The notes beneath the pieces are model-generated. The model was given only the letters and a program-made list of their open reading frames with translations, did no database searches and was not told where the DNA came from. From Alphaproteobacteria bacterium (lineage in GTDB: Bacteria; Pseudomonadota; Alphaproteobacteria; RS24): a DNA stretch of 64,000 bases. Position numbers and translations under genes: made by a program. Shown one piece after another: positions 1-64,000 of the stretch; the stretch's first letter is position 1; each line of letters starts with the position of its first letter. The stretch lies in contig CBFHSX010000004.1 of assembly GCA_965658615.1 (NCBI GenBank), forward strand, positions 5,263 through 69,262, in the 5' to 3' direction.

Positions 1-69
1 TTTTATCTCGGTCGGCGCCATCACCCATTCCGCGGCGACTCTGGATCTCGGTCTCGATATTGATATTTC

Positions 70-750
70 CTAGAAATCGGCGGAACGGCGGTCCGTATAG
101 AAAATATGCCGGCCGATTTTCGCCAGCTTGACCATATCGCGGTTCCAATACGGGTCGACATAATCAGCGTGATAATGCGTGGCGCGACGCGTCGCCGGCC
201 CGGCGCGCATTGAGGTCAGCTTACTGCTTGCCATACGCAATGCGCGCTGCCAAAGTACACGGTTTTTCGGCCGATCCGATAGTCCGTCACAGGCAAAAGA
301 AAATTGGCATTTATGGCGACGAAACTCGCCTTGAAACACGACGCCGCAAATCGACGCCGGATAGCGCGAGGAAAAGGCACGATTGATCACCACATCCGCC
401 ACCGCATTCCACCCGGCCAATGGTTCAGAGCGCGCCTCGAAATATATGGCTTGCGCCAAACAACGTTGTGCATCAGCCAATGTTTCGGCGCGGTTTGTCG
501 ATTGCGGCCCGCGAAACAGACTTTCAGCTGCAGAATAATTGGCATGCGCGGGCAAGATGGGCGACGGCGCGAGGGCGGTCGGTTTGGCGCTTTGCAGGCT
601 GAAAATAATTTGCGCCGAAATAGCCACCACCACTATGAGCGCGCCAAAGCGCATGAAAAGCGGCGCCGCCGGCCCCCAAACATGGCGCGTATCCAACCAG
701 TCAATGAGTATCCGCATAACCCGATATCCTCTCCAATGCCGCGTTTTCAC
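70..750 (-). CDS. Cell wall hydrolase, SleB/Hydrolase_2 family
   Basis: Motifs YFEARSE, CQFSF, THYHADYV, IGRHIFY; N-terminal TM segment; follows ppdK as in many Alphaproteobacteria. Start uncertain (GTG 750 or ATG 717). Confidence 0.88.
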   Translation of the reverse strand: MKTRHWRGYRVMRILIDWLDTRHVWGPAAPLFMRFGALIVVVAISAQIIFSLQSAKPTALAPSPILPAHANYSAAESLFRGPQSTNRAETLADAQRCLAQAIYFEARSEPLAGWNAVADVVINRAFSSRYPASICGVVFQGEFRRHKCQFSFACDGLSDRPKNRVLWQRALRMASSKLTSMRAGPATRRATHYHADYVDPYWNRDMVKLAKIGRHIFYTDRRSADF

Positions 751-765
751 ACAGTGCCTGATACA

Positions 766-784
766 AGTTATTTTTTTGATAACT
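766..784. promoter_or_regulatory. Palindrome AGTTAT-N7-ATAACT, CtrA-box-like
   Basis: TTAT(768-771)-N7-ATAAC(779-783) vs CtrA consensus TTAA-N7-TTAAC (2 mismatches), upstream of the cell wall hydrolase. Confidence 0.35.
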
Positions 785-865
785 AGGCTGATTTGGCCGA
801 TTGGCCAAGTGTTTGTTCTTTTTCTGTTCGGAATGCTTGGTCGAACTCGCGGCGCAAATTACCCT

Positions 866-3523
866 CTATTTCTTTACCGCCTGCGCCAGTGCCGCTTGCG
901 CGGCTGCGAGACGGGCAATCGGCACACGGAAGGGTGAGCAGGAGACATAGTCCAGCCCCATCGACTGACAAAAAGCGATAGAAGCGGGATGCCCGCCATG
1001 CTCGCCACACAGACCGAGTTTCAAATCGGGCTTGACGCTGCGCCCCTTATCGCCGGCCAATTGCATCAACGCGCCGACCCCGTCCTCATCGAGGCGGGCA
1101 AACGGATCGCTATCGAGCAGACCGGCCGACAAATAGGCCGGCAGGAAAGTGCCGCTATCATCGCGGCTCAGGCCAAAAGTGGTCTGCGTCAAATCATTGG
1201 TGCCGAAGGAGAAGAAATCAATCTTTTCCGCCAAACGGTCAGCCAAGAGCGCCGCGCGCGGCACTTCAATCATAGCCCCCAAACGATAGCGGGCACGGTC
1301 AATCCCCGCCGCGTCGGCAATCGGCGCGACGCGGTCGATCATGGCCTGCAATTCGCGCGCGCCGGTAATGAGCGGGAACATGACTTCGACCGTCTGCGCC
1401 GCATCGGCCTCGCCAAGCGCGGCAAAAATCGCCCGCAATTGCATGTCGTAAATTTCAGGCGCGGTGACGGCCAAGCGACTGCCGCGATGGCCCAGCATCG
1501 GATTGCTTTCCGACAGGTTGACAATGCGGGCGCGCAGCGCTTGCGGGCTTTCATCCAGGGCTTTGGCCAGCGGCGAAATATCGTCACCCGCGGCGGGCAA
1601 AAACTCGTGCAAAGGCGGGTCGAGCAGGCGAATGGTCACCGGCAAACCGTTCATAATCTCAAACAGAGCCGCGAAATCGGCTTGCTGGTTCGGCATCAAG
1701 CCATCCAGAGCTTGGCGCCGCGTCTCGCTATCCTGCGCCAATATCATCTGCCGCACCAGCAGGATACGTTGCGGGTCGAAAAACATATGTTCAGTGCGGC
1801 ATAGGCCAATGCCCTCCGCCCCCAGCTTGCGGGCCCGCGCGGCTTCCGGCGGCGTCTCCGCATTGGTACGAATACCCATTGTGCGAATCTCATCGGCCCA
1901 GCCCATCAGCTTGGCAAAAGCACCGGTCAGTTCCGGCTCCAATGTCGGCACTTCGCCGCGCATCACATTGCCTGATGTGCCGTCCACCGTAATCACATCG
2001 CCGGTTTTCAATGCGGTCTTGCCGATGCGCGCAATCTGGTTTTCAAAATCGATTTGCAATTCGCCGGCGCCGGATACGCAAGGCCGCCCCAGACCGCGCG
2101 CCACCACAGCGGCGTGGCTGGTCATACCGCCGCGCGAGGTCAAAATGGCGGCGGCGGCATACATGCCGTGAATATCTTCAGGGCTGGTCTCCATGCGGAC
2201 CAAAATAACCCGTTCGCCATTGGCGGCGCGGGTCTCGGCCTCGTCAGGGGTAAACACAATCACCCCGCTGGCCGCGCCGGGCGAGGCGGGCAGGCCTTTG
2301 GTCAATACATTGGTGCGCGCTTCCGGGTCGAGCGTCGGCAATAAAAGCTGCTCCAACGCTTCCGGCTCAATGCGCGACACGGCCGTGGCGCGGTCGATGA
2401 CGCCCTCAGCTTCCAAATCGATGGCCACTTGCAGCGCCGCTTTGACCGTGCGTTTGGCGGCGCGCGTTTGCAGGATAAACAAGCGACCGTTCTGCACGGT
2501 AAACTCGACATCCTGCATATCGCTGAAATGGGTTTCCAGCCGCGCGAACACTTTTTCCAATTCGGCATAAGTATCGGGCAGGGTTTCTTCCAGAGATAAC
2601 TCTTCCATGCCCGCTCCGAGCCGTGCCGCTTTTGAGACGAAATGCGGTGTGCGGATACCGGCCACCACATCCTCGCCCTGCGCGTTAAGCAAATATTCGC
2701 CATAAACCTCGCGCGCGCCGGTTGACGGGTTGCGGGTAAAAGCAACGCCGGTAGCACTGGTTTGGCCGAGATTGCCGAACACCATAGATTGCACCGTCAC
2801 GGCCGTGCCCCAATCATCGGGGATATTGTGCAAATGCCGATAGGTGCGCGCCCGCGCATTGTCCCAGCTTTTACACACGGCTCCAATCGCCCCCCAAAGC
2901 TGCTCTTGCGGGTCTTGCGGAAACGGCGCGCCGGCCTCTTCTTCAATCATCACGGCAAAGCGGGTGCAAATATCTCGCCAATCATCCGTATCCAAATCGG
3001 CATCCAGCGATAATGCGTTTTCGAATTTATAATCGTCGATAATCTCTTCGAAAAAATCATGCGACACGCCCATCACCACATCGCCATACATTTGCTGGAA
3101 ACGGCGATAACTGTCCCAGACAAAACGCGCATCGCCGGTGCGCTTTGACAGCCCTTCTACCGTCACATCATTGAGGCCGAGATTGAGCACCGTATCCATC
3201 ATGCCCGGCATGGAAGCGCGCGCGCCGGAACGCACCGAGACCAGCAAAGGCCGCTCGGCATCGCCAAGGCGCAAATTCATATTTTCCGACAGGGCCGTCA
3301 AAGCCGCTTCGACCTCGGCTTTCAGCCCATCGGGGAACTGACCGTCATTTTTGGCAAAATGGGTAGAGACTTCCGTTGTCAGCGTAAAGCCGGGCGGTAC
3401 GGGCAGGCCCATGCGGCACATTTCGGCCAGATTGGCACCCTTGCCGCCCAGCAGCGCGCCCATGCCGGCATCGCCATCGGCAAACCCGTCAGCAAAAGCG
3501 TAAACAAGTTTGCGATCGGTCAT
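866..3523 (-). CDS. ppdK: Pyruvate, phosphate dikinase
   Basis: LLGGKGANLAEM, GGMTSHAAVVAR (phospho-His), GIGLCRTEHMF, CGEHGG; ATG 3523 preceded by GGTGA. Confidence 0.98.
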   Translation of the reverse strand: MTDRKLVYAFADGFADGDAGMGALLGGKGANLAEMCRMGLPVPPGFTLTTEVSTHFAKNDGQFPDGLKAEVEAALTALSENMNLRLGDAERPLLVSVRSGARASMPGMMDTVLNLGLNDVTVEGLSKRTGDARFVWDSYRRFQQMYGDVVMGVSHDFFEEIIDDYKFENALSLDADLDTDDWRDICTRFAVMIEEEAGAPFPQDPQEQLWGAIGAVCKSWDNARARTYRHLHNIPDDWGTAVTVQSMVFGNLGQTSATGVAFTRNPSTGAREVYGEYLLNAQGEDVVAGIRTPHFVSKAARLGAGMEELSLEETLPDTYAELEKVFARLETHFSDMQDVEFTVQNGRLFILQTRAAKRTVKAALQVAIDLEAEGVIDRATAVSRIEPEALEQLLLPTLDPEARTNVLTKGLPASPGAASGVIVFTPDEAETRAANGERVILVRMETSPEDIHGMYAAAAILTSRGGMTSHAAVVARGLGRPCVSGAGELQIDFENQIARIGKTALKTGDVITVDGTSGNVMRGEVPTLEPELTGAFAKLMGWADEIRTMGIRTNAETPPEAARARKLGAEGIGLCRTEHMFFDPQRILLVRQMILAQDSETRRQALDGLMPNQQADFAALFEIMNGLPVTIRLLDPPLHEFLPAAGDDISPLAKALDESPQALRARIVNLSESNPMLGHRGSRLAVTAPEIYDMQLRAIFAALGEADAAQTVEVMFPLITGARELQAMIDRVAPIADAAGIDRARYRLGAMIEVPRAALLADRLAEKIDFFSFGTNDLTQTTFGLSRDDSGTFLPAYLSAGLLDSDPFARLDEDGVGALMQLAGDKGRSVKPDLKLGLCGEHGGHPASIAFCQSMGLDYVSCSPFRVPIARLAAAQAALAQAVKK

Positions 3524-3532
3524 CTGGTTCAC

Positions 3533-5572
3533 CTATTCAATCAAGTCAAAGGCTGCGGCGCGTTGCATAAGGGCAATCAGCGCTTCCAGCAAGGATAGAC
3601 GATTCTGCCGAATAGCGGGGTCTTCGTCATTCACCATCACCGCCTCGAAAAATCCATCGACCGGCGCGCGCAAGGTCGCCAGCCCATCGAGATAAGCCGT
3701 GTAAGCAGCGAGACTGTCGACCGGCAATTGCGCTTGCGCTTCAATCGCCTCATGCAGCGCCTTTTCAGCCGCCTCGATCAACAGCGCTGCATCGACGCTG
3801 CTGGGTTTGGTGTCGCTCTCCTGCGCCGCTTTGGTACAAATACCATGCGCCCGGTTAAAGGCGGCTTTCAAATTGGCACCGTCTTCATGCGCCAAGAAAG
3901 CTTGCAATTGTTCGGCCCGTTGCGCGGTTTCGACCACATCATCGCTGCCCAGCGCAAACACGGCACTGACAATATCATGCGCGATACCGCGATCGCGCAG
4001 ATAGACTTTCAAGCGGTCGGCGATAAAGCCCAGCATATCAGCACTTGGCGCGACTTGGCTGCCATATTGGGCAAACGCCGCATCGAGCACCGGCGTCAGC
4101 GCGAGGCGCGTCTCGGTTTCCAATAGGATGCGGATAAGGCCAAGCGCAGCGCGGCGCAACGCATACGGGTCTTTTGAGCCGGTCGGTTTTTCATCGATTG
4201 ACCAAAAACCGGCCAGGCTATCGATTTTATCTGCCAACGCCACGGCCATGCCTTCCGCAGTGGCCGGAATAGCATCGCCCGGCCCCGCCGGCTTGTAATG
4301 ATCGCGAATGGCGGCGGCGACCGGCGCGCCCAACCCATCATTGGTGGCGTAATAGCCGCCCATAATACCCTGCAATTCGGGAAACTCGTAAACCATGCCC
4401 GAGACCAAATCGGCTTTACACAAGCGCCCGGCTTTTTCAGCCGCAGCTTTATCGGCTCCCAGAGCCTCGGCCAAGCCTCCGGCCAGCGCCGCAATGCGCG
4501 TCGATTTTTCGGCCACGGTACCGAGTTGTGCTTGAAAGGTGACTTTCTCCAAAGCCGGCAGACGGCTTTCCAAGCTCTCCTTGCGGTCTTGGTCCCAGAA
4601 AAACCGGCCATCCGATAAACGCGCGCGCAGCACACGCTCATTACCGGCGATAATCGCCGCACCGTCATCGTCGGTCAGCATATTGGAAATGGTGATGAAA
4701 TAAGGCGCCAGCTTGGCGTCTTTATCACGCAGGGCAAAATATTTCTGATGCGTGCGCATCACCGACACCAAAACTTCTTCCGGCACATCCATGAACTCAT
4801 CGTCAATCTTGCCAAGCAGCGGCACCGGCCATTCGACCAGACCGGCCGTCTCGCGGATGAGACCGGCATCCTCGACCAGCGCGCAACCGACTTCATCAGC
4901 CAGCCTGCTTGCGCCCTCGGCGACCATCGCCTCGCGAATGGCAGCATCGGCCAGCACAAAAGCTTTTTCCAAAGTTGGCAGATAGTCGCCGGTTTTGGTC
5001 ATGGTAAGCGCGGCGGGCGCCATGAAACGATGACCGAAACTCGTATCCCCGCTGGCAATGCCGTCCACGTTAAACGGCACGACCTCGCCGTCAAACAGGC
5101 AGAGAATGGCGCGCAAGGGGCGCACCCAACGCAAGCTCCCCGCCCCCCAACGCATCGATTTCGGCCATTGAAAGCCCTCAATCATTTGCGGCAGGAAACC
5201 GGCCAGCGCATCAGCCAAAGACTGGCCCGGCTCGTCAATCTCCAGCACGTAAAATGTGCCTTTTTTGTCCTCGCGCATGCTCAGCGCATCGGTGCTGTCC
5301 AGACCATTGGCGCGCAAAAAGCCCTCAATCGCCTGCTCCGGTGCGTCGACACGCGGGCCTTTTTTCTCTTCCTTGCGGTCCGGCAATTGCGTCGGCAGGC
5401 CATCGGCCAAAAGCGCGATACGCTGCGGCGCAACATGCGCTTGCAGGCTGTCGGCAGCGACGCCAAACCCGTCGAGAAAACTTTTCATGTGGCGCTCCAA
5501 TTGCGCCGCCGCACCGGCTTGCATACCGGCGGGAATTTCTTCGGAATAAAGCTCGAGCAGAAAGTCAGCCAT
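3533..5572 (-). CDS. glyS: Glycine-tRNA ligase beta subunit
   Basis: [14 protein letters not shown] start, [28 protein letters not shown]; ATG overlaps glyQ stop. Confidence 0.97.
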
Positions 5573-6458
5573 TGCCCCCTCCTGCGACTTTATTTGCCAA
5601 CCATGCCTCAGCGCAGGCTTTCGCCAAAGCGCGAACGCGGCCAATATAGGCTTGCCGCTCAGTGACCGAAATCACGCCGCGCGCATCCAGCAAGTTGAAA
5701 TTATGACTGGCTTTCATGCATTGGTCATAGGCCGGCAGTGCCAAACCCTTATCGACCAATTGCAGACATTCAGCCTCGGCATCTTCGAAATGCCTAAGCA
5801 GAATATCCGTATTGGCAGCCTCGAAATTATAATGCGAAAACTCCACTTCGGCGCGGTGGAAGACATCGCCATAGCGCACGGCTTTGTCATCCGTGCGGCC
5901 GTTAAAGTCCAGCTCAAAGCCATTATCCAACCCTTGCACATACATGGCGAGGCGTTCCAAACCATAGGTCAACTCACCCGCTACCAGCTCGCAATCAATG
6001 CCACCGACTTGCTGGAAATAGGTAAATTGCGACACTTCCATACCGTCGCACCAGACCTCCCAGCCGAGGCCCCAAGCACCCAAAGTCGGGCTTTCCCAAT
6101 CATCTTCGACAAAGCGGATATCGTGCTGCATCGGATCAATGCCCAACACTTTCAGGCTTTCGAGATAAAGCTCCTGAATATTATCGGGCGATGGCTTCAA
6201 GATGACCTGAAACTGATAATAATGCTGAAAGCGGTTCGGGTTTTCGCCATAGCGGCCATCGGTCGGACGGCGCGAGGGCTGCACATAAGCCGCGTTCCAA
6301 GGCTCCGGGCCAAGCGCACGCAAGACCGTCGCAGGATGAAACGTACCCGCCCCCATCTCCATATCATAGGGTTGCAACACCACGCAGCCCCAATCGGCCC
6401 AATAGCGTTGGAGATTGAGGATCAAATCCTGAAATGAAGGTGCCTTTGGGGCGGTCAT
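5565..6458 (-). CDS. glyQ: Glycine-tRNA ligase alpha subunit
   Basis: [52 protein letters not shown]. Confidence 0.99.
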
Positions 6459-6497
6459 AATCGGTCGGTCTCGCGCAACAATTCATCTGAGGGATAC

Positions 6498-7259
6498 TTA
6501 CCCGCCTGACTCGTCAAAAGCAAGCACTGCGCCGTGCCGCAGCACGGCTTCTGCGGCCAAACTTGGCGCACCCGCCTCATTTTGCAAAACCAGCGGCGCC
6601 AGCAAAGTGACCGGCGCGCGCGCATCGCGGCGGCCGCGCACCAAGACACGCGTCGCAGCGCGGCCGGGTTTTGGCTGGATTGGCAGCACACGCAAATCCC
6701 CCAGCCGCTTTTGCATCACGGTCAGAAGCTGCGCCAGCGCATCAGCGCGATGCACCAACGTCACATGGCCTTTGGCACGGGTCAGCGCGCAGGCACATTT
6801 GATCCAATTATCCAGCGTACCCTCTTGGCCGATATGCGCTTGGGCTTTGCCTTCATGCGCCATATCCGGCACCTCGCCTTGGCGATAATAAGGCGGGTTG
6901 GCGATGACCTCGTCAAAACTATTGGCCACCAAATGCATATCGGAAAACGGGCCGGTAATGTCTCCCTGTTTGAAATGCGCGCGTGCCCCGAGATGATTGG
7001 CCTCGGCATTATTTTGCGCCAGCACCACCATTTCCTCGTTCAATTCAATGCCGGTTACATGCGCGTCGGTGCGCCGCGCCGCGAAACACAAAGCGGCGAC
7101 ACCGGCACCACTACCAAGCTCGGCAATATGCCCGTCCTGCGGCGGCTGCGCGGCGGCAGCAAGCAACACGGCATCATGGCCCGAGCGAAACCCGTCGCGC
7201 AGCTGCTTGAGGCGCAGTTTCTCGCCCAAAAACCCGTCAGTCGTCAAATCCTGTGTCAT
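6498..7259 (-). CDS. tRNA1(Val) A37 N6-methyltransferase family (YfiC/TrmN6-like)
   Basis: GFRSGHDAVLLAAA, SAM motif ELGSGAG, NPPY; divergent from ispB. Confidence 0.85.
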   Translation of the reverse strand: MTQDLTTDGFLGEKLRLKQLRDGFRSGHDAVLLAAAAQPPQDGHIAELGSGAGVAALCFAARRTDAHVTGIELNEEMVVLAQNNAEANHLGARAHFKQGDITGPFSDMHLVANSFDEVIANPPYYRQGEVPDMAHEGKAQAHIGQEGTLDNWIKCACALTRAKGHVTLVHRADALAQLLTVMQKRLGDLRVLPIQPKPGRAATRVLVRGRRDARAPVTLLAPLVLQNEAGAPSLAAEAVLRHGAVLAFDESGG

Positions 7260-7305
7260 AAATGCTCATTCAGGCGGTCGCATCGCCGCAGCCCTGCCGT
7301 TTTTC

Positions 7306-7333
7306 TTGACCCGACGCATATTTGGCTGATAAT
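7306..7333 (+). promoter_or_regulatory. sigma70-type promoter of ispB
   Basis: TTGACC(7306-7311)-N16-GATAAT(7328-7333); RBS GAAAGG then ATG 7353. Confidence 0.55.
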
Positions 7334-7352
7334 CGCGCCAGAAAGGCATATT

Positions 7353-8378
7353 ATGGCACAAATCATTAACTTTAGCGATACATCGCGCCCGACCGACGAT
7401 GCGCTGGCGGCGCTGCAGGAATTATTCGCCGCCAAGCTGCACGGCGTCGAGACTGAGATTGCCAAACATATGCAATCGGCGGCGGATCTTATCCCGGCCA
7501 TTTCTGACCATCTCATCGGTGCCGGCGGCAAACGCCTGCGGCCGCTCTTGACCCTATCAGCGGCGCAAATTTCCGGCTATCAGGGCAAGGATGATGTGAC
7601 CATGGCGGCGGCGGTGGAATATATGCACACGGCCACATTGCTGCATGATGATGTTGTGGATGATAGCGATATGCGACGCGGCAAGGCGACAGCGCGCAAA
7701 TTATGGGGCAATCAGGCCAGCGTACTGGTCGGCGATTTCCTGCTCGGTCAAGCGTTCCGCATGATGGTCGCGGCCAAATCTCTCGACGCGCTGGAAATTC
7801 TGTCACGCGCGGCGGCTGTCATTGCCGAAGGCGAAGTTATGCAATTGGCTGCGATGAATAATCCGCAGACCAGCGAAGACAAATATTTGCAAATCATCGA
7901 CGCCAAAACCGCCGCCCTATTTGCCGCCGCTTCTGAGGTCGGCGGCGTGATTGCCGGGGCCAGCGCAGCTGAGATTGACGCGCTGTCAGCCTATGGGCGC
8001 AATTTGGGGATTGCCTTTCAACTGATCGATGACGCGCTGGATTATGGCAGTGTCGGTCAGGTGCTGGGAAAAGATACCGGCGAGGATTTCCGCGAGGGCA
8101 AGGTCACACTGCCGGTTATTCTGGCCTATCATCGCGGCGATGACGCAGCGCGCGCCTTCTGGAATGACAGCGTTGCGCATCCGAGCGAGGAAACGCATGC
8201 GGCGCGTTTTGCCAAGGCACTGGACTATTTGGAAGCCAGCAACGCCCTGCCGGACACTATTTCGCGGGCCGCGCATTATGGCGAAAAAGCCAAAGATGCG
8301 CTGGGCTTGTTCCCCAAAAGCGAGACGCGCGCCGTGTTGCTGCGGCTGGTCGATTTTTGTATCGCCAGAGCCTATTGA
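7353..8378 (+). CDS. ispB: Long-chain polyprenyl (octa/decaprenyl) diphosphate synthase
   Basis: GGKRLRP, LLHDDVVD..RRG, FQLIDDALDY, GKDTGEDFREGKVTLP. The ORF-track start at 6534 is an antisense run-on. Confidence 0.95.
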   Translation: MAQIINFSDTSRPTDDALAALQELFAAKLHGVETEIAKHMQSAADLIPAISDHLIGAGGKRLRPLLTLSAAQISGYQGKDDVTMAAAVEYMHTATLLHDDVVDDSDMRRGKATARKLWGNQASVLVGDFLLGQAFRMMVAAKSLDALEILSRAAAVIAEGEVMQLAAMNNPQTSEDKYLQIIDAKTAALFAAASEVGGVIAGASAAEIDALSAYGRNLGIAFQLIDDALDYGSVGQVLGKDTGEDFREGKVTLPVILAYHRGDDAARAFWNDSVAHPSEETHAARFAKALDYLEASNALPDTISRAAHYGEKAKDALGLFPKSETRAVLLRLVDFCIARAY

Positions 8379-8385
8379 GTTTATA

Positions 8386-9255
8386 TCAAGAGCCGAGCAA
8401 GGCCCCGGCTTGCACCCAATCATCACTGCGCAAGCGTTTATAATTCTCAGCCAGCTCGTCCCCCTGCCCCGGGGCGGTCAAACCAAAACACGTCGCGCCC
8501 GAGCCGCTCATCGCAGCAAAGGCGCAACCGGATGTCTTCAACGCGGCCAAGCAATCGGCAATGGCAGGCACCAACGATAGGGCAGGCTTGGTCAAGGCAT
8601 TGCCCTGCGCAGCAAGAAAGCCGACCAGCCCATCAAGCGTGTCAAATCCGGTCGGCATGGCTTGCGGTTCAGACAATTCTTCGCGCGCGGCAAGCGCTTT
8701 GAAAACCGCCGGCGTCGATACGCTTTGACGCGGATTAACCAGCACAATATCAGCCGCAGGCAGGGCACCAAGCCGTGTCACATCATGGCCGATACCGCAC
8801 ATCCATGCCGGGCCATGCGACAGGCAAACCGACACATCGGCACCCAATTCAGCCGCCAAAGCAGCGATAGGATCGGCATCCATATCAAGGGAAAATAACG
8901 CGCTCAGCCCGCGCAGAGCCGCCGCTGCATCGGCCGAGCCGCCGCCTATCCCCGAGGCCACGGGTAGATTTTTTTCCAGCATGATATGGCAATCCAATGC
9001 CTGCCCGGTAAAAGCCGCCAGCTTTGCATGCGCCTGCTTGACCAGATTATCCGCACCGTCCAACCCGGGGCCAAACGGGCCACGCAACGTCAATTGCGTG
9101 GTCTCGGCTTTTTCAAAATGCAGCCGGTCGCCAATATCGACAAAGGCGACAAGGCTTTCCAGCGCGTGAAAGCCGTCGGGCCGACGGCCGCGCACATGCA
9201 AAGAGAGATTTATTTTGGCCGGGGCCAATAGGCTGAGCCGCGCAGCGCGGTGCAT
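8386..9255 (-). CDS. ispE: 4-diphosphocytidyl-2-C-methyl-D-erythritol kinase
   Basis: APAKINLSLHV, KNLPVASGIGGGSADAAA, LGADV, MSGSGATCF. Confidence 0.96.
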   Translation of the reverse strand: MHRAARLSLLAPAKINLSLHVRGRRPDGFHALESLVAFVDIGDRLHFEKAETTQLTLRGPFGPGLDGADNLVKQAHAKLAAFTGQALDCHIMLEKNLPVASGIGGGSADAAAALRGLSALFSLDMDADPIAALAAELGADVSVCLSHGPAWMCGIGHDVTRLGALPAADIVLVNPRQSVSTPAVFKALAAREELSEPQAMPTGFDTLDGLVGFLAAQGNALTKPALSLVPAIADCLAALKTSGCAFAAMSGSGATCFGLTAPGQGDELAENYKRLRSDDWVQAGALLGS

Positions 9256-10991
9256 TAAATGGCCGTGCCGCCGCGCGGCATATGCGCTTTCGGCTTTTTC
9301 TTTTCAGGCGCACCCAGACCGGTCAGTAATTTCTTTTCAATCTTGGCGCGTTCTTCCTCGCTCGGGTCAAAAGCCAGCGCTTTGCGCCATTGATAGCGCG
9401 CCTCAAGCTCGCGCCCGACACGCCACATAGCATCACCCAAATGATCGGTCACCACCGGGTCGGTCGGCTCCAGGCGCGAGGCGCGCTCGAGAATGGAAAG
9501 CGCCTTATCATATTGACCAAGCCGATAATAAGCCCAACCGAGACTGTCGACATAAGCACCATTATTCGGCTCCTTATTGACGGCCTGTTTGATAATCTTC
9601 AGCCCCTCATCGAGATAGACGCCTTGGTCGATCCAGCTATAGCCGAGATAATTTAGGACAGTCGGCGCATCACCCGACATCTCGCGCGCGCGCTGCAGGT
9701 CAATCTCGGCCATATCCCAATTGCCGAGCCGCTCGCGCATCATGCCGCGGGCAAAAAACAGGAACCAATCCCGATTGCTGATTTCCTCAGTCAAATCAAT
9801 GGCGGCGTCATAGGCCGCTTCGGCCTCATCGAAACGCGCATTGGAACGGTATAAATCACCCAATGAAATGCGAATATCGCGATCGCCCGGCATATCCTTG
9901 GCCCGCGCCGCGAGAACCGCAATCGCCGCCTCCTCAGCGCCGGCCAAAAACAGCATTTGCGCGCGCTGGATTTGCGCGTCGCGGTATAGAACCGAATTGC
10001 GCGCAATGCGTCCATATTGCTCGGCCGCCTCGACATAGCGATCCAACTCGGCCAGCATCATCGCCAAATCAAACGCCGTGACTTCTTTATTCGGATCGAG
10101 AAATTGCGCCATGCGGTAATAGCCGAGCGCCAGCTGGTTGCGGTTTTCGCTCCGCATCGCTTCACCAATCGCCATAAAAGCATCGGCCAGACCGCTTGTC
10201 GGCGCGGCGTTCAAACGCGCCGGTGTCTGCTTTTCGATACGCGCAAAACCGGCTTCAATCAGCGCATTATCGAGATTGCGCTCGCGGTAATAGCGATAGA
10301 GTTTCTCAGCCTTATCCCAATCCTGCCGGCGCTCCATAAAGCCCCCATAGGCCAGCACAAAGCTGAGATAGCGGCTACCACCGGCGCGCAGCCCGCGCCC
10401 ATAAAGCGCCTCAGCCTTATCCGCTGCGCCTTGCAATTCATACACATGGGCGGCTTGCATAAGCGGCACATGCGAAAACGGACCACCGCGCGACAGGGTT
10501 GCCAGCGCATCGGCCTCGCCCTCCGCATCGCCCATTTGGCGGGCAATCCAGACACGAATATTCGGCTCCAGCAATTTGGCAAACGGGCCACGTTCCAGCC
10601 CATCGAGATGGGCAATCGCCGTCACGCCGTCACCGGCTTTGAAAGCGACCGTGGCCAGCAGAATCTTGGCTTGTTGATTATCCTCGCTCACGGCGAGACT
10701 CTTTTGCGCCGTCAGCACGCCATCAGCAATATTACCGGCCAGAACATGCGCCAGCATGGCAGCATCGAGCAGTTCCTCGCTCTCGGGCCGCGCCATCAGG
10801 GCTTGGTCGTAATAAAGCGATGCGGCTTGCGCATCATTATTGCGCGCCGCCTGACGCGCCGCCAAAAACGCACCCGACGCGCCCGTTTCGGCAATCAGTG
10901 CCTCAACCTTACCGGCAACATAAAACGCGGCGCCACCGGCCAAAACAGTGACGACCGCCAGAGCAATCAGGATACGTTGTCGCCAGCTCAT
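9255..10991 (-). CDS. Tetratricopeptide repeat protein, exported/membrane-anchored
   Basis: N-terminal hydrophobic segment; TPR helices with LNYLGYSW, YVDSLGWAYY, DHLGDAMWRVGR; usual neighbour of ispE. Confidence 0.9.
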   Translation of the reverse strand: MSWRQRILIALAVVTVLAGGAAFYVAGKVEALIAETGASGAFLAARQAARNNDAQAASLYYDQALMARPESEELLDAAMLAHVLAGNIADGVLTAQKSLAVSEDNQQAKILLATVAFKAGDGVTAIAHLDGLERGPFAKLLEPNIRVWIARQMGDAEGEADALATLSRGGPFSHVPLMQAAHVYELQGAADKAEALYGRGLRAGGSRYLSFVLAYGGFMERRQDWDKAEKLYRYYRERNLDNALIEAGFARIEKQTPARLNAAPTSGLADAFMAIGEAMRSENRNQLALGYYRMAQFLDPNKEVTAFDLAMMLAELDRYVEAAEQYGRIARNSVLYRDAQIQRAQMLFLAGAEEAAIAVLAARAKDMPGDRDIRISLGDLYRSNARFDEAEAAYDAAIDLTEEISNRDWFLFFARGMMRERLGNWDMAEIDLQRAREMSGDAPTVLNYLGYSWIDQGVYLDEGLKIIKQAVNKEPNNGAYVDSLGWAYYRLGQYDKALSILERASRLEPTDPVVTDHLGDAMWRVGRELEARYQWRKALAFDPSEEERAKIEKKLLTGLGAPEKKKPKAHMPRGGTAI

Positions 10992-11023
10992 TCTAACTTC
11001 CCAAAAAGCGCATCATTGCGACG

Positions 11024-11051
11024 AGTGTAACAAGTCGGGCGCGCAAGGCAA
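11024..11051 (-). promoter_or_regulatory. Candidate sigma70 promoter of TPR-ispE
   Basis: Minus strand TTGCCT-N16-TACACT, about 30 nt upstream of ATG 10991. Confidence 0.4.
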
Positions 11052-11070
11052 TGCCCCGCCGCCCTGTTGA

Positions 11071-12798
11071 TTACATATTCGGATAATTCGGCCCGCCGGC
11101 ACCTTCCGGCACCACCCAATTAATGTTTTGGCTCGGACATTTAATATCGCAGGTTTTGCAATGCACACAGTTTTGCGCGTTGATTTGCAGGCGCGGGTTA
11201 TCGCCATTATCATCGGCGACGATCTCATAAACACCGGCCGGGCAATAACGCTGCGCCGGTTCGTCATAATCGCGCAAATTGACCTCGATCGGCACAGATG
11301 CATCCTTCAGCGTCAAATGCGCCGGTTGGTCTTCTTCGTGATTGGTCGCCGACAAGAAGACCGATGACAGCTTGTCAAAGGCGACTTCATTATCATATTT
11401 CGGATAATCGATCGGCTTGCACTCAGAGGCCTTTTTCAGCGCTGCAAAATCCGGCTTGCCATGGCCCAGCGTGTAAGGCAGGCCAATTCCCAGCGTCCGC
11501 ATCCACATTTCGGCACCGCCCAATATCGTGCCGATGAAATTGCCGAATTTCGACAGCAGCGGCTTCACATTGCGGACCATTTTCAATTCTTTGGCGACGC
11601 GCGAATTGTCATACGCCTCTTGATAGGCGCTCAACTCGTCTTGCGCGCGCCCGCCCGTGACGGCGTCATAGGCGGCTTCGGCGGCCATAATGCCGCTTTC
11701 CATGGCGTTGTGAGACCCTTTAATGCGCGGCACATTGACAAAACCGGCCGAGCAACCGATCAGCGCACCGCCCGGAAAGGCCAGCTTGGGCACTGATTGA
11801 TAACCGCCCTCGGTGATGGCGCGGGCACCGTAAGATACACGCTTGCCGCCTTCGAGGATCGGCTTGATGGCCGGATGCATTTTGAAGCGCTGGAACTCAT
11901 CATAAGGGGACAGATGCGGATTTTGATAATTCAAATGCGTGACAAAACCGATGGAGACGAAATTATCACCAAAATGATACATCCACGAGCCACCGCCGGT
12001 TTTATTGTCGAGCGGCCAGCCCAAAGTGTGCTGCACAAAGCCCGGCTTGTGCTGCGACGGGTCGACCTGCCATAGCTCTTTAATGCCGATGCCGAATTTT
12101 TGGAAATCGCTATCCTTATCCAGCTCATAATTGGCAATCGCCGCTTTTGACATAGAGCCGCGCACGCCCTCACCGAGCAGCGTATATTTGGCCAGCAATT
12201 CCATGCCCGGCATCCAACCATCTTTTTTCTCGCCCTCTTTCGAGACGCCCATATCGCCGGTAGCGACACCGCGCACAGCGCCGTTTTCATCCATCAGCAA
12301 TTCAGCCGCGGCAAAGCCCGGATAGATTTCGACGCCGAGATTTTCAGCCTGCTCGGCCAACCAACGCGCCACATTGCCGAGGCTGGCAATGTAATTGCCG
12401 TGGTTTTTCATCAAAGGCGGCAGCATGAAATTCGGCAGCGGGAAGGCACCGGCCGGGCCGAGCACGAGGAATTTATCATCCGTCACTTCGGTTTCCAGCG
12501 GCGCACCCATTTCTTTCCAATTCGGAAACAAGCGTTCGATACCGACCGGGTCAATGACCGCGCCGGACAGAATATGCGCACCGATTTCCGAGCCTTTTTC
12601 CAGCACACAAACCGACACGTCCTCGCCTTTTTCGGCAGCCAATTGCTTCAGGCGAATGGCGGCGGACAGACCGGCGGGGCCACCACCGACAATCACAACA
12701 TCATATTCCATACCTTCGCGTTCTTCCGGCGCAAGGGCCCAGCCCTGACGCGCATTGACTTGGTTTACCGGCAAATCGCTCATTTTGAACTCCGTCAT
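11071..12798 (-). CDS. Electron transfer flavoprotein-ubiquinone oxidoreductase
   Basis: MEYDVVIVGGGPAGLSAA FAD motif, EKGSEIGAHILSGA, C-terminal 4Fe-4S CPAGVY...CVHCKTCDIKCP; start 12798 or 12783. Confidence 0.96.
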   Translation of the reverse strand: MTEFKMSDLPVNQVNARQGWALAPEEREGMEYDVVIVGGGPAGLSAAIRLKQLAAEKGEDVSVCVLEKGSEIGAHILSGAVIDPVGIERLFPNWKEMGAPLETEVTDDKFLVLGPAGAFPLPNFMLPPLMKNHGNYIASLGNVARWLAEQAENLGVEIYPGFAAAELLMDENGAVRGVATGDMGVSKEGEKKDGWMPGMELLAKYTLLGEGVRGSMSKAAIANYELDKDSDFQKFGIGIKELWQVDPSQHKPGFVQHTLGWPLDNKTGGGSWMYHFGDNFVSIGFVTHLNYQNPHLSPYDEFQRFKMHPAIKPILEGGKRVSYGARAITEGGYQSVPKLAFPGGALIGCSAGFVNVPRIKGSHNAMESGIMAAEAAYDAVTGGRAQDELSAYQEAYDNSRVAKELKMVRNVKPLLSKFGNFIGTILGGAEMWMRTLGIGLPYTLGHGKPDFAALKKASECKPIDYPKYDNEVAFDKLSSVFLSATNHEEDQPAHLTLKDASVPIEVNLRDYDEPAQRYCPAGVYEIVADDNGDNPRLQINAQNCVHCKTCDIKCPSQNINWVVPEGAGGPNYPNM

Positions 12799-13008
12799 TG
12801 GTGCTTGTCTTGGCGTAAGTATATAGCAGGTTTCCCGCAAGCGTCCTATGCCAAAACAGGCTGCGTTTTCCTGTCGCACATGGGCACGTAAGGGGCGTGT
12901 AGGGGGCACCGTTGTGCCGGAAATTGGGGATGAGGTGCTCGTTTGTGTTGAAACCATCTGCAATTCATGGGAATCAAGGCCATGATGGTGCAGGAGCCGT
13001 AAAACATA

Positions 13009-13908
13009 ATGACCGCATTAACCCAGGCTGAAATCATAGACATGCTGCGCCAGCACGTGCAAGGCGGCTGCACGGATGTGTTGGCCGATGCGCCGGTGAA
13101 CCATTTCGCCGAGCAGGCACCGACACCGGCTTCTGCGGCAGTGCCGCAAGCCGAACCGGGCGCGCCGCATGGGCTGAGCGAAAGCCCCGCGCCTATGGCT
13201 GCCGCCGCCCCGCAGGACACAGCCCCGCCAATGGGCAGCGCCCTCGCCCCGAGCAAGAGACCGACCCAGCCCGTCACCGCTTCAGCACCGGTAAAGGCGG
13301 ATGATAATGCGCTGCAAACAGCCGCTGATCTGGCCGCCGAGGCCGACACGTTGGAGGCGCTGCGCGACGCCATGGCCGGGTTTGACGGCTGCGGGCTTAA
13401 AACAACGGCGAAAAATTTGGTGTTTAGCGACGGCGTTGCCACTGCCGATATTATGATTATCGGCGAAGCGCCCGGCCAAGATGAGGACCGACAGGGCAAA
13501 CCCTTTGTCGGGCGCGCCGGGCAATTGCTGGATAAAATGCTGGCCGCGATCGGCCTCGACCGCGCCGACAATCTGTATATCACAAATGTCGTGCCGTGGC
13601 GGCCGCCGGGCAATCGCACCCCGTCGCTTGACGAGATTGCGCTGTGCAAGCCCTTCATCACCCGCCATATTGACCTTGTGCAACCGAAAATCCTGCTGCT
13701 GGTCGGCAATATCTCGAATAAAACGCTGCTGGATACAAGCATTGGCATCACCAAATTGCGCGGCCAATGGCAGGAATATGAGGGCGCGGCGGGCGCGATT
13801 AAAGCCCTGCCGCTGCTGCATCCGGCCTATGTGCTGCGGCGCCCGGAAACCAAAATCGATGTCTGGGCCGATTTGTGCCGCCTGAAACAAGAATTATTGA
13901 ACGCATGA
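13009..13908 (+). CDS. Uracil-DNA glycosylase, family 4-like
   Basis: IGEAPGQDEDRQGKPFVGRAGQLLD, WRPPGNRTP, HPAYVLR; Ala/Pro-rich N-terminal linker. Confidence 0.93.
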   Translation: MTALTQAEIIDMLRQHVQGGCTDVLADAPVNHFAEQAPTPASAAVPQAEPGAPHGLSESPAPMAAAAPQDTAPPMGSALAPSKRPTQPVTASAPVKADDNALQTAADLAAEADTLEALRDAMAGFDGCGLKTTAKNLVFSDGVATADIMIIGEAPGQDEDRQGKPFVGRAGQLLDKMLAAIGLDRADNLYITNVVPWRPPGNRTPSLDEIALCKPFITRHIDLVQPKILLLVGNISNKTLLDTSIGITKLRGQWQEYEGAAGAIKALPLLHPAYVLRRPETKIDVWADLCRLKQELLNA

Positions 13909-15686
13909 GCCGGCCCGCCAAACCTTTTATCGCCGCGCTTTTCGCGGCTGGTCTGATGTCGGGCACATTATGGTCGACGCCGACCCATGCCGTGACCCCG
14001 CCGCCGCCGCGCCCGGCCAATGTCGCAGCCAGCGAATTGCCCGATGCGATTTTGTACAAGAATATTTTCGCCCTGCAAAACAATGCCAAATGGAACCACG
14101 CCGACCGGCTGATACGGCAATTGGACGATGAGATATTGATGGGCCATGTGCTGTTTCAGCGTTATATGCACCCGACCGGCTATCGCGCGCGCTGGCCCGA
14201 ATTGCGCGATTGGTTGAAGGCATATGCCGACCACCCGCGTGCTTGGCAGGTTTATAAGCTGGCGCAAAAGCGCAAACCGCGCGGCGTGTCGATGCCGAAA
14301 CGACCACCGGCGCGCGCCTATTTCAATGAAAAATTGTCCAGTGGCAGCGCATTATTCCAGACCCGCACCAAGCGGCGCATTAAAGGCCGCGTACAATGGA
14401 TGGTGCGTAATGAACGCCCGACACAAGCGCTGAAATATATTGGCGAGCGGCAGCAAAATCGACGCTTGAAAGCGGCCGAGACCGATTTCCTGAAATCGCT
14501 GATTGCGCGCTCTTATTATATTGAGGGCAAAGTGCCCGAAGCCTTGGAACTGGCCAAGCAGGCCACGCGCTCGCGCCGCTATATCCAAATGGCCGATTGG
14601 CACGCCGGTCTCGCGGCTTATCGGCTGGGGCAAATGGATGTGGCATTGATGCATTTCGAGCAATTGGCCGATAATCGCACGGCCAGCGACAGGCTGCGCG
14701 CGCGCGGCTCGTTTTGGGCGGCGCGCGTTCTGCGCGCGCAAGGCGAGATACCGCGTGCCGAGGCGCATTTGCGCGCCGCCGCCGCCACCGGCGCGCATTT
14801 TTATGCGCTCTTGGCCATGCAGCAAACCCGCAATGGGCTGACCATTGATTGGCGGCGCGCCGATGACAATACGGGAAAGCTGTTTGCTACCCACCCGGCC
14901 CTGCAACGCGCCGACGCGCTACGCCAAGCCACGCAAGACGAATTGGCGGAACTGGAATTGCTGTATCTGCACGAGCGCATTAATGACACGGAAGCGCGCG
15001 CGCTTTTGTCTTATGCGCGCGACAATAATTACCCCGCCGTGCAATTGGCCCTGGCCGGTCGGCTTGGCAATCGCTTCCCCAATGGCCTGCCACTTCCGCT
15101 TTATGAAAGCAGCTACCCGGTGCCCGATTTGGGCGGCACGGAAGTTGACCGCGCGCTTCTATTGGCGTTGATACGCCAAGAAAGCCGCTTTAAGGCGCAT
15201 GCCAAATCGCATGCGGGCGCGCGCGGGCTGATGCAAATCATGCCCGGCACTGCGGCCTTCGTGACCGGCGACCGCAGCCTGTATCGTCGCTCGGGCCGAG
15301 ATCAATTATTGGATATGGATCTCAATCTCGAAATCGGTCAGGATTATCTGCAAATGCTGATGAGCGAAAACCAGTTTGGCGGCAATCTGATTTTCACCCT
15401 CGCCGCATATAATGGCGGGCCGGGCAATGTGCGGCGGTGGCGGCGCGAATTGACGGACGTCACTGACCCGCTTTTATTCGTCGAAAGCCTGCCGGCACCC
15501 GAAACGCGCGGCTATATTCATAAAGTGATGGCGAATATTTGGATTTACCGCGACCGCCTCGGCCAGGAGCCGATCAGCCAGCGTATCTTGGCGGCCGAAA
15601 GCTGGCCGCTCTATCACGCGCAGGATGGCGGCATTAAAGAAAAAGGGCCCGCAGCGCAGGCCCTCATCACAAGTTCAAAAAACTAA
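13905..15686 (+). CDS. Soluble lytic transglycosylase (Slt-like)
   Basis: Signal peptide; RQESRF, GARGLMQIMPGTA, AAYNGGPG, ETRGY; ATGA overlap with the UDG stop. Confidence 0.92.
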   Translation: MSRPAKPFIAALFAAGLMSGTLWSTPTHAVTPPPPRPANVAASELPDAILYKNIFALQNNAKWNHADRLIRQLDDEILMGHVLFQRYMHPTGYRARWPELRDWLKAYADHPRAWQVYKLAQKRKPRGVSMPKRPPARAYFNEKLSSGSALFQTRTKRRIKGRVQWMVRNERPTQALKYIGERQQNRRLKAAETDFLKSLIARSYYIEGKVPEALELAKQATRSRRYIQMADWHAGLAAYRLGQMDVALMHFEQLADNRTASDRLRARGSFWAARVLRAQGEIPRAEAHLRAAAATGAHFYALLAMQQTRNGLTIDWRRADDNTGKLFATHPALQRADALRQATQDELAELELLYLHERINDTEARALLSYARDNNYPAVQLALAGRLGNRFPNGLPLPLYESSYPVPDLGGTEVDRALLLALIRQESRFKAHAKSHAGARGLMQIMPGTAAFVTGDRSLYRRSGRDQLLDMDLNLEIGQDYLQMLMSENQFGGNLIFTLAAYNGGPGNVRRWRRELTDVTDPLLFVESLPAPETRGYIHKVMANIWIYRDRLGQEPISQRILAAESWPLYHAQDGGIKEKGPAAQALITSSKN

Positions 15687-15706
15687 AGCGTTTCTAGCGA
15701 GGCGTC

Positions 15707-16189
15707 CTAATTGAGACGATTGCCGATATCGGCAATATTCTCATCGACCAGTTTAGTGGCGGTGTCGGCATTCATGCCGGTGGCCACCAAATGGGCTGCG
15801 GCGTCAATCGCCAAAGCGGTGATGGCGGCGCGTACTTCTTTCTGCAATTGCTCTTCAGCGCGGGCGATTTTGCTCTCGGCCTGTGCCGTCCGGCGGGCCA
15901 ATGCGCCCTGCATTGCATCGCGCGCTTCTATCGCCGTGCGCTCAGCCGTTTCCTTAGCTTGTGCGACAATCTCTTCGGCCTGTTTTTCGGCCTGCTTGCG
16001 CTGGCTTTCATAATCGGCCAGCACTTTTTCAGCTTCCTCGCGCAACGCCTTGGCATCGGCCAATTGCTTGGCAATCTCGGCCGATTTATCGTCCAGCGAT
16101 TGCATGACCTTTTTCGGCAGACCGATATAAAGGAACGCCCCGATAACGGTGGCGAAGGACAGGGCTACAAAAAAGCTTTCGTCAAACAT
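15707..16189 (-). CDS. atpF: F0 ATP synthase subunit b
   Basis: N-terminal TM plus coiled coil; last gene of the atpIBEF'F operon. Confidence 0.93.
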   Translation of the reverse strand: MFDESFFVALSFATVIGAFLYIGLPKKVMQSLDDKSAEIAKQLADAKALREEAEKVLADYESQRKQAEKQAEEIVAQAKETAERTAIEARDAMQGALARRTAQAESKIARAEEQLQKEVRAAITALAIDAAAHLVATGMNADTATKLVDENIADIGNRLN

Positions 16190-16204
16190 TCATCTCACTC
16201 CGGC

Positions 16205-16690
16205 TTATTCGGCAGCCACGGCGTCCAGCGCCTTGGCGATTTTTGCGTTATCGGTTTTATCCGCCCCAATCGCGTCCATCACATCGCCGACAATATCCGT
16301 GGCGGCGTCGCGCAGACCCTGCATGGCAGCGTCGCGAGCAGCGGCGAGACGGGCATCGGCGTCAGCCGCTTGCTCGGCCAATTTGGCATCGAGCTCGGCT
16401 TTTTGACGATCGGTTTCCGCCTGCACCTCAGCGCGCATTTCTTGAGCCAGGCCGAGCGCCTTTGTGCGCGCTTCGGCCAGAGCCTCTTCATAGGCTTTGA
16501 GGGCCGCTTCTGCCTTGTCCCGCAATTTTTCGGCCTCTGCCAAATCACCGTCTAGCTGACCGGCGCGCGCCGACATGGTTCCGGTAATACGCGGAATCAC
16601 GACCAGTGCCATGACCAGATAAAGAGTGACAAAACAAATCGCCAGCCAGAATAGCTGGGAGCCAAAAGTGCTTGGGTCAAGCTGTGGCAT
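16205..16690 (-). CDS. atpF2: F0 ATP synthase subunit b'
   Basis: MPQLDPSTFGSQLFWL N-terminus typical of alphaproteobacterial b'. Confidence 0.93.
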   Translation of the reverse strand: MPQLDPSTFGSQLFWLAICFVTLYLVMALVVIPRITGTMSARAGQLDGDLAEAEKLRDKAEAALKAYEEALAEARTKALGLAQEMRAEVQAETDRQKAELDAKLAEQAADADARLAAARDAAMQGLRDAATDIVGDVMDAIGADKTDNAKIAKALDAVAAE

Positions 16691-16736
16691 AAGCGGCCTC
16701 CTTCAGCCGTTAAAAACTGCGTTATTGTCTAATTAA

Positions 16737-16964
16737 TTAGACAACGAACAGCAGGATAAGGGCAATAATCAGACCGAACAGACCTGTTGCTTCAGCCAGA
16801 GCAAAGCCCAGGAGCAGGTTCGGGAATTGGCTTTGTGCGGCGCTCGGATTGCGCAGGGCACCGGCCAAGAAATTACCGAAAATCGTACCGATTGCCATAC
16901 CGGCACCTGCCAGTGCGATACATGCGATACCGGCACCGATATATTTTGCTGCTTCTGCTTCCAT
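16737..16964 (-). CDS. atpE: F0 ATP synthase subunit c (H+-type)
   Basis: ALRNPSA loop, GFALAEA catalytic Glu; RBS GGAGG before ATG 16964. Confidence 0.98.
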
Positions 16965-17009
16965 GGTTTTAACCTCCAAAATTGCCCGTAGGCGTTAGTT
17001 AAGTTTCAA

Positions 17010-17786
17010 TTAGTGATCCATATGGATGGCTTCGTTGAGATAAATACAAGTCAGAATGGTGAACACATAGGCCTGCAAGCCCGCGATCAGCAATTCCAGA
17101 CCGGTAAAGGCGACCATTAGCGCGAAAGGCGCAATGGCCAGCGGAATGAGGCCGGCCGAGCCAAGACCGACAACAAAGCCACCAAAAATTTTCAGCATGG
17201 TATGGCCGGCCATCATATTGCCGAACAAACGAACTGACAAGCTGACCGGACGGGTCAGATAGGAAATAACCTCAATTACCACCAGCAAGGGCAACAGGAA
17301 AACCGGAATGCCCGACGGCACAAACAGTTTCAAAAAGCCAATGCCGTGACGCGCAAAGCCGACGCCGGTAATCAGGAAAAATACCGTTGCCGCCAGCGCG
17401 AAGGTCACGATCAGATGGCTGGTCACGGTGAAGCTATAAGGCACCATGCCGAGCATGTTGCAAAACAGGATGAACATGAAGAGCGAGAAGATGAAGGGGA
17501 AATATTTCATCCCTTCCGTGCCGGCGTTTTCTTTCACCATATTGGCAACGAAGCTATAGCACATTTCGCCGAGAAGCTGCAGGCGGCCCGGCACAATCGA
17601 GGTGCGGCGCGATGCGGCGATCATAAACAGGCTGGCGAGGCCGACGGCCAGCACCATCCACAGCGATGAATTGGTGAAAGAGGTATCAATACCGGCAATA
17701 CGGGGAAGTTCGACAATCGGATACACCTCAAACTGGTGCATCGGATCCAGACCAGAGCCACCTTCTGCGTTACTTTTACCAGCCAC
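17010..17786 (-). CDS. atpB: F0 ATP synthase subunit a
   Basis: SFTNSSLWM, RPVSLSVRLFGNMMAGH, LQAYVFTILTCIYL. Confidence 0.98.
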   Translation of the reverse strand: MAGKSNAEGGSGLDPMHQFEVYPIVELPRIAGIDTSFTNSSLWMVLAVGLASLFMIAASRRTSIVPGRLQLLGEMCYSFVANMVKENAGTEGMKYFPFIFSLFMFILFCNMLGMVPYSFTVTSHLIVTFALAATVFFLITGVGFARHGIGFLKLFVPSGIPVFLLPLLVVIEVISYLTRPVSLSVRLFGNMMAGHTMLKIFGGFVVGLGSAGLIPLAIAPFALMVAFTGLELLIAGLQAYVFTILTCIYLNEAIHMDH

Positions 17787-17789
17787 GCC

Positions 17790-18128
17790 TTACTCCTCAT
17801 CTTTGCGGCTTTGCGCCGCCTCTAGCGCGTCCTGCTTACGGCGCATTTCATTCACCGTGCGGACCGAATTCATCAAACCGGCACCCATACCGAGCACCAA
17901 CATCAGCAACATAAAAATGGGTTTGGTGCCCAGCACCTTATCCATCCACCAGCCGATAAAACCACCGACGCCAATCCCGGCCAGCATCTCAATGGTCAAG
18001 CGCCAGGCGAGACCCAACATGCTGGCATTGGCGCGACCCGGCTCCTTCGGCTGCAATCGCTGCCGTCCGGCGGAAAGTTTCTCGTCCAATTCCTTAAGAC
18101 GATCCTGCTCATCATCGTGCCGAGCCAT
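17790..18128 (-). CDS. atpI: AtpI/AtpZ family protein
   Basis: Two TM segments, GWWMDKVLGTKP; RBS AAAGGAG before ATG 18128. Confidence 0.9.
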   Translation of the reverse strand: MARHDDEQDRLKELDEKLSAGRQRLQPKEPGRANASMLGLAWRLTIEMLAGIGVGGFIGWWMDKVLGTKPIFMLLMLVLGMGAGLMNSVRTVNEMRRKQDALEAAQSRKDEE

Positions 18129-18226
18129 CGTCTCATCTCCTTTGACTTGCAGTTCCGGCACAAAGTTCCCGAAACCGCCTGAAAAACGCCTCAAAACCGA
18201 GGTTTTCCGCCATCCAGTTGAGGCGC

Positions 18227-18255
18227 ACACTAGTTTCTAAATCGGCGAATGTCAA
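18227..18255 (-). promoter_or_regulatory. Strong sigma70 promoter of the F0 operon
   Basis: Minus strand TTGACA(18255-18250)-N17-TAGTGT(18232-18227); the leader has an 8-bp inverted repeat CGCCTCAA(18187-18194)/TTGAGGCG(18218-18225). Confidence 0.7.
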
Positions 18256-18270
18256 GCCGCGTTTAATACT

Positions 18271-21200
18271 CTAAGCAGTTGATTTTATTTCATCTTTTGC
18301 AGCATCGGCGTTTTTGTCGCGAGCGGTTTCGGCAAATTGCTCGGCCGTCGACAAATCAACCGATAAAAGCTGGCTGACGCCGCGCTCTTGCATGGTCACA
18401 CCAAACAGCCTGTCCATGCGCGCCATGGTCAAGGCGTGGTGGGTAATCAGCAGGAAGCGCGTGCCGGTTTCCTCGGAAATTTCCTTCACCAAATTGCAGA
18501 AACGCTCGACATTGGCGTCATCGAGCGGCGCGTCCACCTCATCAAGCACACAAATCGGTGACGGATTGGTCAAGAAGACAGCGAAAATCAACGCCATGGC
18601 TGTCAGCGCTTGCTCGCCGCCCGACAAAAGCGACATGACTTGCGGCTTTTTGCCCGGCGGGTTGGCGATAATTTCAAGCCCCGCTTCCAATGGGTCATCG
18701 CTTTCGGTCAAACTCAACTCAGCCGCGCCGCCGCCGAATAATTGCGTGAACAGGCGTTTGAAATGGCCGTTCACCGTATCGAAAGCAGCCAGCAGACGTT
18801 GGCGTCCCTCGCGGTTCAACTGGCCAATGCCGTGACGCAGCTTGTTGATCGCCGCCGTCAATTCTTCGTGCTCCGCCGTCATAGTGGTGATTTGCGTCTC
18901 GATCTCTTCGGCCTCATCCTCGGCGCGCAAATTGACGCCGCCGAGATTTTCGCGCTCGCGGCGCAATTTCTCGAGCTTGGTCTCCATCGCCTCGACATCG
19001 GGGAAGGGTTTTTCCGGATCATGGCCCGACACAGCCAGCGCCTTATCCGGCTCAATGCGGAGCGCCTCGCGAATCCGTTGACCGGCTTCCTCGACGCGCA
19101 ATTTATTGGCCTCGAGCGTCGCCTCCAGACGGGCTTGCGTTTCGCGTGCCTCGCCGGATAGGGCTTGCGTCTCGCGCACTTGCTTATCGGCGGCGGCCAA
19201 ATCGGTTTCCGCCATGGCCAGTGCATCGGCGGCGGCTTGGCGCTTGGCCTCAGCCTCGACGATTAAATCGGCCAGCTTACCGCGCTTTTCCGCCAGGGCG
19301 GCAGGCACGTCTTTATATTCAGCGATCTCGGCCGTGCTTGCGGTTTCGCGCGCGGCCAAAGCGGCAATTTGTGCCGTCGCAGCGGTTTGGCGACCTGTCC
19401 ATTGCGCGATATCCTCGGCAATGCGTTTGAGGCGCATATCGCGCGCTTCGCGACGGCTTTTTAAGCCGTCCAATTCGGCGCGCGCCTGCGCTTGCACGCT
19501 TCGCGCTTCATCCATCTCGCCGCGCTTGGTCTCGACCGCCGTCAATAAGTCACGCTCGCCGCCCAGAGCCTGCAAATCCTCGGACGCCGTGGCTTCGGCT
19601 TTTTCGATCTCGCTCAAATCCTCGCCAATGCGGACAAGGCTGGCTTCCAGCGCCGTCAGCTTGGCGTTTTGTGTGGCGACGGCGGCCTCGGCTTCGGCCA
19701 AGTGCTTCTGCGCGCTGGCAGCTGCGCCTTGCGCAGCTTTGGCGGCCTGACGCGCCTCGTCCTGCGCCGTACTGGCGGTCTCAACCGCCTCGCGTGCATT
19801 GTCCAATGTGGTTTTGGCTGCGTCAGCGGCGTTTTCAGCGGCATCAATGTCACCGCTCAATTCATCCAGACGATTGCGCTGCGCCAGACGTGTCGCCGCC
19901 GCACTCGGCGCATCGGCCGCGGCGCAATAGCCGTCCCAGCGCCACAAATCACCATTGCGCGACACCAGCTTTTGGCCCGGCAGCAATTTGTCTTGCAGCG
20001 CGTCCCCGACTTCTTTATCGACCAGACCGACTTGGCTTAGGGTCCGCGTCAACAGACTGGACCCCGCAACATAAGCCGATAAGGGCTCAATGCCGTCGGG
20101 CAGCTTCTGCTCCGGCGCCGTGCTGCCAAGCCCGCCCCAAAAGACCGGCGCATTCGTGTCGGGCGAGGCTTCCAACTCATCACCCAAAGCCGCGCCCAAC
20201 GCCGCTTCATAACCGGCACTCACCGTCACATCATCGACCAGCGCCGGATAGGCATCCTCATCGGTTTGCGCGAATAGCCGCGCCAGCGCATCGCGCTCGC
20301 CGACCAGACGTTCAAGCGCAGCGCGCGCTTCACGCGCCGGATCACCGGCGGCACTTTGTGCCTCGCGGGCCGCGCGATAAGCCGCTTCTGCATCGTTCAG
20401 CGCTTGCTGGGCTTGCGTTTCCTGCGCCTGCAAATCTTCCAATTCACTGCGCCGCGCCGCCACATCGAAATCCGACGCAATCGCGTCTTCAATATCAGCG
20501 CGTGTGTTTTCGGCCTGCGTCTTCTCAGCTTGCAATTTCTCGCGGCGGTTCAAATTGGCGTTCAGCGATTGCTCCAAAGCCTGCTTGCGGGCGCGAAACT
20601 CGGCCGCCGCTTGCGAGGCCGCGTCATAGGCTTCCTCGCACGCCGCCATAAGGCCGGCGGCGGCGTCAAGTCGGGCCGCGGCTTGCTGCTCGGCTTCTGA
20701 TTCATCATCGGAAATCGAGGCGCGCATTTCCGCCTCTTCTTCACCAAGCCGCGTCAATTGCTCTTGCGCGTCGGCAAGCGCTTGTTTCTCACGCGCCGTA
20801 TCCTGGCTTATTGTGGCGATTTGCTCTTCCAGCCGCGCAATCATTTGCGTCGCGCGTTCGGCTTCGGCATCCAGACTTTCCTGCTCCAACGTCAGGCGAC
20901 GTAGACCGGCCGCTGCACCGGCTTCGCCATCGCGCAATTCAGGCAAAGCTGCTTGCGCTGTGCTTTGCGCCGTGCTGGCCGAGGCCGACGCGACCCCGGC
21001 TTCCGACACGGCTTTGCGCGCGCTCATCAGCAGGCTCTCGCTTTCCTCGACCATGTCAACCGCTTGCTGCCAGCGCAAATGCAAGGACAGCGCCTCGACC
21101 TCACGAATTTGGCCGGAGATATTTTTATAGCGCGTCGCTTGGCGGGCTTGGCGTTTCAGCTGGCGCAATTGGGTTTGCAGATTATTGATTGTCTCTTCCA

Positions 21201-21780
21201 GCTTTTCCAGATTGCTTTCCGCCCCGCGCAGGCGCAATTCGGCCTCATGGCGGCGCGAATGCAGACCTGAAATCCCCGCCGCTTCTTCAAGGATACGCCG
21301 CCGTGCTTCCGGCTTGGAATTGATGATCTCGCCGATTTGCCCCTGCTTGACCAGCGAGTTGGAGCGCGCGCCGGTCGAGGCATCAGCAAACATGAGCTGC
21401 ACGTCACGGGCGCGCACATCGCGACCGTTAATGCGATAGGCCGAACCGGCATCACGCTCAATGCGGCGCACAACTTCCAGCGCATCACTATCGTTAAATT
21501 CGGGCGTCGCCTGGCGGGCGCTATTATCCATGGTCAGCAGCACTTCGGCGTGGTTGCGCGAGGGCCGCGTATTGGTGCCGGCGAAAATCACATCTTCCAT
21601 GCCCGCGCCGCGCATGGATTTATACGAGGTCTCGCCCATCACCCAACGCAGCGCTTCCAGCAAATTCGATTTGCCGCAGCCATTCGGCCCGACAATGCCG
21701 GTCATGCCCGGCAAAATGTCGAGATCGACCGGGTCGACAAAGGACTTAAATCCGGAAAGGCGAAGACGATCAAATTTCAT
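18271..21780 (-). CDS. smc: Chromosome segregation protein SMC
   Basis: LSGFKSF, Walker A GPNGCGKSN, long coiled coils with hinge, LSGGE signature, LDEVDAPLD Walker B. Confidence 0.98.
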   Translation of the reverse strand: MKFDRLRLSGFKSFVDPVDLDILPGMTGIVGPNGCGKSNLLEALRWVMGETSYKSMRGAGMEDVIFAGTNTRPSRNHAEVLLTMDNSARQATPEFNDSDALEVVRRIERDAGSAYRINGRDVRARDVQLMFADASTGARSNSLVKQGQIGEIINSKPEARRRILEEAAGISGLHSRRHEAELRLRGAESNLEKLEETINNLQTQLRQLKRQARQATRYKNISGQIREVEALSLHLRWQQAVDMVEESESLLMSARKAVSEAGVASASASTAQSTAQAALPELRDGEAGAAAGLRRLTLEQESLDAEAERATQMIARLEEQIATISQDTAREKQALADAQEQLTRLGEEEAEMRASISDDESEAEQQAAARLDAAAGLMAACEEAYDAASQAAAEFRARKQALEQSLNANLNRREKLQAEKTQAENTRADIEDAIASDFDVAARRSELEDLQAQETQAQQALNDAEAAYRAAREAQSAAGDPAREARAALERLVGERDALARLFAQTDEDAYPALVDDVTVSAGYEAALGAALGDELEASPDTNAPVFWGGLGSTAPEQKLPDGIEPLSAYVAGSSLLTRTLSQVGLVDKEVGDALQDKLLPGQKLVSRNGDLWRWDGYCAAADAPSAAATRLAQRNRLDELSGDIDAAENAADAAKTTLDNAREAVETASTAQDEARQAAKAAQGAAASAQKHLAEAEAAVATQNAKLTALEASLVRIGEDLSEIEKAEATASEDLQALGGERDLLTAVETKRGEMDEARSVQAQARAELDGLKSRREARDMRLKRIAEDIAQWTGRQTAATAQIAALAARETASTAEIAEYKDVPAALAEKRGKLADLIVEAEAKRQAAADALAMAETDLAAADKQVRETQALSGEARETQARLEATLEANKLRVEEAGQRIREALRIEPDKALAVSGHDPEKPFPDVEAMETKLEKLRRERENLGGVNLRAEDEAEEIETQITTMTAEHEELTAAINKLRHGIGQLNREGRQRLLAAFDTVNGHFKRLFTQLFGGGAAELSLTESDDPLEAGLEIIANPPGKKPQVMSLLSGGEQALTAMALIFAVFLTNPSPICVLDEVDAPLDDANVERFCNLVKEISEETGTRFLLITHHALTMARMDRLFGVTMQERGVSQLLSVDLSTAEQFAETARDKNADAAKDEIKSTA

Positions 21781-21794
21781 AATCGAAGGACCCT

Positions 21795-22520
21795 TTACGG
21801 CAGCAGCGGTTTGATGATTTTGTCAAATGCATCGAGCCCGCGATTGCCTTCCAGTTTTTCGCCATTAATGAAGAAAGTCGGGGTCGAGCGCACACCCAGC
21901 TCGTCGGCCGCCGCTGCCTGCATTTGGCGAATCGCGTCCAGCTTGCCCTCATCCTTCAAGCAGACCACAAAATCAGCCTCGGACAGGCCGGCCTGACGGG
22001 CAATGGCCAACAGCGCATCCATAGGCTGCTCGCTTTGAATCCACTGCATTTGCCGCTTGAACAATATGTCCAAAAAGCCGACCTGCGCTTTTGGTGCGAC
22101 GCATTGCGCCAGCATCGCCCCGGCCGTGGCGTAAGGGTCAAAGGGGAAGGGACGGAAATAAATCTTCACCAGCCCCTGATCGATATATTGCGCCTTCAGC
22201 TTGGGCAGTGTGTCGCGGTGAAAGGCGCCGCAATGCGGGCAAGTGAGCGATGAATATTCAACAATCGTCACCGGCGCATCAGCCTCGCCCAGCACAATCT
22301 CGCCCATCGGGTTAGGGGTCTCCAGCGCGCCTGCATTGCTTGGCGGTGCGGCTTGCACAGCGACCGGCGCCGTTTCAGTCTCGCCCTCCGCTACCCCGGC
22401 GGCGGGTGCTTCTACCGTTTCCAGCGAATTGTCTTGCGCCGGACGTGTGGCGATAAAGGCCCCGCCGATAATCAGCAGCGCCGCAATGACGGCAGCGATA
22501 ATTTTGTTTTGTTGCGACAC
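21795..22520 (-). CDS. DsbA-family thiol:disulfide oxidoreductase
   Basis: N-terminal TM anchor, EYSSLTCPHC, STPTFFING; GTG start with GGAG RBS. Confidence 0.9.
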   Translation of the reverse strand: MSQQNKIIAAVIAALLIIGGAFIATRPAQDNSLETVEAPAAGVAEGETETAPVAVQAAPPSNAGALETPNPMGEIVLGEADAPVTIVEYSSLTCPHCGAFHRDTLPKLKAQYIDQGLVKIYFRPFPFDPYATAGAMLAQCVAPKAQVGFLDILFKRQMQWIQSEQPMDALLAIARQAGLSEADFVVCLKDEGKLDAIRQMQAAAADELGVRSTPTFFINGEKLEGNRGLDAFDKIIKPLLP

Positions 22521-22530
22521 TTGGAACTCC

Positions 22531-22616
22531 CGAATCGAAAATCTGATCCGATTATATCCATCAGCAGTGCGATTCTGTCGCTTGAATCGGCTTGGTGGAG
22601 ACGCCCCTGTGGAAAA
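22531..22616 (-). promoter_or_regulatory. dsbA-smc promoter with TATAAT, three GANTC sites and a DnaA box
   Basis: TATAAT 22556-22551; GANTC at 22532, 22571, 22584; TTTTCCACA on the minus strand at 22616-22608. Confidence 0.55.
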
Positions 22617-22618
22617 CT

Positions 22619-23143
22619 TTAGCGCTTTTTGCGCCGTTCTACCCGTGCGCCGAGGCGGGCCAAAGCCTGTTTCAACCGCGAATTGTCAAACCCATCAAGG
22701 CTCACTTCGACGGCAGCAATCTCGTCATCACTCAAAGGCGTTTGGCGCGCCGCTTGCGCTTTCAAATAATCCAGCGGCAGCGGGCCTTGTACAATATTCA
22801 GCCGTGCAATGGCTCCGGCACCATAATGCTGATTGATGCGCTCGAGGATAAGCGGTGCCATATGCTGCACTTCCAGCGCCATCGCTCCTTCGACCTTAAC
22901 AGTCAACGCCGCGCCCTCATAGCCGCTGCGCCCGCTGCGCGAAATGCGTTCGGGGCAAGACAGGGCGGCCAGCTGGTTGCCGACAATCATCGGCCAATGC
23001 GCCAGAATATCGACTTGGCGAAAGCCGCGCTTTTGCATAACCGGCGAGGTGATGCGCCCCAGCACCGCCCCCACGGCGCGGCCCTGAAAACCCTGCGCCG
23101 GTTTGGTTGCCGGTATATCGCGTAAATAAGTCAGCGGTTTCAC
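22619..23143 (-). CDS. dciA: DUF721/DciA family protein (helicase-loader-like)
   Basis: HWPMIVG, LTVKVEGAMALEVQH, RINQHYG; conserved mutY-DUF721-dsbA-smc order. Confidence 0.8.
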   Translation of the reverse strand: MKPLTYLRDIPATKPAQGFQGRAVGAVLGRITSPVMQKRGFRQVDILAHWPMIVGNQLAALSCPERISRSGRSGYEGAALTVKVEGAMALEVQHMAPLILERINQHYGAGAIARLNIVQGPLPLDYLKAQAARQTPLSDDEIAAVEVSLDGFDNSRLKQALARLGARVERRKKR

Positions 23144-23187
23144 GAGCGCTTCTTGCCCCTCTTTCAGATTGGCTTATGCTAGCACAT

Positions 23188-24240
23188 ATGTTGGCTGCCA
23201 CCCACCCCGCAGAGCTGTTGCTTAACTGGTATGACGCGCATGCGCGGCGTCTGCCATGGCGCGCCCTGCCGCATCAGACGCCCGACCCGTATCATGTCTG
23301 GCTGTCGGAGATTATGCTGCAACAAACCACCGTCACGACGGTGAAGCCGTATTTTGAAAAATTCCTGACGCTGTTTCCGCGGATCACCGATTTGGCCGCC
23401 GCCGAAGACGAGGCCGTGATGGCGGCGTGGGCCGGGCTTGGCTATTACAGCCGCGCCCGCAATTTATTGAAATGCGCCCGCACCATCGTCGCCGAGCATG
23501 GCGGCGCCTTTCCCGATACCGAAGCGGCGCTTTTAACCCTACCCGGCATCGGCCCCTATACGGCGGCGGCGATTGCCGCCATCGCCTTTAACCGCCCCGC
23601 CGCGCCGGTGGATGGCAATATTGAGCGCGTGCTGGCGCGGCTGTTTGATATGCACACGCCGCTGCCGGCGCTGAAAGTCGAGGTCAAAGAAAAAAATGCC
23701 GGGCTGGTGCCGCAAGACCGGCCGGGCGATTTCGCGCAAGCCATGATGGATCTGGGCGCAACCCTGTGCACGCCGAAACGCCCCGATTGTCTTTTATGCC
23801 CATGGCGCGAGATTTGCGCCGGTCGCGCCAAAGGCACGGCCGAGGTTTTGCCGAAGCGCGCGGCGAAAAAACCCAAGCCGGAGCGCAGCGGCACGGTGTT
23901 TTGGTTAGAAAACGCCAAGGGCGAAGTGCTGATGGCCCGCCGCGCCGATAAGGGTCTGCTGGGCGGCATGCGCGTCTTCCCCTCAACCGGTTGGGACACG
24001 CCGAATAATTCGCGCCTGCCCGAGATTTTGCCGCCCGCCATGCAAAACGGCTGGACGCGCCTCGACGCCGAGATTATCCACGTCTTCACCCATTTCCGCC
24101 TCACCCTAAAAGTCGACGCGCAAACCGCCCCGAAAGGCTGGCGCAAACCACGAGGCTTTGACTGGGTGCATCCAAAAGATTTCGACACCAACGCCCTGCC
24201 CAGCGTGATGATGAAAGTGGCGAAAGCGGTTTTGTTCTAA
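23188..24240 (+). CDS. mutY: A/G-specific adenine glycosylase
   Basis: WYDAHARRLPWR, VWLSEIMLQQT, LPGIGPYTA, DGNIERV, 4Fe-4S CTPKRPDCLLCPWREIC; start 23176 or 23188. Confidence 0.97.
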   Translation: MLAATHPAELLLNWYDAHARRLPWRALPHQTPDPYHVWLSEIMLQQTTVTTVKPYFEKFLTLFPRITDLAAAEDEAVMAAWAGLGYYSRARNLLKCARTIVAEHGGAFPDTEAALLTLPGIGPYTAAAIAAIAFNRPAAPVDGNIERVLARLFDMHTPLPALKVEVKEKNAGLVPQDRPGDFAQAMMDLGATLCTPKRPDCLLCPWREICAGRAKGTAEVLPKRAAKKPKPERSGTVFWLENAKGEVLMARRADKGLLGGMRVFPSTGWDTPNNSRLPEILPPAMQNGWTRLDAEIIHVFTHFRLTLKVDAQTAPKGWRKPRGFDWVHPKDFDTNALPSVMMKVAKAVLF

Positions 24241-25001
24241 ATATCCCCGAAATCGCCGCTGCGGCCTTTGCCGCCGGCAAAGCGGGCGGCGCCGTCGGAG
24301 GCGCCGGCGCGCAGGGAAGCGGCACCGATGTCGGCTTCATATTTTAACGCGTCGGCCATTGGCAGACCCCATTGCGCCAACACGCTTTGGCGGTCATTGC
24401 GCATGCAGGCTTGCGGGAATTGCGCCAATTGCGCGGCAATCTCCAACGCTGCATCCAGCGCCGTGCCGTCATCAACCACGCGATTGGCGAGACCGAAAGA
24501 CAGTGCCTCTTCGGCCCCGACCGGGCGACCGGTGAGGATCATATCCATGGCGCGCGATTGGCCGATAAGGCGCGGCAAGCGCACTGTGCCGCCATCAATG
24601 AGCGGCACGCCCCACCGGCGGCAATAAACGCCGAACACGGCCGAGCGACCGGCGATACGCATATCGCACATGACCGACAGCTCCAATCCACCGGCCACGG
24701 CATGGCCTTCGACTGCCGCGATAGACGGCTTGGTCAATTCCAGCCAGCTTGGCCCCATGGGGGCGGTGGCGTCAAAACCTTGTTTATCGGCGACGGCTTT
24801 CAAATCCGCACCGGCGCAAAAATGCCCGTCCGTGCCGGTCAGAATATGCACGGCGACCGTGTCGTCAGCCTCGGCTTCCAAAAAAGCGGCTTGCAGCGCG
24901 GCGGCGGTTTCCGGATCGACGGCATTGCGCGCGGCGGCGCGGTTGATGGTGATGATATTGCTCGCGCCCGCGCGGCGCGTCGTGACTTTTGGCTGGCTCA
25001 T
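24237..25001 (-). CDS. Crotonase/enoyl-CoA hydratase superfamily protein
   Basis: FCAGADL oxyanion motif, AVEGHAVAGGLE, CRRWGVPLIDGGTVRLPRLIG. Confidence 0.9.
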   Translation of the reverse strand: MSQPKVTTRRAGASNIITINRAAARNAVDPETAAALQAAFLEAEADDTVAVHILTGTDGHFCAGADLKAVADKQGFDATAPMGPSWLELTKPSIAAVEGHAVAGGLELSVMCDMRIAGRSAVFGVYCRRWGVPLIDGGTVRLPRLIGQSRAMDMILTGRPVGAEEALSFGLANRVVDDGTALDAALEIAAQLAQFPQACMRNDRQSVLAQWGLPMADALKYEADIGAASLRAGASDGAARFAGGKGRSGDFGDI

Positions 25002-25034
25002 ATCGGCTCTCCCTCTTGCGAGAAGCCTAACATA

Positions 25035-26237
<1,203 letters not shown>

Positions 26238-26241
26238 GGGG

Positions 26242-26886
26242 CTATATGTGGGAGGACATGTCGGTTTCGCCCCTCAATATATCGCTTTCGAGGATTTTTT
26301 TTATCGGCGCATAAGACCGCCGATGATGCGGGGTCACGCCAAGCCGTGCCAGCCCCTCTTGATGCGCCTTCGCGCCATAGCCCTTATTCGACGCCCAGCC
26401 ATAGCCCGGAAAATCTGCATCCAGTCTTGCCATTTGCCGGTCGCGCGTCACCTTGGCCAAAATCGATGCCGCTGCAATGGACGGTGACAGCCCGTCACCG
26501 CCGATCAGCGCGCTGGAGGGATACCGCCATGTCGGCAGGCGATTGCCATCAACCAGCACATGATGCGGCGTGCCGATTGCGGCCGCCAGCGCATCAACGG
26601 CGCGTGCCATGGCCAAATGAGTCGCTTGAAGAATATTCAAGGCATCAATTTCCGCCACGCTGGCCTCGCCGACGCCATGCGGCAGCGCCAACAGCGCCTC
26701 AAACAGCGTGTCGCGCTTTTTTGCCGTCAGTTTTTTGCTGTCATTAACCGGCAAATCAAAAGCGGCCGGCAGGCAGATAGCGGCGGCGACCACCGGCCCG
26801 GCCCACGGGCCTCGGCCGGCCTCATCGACGCCGAAAACGGGTTTTTCGGGCCAGCCCTGTTTCTGTTCCGGCCCGAAATCCATCAT
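26242..26886 (-). CDS. rnhB: Ribonuclease HII
   Basis: GVDEAGRGPWAGPV, DSKKL, LVDGN, SIAAASILAKVTRD, NKGY; start overlaps the gcvPB stop. Confidence 0.97.
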   Translation of the reverse strand: MMDFGPEQKQGWPEKPVFGVDEAGRGPWAGPVVAAAICLPAAFDLPVNDSKKLTAKKRDTLFEALLALPHGVGEASVAEIDALNILQATHLAMARAVDALAAAIGTPHHVLVDGNRLPTWRYPSSALIGGDGLSPSIAAASILAKVTRDRQMARLDADFPGYGWASNKGYGAKAHQEGLARLGVTPHHRRSYAPIKKILESDILRGETDMSSHI

Positions 26887-28415
26887 TCGGCAGCTTGCGC
26901 CGTTTCAGCATCGCCCTGCCAGCGCAGCACCGGACTGCGCGCGGCCAGCGTCTCATCAAGGCGACGCCGCGGCGCCAATTCGGGCGCGTTTTTAAAGCGC
27001 GCCGTATCCCCGGCTTTGGCGCCGGCCACCAAATCGCGCATGGTCGCGATGAACAAATCGAGCGAGGCTTTGCTCTCGGTCTCGGTCGGCTCGACCAGCA
27101 TGGCACCATGCACCACAAGCGGGAAATACATGGTCATCGGGTGATAGCCTTCATCGATCATGGCCTTGGCGAAATCCAGCGTATCAATGCCGGTATCCTT
27201 CAAGAAGCTGTCATCAAACAGTGCCTCATGCATGCACGGGCTTTGCGCACCTTTATCAAACGGCGCGCTCATCACATCGCGCAAGGAGGCGAGGATGTAA
27301 TTGGCGTTCAGCACGGCGTCCTCGGCGACTTGCCGCAGACCATCGGCACCATGGCTCATTATATAAGACAGGGCGCGGACATACATGCCCATTTGGCCGT
27401 GAAACGCCACCATGCGCCCGAAGGGCTGCTCGTGCGCATCGCCCGGGTTTTCGATAAGCTGCAGGCCCGCATCGCCGGACACCACATAGGGCAGCGGCGC
27501 GAAATCGGCCAGACGTTCCGACAAAACGGTCGGGCCGGAGCCGGGACCACCGCCACCATGCGGGGTGGAGAAGGTTTTGTGCAGATTGATATGCATGGCA
27601 TCAACGCCGAGATCGCCAGGGCGCACGCGGCCCACAATGGCGTTAAAATTGGCGCCATCGCAATAAAAATAACCGCCAACCGCATGCAGCGCATCGGCAA
27701 TTTCGATAATATCGCGCTCAAACAGACCGCATGTGTTCGGATTGGTCAGCATAATCGCCGCGACATCCGTGTCGAGCTTGGCCTTAAAGGCTTCCAGATC
27801 GACACGACCGTCCTCATTGGCCGGAATGCCGTCGACTTTAAAGCCCAGCAAAGCGGCGGTGGCGGGGTTTGTGCCATGCGCCGATTCCGGCACCAGCACG
27901 CGTGTGCGCGTCGCCAATTCGCCCTTCGCTTCAATGGCAGCGCGAATGGCCATCATGCCGCACAGCTCGCCATGCGCGCCGGCTTTCGGCGACAGCGCAA
28001 CCGCCGGCATGCCGGTCAATGTCTTCAACCAATGCGCCAGCGTGTCCATCAACTCAAGCGCGCCCTGCACGCTCGATTGCGGTTGCAGCGGGTGAATATC
28101 GCTAAAGCCGGGCAGGCGCGCCATTTTTTCATTAAGGCGCGGATTATGCTTCATCGTGCACGAACCGAGCGGGTAAAGACCCGCATCAATGGCGTGGTTT
28201 TTCTGGCTCAGGCGCACGAAATGGCGCATGGCTTCCGGCTCACTCAGTCCGGGCAGGTCAACATTATGCTGCGCGGCGCAATCACCAAGGCGGCTTTCCA
28301 CCGCCGGCACAGCCTCCAAATCGACCCCGCAATTATCATAAGTGCCGATTTCAAAAATCAGCTTTTCTTCCAATTGCAGACCGCGATTTCCGCTAAAGGT
28401 TTGTTTCTCACTCAT
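26883..28415 (-). CDS. gcvPB: Glycine dehydrogenase (decarboxylating) subunit 2
   Basis: [22 protein letters not shown]-Lys motif [23 protein letters not shown]-like VEPTETES. Confidence 0.97.
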
Positions 28416-29755
28416 GCGAGCACCTCTTTCATGGCCGCGGCTAAAGCGGCGATATCATCTTCAGTATTGGCTTCCGTGGCCGCCACCACCAGCACATCGT
28501 CAAGACCTGCATCCGGCGCGAGACGCGAGACCGGTACACCGCCGAGCACATCCTTGGCGGCCAGAGCTTCCGCGACATCACGCGCTTGGCCCGGCACACG
28601 AATTGAGAACTCGTTAAAGAAAGCCTCAGTCAAAACCTCGACGCCACTGACAGCAGCCAGCGCGTCGGCGGTTTGCACGGCGCGGGCATGGTTGAGCTGC
28701 GCCAATTGCTGAAAGCCCTTACCGCCCAAAAGCGTCATATGGGCAGTGAAAGCCAGCGAGCACAGGCCCGAATTGGTGCAAATATTCGAGGTCGCCTTAT
28801 CGCGGCGAATATGCTGCTCGCGGGTCGACAGGGTCAACACAAAACCGCGCTGGCCGTCAGCATCCACCGTCTCGCCACACAGCCGCCCGGGCATTTGACG
28901 AATATGCTTATCGCGCGCAGCGAACAGGCCGACATAAGGCCCGCCAAAATTTAGCCCATTGCCGATCGATTGGCCTTCGCCGGTCACAATATCGGCGCCC
29001 ATATCGCCCGGACGTTTTAAAAGGCCCAGCGAGACGATTTCCGGGACGACGGCGATCAGCATGCAGCCCTTATCCTGCAACGCTTTGGCCAGCGTTGAGA
29101 AATCGGCGACATTGCCGAAAAAGTCCGGGTTCTGCACGACGACACAACTCGTATCATCATCGATGAGCGCCAGCAGATCTTCTGCGCCGGTCGGGCTCAT
29201 ATCGGCTTGCGCCACGGCAAAGCCGCCCATATCGGAAATATTTTCGACCACTGCCGTGTAATGCGGGTGCAGACGCCCCGACAGCACGGCACGGCTTTTT
29301 CGCGTCACGCGATGGGCCATCAGCACGGCTTCAGCCGTCGCCGTTGAACCATCATACATGGAAGCATTGGCCACCGGCATGCCGGTCAATTGGCTGACTT
29401 GGGTTTGGAACTCAAACAAATATTGCAGCGTGCCTTGCGTGATCTCCGGCTGATACGGCGTATAGCTGGTCAAAAATTCGGAACGCTGGATAATATGATC
29501 AACCGTCGCCGGCACATGGTGCTTATAGGCGCCCGCGCCGCAGAAAAACGGCACGGTTCCGGCCGTCGTGTTTTTCGCCGCCATGGCAGAAAGCCGGCGC
29601 TCGACCTGCATCTCGCCTTGATGGCGCGGCAGATCAACCAGCCCGTCGCGACGCGCCGCTTCCGGCACATCGACGAAAAGATCGTCTATCGAGGCGACGC
29701 CAATGCGGCCCAGCATGGCCTGACGGTCGCTATCGGTAAGCGGTAAATAGCGCAT
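28412..29755 (-). CDS. gcvPA: Glycine dehydrogenase (decarboxylating) subunit 1
   Basis: [35 protein letters not shown]. Confidence 0.97.
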
Positions 29756-30129
29756 TATCCAAGCTCCTTCACATAGGCAGCATAAGCGGCCTCATCCATG
29801 AGATCGTCCAACTCGCCGGCGTCGGCCAGCGTCATTTTGAAAAACCAGCCGGCATTATCGGCGTCTTCATTGACCAATGCCGGATTGGCATCCAGCGCGC
29901 CATTGCCTTCGACCACTTCGCCGGAGACCGGCGCGTAAACCTCGGAAGCCGCTTTCACGCTTTCGACCACGGCTGCGTCATCGCCTTTTGACACGGCGCG
30001 GCCGGCCTCGGGCGTTTCGACAAACACCACATCGCCCAATTGCGCCTGCGCGTAATCGGTAATGCCGATCGTCGCCACTTCGCCCTCGACGGAGATCCAT
30101 TCATGGTCCTTGGTAAACTTCTTACTCAT
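29755..30129 (-). CDS. gcvH: Glycine cleavage system H protein
   Basis: [23 protein letters not shown], lipoyl-Lys VESVKAASE. Confidence 0.98.
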
Positions 30130-30132
30130 GTC

Positions 30133-31236
30133 TTAACCCTTCCTGTAATTTTGCGGCACAAATGGCATGGCCGCGATACGCGCCGGCATGGGTTTGCCGC
30201 GCACGATAAGCTGAACTTGTGTATCCGTGGCGCTTTGCGCGCCATTGACATATCCCATGGCAATCGGCCCGCCAAAGCTGGGGCCGAAGCCGCCACTGGT
30301 CACTGTGCCGATGGTCTCGCCGTTGAGGTTTTGAATTTCAGTGCCTTCGCGGGCCGGGGCGCGGCCCTCGGGCACAATGCCGACGCGCTTTTTGCCGACA
30401 CCCTCTGCGATTTGCGCCAGCACAATATCGGCGCCCGGAAAATCAGCAGCCTCGCGCCGCCGCTGCGGCACAGACCAAAGTAAATCCGCCTCGGCCGGTG
30501 TGGTGGTTGTGTCAATATCATGGCCGTAAAGGCACAGACCGGATTCCAGACGCAAGCTATCGCGCGCGCCCAAGCCGATCGGCGCGACATCATCATGCGC
30601 CAGCAAAGCACGGGCCAGCGCCGCCGCATGGGCGTTATCGATGGAAATCTCAAACCCGTCCTCGCCCGTATAACCGCAGCGCGAGATGAGCACATCCGCC
30701 CCCTGCCATTCGGTCCAGACAGCTTGCATGAAAACCAAATCGCGGCAGGCCGGCATCAGCGTGGCCAGCACATCCTCGGCGGCCGGGCCTTGCAGGGCGA
30801 TGAGCGCACGCATGGCAATCTCCAGATTTGCCTCGCCGTCCAGCGCCGCTGTGATATGCGCAAAATCAGCCTCTTTGCACGCCGCATTAACGACCAGCCA
30901 TAGCGTGTCGCCAAACCGCGTCGCCATTAAATCATCCAGAATGCCGCCCGCCGCATCGGTGAATTGCGTGTAGCGAATACGGCCCTCTTTTAAGCTCGAA
31001 ATGCCGCCCGGCACAAGCCGCTCAAACAGCGCCGCCGCATCGCCCTCACGGGCGGTTAATTTGGCTTGCCCCATATGCGAAACGTCAAACAGTCCGGCTT
31101 TGGCGCGCGTGTGCAAATGCTCTTTCATCACGCCGAGCTGATATTGCACCGGCATTTCATAACCGGCAAACGGCACGATTTTAGCCCCCAATTGCAGGTG
31201 CAAATCATATAAAGAGGTGCGTTTAAGCGTTTCCAC
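30133..31236 (-). CDS. gcvT: Glycine cleavage system aminomethyltransferase T
   Basis: FAGYEMPVQY, FDVSHMGQ, RCGYTGEDGFE, GLGARDSLRLESGLCLYG; GTG start. Confidence 0.97.
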   Translation of the reverse strand: METLKRTSLYDLHLQLGAKIVPFAGYEMPVQYQLGVMKEHLHTRAKAGLFDVSHMGQAKLTAREGDAAALFERLVPGGISSLKEGRIRYTQFTDAAGGILDDLMATRFGDTLWLVVNAACKEADFAHITAALDGEANLEIAMRALIALQGPAAEDVLATLMPACRDLVFMQAVWTEWQGADVLISRCGYTGEDGFEISIDNAHAAALARALLAHDDVAPIGLGARDSLRLESGLCLYGHDIDTTTTPAEADLLWSVPQRRREAADFPGADIVLAQIAEGVGKKRVGIVPEGRAPAREGTEIQNLNGETIGTVTSGGFGPSFGGPIAMGYVNGAQSATDTQVQLIVRGKPMPARIAAMPFVPQNYRKG

Positions 31237-31284
31237 TCTTTTGCGACTCCGTCAAGCGCGCCCCGAAAAATCTCGAAGCTCGCC

Positions 31285-31452
31285 CTCCTCTGTCGCCTTA
31301 ACCTGAGAGATTTACCCCTTCGGTGAGACCGTCACAAACGCGGTCTGCTTTCCAGAGTGTCATCGCCGCACGGTCCGTTTGCCTGAGAGTTTCCGAGGGC
31401 GGTTGCTCCTTCGGCCCTGTCCGTTAAAGACAGTGTCTCCCGTGCGGGTCAT
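31285..31452 (-). ncRNA. Tandem glycine riboswitch
   Basis: Minus strand: aptamer 1 CCGCACGG-GAGA...GCCGAAGGAGCAA...CTCTCAGG...CCGTGCGG; aptamer 2 CTCTGGAAAG...CACCGAAGGGG...CTCTCAGG...GACAGAGG; directly upstream of gcvT. Confidence 0.95.
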
Positions 31453-31463
31453 CTGTATATCTA

Positions 31464-31492
31464 GCTGTAGCGGAGAGTCGCGATGAATCCAA
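31464..31492 (-). promoter_or_regulatory. gcv operon promoter with paired GANTC sites
   Basis: TTGGAT(31492-31487)-N17-TACAGC(31469-31464) puts the TSS near 31457, just 5' of the riboswitch; GANTC at 31475 and 31485. Confidence 0.5.
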
Positions 31493-31526
31493 CAGGATTA
31501 TCTGTCACAGGCAGAAGAAGTGTGAA

Positions 31527-32006
31527 TTACTCAATACCGAGACGTTGACGGTAAGCCGCACGATTGGCGTCGAGCTGCTCTGGCGTGAGCACAAAACCGG
31601 CAACGAGACGCGGCCGATTGGCCATCGTCAGACGCGTGGCATAGGGGTAGCGCGGCAGGTCAAAGCTAAAATCGAGATTGGAAACGGTGACCTTATATTG
31701 CAGGCGCTCGTTGATGCGATTGTCCTTATCTAAGGTCGCAACGAAAAACGGCAATTCCACACCGCTATCGGATACCTTACCCTTAATGCGAATATCGGCC
31801 AGTAATTGCTCGCTATCCGAATCAACAAAGCAGGTCAGACGCGCCGTGTTCATTTGCGCTTTCACCCCATCAATTTCGATACGGTCAGCGGTTGCCAAAA
31901 CGGCGATCTCCGGGCATTGCTCGGCGATAATTTCTTCAACATTGCCGCCGCAAGCCGCAAGAAAAAGCCCGCAAAAGCCGATAACCATAAGGCGCAATTT
32001 CATCAT
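31527..32006 (-). CDS. Conserved hypothetical lipoprotein
   Basis: Lipobox LFLAAC, CPEIAVL motif, LTPEQLDANR C-terminus; divergent from ispH; RBS AAAGGA. Confidence 0.8.
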   Translation of the reverse strand: MMKLRLMVIGFCGLFLAACGGNVEEIIAEQCPEIAVLATADRIEIDGVKAQMNTARLTCFVDSDSEQLLADIRIKGKVSDSGVELPFFVATLDKDNRINERLQYKVTVSNLDFSFDLPRYPYATRLTMANRPRLVAGFVLTPEQLDANRAAYRQRLGIE

Positions 32007-32147
32007 TTTCTTTCCTTTGACCGGCAATGCGGCTTGACGCAGAGTGGCTGCGTTAGATAAGGGGTTCAAGCGCACCCCAATTCCGTGCGACATTATCCAA
32101 ATCGGTCGGCCTTATCAACACTCTTGGCCGAACCCAGTGAGGAGAGT

Positions 32148-33098
32148 ATGAACGCCACCCGTCCGAAACAATTGACCCTCGCCAATCCGCGCGGCTTTTG
32201 TGCCGGTGTCGATCGCGCCGTGCTGATTGTCGAACGCGCGCTCGCCCAATTCGGCGCGCCCGTCTATGTGCGCCACGAGATTGTGCATAATAAGCGCGTT
32301 GTCGATCGGCTGCGCGATTTGGGTGCCGTGTTCGTCGAAGAGCTCGACGCCGTGCCGGATGACAGGCCGGTGATTTTTTCTGCCCATGGTGTGCCCAAAG
32401 CCGTGCCCGCTGCCGCGCAAGCACGCAATTTAAACTTCCTCGATGCGACCTGCCCGCTGGTCTCAAAAGTACATATTGAAACCGAACGCCATCACGCCGC
32501 CGGTCGCCATGTGCTGCTGATCGGCCATGCCGGACACCCCGAAGTTATCGGCACAATGGGGCAAGTGCCGGCAGGCGCGATGACATTGGTTGAAACCGAA
32601 GCCGAGGCAGCCGCCCTCACCCCGCCCGACGGGCCGCTGGCTTATGCGACGCAGACGACCCTATCGGTCGCCGATACGGCGGGGATTATCGCTGTTTTGC
32701 AAAAACGGTTCCCCGATATTCATACGCCGCATAAGGATGATATTTGTTACGCCACGACAAATCGCCAAAGCGCGGTCGAGCAATTGGCCGCCAAGGTCGA
32801 TTATGTGCTGGTCATTGGGGCGGAAAATTCCTCCAATTCGCAGCGCCTTGTCGAAGTGGCGCGCCTCGCCGGTTGCCCGCAAGCGCGGCTGATCGCCGGG
32901 GCAGAGGATATTGATTGGGCCGCCATGGATAAAGCCGCGCATATCGGCCTGACCGCCGGGGCGTCGGCCTCCGAAGAGGTTATTGAGGAAGTCATTGCGG
33001 CGTTTCGTGCGCGCTATGATCTGACTTTGGGCGAGTTGGACGGCATTGAAGAGCGCGTGCATTTCAAATTGCCGAAAACCCTGCGGGAGCCCGCCTAA
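32148..33098 (+). CDS. ispH: 4-hydroxy-3-methylbut-2-enyl diphosphate reductase
   Basis: [39 protein letters not shown]; RBS GAGGAG. Confidence 0.98.
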
Positions 33099-34072
33099 TG
33101 GCCGTGTTCACCCATATTGAAAGCGACATGCTGGCGGCCTTTTGGGCCGATTACCCGCTCGCCGAGCTAAAAAGCTTTAAGGGCATTCAAGCCGGGGTGC
33201 AAAACAGCAATTTCATCGTCGAAGCTGCGGATGCGAAATATATTCTGACCATTTATGAGGATACGGCGACCGGCGTAAACCCGGATGACCTGCCGTATTT
33301 TTTGGGTCTGATGCAGCATTTGGCCGGTCAGGGCATAAATTGCCCGACCCCGATTGCCCGCCAAGATGGCGCGCTTTTGGGGCAATTGGCCGGCAAGCCG
33401 GCGGCTTTGGTCAGTTTTCTCGACGGGCGCGGCACGATTACGCCGAAGCCGCAACATTGCCGCAATGCCGGTGCGGCATTGGCCGAAATGCATTTGGCGG
33501 GTGAGGGTTTCTCGCTGCACCGCGCCAATGATCAGGGGCCGGATAAGTGGCAGAGCCTGTTTCAGGCTTGTGCGGCGCGCGCCGATGAGGTGACGCCCGG
33601 GCTAACCGAACTGATGCAAAGCGAGCTGGCCCGTCTGGCCGATGATTGGCCGACCGATTTGCCGCGCGGTATCATCCATGCCGATTTATTTCCCGATAAT
33701 GTATTTTTCATCAATCGCGACGTCACCGGTCTGATCGATTTTTATTTCGCCTGCAATGATATTTGGGCCTATGACCTGGCCATTATGCTGAATGCGTGGT
33801 GCTTTGAGGCGGATGTGAATTTCAACATCACCAAAGCCCGCGCACTTTTATCGGGCTATCAATCAGTGCGCCCCATGTCGACCCAAGAGATTGACGCGCT
33901 GCCGGTGCTGGCGGCGGGCGCGGCGATGCGGTTTTTATCGACCCGCCTGCATGATTGGCTAAACCAACCGGAGGAGGCACTTCTGGTGCCGAAAAATCCG
34001 GTCGATTATCTGCGTCGCCTGCGCTTTCATCGGCATGTCAAAAGCGCGGCGGATTATGGATTGGAGTTGTAA
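33098..34072 (+). CDS. thrB: Homoserine kinase, type II
   Basis: MAVFTH, GIQAGVQNSNF, IHADLFPDNVFF, IDFYFAC; ispH-thrB-rnhA order. Confidence 0.95.
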   Translation: MAVFTHIESDMLAAFWADYPLAELKSFKGIQAGVQNSNFIVEAADAKYILTIYEDTATGVNPDDLPYFLGLMQHLAGQGINCPTPIARQDGALLGQLAGKPAALVSFLDGRGTITPKPQHCRNAGAALAEMHLAGEGFSLHRANDQGPDKWQSLFQACAARADEVTPGLTELMQSELARLADDWPTDLPRGIIHADLFPDNVFFINRDVTGLIDFYFACNDIWAYDLAIMLNAWCFEADVNFNITKARALLSGYQSVRPMSTQEIDALPVLAAGAAMRFLSTRLHDWLNQPEEALLVPKNPVDYLRRLRFHRHVKSAADYGLEL

Positions 34073-34501
34073 ATGTATGTGATCTTCACCGATGGGGCTT
34101 GCTCGGGCAATCCCGGCCCCGGCGGCTGGGGTGCCAGGCTGGAAGGGCCGGACGGCGTCACCGAGTTAAAGGGCGGCGAGGCATCGACCACCAATAATCG
34201 CATGGAATTACTGGCCGCCATTGAGGCCCTGGCCAGCCTACCCGATGGCGCGCAAGTGACGCTGACCACGGACAGCACTTATGTAAAAGAAGGCATTTCC
34301 AGCTGGATTCATAATTGGAAGAAACGCGGCTGGAAGACAGCCGCCAAAAAGCCGGTCAAAAATGTTGATTTATGGCAGGCGCTGGATGCACAAAGCGCCC
34401 GCCACACAATCGATTGGCAATGGGTTAAAGGCCATGCCGGCCATCCGGGCAATGAGCGCGCTGATGAGCTGGCGCGTACCGGAATGGCCCCCTACTTATA
34501 G
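34073..34501 (+). CDS. rnhA: Ribonuclease HI
   Basis: [41 protein letters not shown]. Confidence 0.98.
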
Positions 34502-34574
34502 GGCCATGACCAAAAAAAGAGTAATGGCCCCCTATTTATAGGGCCATGCCTCTCAAAAAAGCATGGCCCTTTAT
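34483..34574. repeat. Palindromic tandem repeat array (2.5 units, about 40-bp period)
   Basis: AATGGCCCCCTA(C/T)TTATAGGGCCATG at 34483-34508 and 34523-34548; partial third copy CATGGCCC at 34562; five alternating ATGGCCC/GGGCCAT heptamers. Confidence 0.9.
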
Positions 34575-34580
34575 TATTTC
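34540..34580. terminator. Probable terminator hairpin between convergent rnhA and peroxiredoxin
   Basis: Perfect 10-bp stem AGGGCCATGC/GCATGGCCCT with an 11-nt loop, followed by TTATTATTT on the + strand. Confidence 0.6.
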
Positions 34581-34583
34581 GGA

Positions 34584-35069
34584 TTACAGCTGCGCCAGCA
34601 GGTTCTCGGCGCCGCTATCGACCGCTTGACCGGGATTGCTCTCGACATTCAGCGTCTCAATTATGCCGTCGCGGACAATCATTGAATAACGCAGCGAGCG
34701 CGTGCCCATGCCAAAGCCCGAGCCGTCCATGGACAGGCCGAGCTTTTCGGTCAGCTCGCCATTGCCGTCACCGACCATCATGACTTTGCCGCCTGCGCCT
34801 TGCTGCTCGCCCCAAGCGCCCATAACAAAAGCGTCATTGACCGACAGGCAAATAATCGTATCGACACCGGCGGAACGCAATTCCTCGGATTTCTCGATAA
34901 AGCCCGGCAGGTGTTGGTTCGAACAGGTCGGCGTAAACGCGCCCGGCAGGGCGAAAAGGGCGACGGTTTTGCCGTCGAATAATTCGGCGGTGGTAATCGG
35001 TGCCGGACCCGCATCGCTCATATGCATAAGCTGCGCGTCGGGCATTTTATCTCCGGGTTTCACTGTCAT
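34584..35069 (-). CDS. Peroxiredoxin, Prx5/redoxin type
   Basis: LPGAFTPTCSNQHLPGF, CLSVNDAFVMGAW, GMGTRSLRYSM. Confidence 0.95.
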   Translation of the reverse strand: MTVKPGDKMPDAQLMHMSDAGPAPITTAELFDGKTVALFALPGAFTPTCSNQHLPGFIEKSEELRSAGVDTIICLSVNDAFVMGAWGEQQGAGGKVMMVGDGNGELTEKLGLSMDGSGFGMGTRSLRYSMIVRDGIIETLNVESNPGQAVDSGAENLLAQL

Positions 35070-35087
35070 TTTTTTGCTCCTTCAGTG

Positions 35088-35906
35088 TTAATTCGGTCGA
35101 TCCTGCGGCATCAGCCGATGGTCGGTTATGTCAATATCCGCTTCAATGGCGCGCGCGCCGTCGCGGACAGCCAATTTCAATTTACGTCCGATCAGCGGAT
35201 GGTCAAGCTTCGACCATGCCGGCACCTCAATAAGGAAGGAAGCCGGATGCTTGGCAGCGACGCGCGGCGGACCGATAATATCGTGCGGGCCGGGTACGAT
35301 CATCACTTGCGGGTCTTGCAAGTTTTCACCCGTCACCACAACTTGCAGCGACACACCGTCAAAACTAATGCCGCCAATACCAAGACCGGCGCTCGGTTTT
35401 TGGGCTTGCGCGGCCAACATGTCGGCGATGCGCGCGCCATGCGGGCCGGCGCGCAAACGTTTCGTATCGAGCATCAGCCCGGCCTCGAGATCCATCGGGA
35501 TGCAGACCTCACGGCACACGCCAATCAAGCCGGTAAAATTGAGCGTCGCTTTATTGCGGGTAAAGTCTAAGGGAAAGACGAAACCGGCTTTATCTGCATA
35601 ACCGAAATAGCCACCAACCCCATCGTCAAAAAAATGCGGGGCCGGAAAAACCGTCGGCCCGACCGCCAGCGCGTCAGACGCCTCCAGCGTAAATTCGGGC
35701 GCAATGCCGCTGGCGCCGGGGAAGCGCCAATAAGTGTGCCAACCCGGCTTCAACTGCACTTCCAGCGCCGCGTAAAACTTACCATCCACCTCGCCGGCAA
35801 TCAGCCGCCATCGGGCCGGGTCTTTATCAACCCATAGGCTGTCGACGGCGCGCGCCGGGCCAGAGGTCAAGAGGCACAAGGCGAGCATTAACGAAAACAA
35901 TCTCAT
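35088..35906 (-). CDS. Periplasmic DsbD/DsbC-domain disulfide reductase-like protein
   Basis: Signal peptide, GWHTYWRFPGASGIAP, GVCREVCIP; start refined to ATG 35906. Confidence 0.85.
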   Translation of the reverse strand: MRLFSLMLALCLLTSGPARAVDSLWVDKDPARWRLIAGEVDGKFYAALEVQLKPGWHTYWRFPGASGIAPEFTLEASDALAVGPTVFPAPHFFDDGVGGYFGYADKAGFVFPLDFTRNKATLNFTGLIGVCREVCIPMDLEAGLMLDTKRLRAGPHGARIADMLAAQAQKPSAGLGIGGISFDGVSLQVVVTGENLQDPQVMIVPGPHDIIGPPRVAAKHPASFLIEVPAWSKLDHPLIGRKLKLAVRDGARAIEADIDITDHRLMPQDRPN

Positions 35907-35982
35907 GGCGAAAATATAGCCGCTTCGGTGCAATAAAACGAGTAACAAAACCTTATTGTTTCGCACCCGCCAGTTACCTAAC

Positions 35983-36552
35983 ATGATGGCGATGGAGAAC
36001 GGCCATGACACAAATCTGACCGGTCGGTTTTTACTGGCCATGCCCGGCATGGGTGATCCGCGCTTTGAGCGCGGGGTTATTTATATGCTGTCGCATGATG
36101 CAGAAGGCGCCATGGGTTTTATCGTCAACCAACCGGCAGAAGGGCTTACATTGGGCGAGATTGCGCAAAACTTGCCCGAAAATGTCGCTTCGACCGGGTT
36201 GGTCAATCTACCGGTCTATGTGGGCGGGCCGGTCCAAAATGATAGCGGCTTTGTGCTTTATTCAGTCGAAGACGATGATGCAGAAGAACTGCCGGTCGGG
36301 CTGACCCAATCGATGGATATTCTGGTTGAGGCGGCGCATGGGCGCGGCCCCCGCCATATGCGCCTGCTGCTCGGCTATGCCGGTTGGGGGCCGGGCCAGC
36401 TTGAGGGCGAAATTCAGGCCAATGCGTGGCTGATTTGCCCAGCTGATTTGGACGATGTTTTCACCGCCCGACCGGATGAATTATACCAAAAATGCGCCGC
36501 CCGCCTCGGCATTGATTTGGGCCTGCTCAGCCAAGACGGCGGCGAAGCCTAG
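35983..36552 (+). CDS. YqgE/AlgH family protein
   Basis: LLAMPGMGDPRF, GAMGFIVN, GGPV, LGYAGWGPGQLEGEI. Confidence 0.93.
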   Translation: MMAMENGHDTNLTGRFLLAMPGMGDPRFERGVIYMLSHDAEGAMGFIVNQPAEGLTLGEIAQNLPENVASTGLVNLPVYVGGPVQNDSGFVLYSVEDDDAEELPVGLTQSMDILVEAAHGRGPRHMRLLLGYAGWGPGQLEGEIQANAWLICPADLDDVFTARPDELYQKCAARLGIDLGLLSQDGGEA

Positions 36553-37460
36553 CCGCGCTGCTGGCGATCGGGCACAAACACCGCGCCGAGCAAAACGCTG
36601 GCGCAGGTCAGCGTCATGAAAATATGCCCCAATTCGGCCGATAAAAGCCCCGCATAGCCCGGATCGATAACCTGCCATGTCCAAAGCCCGATACTGGTCA
36701 CCAGCCATATATCGGTGACGATAATCACCCGCGTCCAATAATTGCGGTGCATGATTTGCTTGATCACCAAATTGACATGCGCCAGCACACTCATCGCCAC
36801 GCCAATGGCGAAGCTGAAGCGAATAATCGTCAAGCGATTGGCCTGCCAGTCAACAAACATGCCCTCATCGGGCAGCACATCGCGCATCCAAAGACTGGCC
36901 AAAAGCACCATCAAACCGCCACCCATAATGACGGCATATACGGCGCGCCGCGAACGGCGATAAATACCGACCGCGACAGCCAGCACAAAACCGATACTCA
37001 AAAACAAAAGCAATGCGGCATGAAATGTCTGACGCCGTGCCTCAAATGCGGCGTGCCCCTCGGGCGACCATAAATATAAGACCGGCGCCTTATCGACCCC
37101 CAATAGATAAAAACTCTGCACCGCGCCGGCCGGAACCGAGAAACCAAGCTCGCCGGGGCGGCCGGGCTTGGCGGCAAATTCGCGATCATCGGAAGAAAAC
37201 AGACGCAACGCAGCGCGGTTTTGACCCTGCAGCATAAAGGCGGCGACCAAATCGAGCGGCGCCGCGCGGGTAATCAGCAGATCGGTTTCGGTGGAGCCGC
37301 CATTTTGAATCGAAAAGATCGCTCGATCATCCTGCCGGTCACTGAGATAAGGATGCAATTCAAGGACCTGAAAATCCTCGCGCAAGCGCAGCGGGTCAGA
37401 GGCCTGAGCCGGCGCGAGGGCGGCCACCAAAAAACATAAAGCGGCCAGCACCCCCCGCAT
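36549..37460 (-). CDS. 7TMR-DISM-like sensor protein without cytoplasmic output (truncated RgsP-like)
   Basis: Signal peptide, about 125-aa periplasmic domain ending PVLYLWSP, then about 5 TM helices and a stop; ATG overlaps the thrC TAA; convergent with yqgE. Confidence 0.65.
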   Translation of the reverse strand: MRGVLAALCFLVAALAPAQASDPLRLREDFQVLELHPYLSDRQDDRAIFSIQNGGSTETDLLITRAAPLDLVAAFMLQGQNRAALRLFSSDDREFAAKPGRPGELGFSVPAGAVQSFYLLGVDKAPVLYLWSPEGHAAFEARRQTFHAALLLFLSIGFVLAVAVGIYRRSRRAVYAVIMGGGLMVLLASLWMRDVLPDEGMFVDWQANRLTIIRFSFAIGVAMSVLAHVNLVIKQIMHRNYWTRVIIVTDIWLVTSIGLWTWQVIDPGYAGLLSAELGHIFMTLTCASVLLGAVFVPDRQQRG

Positions 37461-38857
37461 TAGCCGATCCGGGATTTTTCGCGAATGAGGTTTTCAACTG
37501 CCAGCAAATCATTCGGCGCTTGGCTGAAGCGCTCGGGCAGGTCCATCATATCGGTTACGCGCTGCGGTGTGTCGGGCGTCGTGCCATAGGCTTGCTCGAC
37601 CGCTTTCGGGAATTTCGCCGGATGCGCCGTCGCCAATGTCACCATCGGCACATCATCAGCCAGCACGGCGCGTTCAGCCGCGCCGACACCGACCGCGCTA
37701 TGCGGGTCGATTTGGAAACCGCAATCAGCACTGGTTTCCTGCATAATTTTAATCGTTTCGTCTTGGTCAATACGTTCGGCGGCAAACAGCGCGCGCATGA
37801 GTTGCAATTCGCCCTCGCTCATTTCAAAACGACCGCTTTGCGCCAGATTGCCCATCAGCCCGCGCACCCGCGTCGCATCGCGACCAGTCAATTCAAACAA
37901 AAGCCGCTCGAAATTGCTCGACACCTGAATATCCATAGACGGGCTGGAAGTGGCAACCACCGTGCCCGTTTCATACACGCCACTGGCCAATGTGCGGGCC
38001 AGAATATCGTTCACATTGGTGGCGATCATTAATTGTGCGATCGGCAAGCCCATTTGCGCCGCCACATAGCCGGCAAAAATATCGCCGAAATTACCGGTCG
38101 GCACTGAATAGGCAACCGGCTGTTCGGGCGCGCCCAGCCTGGCGGCGGAGGTGAAGTAATAGGTAATTTGCGCCATCACCCGCGCCCAATTGATCGAATT
38201 GACCCCGGCCAAAGACATTTCCTGACGAAACGGCATATCGTTAAACATGGATTTGACCAGTGCCTGACAATCGTCAAATGTGCCGTCAATCGCCAGCGTA
38301 TGCACATTGGCATCGGTCGGCGTGGTCATTTGTTTGCGCTGCACATCCGAGACGCGGCCATCGGGAAACAGGATAAACACATCAACCGCTTCGCGCCCCC
38401 GAAACGCCTCAATCGCCGCACCGCCCGTATCGCCTGAGGTCGCCCCGATAATGGTCGCGCGCTCACCACGACGGATCAGCGCGTCATCCATCAGGCGCGC
38501 CAGCAATTGCATGGCGACGTCTTTAAAAGCCAGCGTCGGGCCGTGATATAATTCGAGAAAATACTGCCCCTCGCCCAATTGGCTGAGCGGGGCAATCTCC
38601 TCACGGGTAAAGCCGGCATAGGCTTCATCGACCATGGCTTCCAGCCGGTCGCGCGGCACATCATCGCCCATAAAAGGATGCAGCACCTCGACTGCGACAC
38701 GCTGAAACGACGCGCCTTGAAAGCTTTTCAGCATGGCTTCAGTCAGGCGCGGCCAGCTTTCGGGCACATAAAGACCGCCATCGGAAGCGAGGCCGGCGAG
38801 CAGCGCATCCTCAAAACTCAATTCCGGCGCTTGGCCGCGGGTCGATAAATATCTCAC
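37460..38857 (-). CDS. thrC: Threonine synthase
   Basis: MRYLSTRG, GLASDGGLYVP, PLP-Lys HGPTLAFKD, ATSGDTG, NSINWAR, VPTGNFGD. Confidence 0.98.
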   Translation of the reverse strand: MRYLSTRGQAPELSFEDALLAGLASDGGLYVPESWPRLTEAMLKSFQGASFQRVAVEVLHPFMGDDVPRDRLEAMVDEAYAGFTREEIAPLSQLGEGQYFLELYHGPTLAFKDVAMQLLARLMDDALIRRGERATIIGATSGDTGGAAIEAFRGREAVDVFILFPDGRVSDVQRKQMTTPTDANVHTLAIDGTFDDCQALVKSMFNDMPFRQEMSLAGVNSINWARVMAQITYYFTSAARLGAPEQPVAYSVPTGNFGDIFAGYVAAQMGLPIAQLMIATNVNDILARTLASGVYETGTVVATSSPSMDIQVSSNFERLLFELTGRDATRVRGLMGNLAQSGRFEMSEGELQLMRALFAAERIDQDETIKIMQETSADCGFQIDPHSAVGVGAAERAVLADDVPMVTLATAHPAKFPKAVEQAYGTTPDTPQRVTDMMDLPERFSQAPNDLLAVENLIREKSRIG

Positions 38858-39615
38858 CGGTTTTCATCTCCTTGGCCGTGCGAGGCCGGTTTGTGGCGGT
38901 TTTTCCAGAGACGGATGTGCCACAGACCGGAAATAATCACAAGCACTATGGCAAGTCCGAACCATGTGCCGGCATATTGCAAATGATTATTGGCAATCTT
39001 CATGCGCGTTTGTCCGCCGCGCGGCCAGTGTTTGCCCGGCGCGGCGCTCTCGGCCAGAAACACCGGCAAATCCATGCGCCAATAGTGACCTATGGCTTTG
39101 GGGTCGCGAACATAAACCAGCCCCTCGGTCGGCTTATCGGCATTGTCGAAACGCCCGCGCCGGTCAGGCCAGCGCAAAATGACATCGAGATTATGCACGC
39201 CATCGGGGTTGGCATCGGGCGTATCTTTCAGCCGCGCCGGAACAAAACCGCGATCGAGCAATAAGGGCGTACCATCGCTCAGCACAAAGGGAACCAAAAC
39301 GTGATAGCCCGCCGCATCGCGTCGCGGCAAACCCTTCGGCTTGTTTTCAATTTGCGTGAACCAGAACAGCTGTTCGCGGCCATAGCGCCCGCGCAAAGTG
39401 GCGCGGCGATACTCGTCATCCTGTTTGCTGAGCGCTTGAATATCCGCCGCTTCGGCAATGGTGAAAGCGGGAGCGGCTTGCCGCGCCGCGATGCGTGCCA
39501 GAAGCTCTTGCTTCCACGAAAGCCTCTCGACCTGCCAAAACCCCAAAGCCAGCAAAGCGGCCAGCATGATGGCGGTCAAAAAAGCGGGCAAAAAGAAACG
39601 CAGGGAATAAGACAT
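38854..39615 (-). CDS. surf1: SURF1/Shy1 cytochrome oxidase assembly protein
   Basis: LGFWQVERLSWK, LLDRGFVP, NNHLQYAGTWFGLA. Confidence 0.93.
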   Translation of the reverse strand: MSYSLRFFLPAFLTAIMLAALLALGFWQVERLSWKQELLARIAARQAAPAFTIAEAADIQALSKQDDEYRRATLRGRYGREQLFWFTQIENKPKGLPRRDAAGYHVLVPFVLSDGTPLLLDRGFVPARLKDTPDANPDGVHNLDVILRWPDRRGRFDNADKPTEGLVYVRDPKAIGHYWRMDLPVFLAESAAPGKHWPRGGQTRMKIANNHLQYAGTWFGLAIVLVIISGLWHIRLWKNRHKPASHGQGDENR

Positions 39616-39648
39616 ATTTATCCCCTACGTTCCAAAATCAGACAGGTC

Positions 39649-40476
39649 TTAATGCGACGCGCCGGCACCCAGAATGTAGATGACGACGAACAGGAAAAGC
39701 CAGACGACATCGACAAAGTGCCAGTACCAAGCCGCCGCTTCGAAACCGAAATGCTGTTGCGATGAGAAATGACCCTTCATCGCGCGCAGCAGGCAGACCA
39801 GCAGGAAGATGGTGCCGACCAAAACGTGGAAACCGTGAAAACCGGTCGCCATATAGAAAGTCGCGCCATAAATATGGCCGGAGAAACCGAATGCGGCGTG
39901 TTGATATTCGTAAACCTGAAACACGGTGAACAGCGCGCCCAGAGCAACTGTGAGGATAAGACCCCATTTCAGCCCTTCGCGGTCATCATGTTGCAGCGCA
40001 TGGTGCGCCCAAGTGACTGTCGTGCCCGAAGTCAGCAGCACCAGCGTATTGATCAGCGGCAAGTGCCACGGGTCAAAGGTTTCAATGCCCTCGGGCGGCC
40101 AGACACCGCCGGTCAGCGCGGCGCGCTCGGCTTGAATGGCCTCGCCCGGATACAGGCTGATATCGAAATAAGCCCAGAACCAAGCGACAAAAAACATAAC
40201 TTCCGAGGCGATGAACAAAATCATGCCATAGCGATGGTGCATTTGAACAACCGGCGTATGGTCGCCTTGGTCCGCCTCTTTGACGACGTCGCGCCACCAA
40301 GCCAGCATGGTGTAAAGCACACCGGCCAGACCGACCAGCATGACCCACGGCGTATCGTCGTGAAAATATTGCACGGCACCAATCGACAGCAATAACACGC
40401 TGATCGAGGCCACAACGGGCCATGGGCTCGGGTCTACCAGATGATAGTCGTGATTTTTTGCGTGACTGTCAGCCAT
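39649..40476 (-). CDS. ctaE: Cytochrome c oxidase subunit III
   Basis: [44 protein letters not shown]. Confidence 0.98.
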
Positions 40477-40480
40477 AATT

Positions 40481-41095
40481 CTATCCCCTCGGTGTTGCAG
40501 GATCCGCCTGCTCGTTTATGCGCGGCGTCAAACTATCGGCTGATGCCTCATCTGCCGCCTCAAAGAATGTATAAGACAAAGTGATGGTTTTGACATCATC
40601 CATTTCAGAATCTGTCAGGATTTCCGGATCGATGAAAAAGCTTACCGGCATATCAACGGTCTGACCCGGCGCGAGAACTTGTTCGGTAAAGCAAAAACAA
40701 TCAATCTTCGAAAAATAAATGCCGGCTTGTTCGGGCGTCACATTATAGGTGGCCGTGCCGGTTATGGTGCGGTCGGTTTTGTTGCGGGCGCGATAAAAAG
40801 CCAAGCCCGATTCGCCGACCGGAATATTGACCGCCGCTTCCGGTGCTTCGAAATCCCATGGCAGGCGGCGATTGAGGCTGGCGTCGAAGCGCACGGTCAT
40901 CAGGCGGTCGGAGACCGCGCCCGGCGCGGCTTCGGCCACTTGTGTGGTGCCGCCGAAACCGGTGACGCGACAAAACAGATCATAAAGCGGCACAGCGGCA
41001 TAGGCTGCACCGATCATCGCCACCGCCATCATGGCGGCTCCGCCGGCAACGCGGCGATTGGCTTTTTCAGCTTGCATGTCTGTCCGTTCACTCAT
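40481..41095 (-). CDS. ctaG: Cytochrome c oxidase copper chaperone CtaG/Cox11
   Basis: [31 protein letters not shown]. Confidence 0.97.
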
Positions 41096-41097
41096 GA

Positions 41098-41265
41098 CTA
41101 GAGCGGCCGCGCGGCCACATTGGCTCCCAATTTGGCCAGTGTGACCCAGAAAAACATGCCGACAAAAACCAGCAGCACAATGGCCATAATGGCGGCGCGC
41201 TTGCGGCGTTGTTTCAGCAATTCATCGGTCCAAACCGGATTTTCAATATTGTTTTCGTCGCTCAT
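41098..41265 (-). CDS. Small single-TM protein of the cox operon (55 aa)
   Basis: KQRRKRAAIMAIVL...FFWVTLAKLG; ATGA overlap with the ctaB stop; a similar small gene commonly lies between ctaB and ctaG in Alphaproteobacteria. Confidence 0.8.
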   Translation of the reverse strand: MSDENNIENPVWTDELLKQRRKRAAIMAIVLLVFVGMFFWVTLAKLGANVAARPL

Positions 41266-42185
41266 GAGACCACCAGCCTGTCTGCCGGCAAAAGCACGAA
41301 CAGAAGAAAAAGATAGAAAATTGAATAGGCAAATGTCATGCCCGCCAGACGATTGCGTTGCGCCTCTTTGCACAGCGCCAGCGCCACACATAGGGCCAGA
41401 AACAAACTGCCCAGCACGACCGCACCGAACGCATAAAACGCACCGGCAAAGCCCAATTGATAAGGCAGCAGGGTTACCGCCAACAGCACCACCGCATAGG
41501 CTACGATTTGCGTCAGCGTGGCGGTTGCGCCGGCCGTCACCGGCAGCATGGGCACATTGGCGGCTTTGTAATCATCATTTTTGATGAGGGCCAGCGCCCA
41601 AAAATGCGGCGGCGTCCAGAAAAAGATAATGGCAAAATAAATCAGCGGTTCGACCGATAGCGCATTGGCGCTGGCAGCCCAGCCAATGACCGGCGGCAGC
41701 GCGCCGGCCGCACCGCCAATAACAATGTTTTGCGCCGTCGAGCGCTTCAAAAACATGGTGTAAATAACCGCGTAAAAGAAAATCGTGAAAGCCAAAAGCG
41801 CGGCGCTCAGATAATTGACCATCACCGCCATGCCCAGCACGGACAGGCCGGAAACCCAGAGACCGAACTCTAATGCCGCGTCTTTTGACACACGGCCCGA
41901 CGGGATGGGGCGCGTTTGTGTGCGGCTCATAATCGCGTCAATATCGGCGTCATACCACATATTGAGCGCGGCCGACGCGCCCGCACCGACAGCGATCAAC
42001 ACCAGTGCCGAAATGGCGACAGCCGGGGGCAAAGAGCCCGGCGCCATCACCATGCCGATCAGGGCGGTGAACACAACCAGCGACATGACGCGCGGCTTCA
42101 TCAGAGCGATGAAATCGGCAGCGGAGCCGGCATCCAAAGACACCGGCTCCTGCATTTTCGTCAATGTCTCTTTATTTTGAGACAT
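41262..42185 (-). CDS. ctaB: Heme o synthase (protoheme IX farnesyltransferase)
   Basis: LMKPRVMSLVVFT, NMWYDADID..MSRTQTRPIP, NIVIGGAAG, FWTPPHFWALAL. Confidence 0.97.
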   Translation of the reverse strand: MSQNKETLTKMQEPVSLDAGSAADFIALMKPRVMSLVVFTALIGMVMAPGSLPPAVAISALVLIAVGAGASAALNMWYDADIDAIMSRTQTRPIPSGRVSKDAALEFGLWVSGLSVLGMAVMVNYLSAALLAFTIFFYAVIYTMFLKRSTAQNIVIGGAAGALPPVIGWAASANALSVEPLIYFAIIFFWTPPHFWALALIKNDDYKAANVPMLPVTAGATATLTQIVAYAVVLLAVTLLPYQLGFAGAFYAFGAVVLGSLFLALCVALALCKEAQRNRLAGMTFAYSIFYLFLLFVLLPADRLVVS

Positions 42186-42203
42186 AAGAACTCCTTGTTC
42201 TGC

Positions 42204-43823
<1,620 letters not shown>

Positions 43824-44672
43824 TTAACGCTTTGCGTCGGTTGGTGCCGCGGCGGCATACATGCCGTCGCTCGATTCGATTTGGGCGTATTCGGCCTCGG
43901 CTTCTTCTACCCAAGCGGCAAATTCCGCTTTGCTGACAACTTCAATGCGAATCGGCATGAAGGCGTGGCGAATGCCGCACAACTCAGAACACTGGCCATA
44001 AAACGTGCCGGTTTTCTCGGCACGGAACCAAGTTTCGTTCAAGCGGCCCGGTACGGCGTCGATTTTCAGACCAAAAGCCGGCATGGCGAAAGCATGCAAC
44101 ACATCGGCAGCGGTCACGACCACGCGCACTGTCGTATCGACCGGCACAACCATGGCCGTATCCGTGGCCAAGAGGCGCGGCTGCGCGCCGCGTTCTTCGT
44201 CAGACAGCATCAGCGAATCGAAAGCGAAATCGCCATGGTCGGGATATTCATAACCCCAATACCACTGATAACCGACCGCTTTGACGGTCATATCGGCTTC
44301 CGGAATATCGCGCTGGAAATAAAGCAGACGGAAGGAGGGAATGGCGATGACCACCAGAATGATGATCGGCACAACGGTCCAGATAACTTCGACCAGCGTG
44401 TTATGGGTGGTTTTGCTCGGCTGCGGATTGGCTTTCGCGCTGAAGCGAACCATCACATAAAGCATCAGGCCCAGAACGAGAACCGTAATCGCGGTCATCA
44501 GTACCAGCAGGAAATTATTAAAGTCGGTAATCATCGACATGTTTTGTGTTGCGGCTTCCTGAAAACCCAACTGCCACGGCTCAGGCTTATTGGCCAGTGC
44601 CGGTGCGGTAATGCCTGCAAAAGCGGCCAAAATGGCGGCGCTGCGGCGTGCGATTGACTTAAAAAGACCCAT
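43824..44672 (-). CDS. ctaC: Cytochrome c oxidase subunit II
   Basis: QWYWGYEY, ADVLHAF, CuA motif CSELCGIRHAFM; RBS GGAG before ATG 44672. Confidence 0.98.
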   Translation of the reverse strand: MGLFKSIARRSAAILAAFAGITAPALANKPEPWQLGFQEAATQNMSMITDFNNFLLVLMTAITVLVLGLMLYVMVRFSAKANPQPSKTTHNTLVEVIWTVVPIIILVVIAIPSFRLLYFQRDIPEADMTVKAVGYQWYWGYEYPDHGDFAFDSLMLSDEERGAQPRLLATDTAMVVPVDTTVRVVVTAADVLHAFAMPAFGLKIDAVPGRLNETWFRAEKTGTFYGQCSELCGIRHAFMPIRIEVVSKAEFAAWVEEAEAEYAQIESSDGMYAAAAPTDAKR

Positions 44673-44770
44673 ATTCTGTCTCCAATTGCGAATGGCTTGG
44701 GACTCACCCCTCATAGATGACCATCTCTATACAACACCCAGCAAAAAAATACAGAAATTCTGACGGCCAT

Positions 44771-44786
44771 GCGACTTTATGACCGC
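44771..44786. promoter_or_regulatory. Possible RegA/PrrA-like box in the ctaC/tldD divergent region
   Basis: GCGAC-N6-ACCGC (reverse GCGGT-N6-GTCGC) resembles GCGNC-Nx-GNCGC; degenerate GC-rich motif. Confidence 0.25.
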
Positions 44787-44875
44787 AAAGCGCCCCTGCA
44801 CGCTTAAATTCAATTATCGGCCTTGTTTCTAGGCCTTGCAACCGACATATTAGTCTCTCAATCAGGAGAGATATT

Positions 44876-46300
44876 GTGAGCCACGACCCGAAAGACCTAT
44901 TCTTCAACCAAGCCGGACTGGACCTCGAGCAAACCCACGCGTTTACCGAGCAGGCTCTGGCGGCGGCCGATGATGGCGAGCTATATCTCGAATACACGCT
45001 GTCCGAGGCGTTTTCATTTGACGATAACCGGTTGAAAGCGGCGAGCTTTGACACGGCGCATGGCTTTGGCCTGCGGGCGGTGAAAGGCGAAGCGGTCGGC
45101 TTTGCCCATGCAACCGACCTTTCCATGCCGGCGCTGACACGCGCCAGCGCCAGCCTGTCGCCGGTTTTGTCCGGCCATTCGGGCAATTGGGCAGCCGCAC
45201 CGGCTTTGGGAGGCAGCGCGCTGTATATGGCCGATAACCCGCTGGATGGCGCTGAATTTACCGATAAAGTAAAATTGCTGGAAGAGATTAACGCCTATGC
45301 CCGCGCCAAGGATAATCGTGTGCGGCAGGTCTCCGTATCGCTTTCAGGCGAGTGGCAGGCCGTGTGTATTGTGCGCCCCGATACCGGCCCGCTTTTTGAT
45401 GTGCGGCCTTTGGTGCGCCTCGATGTATCGCTGGTGGTCGGCGAAGGGGAGCGGCAGGAAACAGGCCATTCCGGCCGTGGCGGTCGCGCCAATTACGCGC
45501 AATGGTTGGCACCGGAAAACTGGCAGGCGCAGGTCAATAATGCGCTGAAGCAGGCCGTGACCAATCTCGATTCGATTCCCGCCCCGGCCGGTGAAATGGA
45601 TGTGGTGCTGGGCCCGGGCTGGCCGGGCATTTTGCTACACGAAGCCGTCGGCCATGGTCTGGAGGGTGATTTCAACCGCAAAAAGACATCCGCCTTTTCC
45701 GACCGCATCGGCGAACGCGTCGCCTCACCGGGGGTCACCGTGATCGATGACGGCACCATTCCCGATCGCCGTGGCTCGCTGACCATTGATGATGAGGGCA
45801 CGCCAAGTTCAAAAACCGTGCTTATCGAGGACGGGATTTTGAAAGGCTATATGCAAGATCGGCTGAATGCGCGACTAATGGGCATGGCCCCGACCGGCAA
45901 TGGGCGGCGCGAAAGCTATAATTGCCAACCCATGCCGCGCATGACCAACACTTATATGCTGGGCGGCAATCATGAGCCTGAAGAAATTTTGAGCTCGGTG
46001 AAAAACGGCATTTACGCAACCGCTTTTGGCGGCGGGCAAGTCGATATTACCAGTGGCAAGTTTGTTTTCTCGTGCACGGAAGCGTTTGAAATCAAAGACG
46101 GCAAGCTGGGCGCACCGCTGAAAGGCGCAACGCTGATCGGCACCGGCCCGGAATCCATGCAGCGCATTTCAATGATCGGCAATGATATGCAGCTCGATGA
46201 AGGCATTGGCACATGCGGCAAAGCCGGCCAAGGCGTGCCGGTCGGCGTCGGCCAACCGAGCCTAAGAATAGACGGCCTGACGGTTGGAGGGACAGGCTAA
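44876..46300 (+). CDS. tldD: Metalloprotease TldD
   Basis: GFGLRAVKGE, HEAVGHGLEGDFNRK, GNGRRESY, PRMTNT, CGKAGQGVPVGVGQP; GTG start with AGGAG. Confidence 0.97.
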   Translation: MSHDPKDLFFNQAGLDLEQTHAFTEQALAAADDGELYLEYTLSEAFSFDDNRLKAASFDTAHGFGLRAVKGEAVGFAHATDLSMPALTRASASLSPVLSGHSGNWAAAPALGGSALYMADNPLDGAEFTDKVKLLEEINAYARAKDNRVRQVSVSLSGEWQAVCIVRPDTGPLFDVRPLVRLDVSLVVGEGERQETGHSGRGGRANYAQWLAPENWQAQVNNALKQAVTNLDSIPAPAGEMDVVLGPGWPGILLHEAVGHGLEGDFNRKKTSAFSDRIGERVASPGVTVIDDGTIPDRRGSLTIDDEGTPSSKTVLIEDGILKGYMQDRLNARLMGMAPTGNGRRESYNCQPMPRMTNTYMLGGNHEPEEILSSVKNGIYATAFGGGQVDITSGKFVFSCTEAFEIKDGKLGAPLKGATLIGTGPESMQRISMIGNDMQLDEGIGTCGKAGQGVPVGVGQPSLRIDGLTVGGTG

Positions 46301-46346
46301 GCGCCTGCAAGCGAAGTGGTTTGGCGCAGTCAAACCACGCAGACGC
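46301..46346. repeat. Bulged hairpin (REP-like) after tldD
   Basis: 8-bp stem GTGGTTTG/CAAACCAC, loop GCGCAGT, GAA bulge, outer GCGCCT/AGACGC; no U-tract. Confidence 0.5.
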
Positions 46347-46452
46347 AGCAAGCCCTCCATCTGCTCATGAAGATATGCTAAACCTTGGGGCAAGACCGGC
46401 GTGCCGCCTGCACATAGAGATGGGCGTGCCGGAAAAGTAAGAGACTTGTTGC

Positions 46453-46971
46453 ATGCATTTCATCACCCAACGCCTCATTAACCCGCAGCACCCGCAGCAT
46501 TTCGGCAGCGTGGTGGTTCTCGGCTGGCTGCTGGCCTTTGCGGCCGTATTTCCGACCGTCATTTACCCCAATCATCTGATTGGTACGCTGGCCGGTTTTG
46601 TCACGCTCGCCGCGCCGCTATCAGCGCAGATTTATAGCCTGCGCGCGCTGCTGCCTTTGCGCCGAGATAGAAAATGGATGGCCAATATGATGGCCGCTCT
46701 ATGGACACTGAGCTATATCCCCGCCGCCTTTTTATGTCTGAGTTTTGCGCGCTGGCAGGAGGCGATGCACCTGCCCTTGAGCGGTGCGGTGCTGGCGCTT
46801 TTGAGTTTCGGCCTGCTATTCCCCGGCCTCGCGCCGTTTTTCGCTTATGCGATAAACACGAAATTTATCCGCCCGCATGAGGGGCCTATCCGGCTCACGG
46901 TCGCCGGCCTCCTATTTATTGTCGCTTGGGTGCTGGCCGGTGTCACCGCCGAAATCATCGCTTCGGTTTAA
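46453..46971 (+). CDS. Hypothetical integral membrane protein (about 5 TM)
   Basis: 172-aa hydrophobic ORF filling the tldD-gshA gap; no family motif recognised. Confidence 0.7.
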   Translation: MHFITQRLINPQHPQHFGSVVVLGWLLAFAAVFPTVIYPNHLIGTLAGFVTLAAPLSAQIYSLRALLPLRRDRKWMANMMAALWTLSYIPAAFLCLSFARWQEAMHLPLSGAVLALLSFGLLFPGLAPFFAYAINTKFIRPHEGPIRLTVAGLLFIVAWVLAGVTAEIIASV

Positions 46972-46973
46972 CG

Positions 46974-48338
46974 CTAAAATGCCAGCTCTTTATAAATGCG
47001 GGTGATATCGCCGCCCCATGCGGTGCGGTATCTGTCAACCAGTCGCGCCGCCGGGCTTTGGCCGTCAGCGATAATTTGCTGCAAATAGGCCAAGAAAACC
47101 GTCTCATCGCCGCCTGCGCCATCGCCGCGGGCGCGGTTTTTCAGCCCTTGTTCGGCCATGACCAGAACATCACGCGCCATATCCAAAAGCGTGCCATTGC
47201 GGAACGGCGTGTCCAGCCCCTGCAGCGGCACTTGCCGGCGAAGCGCGTCGCGCTCTTCTTGCGTCCAATCGGCGATGTAAGCCGCCGCTTGGCTTTGCGT
47301 CGCAGCATCGTAGAGCAGCCCGACCCAAAAAGCGGGCAGCGCGCAAAGCGATGACCACGGGCCGCTATCGGCACCACGCATTTCGATAAACCGCTTCACT
47401 CGGGCTTCGGGAAATAGCGTGGTCAAATGGTCTTCCCAATCATTTTCGGTCGGCAATTCGCCCGGCAGAGCCGGTAATTTGCCGTCGAGAAAATCGCGGA
47501 AGCTCATGCCCAGCGTGTTGACGAATTGGCCATCGCGCATGATGAAATACATCGGAACATCGAGCGCATAATCAACATATTGTTCAAAACCGAAGCCCTC
47601 GTCGAAAACGAAAGGCAGCATGCCGGTGCGCGCGCCATCCGTATCCAGCCAAATCGCTGAACGCTCGGATACGCGGCCGGTCGGCTGGCCATCCTTGAAC
47701 GGCGAATTGGCAAATAGCGCCGTCGCCAAGGGTTGCAGCGCCAGCGCGATGCGCAGCTTTTCGACCATATCGGCCTCCGAGCCGAAATCGAGATTGACCT
47801 GGACCGTGGCGGTCAAATACATCATTTCCAGCCCGCGCGTGCCCTGTTTGGGCATGTATTTATTCATCAGCAGATAACGCCCTTTGGGCATTTGCGGCGC
47901 TTCGTCCAGCCCCCAAGCGGGCGCATAACCAAGCCCCATATAAGACTGGCCAAGCTCTTGCGCGACGGCTTGCACTTCTTTCAAATGGCCGGATACTTCG
48001 GCGCAGGTCTGATGGATATTCTCCAAAGGCGCGCCCGACAATTCCAATTGCCCGGCCGGCTCCAGCGTCACCGAGCCGCCGCCCTGCGCCGCGTCGCGCA
48101 CCAGCCCGACCAGTGTCTCACCTTCATATTTGCCCTGCCAGCCAAACCGCATCAGCCCGCTCAGCATGGCGTGAATACCGTCCGGCCCGTCATAGGGCAG
48201 CGGCGTCATATCCTTGCTGCGATAGCCGAATTTTTCATGCTCTGTGCCGATGCGCCATTGCTCGACCGGTTTGCACCCGGCTTCCATCCAGCGTTTCAAA
48301 TCATCGGGGCTGTGCATGAGGGCCGGCGCGTCAGACAT
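46974..48338 (-). CDS. gshA: Glutamate-cysteine ligase (alphaproteobacterial/plant-type)
   Basis: IGTEHEKF, TLEPAGQLELSG, MPKGRY, VQVNLD, FANSPF, FPEARVKRFIEMRGAD. Confidence 0.95.
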   Translation of the reverse strand: MSDAPALMHSPDDLKRWMEAGCKPVEQWRIGTEHEKFGYRSKDMTPLPYDGPDGIHAMLSGLMRFGWQGKYEGETLVGLVRDAAQGGGSVTLEPAGQLELSGAPLENIHQTCAEVSGHLKEVQAVAQELGQSYMGLGYAPAWGLDEAPQMPKGRYLLMNKYMPKQGTRGLEMMYLTATVQVNLDFGSEADMVEKLRIALALQPLATALFANSPFKDGQPTGRVSERSAIWLDTDGARTGMLPFVFDEGFGFEQYVDYALDVPMYFIMRDGQFVNTLGMSFRDFLDGKLPALPGELPTENDWEDHLTTLFPEARVKRFIEMRGADSGPWSSLCALPAFWVGLLYDAATQSQAAAYIADWTQEERDALRRQVPLQGLDTPFRNGTLLDMARDVLVMAEQGLKNRARGDGAGGDETVFLAYLQQIIADGQSPAARLVDRYRTAWGGDITRIYKELAF

Positions 48339-48423
48339 GTGTGATCTCCTGCACGCGCAACATGCGACGTGGTGTGCTCAGAATGTAGTGCTGTTTAAGG
48401 CAAACGACAAGGCGGGGCAATGG

Positions 48424-49161
48424 TTACCAATCACCCAATTGCGCTTGCAGGCGCGCCAATGCCGCCACAACGGCCGTATCCGTCCGCAGGATGCGCGGGC
48501 CAAGCGTCAGGCTGTGCGTATCGTCGCGCGCTTTCAGCGCAGCGCGTTCAGCGGCGTCAAAGCCTCCCTCCGGGCCGATCAGAAGCGCCAATTTATGGCC
48601 GTTCAGCTTGGCCATATCGAGCCGCGCTTCGGGCCCGGCTTCTTCGTCGCAAAAGATAATCTGTCGGTCGGGCGGAAAATCGGCCAACACATCGCTGAGA
48701 CGTTGCGGCGCCGCGAGGTGCGGCAGGCTCATAATATTGCACTGCTCGGCCGCCTCAATAATATTGGCGGCAAGCTTGTCCAGCTTTATATGTTTGCCGC
48801 CCTGTGTGCGCGCCGTCATCACAGGCACAAGCCGTCCGACCCCCATTTCGGTTGCTTTTTGCGCCAGATAATCGAGCCGGTCCTTTTTCACAGGCGCGAC
48901 CAGCAGCCAAATATCGCCGGCCGCATCCTGAGGGCGGGTCTGTGTCTCGAGTCTCAGGCACACTTGTTTCTTGCCGACCGTCTCCAGCCTGCCGCGCCAT
49001 TCGCCATCGCGCCCGTTAAAGACAAGCAGCGGCGCGCCGACCGCCAGCCGCAGCACATTGCGGATATAATGCGCCTGCTTGGCGTCCATCTCAACCAGAC
49101 CTTTGGCGGTCAAATCGGCAGCGACATGAAGGCGCTGGACTGTCGCATCGGCTCGTGCCAT
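48424..49161 (-). CDS. rsmE: 16S rRNA m3U1498 methyltransferase
   Basis: HYIRNVLRL, QKATEMGV, IGPEGGF, LGPRILR; start refined to ATG 49161. Confidence 0.95.
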   Translation of the reverse strand: MARADATVQRLHVAADLTAKGLVEMDAKQAHYIRNVLRLAVGAPLLVFNGRDGEWRGRLETVGKKQVCLRLETQTRPQDAAGDIWLLVAPVKKDRLDYLAQKATEMGVGRLVPVMTARTQGGKHIKLDKLAANIIEAAEQCNIMSLPHLAAPQRLSDVLADFPPDRQIIFCDEEAGPEARLDMAKLNGHKLALLIGPEGGFDAAERAALKARDDTHSLTLGPRILRTDTAVVAALARLQAQLGDW

Positions 49162-49214
49162 GTCATACTCCACACTACTCACACGCTTGTGCCATGAAAG
49201 GGCCATTGGTTTCA

Positions 49215-50150
49215 ATGCCGCAGCAGGATGAAAACGCACCGCAAATGGCGCCGCAGGATACGCAAGGCGCGAATCTGCTGCTGCGCCTGACACCAAAGCG
49301 TTTTCTGCCTTTCGCGCAATTGGCGCGGCTCGACCGACCGATCGGCACATGGCTTTTATTCTGGCCGTGTTTTTGGGGCATGGCTCTGGCACTGGCCGGC
49401 GCGGGCAACTATCCGCCGCTTGTTTTTGTGGCACTGTTCGGTATCGGTTCCATCGTCATGCGCGGCGCCGGATGCACATTTAATGATATTGCCGATCGCG
49501 ATATTGATGCAATGGTCGAGCGCACTGCCTTGCGCCCGCTGCCCTCGGGGCGCGTCAGCGTTTTGGGCGCATGGGGATTTTTGCTCCTGCAGGCCTTTAT
49601 CGGCCTCATCATATTGCTGCAATTTAACTGGCTGACGATCGGGCTGGGCTTTGCTTCATTGGGGCTGGTGGCGCTTTATCCGTTTATGAAGCGGGTCACT
49701 TATTGGCCGCAATTTTTCCTCGGCCTGACCTTTAATTGGGGGGCGCTGGTCGGCTATACGGCGATTGCCGGACAAATCGATGCGGCGGCATTGGTGCTTT
49801 ATGCGGCGGGCCTTTTTTGGACACTGGGATATGATACGATTTATGCGCATCAAGACCGCGAAGACGATGCGCTGATCGGTGTGCGCAGCACCGCCCTTTT
49901 GTTTGGCAGCCACACCAAAACCGCCTTGCTGTTCTTTTATGGGGCCAGCCTCACCTGTCTGGCCATTGCCGGCTTTTTGGCGCAGCTTTCCATCCTGTTT
50001 TGGCCGGGGCTGGGGGTCGCCGCCTTTCATCTGCTGATGCAAATCACGCGGCTCAATATTGACGATGGCGCGCGCTGTCTGGCATTGTTTCGCAGCAATC
50101 GCGACACCGGCCTGATTATTGCCGGCGCGCTACTGCTCGGCGTTTATTAG
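49215..50150 (+). CDS. ubiA: 4-hydroxybenzoate polyprenyltransferase
   Basis: ARLDRPIGTWLL, MRGAGCTFNDIADRDID, RPLPSG, YDTIYAHQDREDD. Confidence 0.97.
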   Translation: MPQQDENAPQMAPQDTQGANLLLRLTPKRFLPFAQLARLDRPIGTWLLFWPCFWGMALALAGAGNYPPLVFVALFGIGSIVMRGAGCTFNDIADRDIDAMVERTALRPLPSGRVSVLGAWGFLLLQAFIGLIILLQFNWLTIGLGFASLGLVALYPFMKRVTYWPQFFLGLTFNWGALVGYTAIAGQIDAAALVLYAAGLFWTLGYDTIYAHQDREDDALIGVRSTALLFGSHTKTALLFFYGASLTCLAIAGFLAQLSILFWPGLGVAAFHLLMQITRLNIDDGARCLALFRSNRDTGLIIAGALLLGVY

Positions 50151-50213
50151 GCCAAAACGTCGCCCCGCATGGATGGGGGTGTAACTTGGCGCAAAAAGGC
50201 TTATGTTACCGGC

Positions 50214-51263
50214 ATGGATATGACAGACACGCTTCCGAAAAAGCTGCGCTATCAGGCGCGCGAGATTGTGCGCGACGATAAGGTTTTGGCCAAATTGCAA
50301 TCGCGCTCCGACCTTATCGGCTTGGCCCTTATCGCGCATGGCTGGGGCATGATATTCGGTGCCATGGCGCTGTTTTATGTGTTTCCCAATCCGCTGACTT
50401 TTATACTGGCGATCATGATTATCGGCGCGCGCCAATTGGGCCTCGCCGTTTTAATGCATGATGCGGCGCATAATGCGCTGTTCAAAACGCTGTCTTGGAA
50501 CAATTCATTGGCCGATTGGCTCTGCGCTTATCCGCTCATGGCGCGCACCGACGCCTATCGCCGTTATCATTTGGTGCATCATACGCGCACCCAGCAAGAT
50601 GACGATCCCGACCTTATCTTGTCGAAACCGTTTCCGATTACGCGCAAAAGCCTGCGCCGCAAAATCATCCGCGACCTGACCGGCCAGACCGGTTATCAGC
50701 AAAGAAAAGCGCAAATCATCAATGCGCTGGGCAAAAAAGAGCTTGGATTTTTCGGCCGCGTGAAGCATTTCAATCAAAAGCTCGGCGCGGCGATTGTGAC
50801 CAATCTTGTTATTCTCGGCATTTGCAGCGCGCTGTTTCATTGGTCTTATTATCTGATGTTCTGGCTGCTGCCTTTCCTGACCTGGCACATGGCGATTACG
50901 CGGCTGCGCAATATTGCCGAACACGCTATTGTGCCTGACAATAATGATGCTTTCCGTTCCTCACGCACCACCAAAACAAGCTGGCTCGACCGCCTCGTCA
51001 TCGCCCCCTATTGGGTCAATTATCATGTCGAGCACCATCTGATTATGCATGTGCCATGCTATCGCCTGCCGCTATTTCACAAATATCTCAAAAAGCAGGG
51101 GCTTGAGGCGCGTATGGAAACGGCCGAGAGCTATTGGGAAGTGCTGCGCCGCGCCACCGCACGCCCGAACGACGAAGACAAGCCCGGCAATGTCGTCCAT
51201 AATGGCCGTAACCGCCTGAAGGGCACTTTCACCGACGGTTTCGAAGAAACCCCCACCGCCTAG
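50214..51263 (+). CDS. Membrane fatty acid desaturase/hydroxylase superfamily protein
   Basis: His boxes HDAAH, HLVHH, HVEHH plus TM segments; start 50214 or 50220. Confidence 0.88.
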   Translation: MDMTDTLPKKLRYQAREIVRDDKVLAKLQSRSDLIGLALIAHGWGMIFGAMALFYVFPNPLTFILAIMIIGARQLGLAVLMHDAAHNALFKTLSWNNSLADWLCAYPLMARTDAYRRYHLVHHTRTQQDDDPDLILSKPFPITRKSLRRKIIRDLTGQTGYQQRKAQIINALGKKELGFFGRVKHFNQKLGAAIVTNLVILGICSALFHWSYYLMFWLLPFLTWHMAITRLRNIAEHAIVPDNNDAFRSSRTTKTSWLDRLVIAPYWVNYHVEHHLIMHVPCYRLPLFHKYLKKQGLEARMETAESYWEVLRRATARPNDEDKPGNVVHNGRNRLKGTFTDGFEETPTA

Positions 51264-51278
51264 AAAACTGGAAATACC

Positions 51279-52616
51279 ATGTCTGATGCCAATCTCGATC
51301 TGGCACAAAAACTTATCGCGTTAACGCTCGCCGCCGGGGCCGATGCGGCCGACACAATTGTCAGCGACAGCGCCTCTTTGAGCCTTTCATGCCGCATGGG
51401 CGAATTGGAGGATTGCGAGCGCGCCGAAAGCCGCGATGTCGGCTTGCGCGCCATGATCGGACAAAAACAGGCCTTTGTCTCCGGCTCAGCCGTCGATGAA
51501 GCAGCGCTTAAGAAATTGGCACAACGCGCCGTCGATATGGCGCAAGCCACGCCCGAAGATCGCTATTGCGGCTTTGCCCCGAAAGACCGTCTGGCCACTG
51601 ACCTGCCCGATTTGGATATTGCCGACCCGCATGAGCCCAGCGCCGATGACCTTCTGGCTATGGCGCAGGCCTGCGAAGCCGCCGCGCGCAGCGTTGACGG
51701 CATCACCAATTCAGAGGGTGCCGGTGCCGGTTGGGGGCAAGCCACCACCGCATTGGCAACCAGTGACGGCTTTGCCGGTGCCTATACCAGCACCAGCTTT
51801 TCGGTCAGCTGCGCCGTGATTGGCGGCGAAGGCGACGCGATGGAGCGCGATTATGCCAGCCATTCGGCGCGCTATCTTGAAGACCTCGACGCGCCCGAAG
51901 CCATTGGCCACCGCGCCGGTACGCGCACGATTGAGCGCCTCAACCCGCGCAAAATCGAAAGCACCAAGGCCAATGTGGTGTATCACCCGCGCGTTTCGGC
52001 CTCGCTGCTCGGCCATTTGGCGGGCGCCATCACCGGCACCTCAATTGCGCGCGGCACGTCTTTTTTGCGCGATGAGATGGGCAAGCAAATCATGAGCAAC
52101 GCCATTACTGTTTGCGACGACCCGCTTATGCCGCGCGGCCTGCGCTCGGCGGGATTTGACGGCGAGGGTGTCGCTACCGGCAAATTGACGCCTGTCGAGG
52201 ACGGCGTCCTGCAATGCTGGTTTCTGGACAGTTCATCGGCCCGCCAGCTTGAACTGGAAACAAATGGCCGCGCCGCGCGCGGTGCCGGTGGCCCGCCCGG
52301 CCCGTCGCCGACCAATTTATACATGCAGGCCGGTAATGTCTCGGTAGCCGATATGCTGAAGCAAATCGACACCGGCTTTTATGTTACCGAACTTATCGGC
52401 ATGGGCGTTAATGGCGTAACCGGCGATTACAGTCGCGGCGCGTCGGGCTTTTGGATCGAGGGCGGCGAGATCGCCTATCCGGTCAGCGAGATCACCATCG
52501 CCTCAAATTTAAAAGACATGTTCATGCATATGACCCCGGCTGATGATCTGCAATTCCGCCGTGGCGTTAACGCGCCGACCGTTTTGGTCGAGGGCATGTC
52601 GCTGGCCGGGCTGTAA
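51279..52616 (+). CDS. pmbA: PmbA/TldE metalloprotease subunit
   Basis: DDPLMPRGLRSAGFDGEG, GVNGVTGDYSRGASGFWIEGG, YPVSEITIA; lacks HExxH. Confidence 0.95.
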   Translation: MSDANLDLAQKLIALTLAAGADAADTIVSDSASLSLSCRMGELEDCERAESRDVGLRAMIGQKQAFVSGSAVDEAALKKLAQRAVDMAQATPEDRYCGFAPKDRLATDLPDLDIADPHEPSADDLLAMAQACEAAARSVDGITNSEGAGAGWGQATTALATSDGFAGAYTSTSFSVSCAVIGGEGDAMERDYASHSARYLEDLDAPEAIGHRAGTRTIERLNPRKIESTKANVVYHPRVSASLLGHLAGAITGTSIARGTSFLRDEMGKQIMSNAITVCDDPLMPRGLRSAGFDGEGVATGKLTPVEDGVLQCWFLDSSSARQLELETNGRAARGAGGPPGPSPTNLYMQAGNVSVADMLKQIDTGFYVTELIGMGVNGVTGDYSRGASGFWIEGGEIAYPVSEITIASNLKDMFMHMTPADDLQFRRGVNAPTVLVEGMSLAGL

Positions 52617-52710
52617 GCCCCCCTCTTTAAAAGCCAAATAGGAAGACGCGCCGAAAAATGGCCATAATGTGCTATAAATTCGAATCTGAGGGATTGAAAA
52701 GAGGGCAATT

Positions 52711-54549
52711 GTGAGCCAACACGCCGCCGAGAGTGACGCAATCGACGTCACGCATAATCAGCGCCATGATGTGCAAGCGCGCTATCAGGCGCGCCGCTCG
52801 CGCTCCATCGCCCTCATTGAGCGCATGCTGCGCAGCTATCTGCGCCCCTATTTATGGCTGCTCGGCCTGTCGATCCTGGCCAATGTGATTATCGCCGCCA
52901 CAACAGGTGCCCTGCCCTGGTTTATCCAGCAGGCGATTGATGAGGTGTTCACCGAGAAAAACGAGACCATGCTGCTGCTCATTCCGGCCGGTGTGGTGGC
53001 CATATCGCTGGTTAAGGGACTGGCGACTTATGGCTCCAATGTGATTATGAATTTTGTCGGCCAACGCTCGACCGCCAATTTGCAGCGCGACTTATTTGCC
53101 CGTCTGGTGCATGGCGATTTGGCTTATGTGTCGTCGCAACATACCGGTGCCTATATTTCGATTTTCATGAATGATGCGACGCGCTTGCGCGACACGGTCT
53201 CCAATATCATCATCGCACTGGTGCGGCATTTGCTGACCATTATCGCGCTGATTGCTTTCATGTTTACGATTAACTGGCATTTGGCACTGATTTACACAAT
53301 CATCGTTGTGCCCATGGGTATCTCTTCGATGCGGCGGCTGGGGCGTGTCACCCGCACCGCCTCGCGCCAAAGCCTTGAGGAAACCGGCGGGCTGTCAACA
53401 TTGATTGCCGAGACACTGGGGGGCTTGCGTATCGTCAAAGCCTATGGGCAAGAGCGTGACCAGATTGCCCGCGCCGGCTCCACCATTGACCGTGTGCTCG
53501 AATTTACCATGCGCGCCATACGCGCCCGCGCCGCCGCCAGCCCCGCCATTGAGGCACTGGCCGGTGTCGCTGTCGGGGCGATTATCTTTGTCGGTGGCTA
53601 TCAATCCATGCAGGGTAATTTGACGGCGGGTGAATTTATGGGCTTCATCACGGCGCTGCTGGCGGTCTATCAACCGCTCCGCTCGGTCGCCAATATGCAG
53701 ACCATTTTGCAAGAGGGTGTCTCAGCCGGTACGCGCGTCTTTGCCATTCTCGACCAGCATGATGCGGTGGTCGATGCGCGTGACGCCAAAACCCTCAAGG
53801 TTAACCGGGCCAGCCTGCGCTTCGACAATGTCGTCTTCCGATATGAAGGGCGTAACTTGCCCGCGCTGAACGGCGTCAGTATTGACGCGCCCGCCGGCCA
53901 GACCATTGCGCTGGTCGGTGCCTCGGGTTCGGGCAAATCCACGCTTTTGAATTTGGTGCTGCGGTTTTTCGATGCCAATACGGGCCGGATTGAAATTGAC
54001 GGGCAGGATATTCGCGCCGTAACCTTGGAAAGCCTGCGCGCCGCCACGGCTTTGGTGACGCAAGACCCGTTTTTGTTCGACGACACAATCGCCAATAATA
54101 TCGCCTATGGCACACCCGATGCGACGCACGCCGATATTGAGCAAGCGGCGCGGCAAGCAGCGGCCCATGAGTTTATCACGGCCATGCCCGAGGGCTATGA
54201 AACCCGCGTCGGTGAGAGCGGCTTGCGCCTGTCGGGCGGTCAAAAGCAGCGCATTGCCATTGCCCGCGCCATGTTGAAGGACGCGCCCATCCTGCTGCTC
54301 GACGAAGCCACTTCGGCGCTCGATACAGCATCGGAACAAAAAGTGCAGCAAGCGCTCAACGTGCTGATGCAGGGCCGCACCTCGCTGGTCATCGCGCATC
54401 GGCTGTCAACCATTATGCACGCCGACCGCATTTTCGTTATGCGGGAGGGCCAAGTGGTGGAAGACGGCAAGCACGATGATTTGTTGGCGCAAGGCGGCGT
54501 TTACGCCGATCTCTATGACAAGCAATTCAGCAATGAGGCCGGTGGATGA
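52711..54549 (+). CDS. msbA: Lipid A-core flippase MsbA-like ABC transporter
   Basis: 6-TM domain plus GASGSGKST, LSGGQKQR, LLLDEATSALD, IAHRLST; upstream of waaA-lpxK. Confidence 0.88.
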   Translation: MSQHAAESDAIDVTHNQRHDVQARYQARRSRSIALIERMLRSYLRPYLWLLGLSILANVIIAATTGALPWFIQQAIDEVFTEKNETMLLLIPAGVVAISLVKGLATYGSNVIMNFVGQRSTANLQRDLFARLVHGDLAYVSSQHTGAYISIFMNDATRLRDTVSNIIIALVRHLLTIIALIAFMFTINWHLALIYTIIVVPMGISSMRRLGRVTRTASRQSLEETGGLSTLIAETLGGLRIVKAYGQERDQIARAGSTIDRVLEFTMRAIRARAAASPAIEALAGVAVGAIIFVGGYQSMQGNLTAGEFMGFITALLAVYQPLRSVANMQTILQEGVSAGTRVFAILDQHDAVVDARDAKTLKVNRASLRFDNVVFRYEGRNLPALNGVSIDAPAGQTIALVGASGSGKSTLLNLVLRFFDANTGRIEIDGQDIRAVTLESLRAATALVTQDPFLFDDTIANNIAYGTPDATHADIEQAARQAAAHEFITAMPEGYETRVGESGLRLSGGQKQRIAIARAMLKDAPILLLDEATSALDTASEQKVQQALNVLMQGRTSLVIAHRLSTIMHADRIFVMREGQVVEDGKHDDLLAQGGVYADLYDKQFSNEAGG

Positions 54550-55877
54550 CGCCACTTCGACTATATCGGTTTCTGGTATTTTTGGCCGGGCCGATATTGC
54601 GCCTCGGCCTGATGCGGCGCGCCCGAAAGGGCCGCGAGGACAAAGCCAGACTGCGCGAAAAACTTGGACATGCATCACTGAAACGGCCGCCCGCGCCGCT
54701 TATCTGGATACATGCAGCAAGTGTCGGCGAGACGATTTCCGTGCTGCCGCTGATCGGCGATATTCTCGAAAGCCGCCCGGCGCAAAGCGTGCTGCTGACC
54801 ACGGGCACAGTGACGGCCGCTGCGACTATTGCCAAATTTCAAACCGCGCATCCCGATATGCGCGCCCGACTGCGCCATCAATATGCGCCGCTTGACCGAC
54901 GCAATTGGATCGGTCGCTTTCTCGATCACTGGAAACCGGATGCGGCGTTTTGGGTTGAGAGCGAGATTTGGCCGAATATGGTGCTGGCTTGCGAGGCGCG
55001 CCGTATTCCGCTCATTATGTTGAATGGCCGCCTGTCACCGCGTTCGTTTCATCGCTGGCGGCGCATGAAGCGCACGGCACAAAGACTGCTCGGTCGTTTC
55101 AGCCTGCTGATGGCGCAGGATAATATGACGGCGGAAAGGCTGCGCGCGCTCGGTCTCGACGATATTTTTACACCGGGTAATTTGAAGCTCGACGCGCCGC
55201 CCTTGCCGCATGATGGGGCGATGCTGGCTGATTTGCAGGCACAGCTGAACGGCCGGCCGGTCTGGCTGGCAGCCAGCACCCATCCGGGCGAAGAAAAGCA
55301 AATCGCCGACGCGCATGGCATTATCGCCAACGCCTATCCCAATGCGCTGACGCTGATTGCACCGCGCCATCCCAATCGCGGCAATGCGCTGGCGGCGGAG
55401 CTAAGAAAAGCCGGGGTCAATCTGGCGCAGCGCAGCGCCAATGAGCCGCTGACGCCTGAAACACAGATTTATCTGCTCGACACGCTGGGCGAGTTGGGGC
55501 TGTTTTACCGGCTGGTCGATATTACGCTGATGGGCGGCACGCTGATACCGCATGGGGGGCAGAACCCGATTGAAGCGGCGCGCCTCGATTGCGCTATCCT
55601 GCACGGACCGCATATTGAGAATTTTCAGGAAATGTTTGATACGCTGACCGCGCGCCAAGCGACCGGCGCGATTTCTGACAGCGCCACATTGGCGACACAA
55701 GTGCGCGCGCTATTGGATAATCCGGCACAGGCGCAACAAATGGCCAATGCCGCCATCGCCTATGCCGAAGCCATGAGCGGCACACGCGCGCGCGTGATGG
55801 AATTGATCGCGCCTTATTTGGCCGACCCCGCCGCCACGCCGAGCGCGCCGAAAGTGCTGGAGGCGCATGATGGCTGA
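54546..55877 (+). CDS. waaA: Kdo transferase
   Basis: WIHAASVGE, ESEIWPN, GNLKLD, AASTHPGEE, APRHPNRG, GGQNPIEAA. Confidence 0.96.
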   Translation: MTPLRLYRFLVFLAGPILRLGLMRRARKGREDKARLREKLGHASLKRPPAPLIWIHAASVGETISVLPLIGDILESRPAQSVLLTTGTVTAAATIAKFQTAHPDMRARLRHQYAPLDRRNWIGRFLDHWKPDAAFWVESEIWPNMVLACEARRIPLIMLNGRLSPRSFHRWRRMKRTAQRLLGRFSLLMAQDNMTAERLRALGLDDIFTPGNLKLDAPPLPHDGAMLADLQAQLNGRPVWLAASTHPGEEKQIADAHGIIANAYPNALTLIAPRHPNRGNALAAELRKAGVNLAQRSANEPLTPETQIYLLDTLGELGLFYRLVDITLMGGTLIPHGGQNPIEAARLDCAILHGPHIENFQEMFDTLTARQATGAISDSATLATQVRALLDNPAQAQQMANAAIAYAEAMSGTRARVMELIAPYLADPAATPSAPKVLEAHDG

Positions 55878-56889
55878 GCCGCGTTTTTGGCAGGGCAAAA
55901 ACCATCCGCTGAGCCTCGCTTTGACACCGCTCAGTTGGCTATATGGTGGGCTGGAAGCACTGCGCCGCAAATTCTCACAGCCCCAACACCCGGGCAAGCC
56001 TGTCATTTGCATCGGCAATTTGACCGCCGGCGGGGCCGGCAAAACGCCGACTGTCGAATGGCTCATGGCCCAATTGCGAACCAATGGCCTGACACCTGCC
56101 ATACTGTCACGCGGTTATGGGGGCACTGAAAAAGGTCCGCTTCGGGTCGACACAAAAATTCATGACGCCACACAAGTCGGCGACGAACCGCTTATGCTGG
56201 CGCAGGACACACCCGTCTATATCGGCGCCGACCGGATGGCCAGCCTGCGCCTCGCCGTGCACGACGGGCATGATGTGTTGGTCAAGGATGACGGGTTTCA
56301 AAACCCCGCTTTAGCGCATCATTTCAATCTGATTGTCGTCGACGGTGCCAGCGGGCTGGGCAATGGACGGCTTTTGCCGGCCGGGCCACTGCGCCAAAGG
56401 CTTGCCGTCGGCATCGGCAAGCTCGATGCGCTGCTGGTTATTGGCGCGCCCACCCACGCATCGCTGCCACCCTTGCGCGCCGCGCTCGATAAAATCGGCA
56501 AACCGGTTTTCACCGCCGCCATTGCCGCAACCCAATTGGGCAGCGGGCCGGTGCACGCTTTTTGCGGCATTGCCAAACCGGAAAAATTTCGGGCCAGCCT
56601 TGCGGCGCAGGGCTATGAGGTCAAAGCGATGAGTGCTTTTGCCGACCACCATAATTTCACCGAGGCCGAAGCGGCCAAATTGCTGGACAGTAAATTGCCC
56701 CTCATCACCACGCAAAAAGACATGGCGCGCTTGCACGGGGCTGCGGCCAATTCGGCGCGTGGGCGTTTGGCAGCGCGCGCCGCCACCCTACCCATCGCCC
56801 TGACGATTGACGATGAAGCGGCTTTGGTCGCGTTGATAAAATCCGCTTTGGCCGAAAAACAGGCCAATCAGCTTTATAAATCCTATTGA
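55867..56889 (+). CDS. lpxK: Tetraacyldisaccharide 4'-kinase
   Basis: IGNLTAGGAGKTP, LSRGYGG, GDEPLML, DDGFQN, LLPAGPLR, FADHH. Confidence 0.96.
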   Translation: MMAEPRFWQGKNHPLSLALTPLSWLYGGLEALRRKFSQPQHPGKPVICIGNLTAGGAGKTPTVEWLMAQLRTNGLTPAILSRGYGGTEKGPLRVDTKIHDATQVGDEPLMLAQDTPVYIGADRMASLRLAVHDGHDVLVKDDGFQNPALAHHFNLIVVDGASGLGNGRLLPAGPLRQRLAVGIGKLDALLVIGAPTHASLPPLRAALDKIGKPVFTAAIAATQLGSGPVHAFCGIAKPEKFRASLAAQGYEVKAMSAFADHHNFTEAEAAKLLDSKLPLITTQKDMARLHGAAANSARGRLAARAATLPIALTIDDEAALVALIKSALAEKQANQLYKSY

Positions 56890-57710
56890 GTGTTTTCAGG
56901 CGCGGCGCTGACAACCAGCGCCGGGTCGATACGTTGGCCGCGCCAGAACATGCGCCAGTCGAGATGCGGCCCGGTCGAACGGCCGGTTGAGCCGACTGTG
57001 GCGATCATATCCCCCGCCTTCACCTCGTCACCGACCTCAACCTCGAGCGTGTCGAGATGCATATAGGCTGAGGTCAGTTTCAGCCCGTGATCGATGAAAA
57101 TCAGCCCGCCCTCAAAATACATATCCGGCTCGGCCAATGTGACCTTGCCGGGGGCCGGGGCGATGACCTTTGTGCCGCGCGGCGCGGCAATATCAATTCC
57201 GAAATGCGGGCGGCGCGGCTCGCCATTATAAAAACGCTGACTGCCATAAACACCGCTAATGCGGCCTTTCACGGGCCAGATAAAATCCTCGATGAAATCG
57301 GCGCGCCGCGAGTCAATCGCGCGCGCCGCGCGTTTCAATTTGCCACCCCGAATGATACGCGGCAGCGCTTCCTCGGGCGGATTGACCATGGCGGGCGGCA
57401 GGCCGTCAATGCGCTGAATGTTATAGCTGCGCTTTTCGAGCTGCACCGGCACGGTGCGCGCCTTGCCATTGCGGGTGAATATAATCTCATGCGCCAGCTT
57501 GGCATCGCGGCCAAAACCCAGAACGGTGTGGCCTTTTACGACCGGCAGCGTCTCGCCATTCAACGCAATTTGCGTGCCCTTGGTCAGCGCCAACACCACC
57601 AGACCACCTTGCGTAAACGCGCCGGTTGCGCCGCGCACATAATCTTGCGGCAGCTCCAGCGCATTTGCCGGCGCTATGAAGAGCAGCAAGGCCAGCGCGA
57701 TTTTATGCAT
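56883..57710 (-). CDS. M23 family metallopeptidase
   Basis: Signal peptide; HFGID, YMHLD, TGRSTGPHLDW. Confidence 0.92.
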   Translation of the reverse strand: MHKIALALLLFIAPANALELPQDYVRGATGAFTQGGLVVLALTKGTQIALNGETLPVVKGHTVLGFGRDAKLAHEIIFTRNGKARTVPVQLEKRSYNIQRIDGLPPAMVNPPEEALPRIIRGGKLKRAARAIDSRRADFIEDFIWPVKGRISGVYGSQRFYNGEPRRPHFGIDIAAPRGTKVIAPAPGKVTLAEPDMYFEGGLIFIDHGLKLTSAYMHLDTLEVEVGDEVKAGDMIATVGSTGRSTGPHLDWRMFWRGQRIDPALVVSAAPENTQ

Positions 57711-57903
57711 TTTCGGCGTGCGCCAATTCGGCTTGCAAGGACACATCAGCATCGGCATAGGCTTCCTGCCGATCGACACTCCAATAGCGCAAATCATCCA
57801 GCGCAATCTCTTTGCCGGTCACCGCACAGAGCACGAAAGCGCCCGGCATCATTACTTCAAAATCGCCATCGAGATATTTCAGCTTGGCTTCGCCACCGAC
57901 CAT
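57703..57903 (-). CDS. DUF2093 family small protein (66 aa)
   Basis: YLDGDF, FVLCAVTG, LRYWSVDRQEAY; strong RBS AAAAAGGAG before ATG 57903. Confidence 0.85.
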   Translation of the reverse strand: MVGGEAKLKYLDGDFEVMMPGAFVLCAVTGKEIALDDLRYWSVDRQEAYADADVSLQAELAHAENA

Positions 57904-57931
57904 TGCGGTCTCCTTTTTCATCTTCGCGCCG

Positions 57932-59377
57932 CTACAATAATTGACCTTGCCCGTCATCACCAGACGGTTTTGCAGGCTTTTTGCGGCTTTGCTTTTTGGT
58001 CGCCTTGACGCGGCGCGCGGCCTCATCACCGCCCTCAACCCGCGCCGCGACGCGTCCCTCATTGGCGAGGCGAATATCCAATGCATCCCCTGCCGCCACT
58101 TGCGCCGGCACCCGAAGCGGCTTGCCGCTCATATCCAGCACCAACGCGAAGCCGCGTTCCAGAACGCTTTCATGACTGAGCAGGCGCAATTGTCGCGCCG
58201 CGCCGTCTAGCCTGGCGGCGTCGCGTTCCAGCCTATGGCGGGCGCCGCTTTGGGCGCGCTGCACAAAACCGGCAAGGCGTTCGCTTTGCAGGCGAATTTG
58301 CCCCTGCAAAGATGTCGGGGTAAGACGCGCTGCCGCGCGGCCTAGGCGCGCCATATGCACAGCGCTATTGGCCTGCAAAGCACCGCCCAGCCTTTGTCCC
58401 ATTGTGTCGAGCTTTTGCGTCGGCAGGGCCAGCATATCCTCCAATTTTGGCAACCCGCGGGCCAGACCGGTCAAATGGCTGCGCTCGCGTTCCAGATAAC
58501 GCCCTTGCGCGCGCAATAGCCGCCCCTGAAGCTCAGCCAGATTGGCTTGCAAATCGGCGCGGACCGGCACGGCCATCTCAGCCGCCGCCGTCGGCGTCGG
58601 GGCGCGGCGATCGGCCGTGTAATCGATCAGCGTCGTATCGGTCTCATGGCCGACGGCAGAAATAAGCGGGATATCCGATTGCGCGGCTGTGCGCGCCACA
58701 ATTTCTTCGTTAAAGCCCCATAGATCTTCGAGGCTGCCGCCGCCGCGCGCGACAATCAACACATCGGGGCGCGGGATATCACCATCCGGCGCAAGCGCGT
58801 TAAAACCGGCAATGGCGCGAGCCACTTCTGCAGCGCAGGTCTCGCCCTGCACGCGTACCGGCCAGACCAGCACATGGCGCGGAAACCGGTCGGACAGCCG
58901 GTGCAAAATATCGCGGATAACCGCGCCGGACGGACTGGTCACCACGCCAATCGTTTCGGGCAAATAGGGCAAGGGTTTTTTGCGCGCCGCGTCGAACAAG
59001 CCTTCGGCAGCGAGTTGTTTCTTCCGCGCCTCCAACAGCGCCATCAGCGCGCCCTCACCGGCCGGTTCCATGGCGTCGACGACAAGTTGATAGCGCGATT
59101 GACCGGGGAAAGTTGTCATTTTGCCGGTCAGAATGACCTCCAAACCCTGTTCGGGCTGCATCGCCAGCTTGGCGGCATTGCCTTTCCACATAACGCTTGC
59201 GAGCACGGCTTTATCGTCTTTCACATCGAAATAGAGATGCCCCGAAGCGGGCCGCGCCACGCGCCCCAATTCGCCGCGCACCCGCACCCGTCCAAAACTG
59301 TCCTCGACCAGCCGTTTGACTTGCCCTGACAGTTCGGAGACGCTGAGTTCCACAAGATTGTCACCAAGCTGGCTCAT
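57932..59377 (-). CDS. xseA: Exodeoxyribonuclease VII large subunit
   Basis: [45 protein letters not shown]; start refined to ATG 59377. Confidence 0.97.
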
Positions 59378-59509
59378 TTTTCGCGGTTTTTCCTCTCTAC
59401 CGAATTTATCCGGCCCGATGGCTATGGTAAAACATTGGCACGAGCGATTCCTGCCCGTCATGTGCGTAACATGGCATGGTTTGCACATGAAAAAAATAGA
59501 GGGACACAT

Positions 59510-60802
59510 ATGGCTGATACAAAACGGACAATTTTGGTGCTGGGCGCGGGCGGGCGCGAACACGCTTTATGCTGGAAAATCGCGCAAAGCCCGCTGCTCG
59601 AAAAACTCTATTGTGCGCCCGGCAATGGCGGCACAGGCGCAGTGGCCGAAAACACGGCCTTAGACGCGGCCGACCATGCCGCCGTCATCGCCTTTTGCCG
59701 CGATAAGGGCGTTGACCTGGTCGTCATCGGGCCGGAAGCGCCTTTGGTCGCAGGCTTGGCGGATGATCTGGCGGCCGCCAAGATCGCCGCTTTCGGGCCG
59801 GGAAAAATAGCCGCCCAGCTTGAAGGCTCGAAGGGCTATACGAAAGATCTGTGCGCCGAAGCCAATATTCCGACCGCCGCTTATGGGCGCTTCGACAATG
59901 CCTGCGCCGCGCTTGAATATCTCGATGCGCAACAAGCCCCGATTGTCGTGAAGGCCGATGGGCTGGCCGCCGGTAAGGGCGTGATTATTGCTGAGGATAT
60001 GAAGACCGCAAAAGACGCGGTCGAGGATATTTTCGACGGGGCCTTTGGCGATGCCGGGGCTGAATTGGTGGTCGAGGAATTTATGACCGGCGAAGAAGCC
60101 AGCTTTTTCGTGCTTTGCGATGGCGAGACGGCTCTGCCCTTGGCCACGGCGCAAGACCATAAGCGCGTCGGCGATGGCGATATTGGCCCCAATACAGGCG
60201 GTATGGGCGCCTATTCACCGGCCAGGATTATGACCCCGGCTTTGATTGATGAAGCGATGGAAAAAATCATCCAGCCGACCCTGGCCGCCATGGCGCGGCG
60301 CGGCGCGCCCTATCGCGGTGTGCTTTATGCCGGCCTGATGCTGACGCCGGATGGCCCGAAGCTGGTCGAATATAATGCCCGCTTTGGCGATCCGGAATGC
60401 CAAGTGCTGATGATGCGCCTGAAATCCGACATTGTGCCGGCTTTGGAGGCCGCCGCTTCCGGCACGCTGAAAGACATGGCGCTGCAGTGGCATGATGAGG
60501 TGGCGATGACCGTGGTCATGGCGGCGAACGGCTATCCGGGCACTTATGACAAAGGCAGCGTGATCGGCGGGTTGGACGCGGTCAGCGATGAGAGCGTTGT
60601 GTTTCACGCCGGCACTGCGCGCGATGCGGACGGCACGGTGACAGCGACAGGCGGGCGCGTGCTCAATGTAACGGCGCGCGGCAAAACAGTGGCGCAAGCG
60701 CAGGCAAATGCTTATGCTGGCGTCGATACGATTGACTGGCCGCAGGGTTTTTGTCGCCGTGATATCGGCTATAGGGAAATAGCGCGCGAGCAGCGCGACT
60801 GA
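59510..60802 (+). CDS. purD: Phosphoribosylamine-glycine ligase
   Basis: [58 protein letters not shown]. Confidence 0.98.
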
Positions 60803-60842
60803 TCGAAAGGCGCGCCGCGCCGCTTGTTTGGGGGAGAAACAC

Positions 60843-61919
60843 ATGCAGGATCAAGGCGTCGAAAAATTTGGCGGCACAAAGGATGTGGCCGATACGCATA
60901 AGTTTGATGAGAAGAAACTCGAAGCCTATGCCGCTGCGCATGTCGAGGGTTTTGAAGGACCGATGGAAGTGCGCCAGTTTAAAGGCGGCCAATCCAACCC
61001 GACTTATCAGCTTGTTACGCCCACAAAAAAATATGTGATGCGCCGCAAGCCGCCCGGCAAACTCTTGCCCTCGGCCCATGCGGTGGACCGCGAATATAAA
61101 GTCATCACGGCGCTGAACAGTATCGGCTTTCCGGTGCCGCGCACATATTGCCTGTGCGAAGATGAAAGCGTTACCGGCACGATGTTTTATATTATGGATA
61201 TGGTTGAAGGGCGTATTCTTTGGGATCCGCTGCTGCCGGATATTCCGAAAGAGGGCCGCCGACCGATTTTTGAGGCGAAAATCAAGACGCTGGCCGAATT
61301 GCACAATGCCGATTACAAAGCCATCGGCCTAGGAGATTTCGGCAAGGAAGGCGATTATTTCGCGCGGCAAATCTCGCGTTGGACCAAGCAATATCAGCTC
61401 TCCGAGACGCAGGAAATCACCAGCATGAATAAGCTCATTGACTGGCTGCCAGCCAATATTCCCGGCAGCGATGAGGTGTCGATTGTGCATGGCGATTACC
61501 GCCTCGACAATATGGTACTGCACCCGAGCGAGCCGAAAGTCGCCGCCGTGCTGGACTGGGAATTGTCAACGCTGGGCCACCCGCTGGGTGATTTTACCTA
61601 TCACCTGATGCAATGGTATATGCCGGACGGTGCGGGCAGCACCAATACACTGCTGGGCTGCGATTTTGAAGGGCTGAACATTCCCAGTGCCGAAGAATAT
61701 ACGCGGGCTTATTGCGAGGCGACACAGCGCGACGGCATTGAAAATCTCGATTATTACATCGCTTATAATATGTTCCGTCTTGCCGGTATTCTGCAAGGCA
61801 TTGTCGGCCGCGTGCGCGACGGCACAGCCTCCAACGCCCACGCCGCCGCCATGGCCGATCGCGTCAAACCCCTATCGGATATGGCCTGGGAATACGCACT
61901 GCGCGCAGGGGCGGTATAA
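60843..61919 (+). CDS. Phosphotransferase (APH/ACAD10-11 N-terminal-like) family protein
   Basis: GGQSNPTY, LLPSAHAVDRE, HGDYRLDN, VLDWELSTLG. Confidence 0.92.
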   Translation: MQDQGVEKFGGTKDVADTHKFDEKKLEAYAAAHVEGFEGPMEVRQFKGGQSNPTYQLVTPTKKYVMRRKPPGKLLPSAHAVDREYKVITALNSIGFPVPRTYCLCEDESVTGTMFYIMDMVEGRILWDPLLPDIPKEGRRPIFEAKIKTLAELHNADYKAIGLGDFGKEGDYFARQISRWTKQYQLSETQEITSMNKLIDWLPANIPGSDEVSIVHGDYRLDNMVLHPSEPKVAAVLDWELSTLGHPLGDFTYHLMQWYMPDGAGSTNTLLGCDFEGLNIPSAEEYTRAYCEATQRDGIENLDYYIAYNMFRLAGILQGIVGRVRDGTASNAHAAAMADRVKPLSDMAWEYALRAGAV

Positions 61920-61927
61920 GCACTTAC

Positions 61928-61972
61928 CGAGCGTTAGCGAGGTCTAGTGCGCCTCCAAAGGGGCGAAGCACA
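61928..61972. repeat. Bulged hairpin (REP-like) between convergent genes
   Basis: GAGCGTTAGCGAGG followed by GTGC-GCCTC-CAAA-GGGGC-GAA-GCAC; shares GCGCCT.CAA and GCGAAG with the 46301 element. Confidence 0.45.
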
Positions 61973-61984
61973 ATCGCCACCGCC

Positions 61985-62359
61985 CTATACCCACCAATAG
62001 ATGAACACCCCCATAACGATGATAATGGTCAGGGAGTGCAATGCCGAATTAGCATAAATGGCACGCGTGACATCGGTTTTGTTGCTTTTCAAACTGCCCT
62101 CGACACGCGCTTCCATGCGCAGGAAATCCTTGCCGAGATCATCAAGCTGCACCCGCGCCAATGTCGCGCGCGTATCAGCATCCTCGCGCAAGGTAAAGAT
62201 TGAGGCATTGAACTCGTTTCTCAATTTATCTTCCAAAGCGTCCAAATCCTCGACCGAGCTGCCGCGCAATTCAATTTGCTCGGCCAAAAACATGGCCTGC
62301 ATTTCAGCCATACCTGTTTGTTTTGCACCGATGATGAATTTCTTTTTGTCGAAAGTCAT
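61985..62359 (-). CDS. DUF1640/CCDC90-like coiled-coil protein with C-terminal membrane anchor
   Basis: N-terminal FD..F....G....QA...AE pattern, heptad coiled coil, C-terminal TM; about 50% GC by hand count. Confidence 0.6.
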   Translation of the reverse strand: MTFDKKKFIIGAKQTGMAEMQAMFLAEQIELRGSSVEDLDALEDKLRNEFNASIFTLREDADTRATLARVQLDDLGKDFLRMEARVEGSLKSNKTDVTRAIYANSALHSLTIIIVMGVFIYWWV

Positions 62360-62418
62360 GAGATCCCTTTTTATTTTTGTTGCCTGTAGGCTAACACGAA
62401 ATGCAGGAAGAGGGGCAA

Positions 62419-62964
62419 TTAAATCGGGGTCAGAAAGATAAGCGCCGTGTCGCCCTTAATGCGTCGATCCATCTCATCGAAACCGGGCGGCGCCCGGAAG
62501 CCGGCGCGCTTGTCTTCCTCGATAATTATCAGCCCATCCTCGGCCAGCCAATCGCCGTCTTTGAGCGCCACCAAGGCCCGCTCGCTCAAACCCTTGCCAT
62601 AGGGTGGGTCGGCAAACACCAAATCATAGGCCGCGCCTTGCCGCGCCCCTAATTTGGTCGCATCACGGCGAAAAACTTTCGACACGCCCATGGCAGCGCA
62701 GGTCTCGAGATTGGCGCGAATGGCAGCGCGGGCTTGCGCCTCGGTTTCGACAAAAAGGGTAAAAGCAGCACCGCGCGACAGCGCCTCCAGCCCCAGCGCA
62801 CCGGTTCCGGCAAACAAGTCGAGCACGCGCGCGCCCTCAAAATCGAGCTTGGCTTGCAATATGGAAAACAGCGCCTCGCGGGTGCGATCCGTGGTTGGCC
62901 GCGTGGCGTTTCCTTTCGGCGCGACCAAAGCGCGCCCGCGCCATTTACCGCCGACCACGCGCAT
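62419..62964 (-). CDS. rsmD: 16S rRNA m2G966 methyltransferase
   Basis: MRVVGGKWRGR, RPTTDRTREALF, LDLFAGTGALGLEALSRGA, DPPY. Confidence 0.96.
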   Translation of the reverse strand: MRVVGGKWRGRALVAPKGNATRPTTDRTREALFSILQAKLDFEGARVLDLFAGTGALGLEALSRGAAFTLFVETEAQARAAIRANLETCAAMGVSKVFRRDATKLGARQGAAYDLVFADPPYGKGLSERALVALKDGDWLAEDGLIIIEEDKRAGFRAPPGFDEMDRRIKGDTALIFLTPI

Positions 62965-63997
62965 TGGGTTTGCCTTTCGGGCGGCCGCGCTCGGGGCGAT
63001 CACGTTCAGATCGGCTTCGCGCATCCGGTTTGGCACGCTTATCCGGCTTGCCCCGATTATCAATTTTATCGCGGCCTGCTGTGGCGTCATCGGCTTTTCG
63101 CCCTGTCAATTTGCGGCCGGTGGGTTTGGCGCGCATATCATCTTTCGGGCGCCGGCTTTTGGTCTCACCGCGCTTCGGATAGGGGGCCGCATCGGCCACA
63201 TTCGTCTCCTCCATTGCCTCGCGGCCACCGCGTATCGTGCCATCGACAATCGCCTGCCAGTTCTTGCCCAGTTGTTGGCGCAGCACACGGCGCGGCACTT
63301 CCTCAACCATGCCGCTTTCGAGCTGGCCCAGTTGAAACGGCCCGAAGCTCAGGCGAATGAGCCGGTTGACCTTCAAATCCAGCGCTTCGAGCACGCGTTT
63401 GATTTCGCGGTTTTTGCCCTCGCGCAGCGCCATGGTCAGCCATACATTGCCGCCCTGCACGCGCTCCAAACTCGCATCAATGGATTTATAATTCACCCCA
63501 TCAATGGTGATGCCGTGTTTCAAATCGCGCAATTTGCCTTCATCGGCTTTGCCGAAAGCGCGCACCCGATAGCGCCGCAGCCAGCCCGTGCTGGGCAATT
63601 CCAAAAACCGCTTCATGCCGCCATCATTGGTCAAGAGCAGCAGGCCTTCCGTATTAATATCAAGGCGGCCCACCGCATTGACGCGCGGCAGGCTGGGCGG
63701 CAATTTTTGAAACACCGTATCGCGGCCTTGCGGGTCGCGCGCTGTCGTCACCAGACCGGCGGCTTTGTGGTAACGCCATAGGCGCGGCGGGTCCGGCTCG
63801 CCGACCGGCTTGCCATCAACGGCGATTTTATCATCCGCCGTCACATTAAAAGCCGGCGTATCAAGACGGCGTCCGTTCACCGTCACGCGGCCATCAGCAA
63901 TCATGCGCTCGGCATCGCGGCGCGAACACACACCGGCGCGCGCCATGACTTTGGCAATGCGGTCGCCGGCAAAGGCGGAGCTTTTTTCATCTGTCAT
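62945..63997 (-). CDS. rluB: 23S rRNA pseudouridine synthase (RluB-like)
   Basis: S4 domain RIAKVMARAGVCSRR, VGRLDINTEGLLLLTNDG, EGKNREIKR; basic low-complexity C-tail. Confidence 0.9.
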   Translation of the reverse strand: MTDEKSSAFAGDRIAKVMARAGVCSRRDAERMIADGRVTVNGRRLDTPAFNVTADDKIAVDGKPVGEPDPPRLWRYHKAAGLVTTARDPQGRDTVFQKLPPSLPRVNAVGRLDINTEGLLLLTNDGGMKRFLELPSTGWLRRYRVRAFGKADEGKLRDLKHGITIDGVNYKSIDASLERVQGGNVWLTMALREGKNREIKRVLEALDLKVNRLIRLSFGPFQLGQLESGMVEEVPRRVLRQQLGKNWQAIVDGTIRGGREAMEETNVADAAPYPKRGETKSRRPKDDMRAKPTGRKLTGRKADDATAGRDKIDNRGKPDKRAKPDARSRSERDRPERGRPKGKPNARGRR

Positions 63998-64000
63998 GCG

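Follow-up and report, generated by a model that had tools for sequence, protein, structure and literature searches.

Receptors of the 7TMR-DISM type (PF07695/PF07696), such as RetS, LadS and NicD of P. aeruginosa, take their family name from an intracellular signalling module. [quoted passage not shown] Its essential function requires the N-terminal domains and the PAS domain, and deletion of PAS abolishes complementation in S. meliloti, whereas GGDEF, EAL and c-di-GMP are dispensable (PMC6107284). RgsP from which GGDEF and EAL have been removed still binds RgsM, a protein of 646 residues with a transmembrane (TM) anchor at residues 32–57 and an M23 peptidase domain at residues 508–606 (PMC6107284). 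MreB and other Rgs proteins have been described as mutually exclusive (PMC7327166). The RgsP family is further characterised by its localisation to growth zones.

Here we describe a gene that we refer to as mini-RgsP, or mini, from a genome of the small-genome marine PS1 clade (1.85 Mb, 100% complete). On the evidence set out below we think it probable that mini is a naturally minimised RgsP-type 7TMR-DISM receptor, the positional orthologue of RgsP-type genes, which serves as an envelope factor that involves no second-messenger chemistry. The two proteins differ greatly in size: RgsP is approximately 950–1050 residues long with seven TM helices, while mini has 303 residues and five TM helices, and has neither the PAS domain that is essential in S. 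meliloti RgsP nor GGDEF and EAL.

The gene lies at 36549..37460 on the minus strand of the window, by which we mean the whole 64,000-nucleotide stretch of DNA that was analysed. A sequence-only reading of the window had reported an intact ORF here, and the reading frame and both of its junctions were confirmed from the sequence. On the minus strand, the stop codon of thrC (37462–37460) overlaps the ATG of mini (37460–37458) by one nucleotide in the sequence TAATG. The thrC gene (threonine synthase; 37460..38857, minus strand) is the translationally coupled upstream neighbour, and is preceded by surf1 (38854..39615, minus strand) in a co-oriented string ctaE-surf1-thrC-mini; both genes were identified using Pfam and NCBIfam, as was the convergent yqgE/algH (DUF179; 35956..36552, plus strand). 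The tetranucleotide CTAG at 36549–36552 holds both the stop codon of mini (36549–36551, minus strand) and that of yqgE (36550–36552, plus strand). Because both stops lie within CTAG, there is no room for the remnant of a downstream domain, as the sequence-only reading had noted. Beyond yqgE are genes for a DsbD_N-like exported protein (35088..36050, minus strand, although its start codon probably lies near 35900) and for a peroxiredoxin (34584..35069, minus strand; identified by Pfam matches on homologues), both of which form part of a conserved block.

The structure of mini was predicted with AlphaFold2 using 23 homologues (mean pLDDT 83.6, pTM 0.76). The model and the hydropathy profile agree with the earlier suggestion of a signal peptide, a periplasmic domain and about five TM helices. 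The signal peptide, assigned from the model, hydropathy and alignment, comprises residues 1–20 (37401..37460, minus strand), ending ...LAPAQA before SDPLRL; in the family alignment its A-x-A motif is followed by an invariant D22. The periplasmic domain (residues 21–135 approximately; 37056..37400, minus strand) is predicted to be a DISMED2-like β-sandwich, on the basis of the alignment, the model and profile matches to RgsP-like proteins and DISMED2. It is followed by five TM helices (residues 136–296 approximately; 36573..37055, minus strand) and by a short cytoplasmic tail, FVPDRQQRG, with the stop codon (36549..36572, minus strand; from the sequence and family alignment), so that the protein ends seven residues past TM5 and has no cytoplasmic domain. 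In the model, the signal helix occupies residues 2–14, the β-sandwich residues 24–131, and the five long helices residues 133–168, 171–190, 209–234, 241–265 and 271–294. Since the N-terminus is outside and there are five spans, the C-terminus is predicted to be cytoplasmic. Full-length relatives have seven hydrophobic spans in place of five. We note that the loop between TM1 and TM2, RRSRRA, is strongly basic, which is consistent with a topology in which the C-terminus is cytoplasmic.

Mini thus shares with the 7TMR-DISM receptors an N-terminal jelly-roll-type extracytoplasmic domain placed directly before a polytopic helix bundle; it differs from them in reaching no Pfam threshold, in having five helices, and in having no intracellular signalling module. 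A Foldseek search of the PDB with the model gave matches to generic jelly-roll folds only (collagen-binding/PPC domain, CBM, haemagglutinin head), all with E > 3e-3, and the DISMED2 structures 3jyb, 2xbz and 9jpe were not among the top 50.

The sequence-only reading had also placed RgsP of Rhizobiales in the thrC/yqgE/DsbD-like/peroxiredoxin neighbourhood, and this was borne out. In many alphaproteobacterial families, an RgsP-like gene encoding a protein of about 900–1050 residues (7TM/PAS/GGDEF/EAL) lies downstream of thrC and convergent to yqgE. The RgsP-like gene and yqgE are directly convergent in 18 of the 19 assessable genomes, which represent at least seven families, and the exception is a contig break; the arrangement is found also in a family that lacks MreB (f73). 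A tblastn search with the proteins of the window identified a ten-gene block common to mini-bearing and RgsP-bearing genomes, namely ispH-thrB-rnhA-prx-dsbDN-yqgE-(mini or RgsP)-(GNAT/M16)-thrC-surf1-ctaE. Loci related to mini keep the order ctaE-surf1-thrC-mini-yqgE-DsbD_N-prx-rnhA-thrB-ispH, and synteny is retained down to 25% identity of the protein. In a genome from another genus of the same family (G013), the order is thrC-GNAT-mini-yqgE, matching those genomes that have thrC-GNAT-RgsP-yqgE. RgsP and mini therefore occupy the same slot, downstream of thrC, convergent to yqgE/algH and beside DsbD_N and peroxiredoxin, and mini is a positional orthologue of the RgsP-type genes. Its positional orthologues include RgsP-like 7TM/PAS/GGDEF/EAL proteins of MreB-containing Alphaproteobacteria (G224, G194, G400, G430, G060, G316 and others). 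By profile comparison no other sequences come closer to the mini family, but these proteins, unlike mini, are full-length with their c-di-GMP domains intact.

The relationship in sequence is visible only to profiles. A Pfam hmmscan at E ≤ 1 found nothing for mini or for 31 homologues, none of which was recognised by the 7TMR-DISMED2 model (PF07696). NCBIfam and PDB sequence searches with the protein or its family gave nothing relevant, pairwise BLAST of mini against RgsP-like proteins was negative, and a word-index search using an RgsP-like N-terminus as query returned no matches. PF07695 had no match in the source genome, and both PF07696 and PF07695 were absent across the PS1-order genomes searched; this absence is uninformative, because true RgsP-like proteins themselves barely reach these models. 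A search of 200 alphaproteobacterial genomes with an HMM of the mini family detected, besides PS1 proteins, two ORFs of approximately 1010 residues (E = 1e-6 and 6e-5). Both carry a weak 7TMR-DISM_7TM match together with PAS_3, GGDEF and EAL, and the gene order around each is thrC-(M16)-GNAT-X-><-AlgH, where X is the ORF.

Profile–profile comparisons were made with hhalign. For the RgsP-like profile, 11 N-termini were gathered; one query included PAS, and matches were filtered by query coverage. The mini family aligned to these N-termini with a probability of 98.6% (E = 8.5e-16) over 256 columns, pairing residues 13–275 of mini with residues 31–320 of the RgsP-like proteins, and to a set of 12 RgsP-like sequences with 98.7% (E = 3e-16). 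When only three proteins from the MreB-less family were used, the value was 95.6% (E = 1e-8) and the alignment spanned the whole periplasmic domain. Bona fide DISMED2+7TM receptors were matched by the mini family with 92.3% (E = 5.5e-7) and by the RgsP-like N-termini with 99.1% (E = 1e-18). The sequence-only reading had called mini a 7TMR-DISM protein with an RgsP-type N-terminus: Pfam and Foldseek gave this no backing, and the profile–profile matches of 92.3–98.7% upheld it. Judged by these profiles, the mini family is homologous to the RgsP-type N-terminus throughout the periplasmic domain and TM1–TM5. A separate scan of the 200 genomes with PF07696 returned DISMED2/7TM/GGDEF/EAL proteins in G253, G107 and G242, which were rejected as RgsP candidates: they are unrelated paralogues, whose loci contain neither thrC nor yqgE.

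The same comparisons bear on the idea that an unrelated, lineage-specific membrane protein displaced RgsP at this locus and resembles it only through a generic β-sandwich and TM composition. In favour of this idea, there is no direct Pfam or BLAST match, identities in the hhalign alignments are only 12–16%, and TM regions are able to inflate profile scores. However, the best-supported part of the alignment is the soluble periplasmic domain, with the common motif (V/I)P(A/P)...YLW-PE, collinearity extends from the signal peptide through TM5, and three independent target profiles all gave values of 92–99%. The position, orientation and neighbours are also the same, down to the GNAT gene in G013, and we regard displacement as very unlikely.

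For the link to the named RgsP, the absence of MreB was used as a marker for RgsP-type hosts. One family lacks MreB, and it is represented by three genomes (G374, G270 and G128), each 100% complete, with RgsP-like proteins of 987–1050 residues. The 987-residue protein in the slot contains 7TMR-DISMED2, 7TM, PAS_3, GGDEF and EAL, which is the published architecture of RgsP (PMC6107284). In G270 the locus is arranged thrC-GNAT-(RgsP-like)-><-AlgH-DsbD_N, and the protein scores 22.6 bits for 7TMR-DISMED2 (cut-off 22), followed by 7TMR-DISM_7TM, PAS_3, GGDEF and EAL. The connection from mini to the named RgsP of S. meliloti is thus made through architecture, synteny and the absence of MreB.

As the alignment is collinear and five spans stand against seven, the parts missing from mini are TM6, TM7, PAS, GGDEF and EAL. 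The sequence-only reading had proposed loss of the c-di-GMP output domains, and this loss is complete: PAS, GGDEF and EAL are absent from the ORF and have left no remnant in the genome, and TM6 and TM7 have been lost with them. A tblastn search of the genome with 12 full-length RgsP-like proteins found no PAS, GGDEF or EAL fragment (all matches had E > 0.29), so there is no split gene. No GGDEF domain was found in the 1.85-Mb source genome or in seven other PS1-family genomes, and no EAL domain in any of the eight PS1-family genomes, the source genome included. A natural form with no output domains fits with the dispensability of GGDEF, EAL and c-di-GMP in RgsP. The reading of mini as such an output-less, five-helix form of RgsP, conserved in a lineage devoid of c-di-GMP enzymes, is largely supported.

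We then analysed the conservation of the mini family. A word-indexed search gave 72 mini clusters, all of 186–329 residues, and when 1.84 billion representatives were searched exhaustively with HMMER, with no filter on length, 36 proteins were obtained, none of more than 356 residues, with identities down to 25%. The combined set of about 100 cluster representatives has lengths of about 280–356 residues and contains none longer. In the alignment, all full-length members stop at one point, the invariant FVPDR plus a few residues. The periplasmic motifs FxIQN, LRLFSSDDxEF and YLWSP are invariant, and the cytoplasmic loops contain the conserved motifs RRSRRA and NRNYWTRVII. Related loci come from metagenome-assembled genomes of the PS1 clade/Parvibaculaceae, and the gene, its junctions and a length of about 300–320 residues recur in independent Tara, Logan, ENA and JGI assemblies. 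The possibility of a misassembly at the yqgE junction, raised in the sequence-only reading, is excluded by this recurrence of identical junctions. Measured against the closest relative (93% amino acid identity, dS about 0.4 and hence unsaturated), dN/dS for mini is 0.073 (NG86) or 0.093 (YN00), compared with 0.06 for yqgE, 0.10 for DsbD_N and 0.03 for prx. The mini gene is under strong purifying selection.

These results leave little support for the view that mini is a decaying remnant of RgsP, a pseudogene or dispensable leftover that followed the loss of c-di-GMP signalling. The genomes of this lineage are indeed streamlined (1.2–2.1 Mb) and contain no GGDEF and no EAL, and mini evolves faster than its neighbours, being 25% identical to its counterpart in G013 where thrC is 62% identical. 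Against decay, dN/dS is 0.07–0.09 with dS unsaturated; among about 100 clusters, with identities as low as 25%, neither the length nor the end point varies; the periplasmic and loop motifs are invariant; and translation of mini is coupled to that of thrC. Deletion is moreover what one would expect for a useless gene of 0.9 kb in a streamlined genome. The low dN/dS, the fixed end point and the retained synteny, together with the finding that there is no split PAS-GGDEF-EAL gene, exclude a pseudogene, and we consider decay in any form extremely improbable. Mini instead presents a clear case in which genome streamlining prunes a multidomain receptor and yet keeps the gene.

MreB is present in the source genome and in all eight other PS1-order genomes tested, as well as in most genomes that have full-length RgsP-like genes. 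RgsP-type genes are therefore not confined to polar growers that lack MreB, and the mutual exclusion with MreB does not extend to the RgsP-type gene. The host of mini differs from that of RgsP both in having MreB and in lacking c-di-GMP enzymes; given the presence of MreB, mini is unlikely to act in polar growth, or at least that role is not simply transferable to it. Many MreB-containing Alphaproteobacteria have an RgsP-type gene at this locus, which makes the question of what these genes do wider than polar growth.

The distribution suggests that in the ancestor of the PS1-clade order a protein of approximately 1000 residues, with a periplasmic DISMED2-like domain, seven TM helices, PAS, GGDEF and EAL, was cut back to the signal peptide, the periplasmic domain and TM1–TM5. 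The five spans that remained would have kept the C-terminus in the cytoplasm. The product would then be an inner-membrane envelope factor, a scaffold or regulator that carries out no second-messenger chemistry. Its jelly-roll periplasmic domain may recognise a ligand in the cell wall or a glycan, or may bind another protein; the most plausible partner is a membrane-anchored M23 peptidase, RgsM-like, whose gene lies elsewhere in the genome. The bundle of helices and its conserved cytoplasmic segments RRSRRA, NRNYWTR and FVPDR could anchor the domain or relay to other membrane proteins. With MreB present, the role would more likely lie in general peptidoglycan remodelling or division than in unipolar growth. 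We infer that mini functions in the envelope. We note, however, that the PAS domain S. meliloti RgsP cannot do without has been lost along with two TM helices, so that the function of mini may have changed. As a selected natural form, in which only the periplasmic domain and five helices persist in genomes with no GGDEF or EAL genes, mini gives structural and interaction studies of RgsP a functional unit of minimal size, and it argues that the conserved job is done in the envelope.

The conserved cytoplasmic loops of mini are distinct from those of RgsP-type proteins, and these family-specific sequences hint at a new interface on the cytoplasmic face. One reading of this would be that mini is still a sensor rather than a passive scaffold, its five-helix module signalling through a separate cytoplasmic partner, such as a kinase or membrane protein docking on RRSRRA and NRNYWTR. 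The two loops and the C-terminal FVPDR are the most conserved segments outside the periplasmic domain, and RgsP-like proteins do not have these loop motifs, suggesting that the interface was newly acquired. On the other hand, no conserved neighbouring gene fits the part of such a partner, the block being composed of housekeeping genes, and RRSRRA is absent from mini in G013. We regard this sensor role as unlikely.

An RgsM-like protein was also sought. The sequence-only reading had judged that the M23 gene in the window does not look like RgsM, and had proposed to search for rgsM elsewhere; both suggestions proved sound, in that an RgsM-like candidate was found on another contig (C28) of the source genome, at about 906–2327. 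This candidate has 472 residues, is TM-anchored and has a C-terminal M23 domain. Each of the MreB-less genomes contains exactly one M23 ORF of 674–694 residues. The RgsM layout is seen in M23 proteins of two of these genomes, G270 (664 residues) and G374 (689 residues); both have the candidate as their best match in the source genome, with 39–44% identity over 240–280 residues, a region that reaches well upstream of the M23 domain. The G270 protein and the candidate are reciprocal best matches (39% identical over 279 residues), and the candidate is about 190 residues shorter. A further likeness to the RgsP system is thus that the genome of mini contains an RgsM-like M23 peptidase. The M23 gene of the window (at about 56.9 kb; a 311-residue open frame with its M23 domain at 56922..57209, minus strand) was rejected as the RgsM orthologue: of the five M23 proteins in the source genome, four correspond one to one to the four in G270, and the gene in the window is the one with no partner, so that the gene on C28 is preferred.

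More speculatively, RgsP and RgsM might form an ancient, c-di-GMP-independent module for peptidoglycan remodelling, which pre-dates unipolar growth and operates alongside MreB, and of which the PS1 clade displays the irreducible core. We put this forward as a tentative proposal that is somewhat doubtful as it stands. If it were true, the core would pair a DISMED2-like periplasmic domain, carried on five helices, with a membrane-anchored M23 peptidase of reduced length, and PAS, GGDEF and EAL would be regulatory additions. Five helices would then suffice for a 7TMR-DISM bundle to fold and to work, the new cytoplasmic loops being its sole "output".

No GGDEF domain was found anywhere in G000, the genome that holds the window and the one genome in which this domain was sought, and no EAL domain was found in G000 or in any of seven further genomes of the PS1 family (G051, G054, G003, G005, G020, G024 and G013). 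Judging from these domain searches, with GGDEF covered in G000 only, c-di-GMP metabolism seems to be wholly missing from the PS1 lineage.

The mini-RgsP protein, the output-less remnant encoded at 36549–37460 on the reverse strand of the window, is diverging unusually fast. It shares 25% identity with its counterpart from another genus of the same family (G013, locus L031, 9077–10036), whereas between the same two genomes thrC is 62% identical and the peroxiredoxin 77%, and the RRSRRA loop motif is missing from the G013 protein. Beyond the window, contig C28 of G000 encodes a membrane-anchored M23 peptidase of 472 residues (approximately 906–2327, forward strand), which forms reciprocal best-hit pairs with the RgsM candidates, 664–689 residues long, from MreB-less genomes. 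Its periplasmic region is approximately 190 residues shorter than theirs, and it may therefore have been trimmed together with mini-RgsP.

Among Alphaproteobacteria that possess MreB, it is common to find a full-length RgsP-like 7TM/PAS/GGDEF/EAL gene in convergent orientation to yqgE, with such genes present in at least nine families (loci L029, L030, L035, L036, L056 and L039; genomes G194, G224, G400, G430, G060 and G316, among others). Polar growers without MreB are therefore not the only carriers of an RgsP-type gene, in contrast to the restriction reported for the other Rgs proteins (PMC7327166). Genuine RgsP-type proteins (for example L066 7039–10002, L030 7854–10877 and L029 7847–10903) score 20–29 bits against Pfam 7TMR-DISMED2 and 7TMR-DISM_7TM, barely meeting or missing the respective cut-offs of 22 and 29 bits, and Pfam-based censuses will consequently undercount the subfamily.

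At the locus itself, the DsbD_N-like gene, if taken as its longest possible ORF (35088–36050), overlaps the yqgE start by approximately 95 nucleotides, within the interval 35900–36050. Its true start is probably the methionine ahead of the signal peptide, near 35900, consistent with the 259–301 residues called for this protein in relatives. In one distant lineage (L062 6001–7700, on a 1.5-Mb contig) yqgE/algH is absent, and the DsbD_N gene directly follows the mini gene on the same strand.
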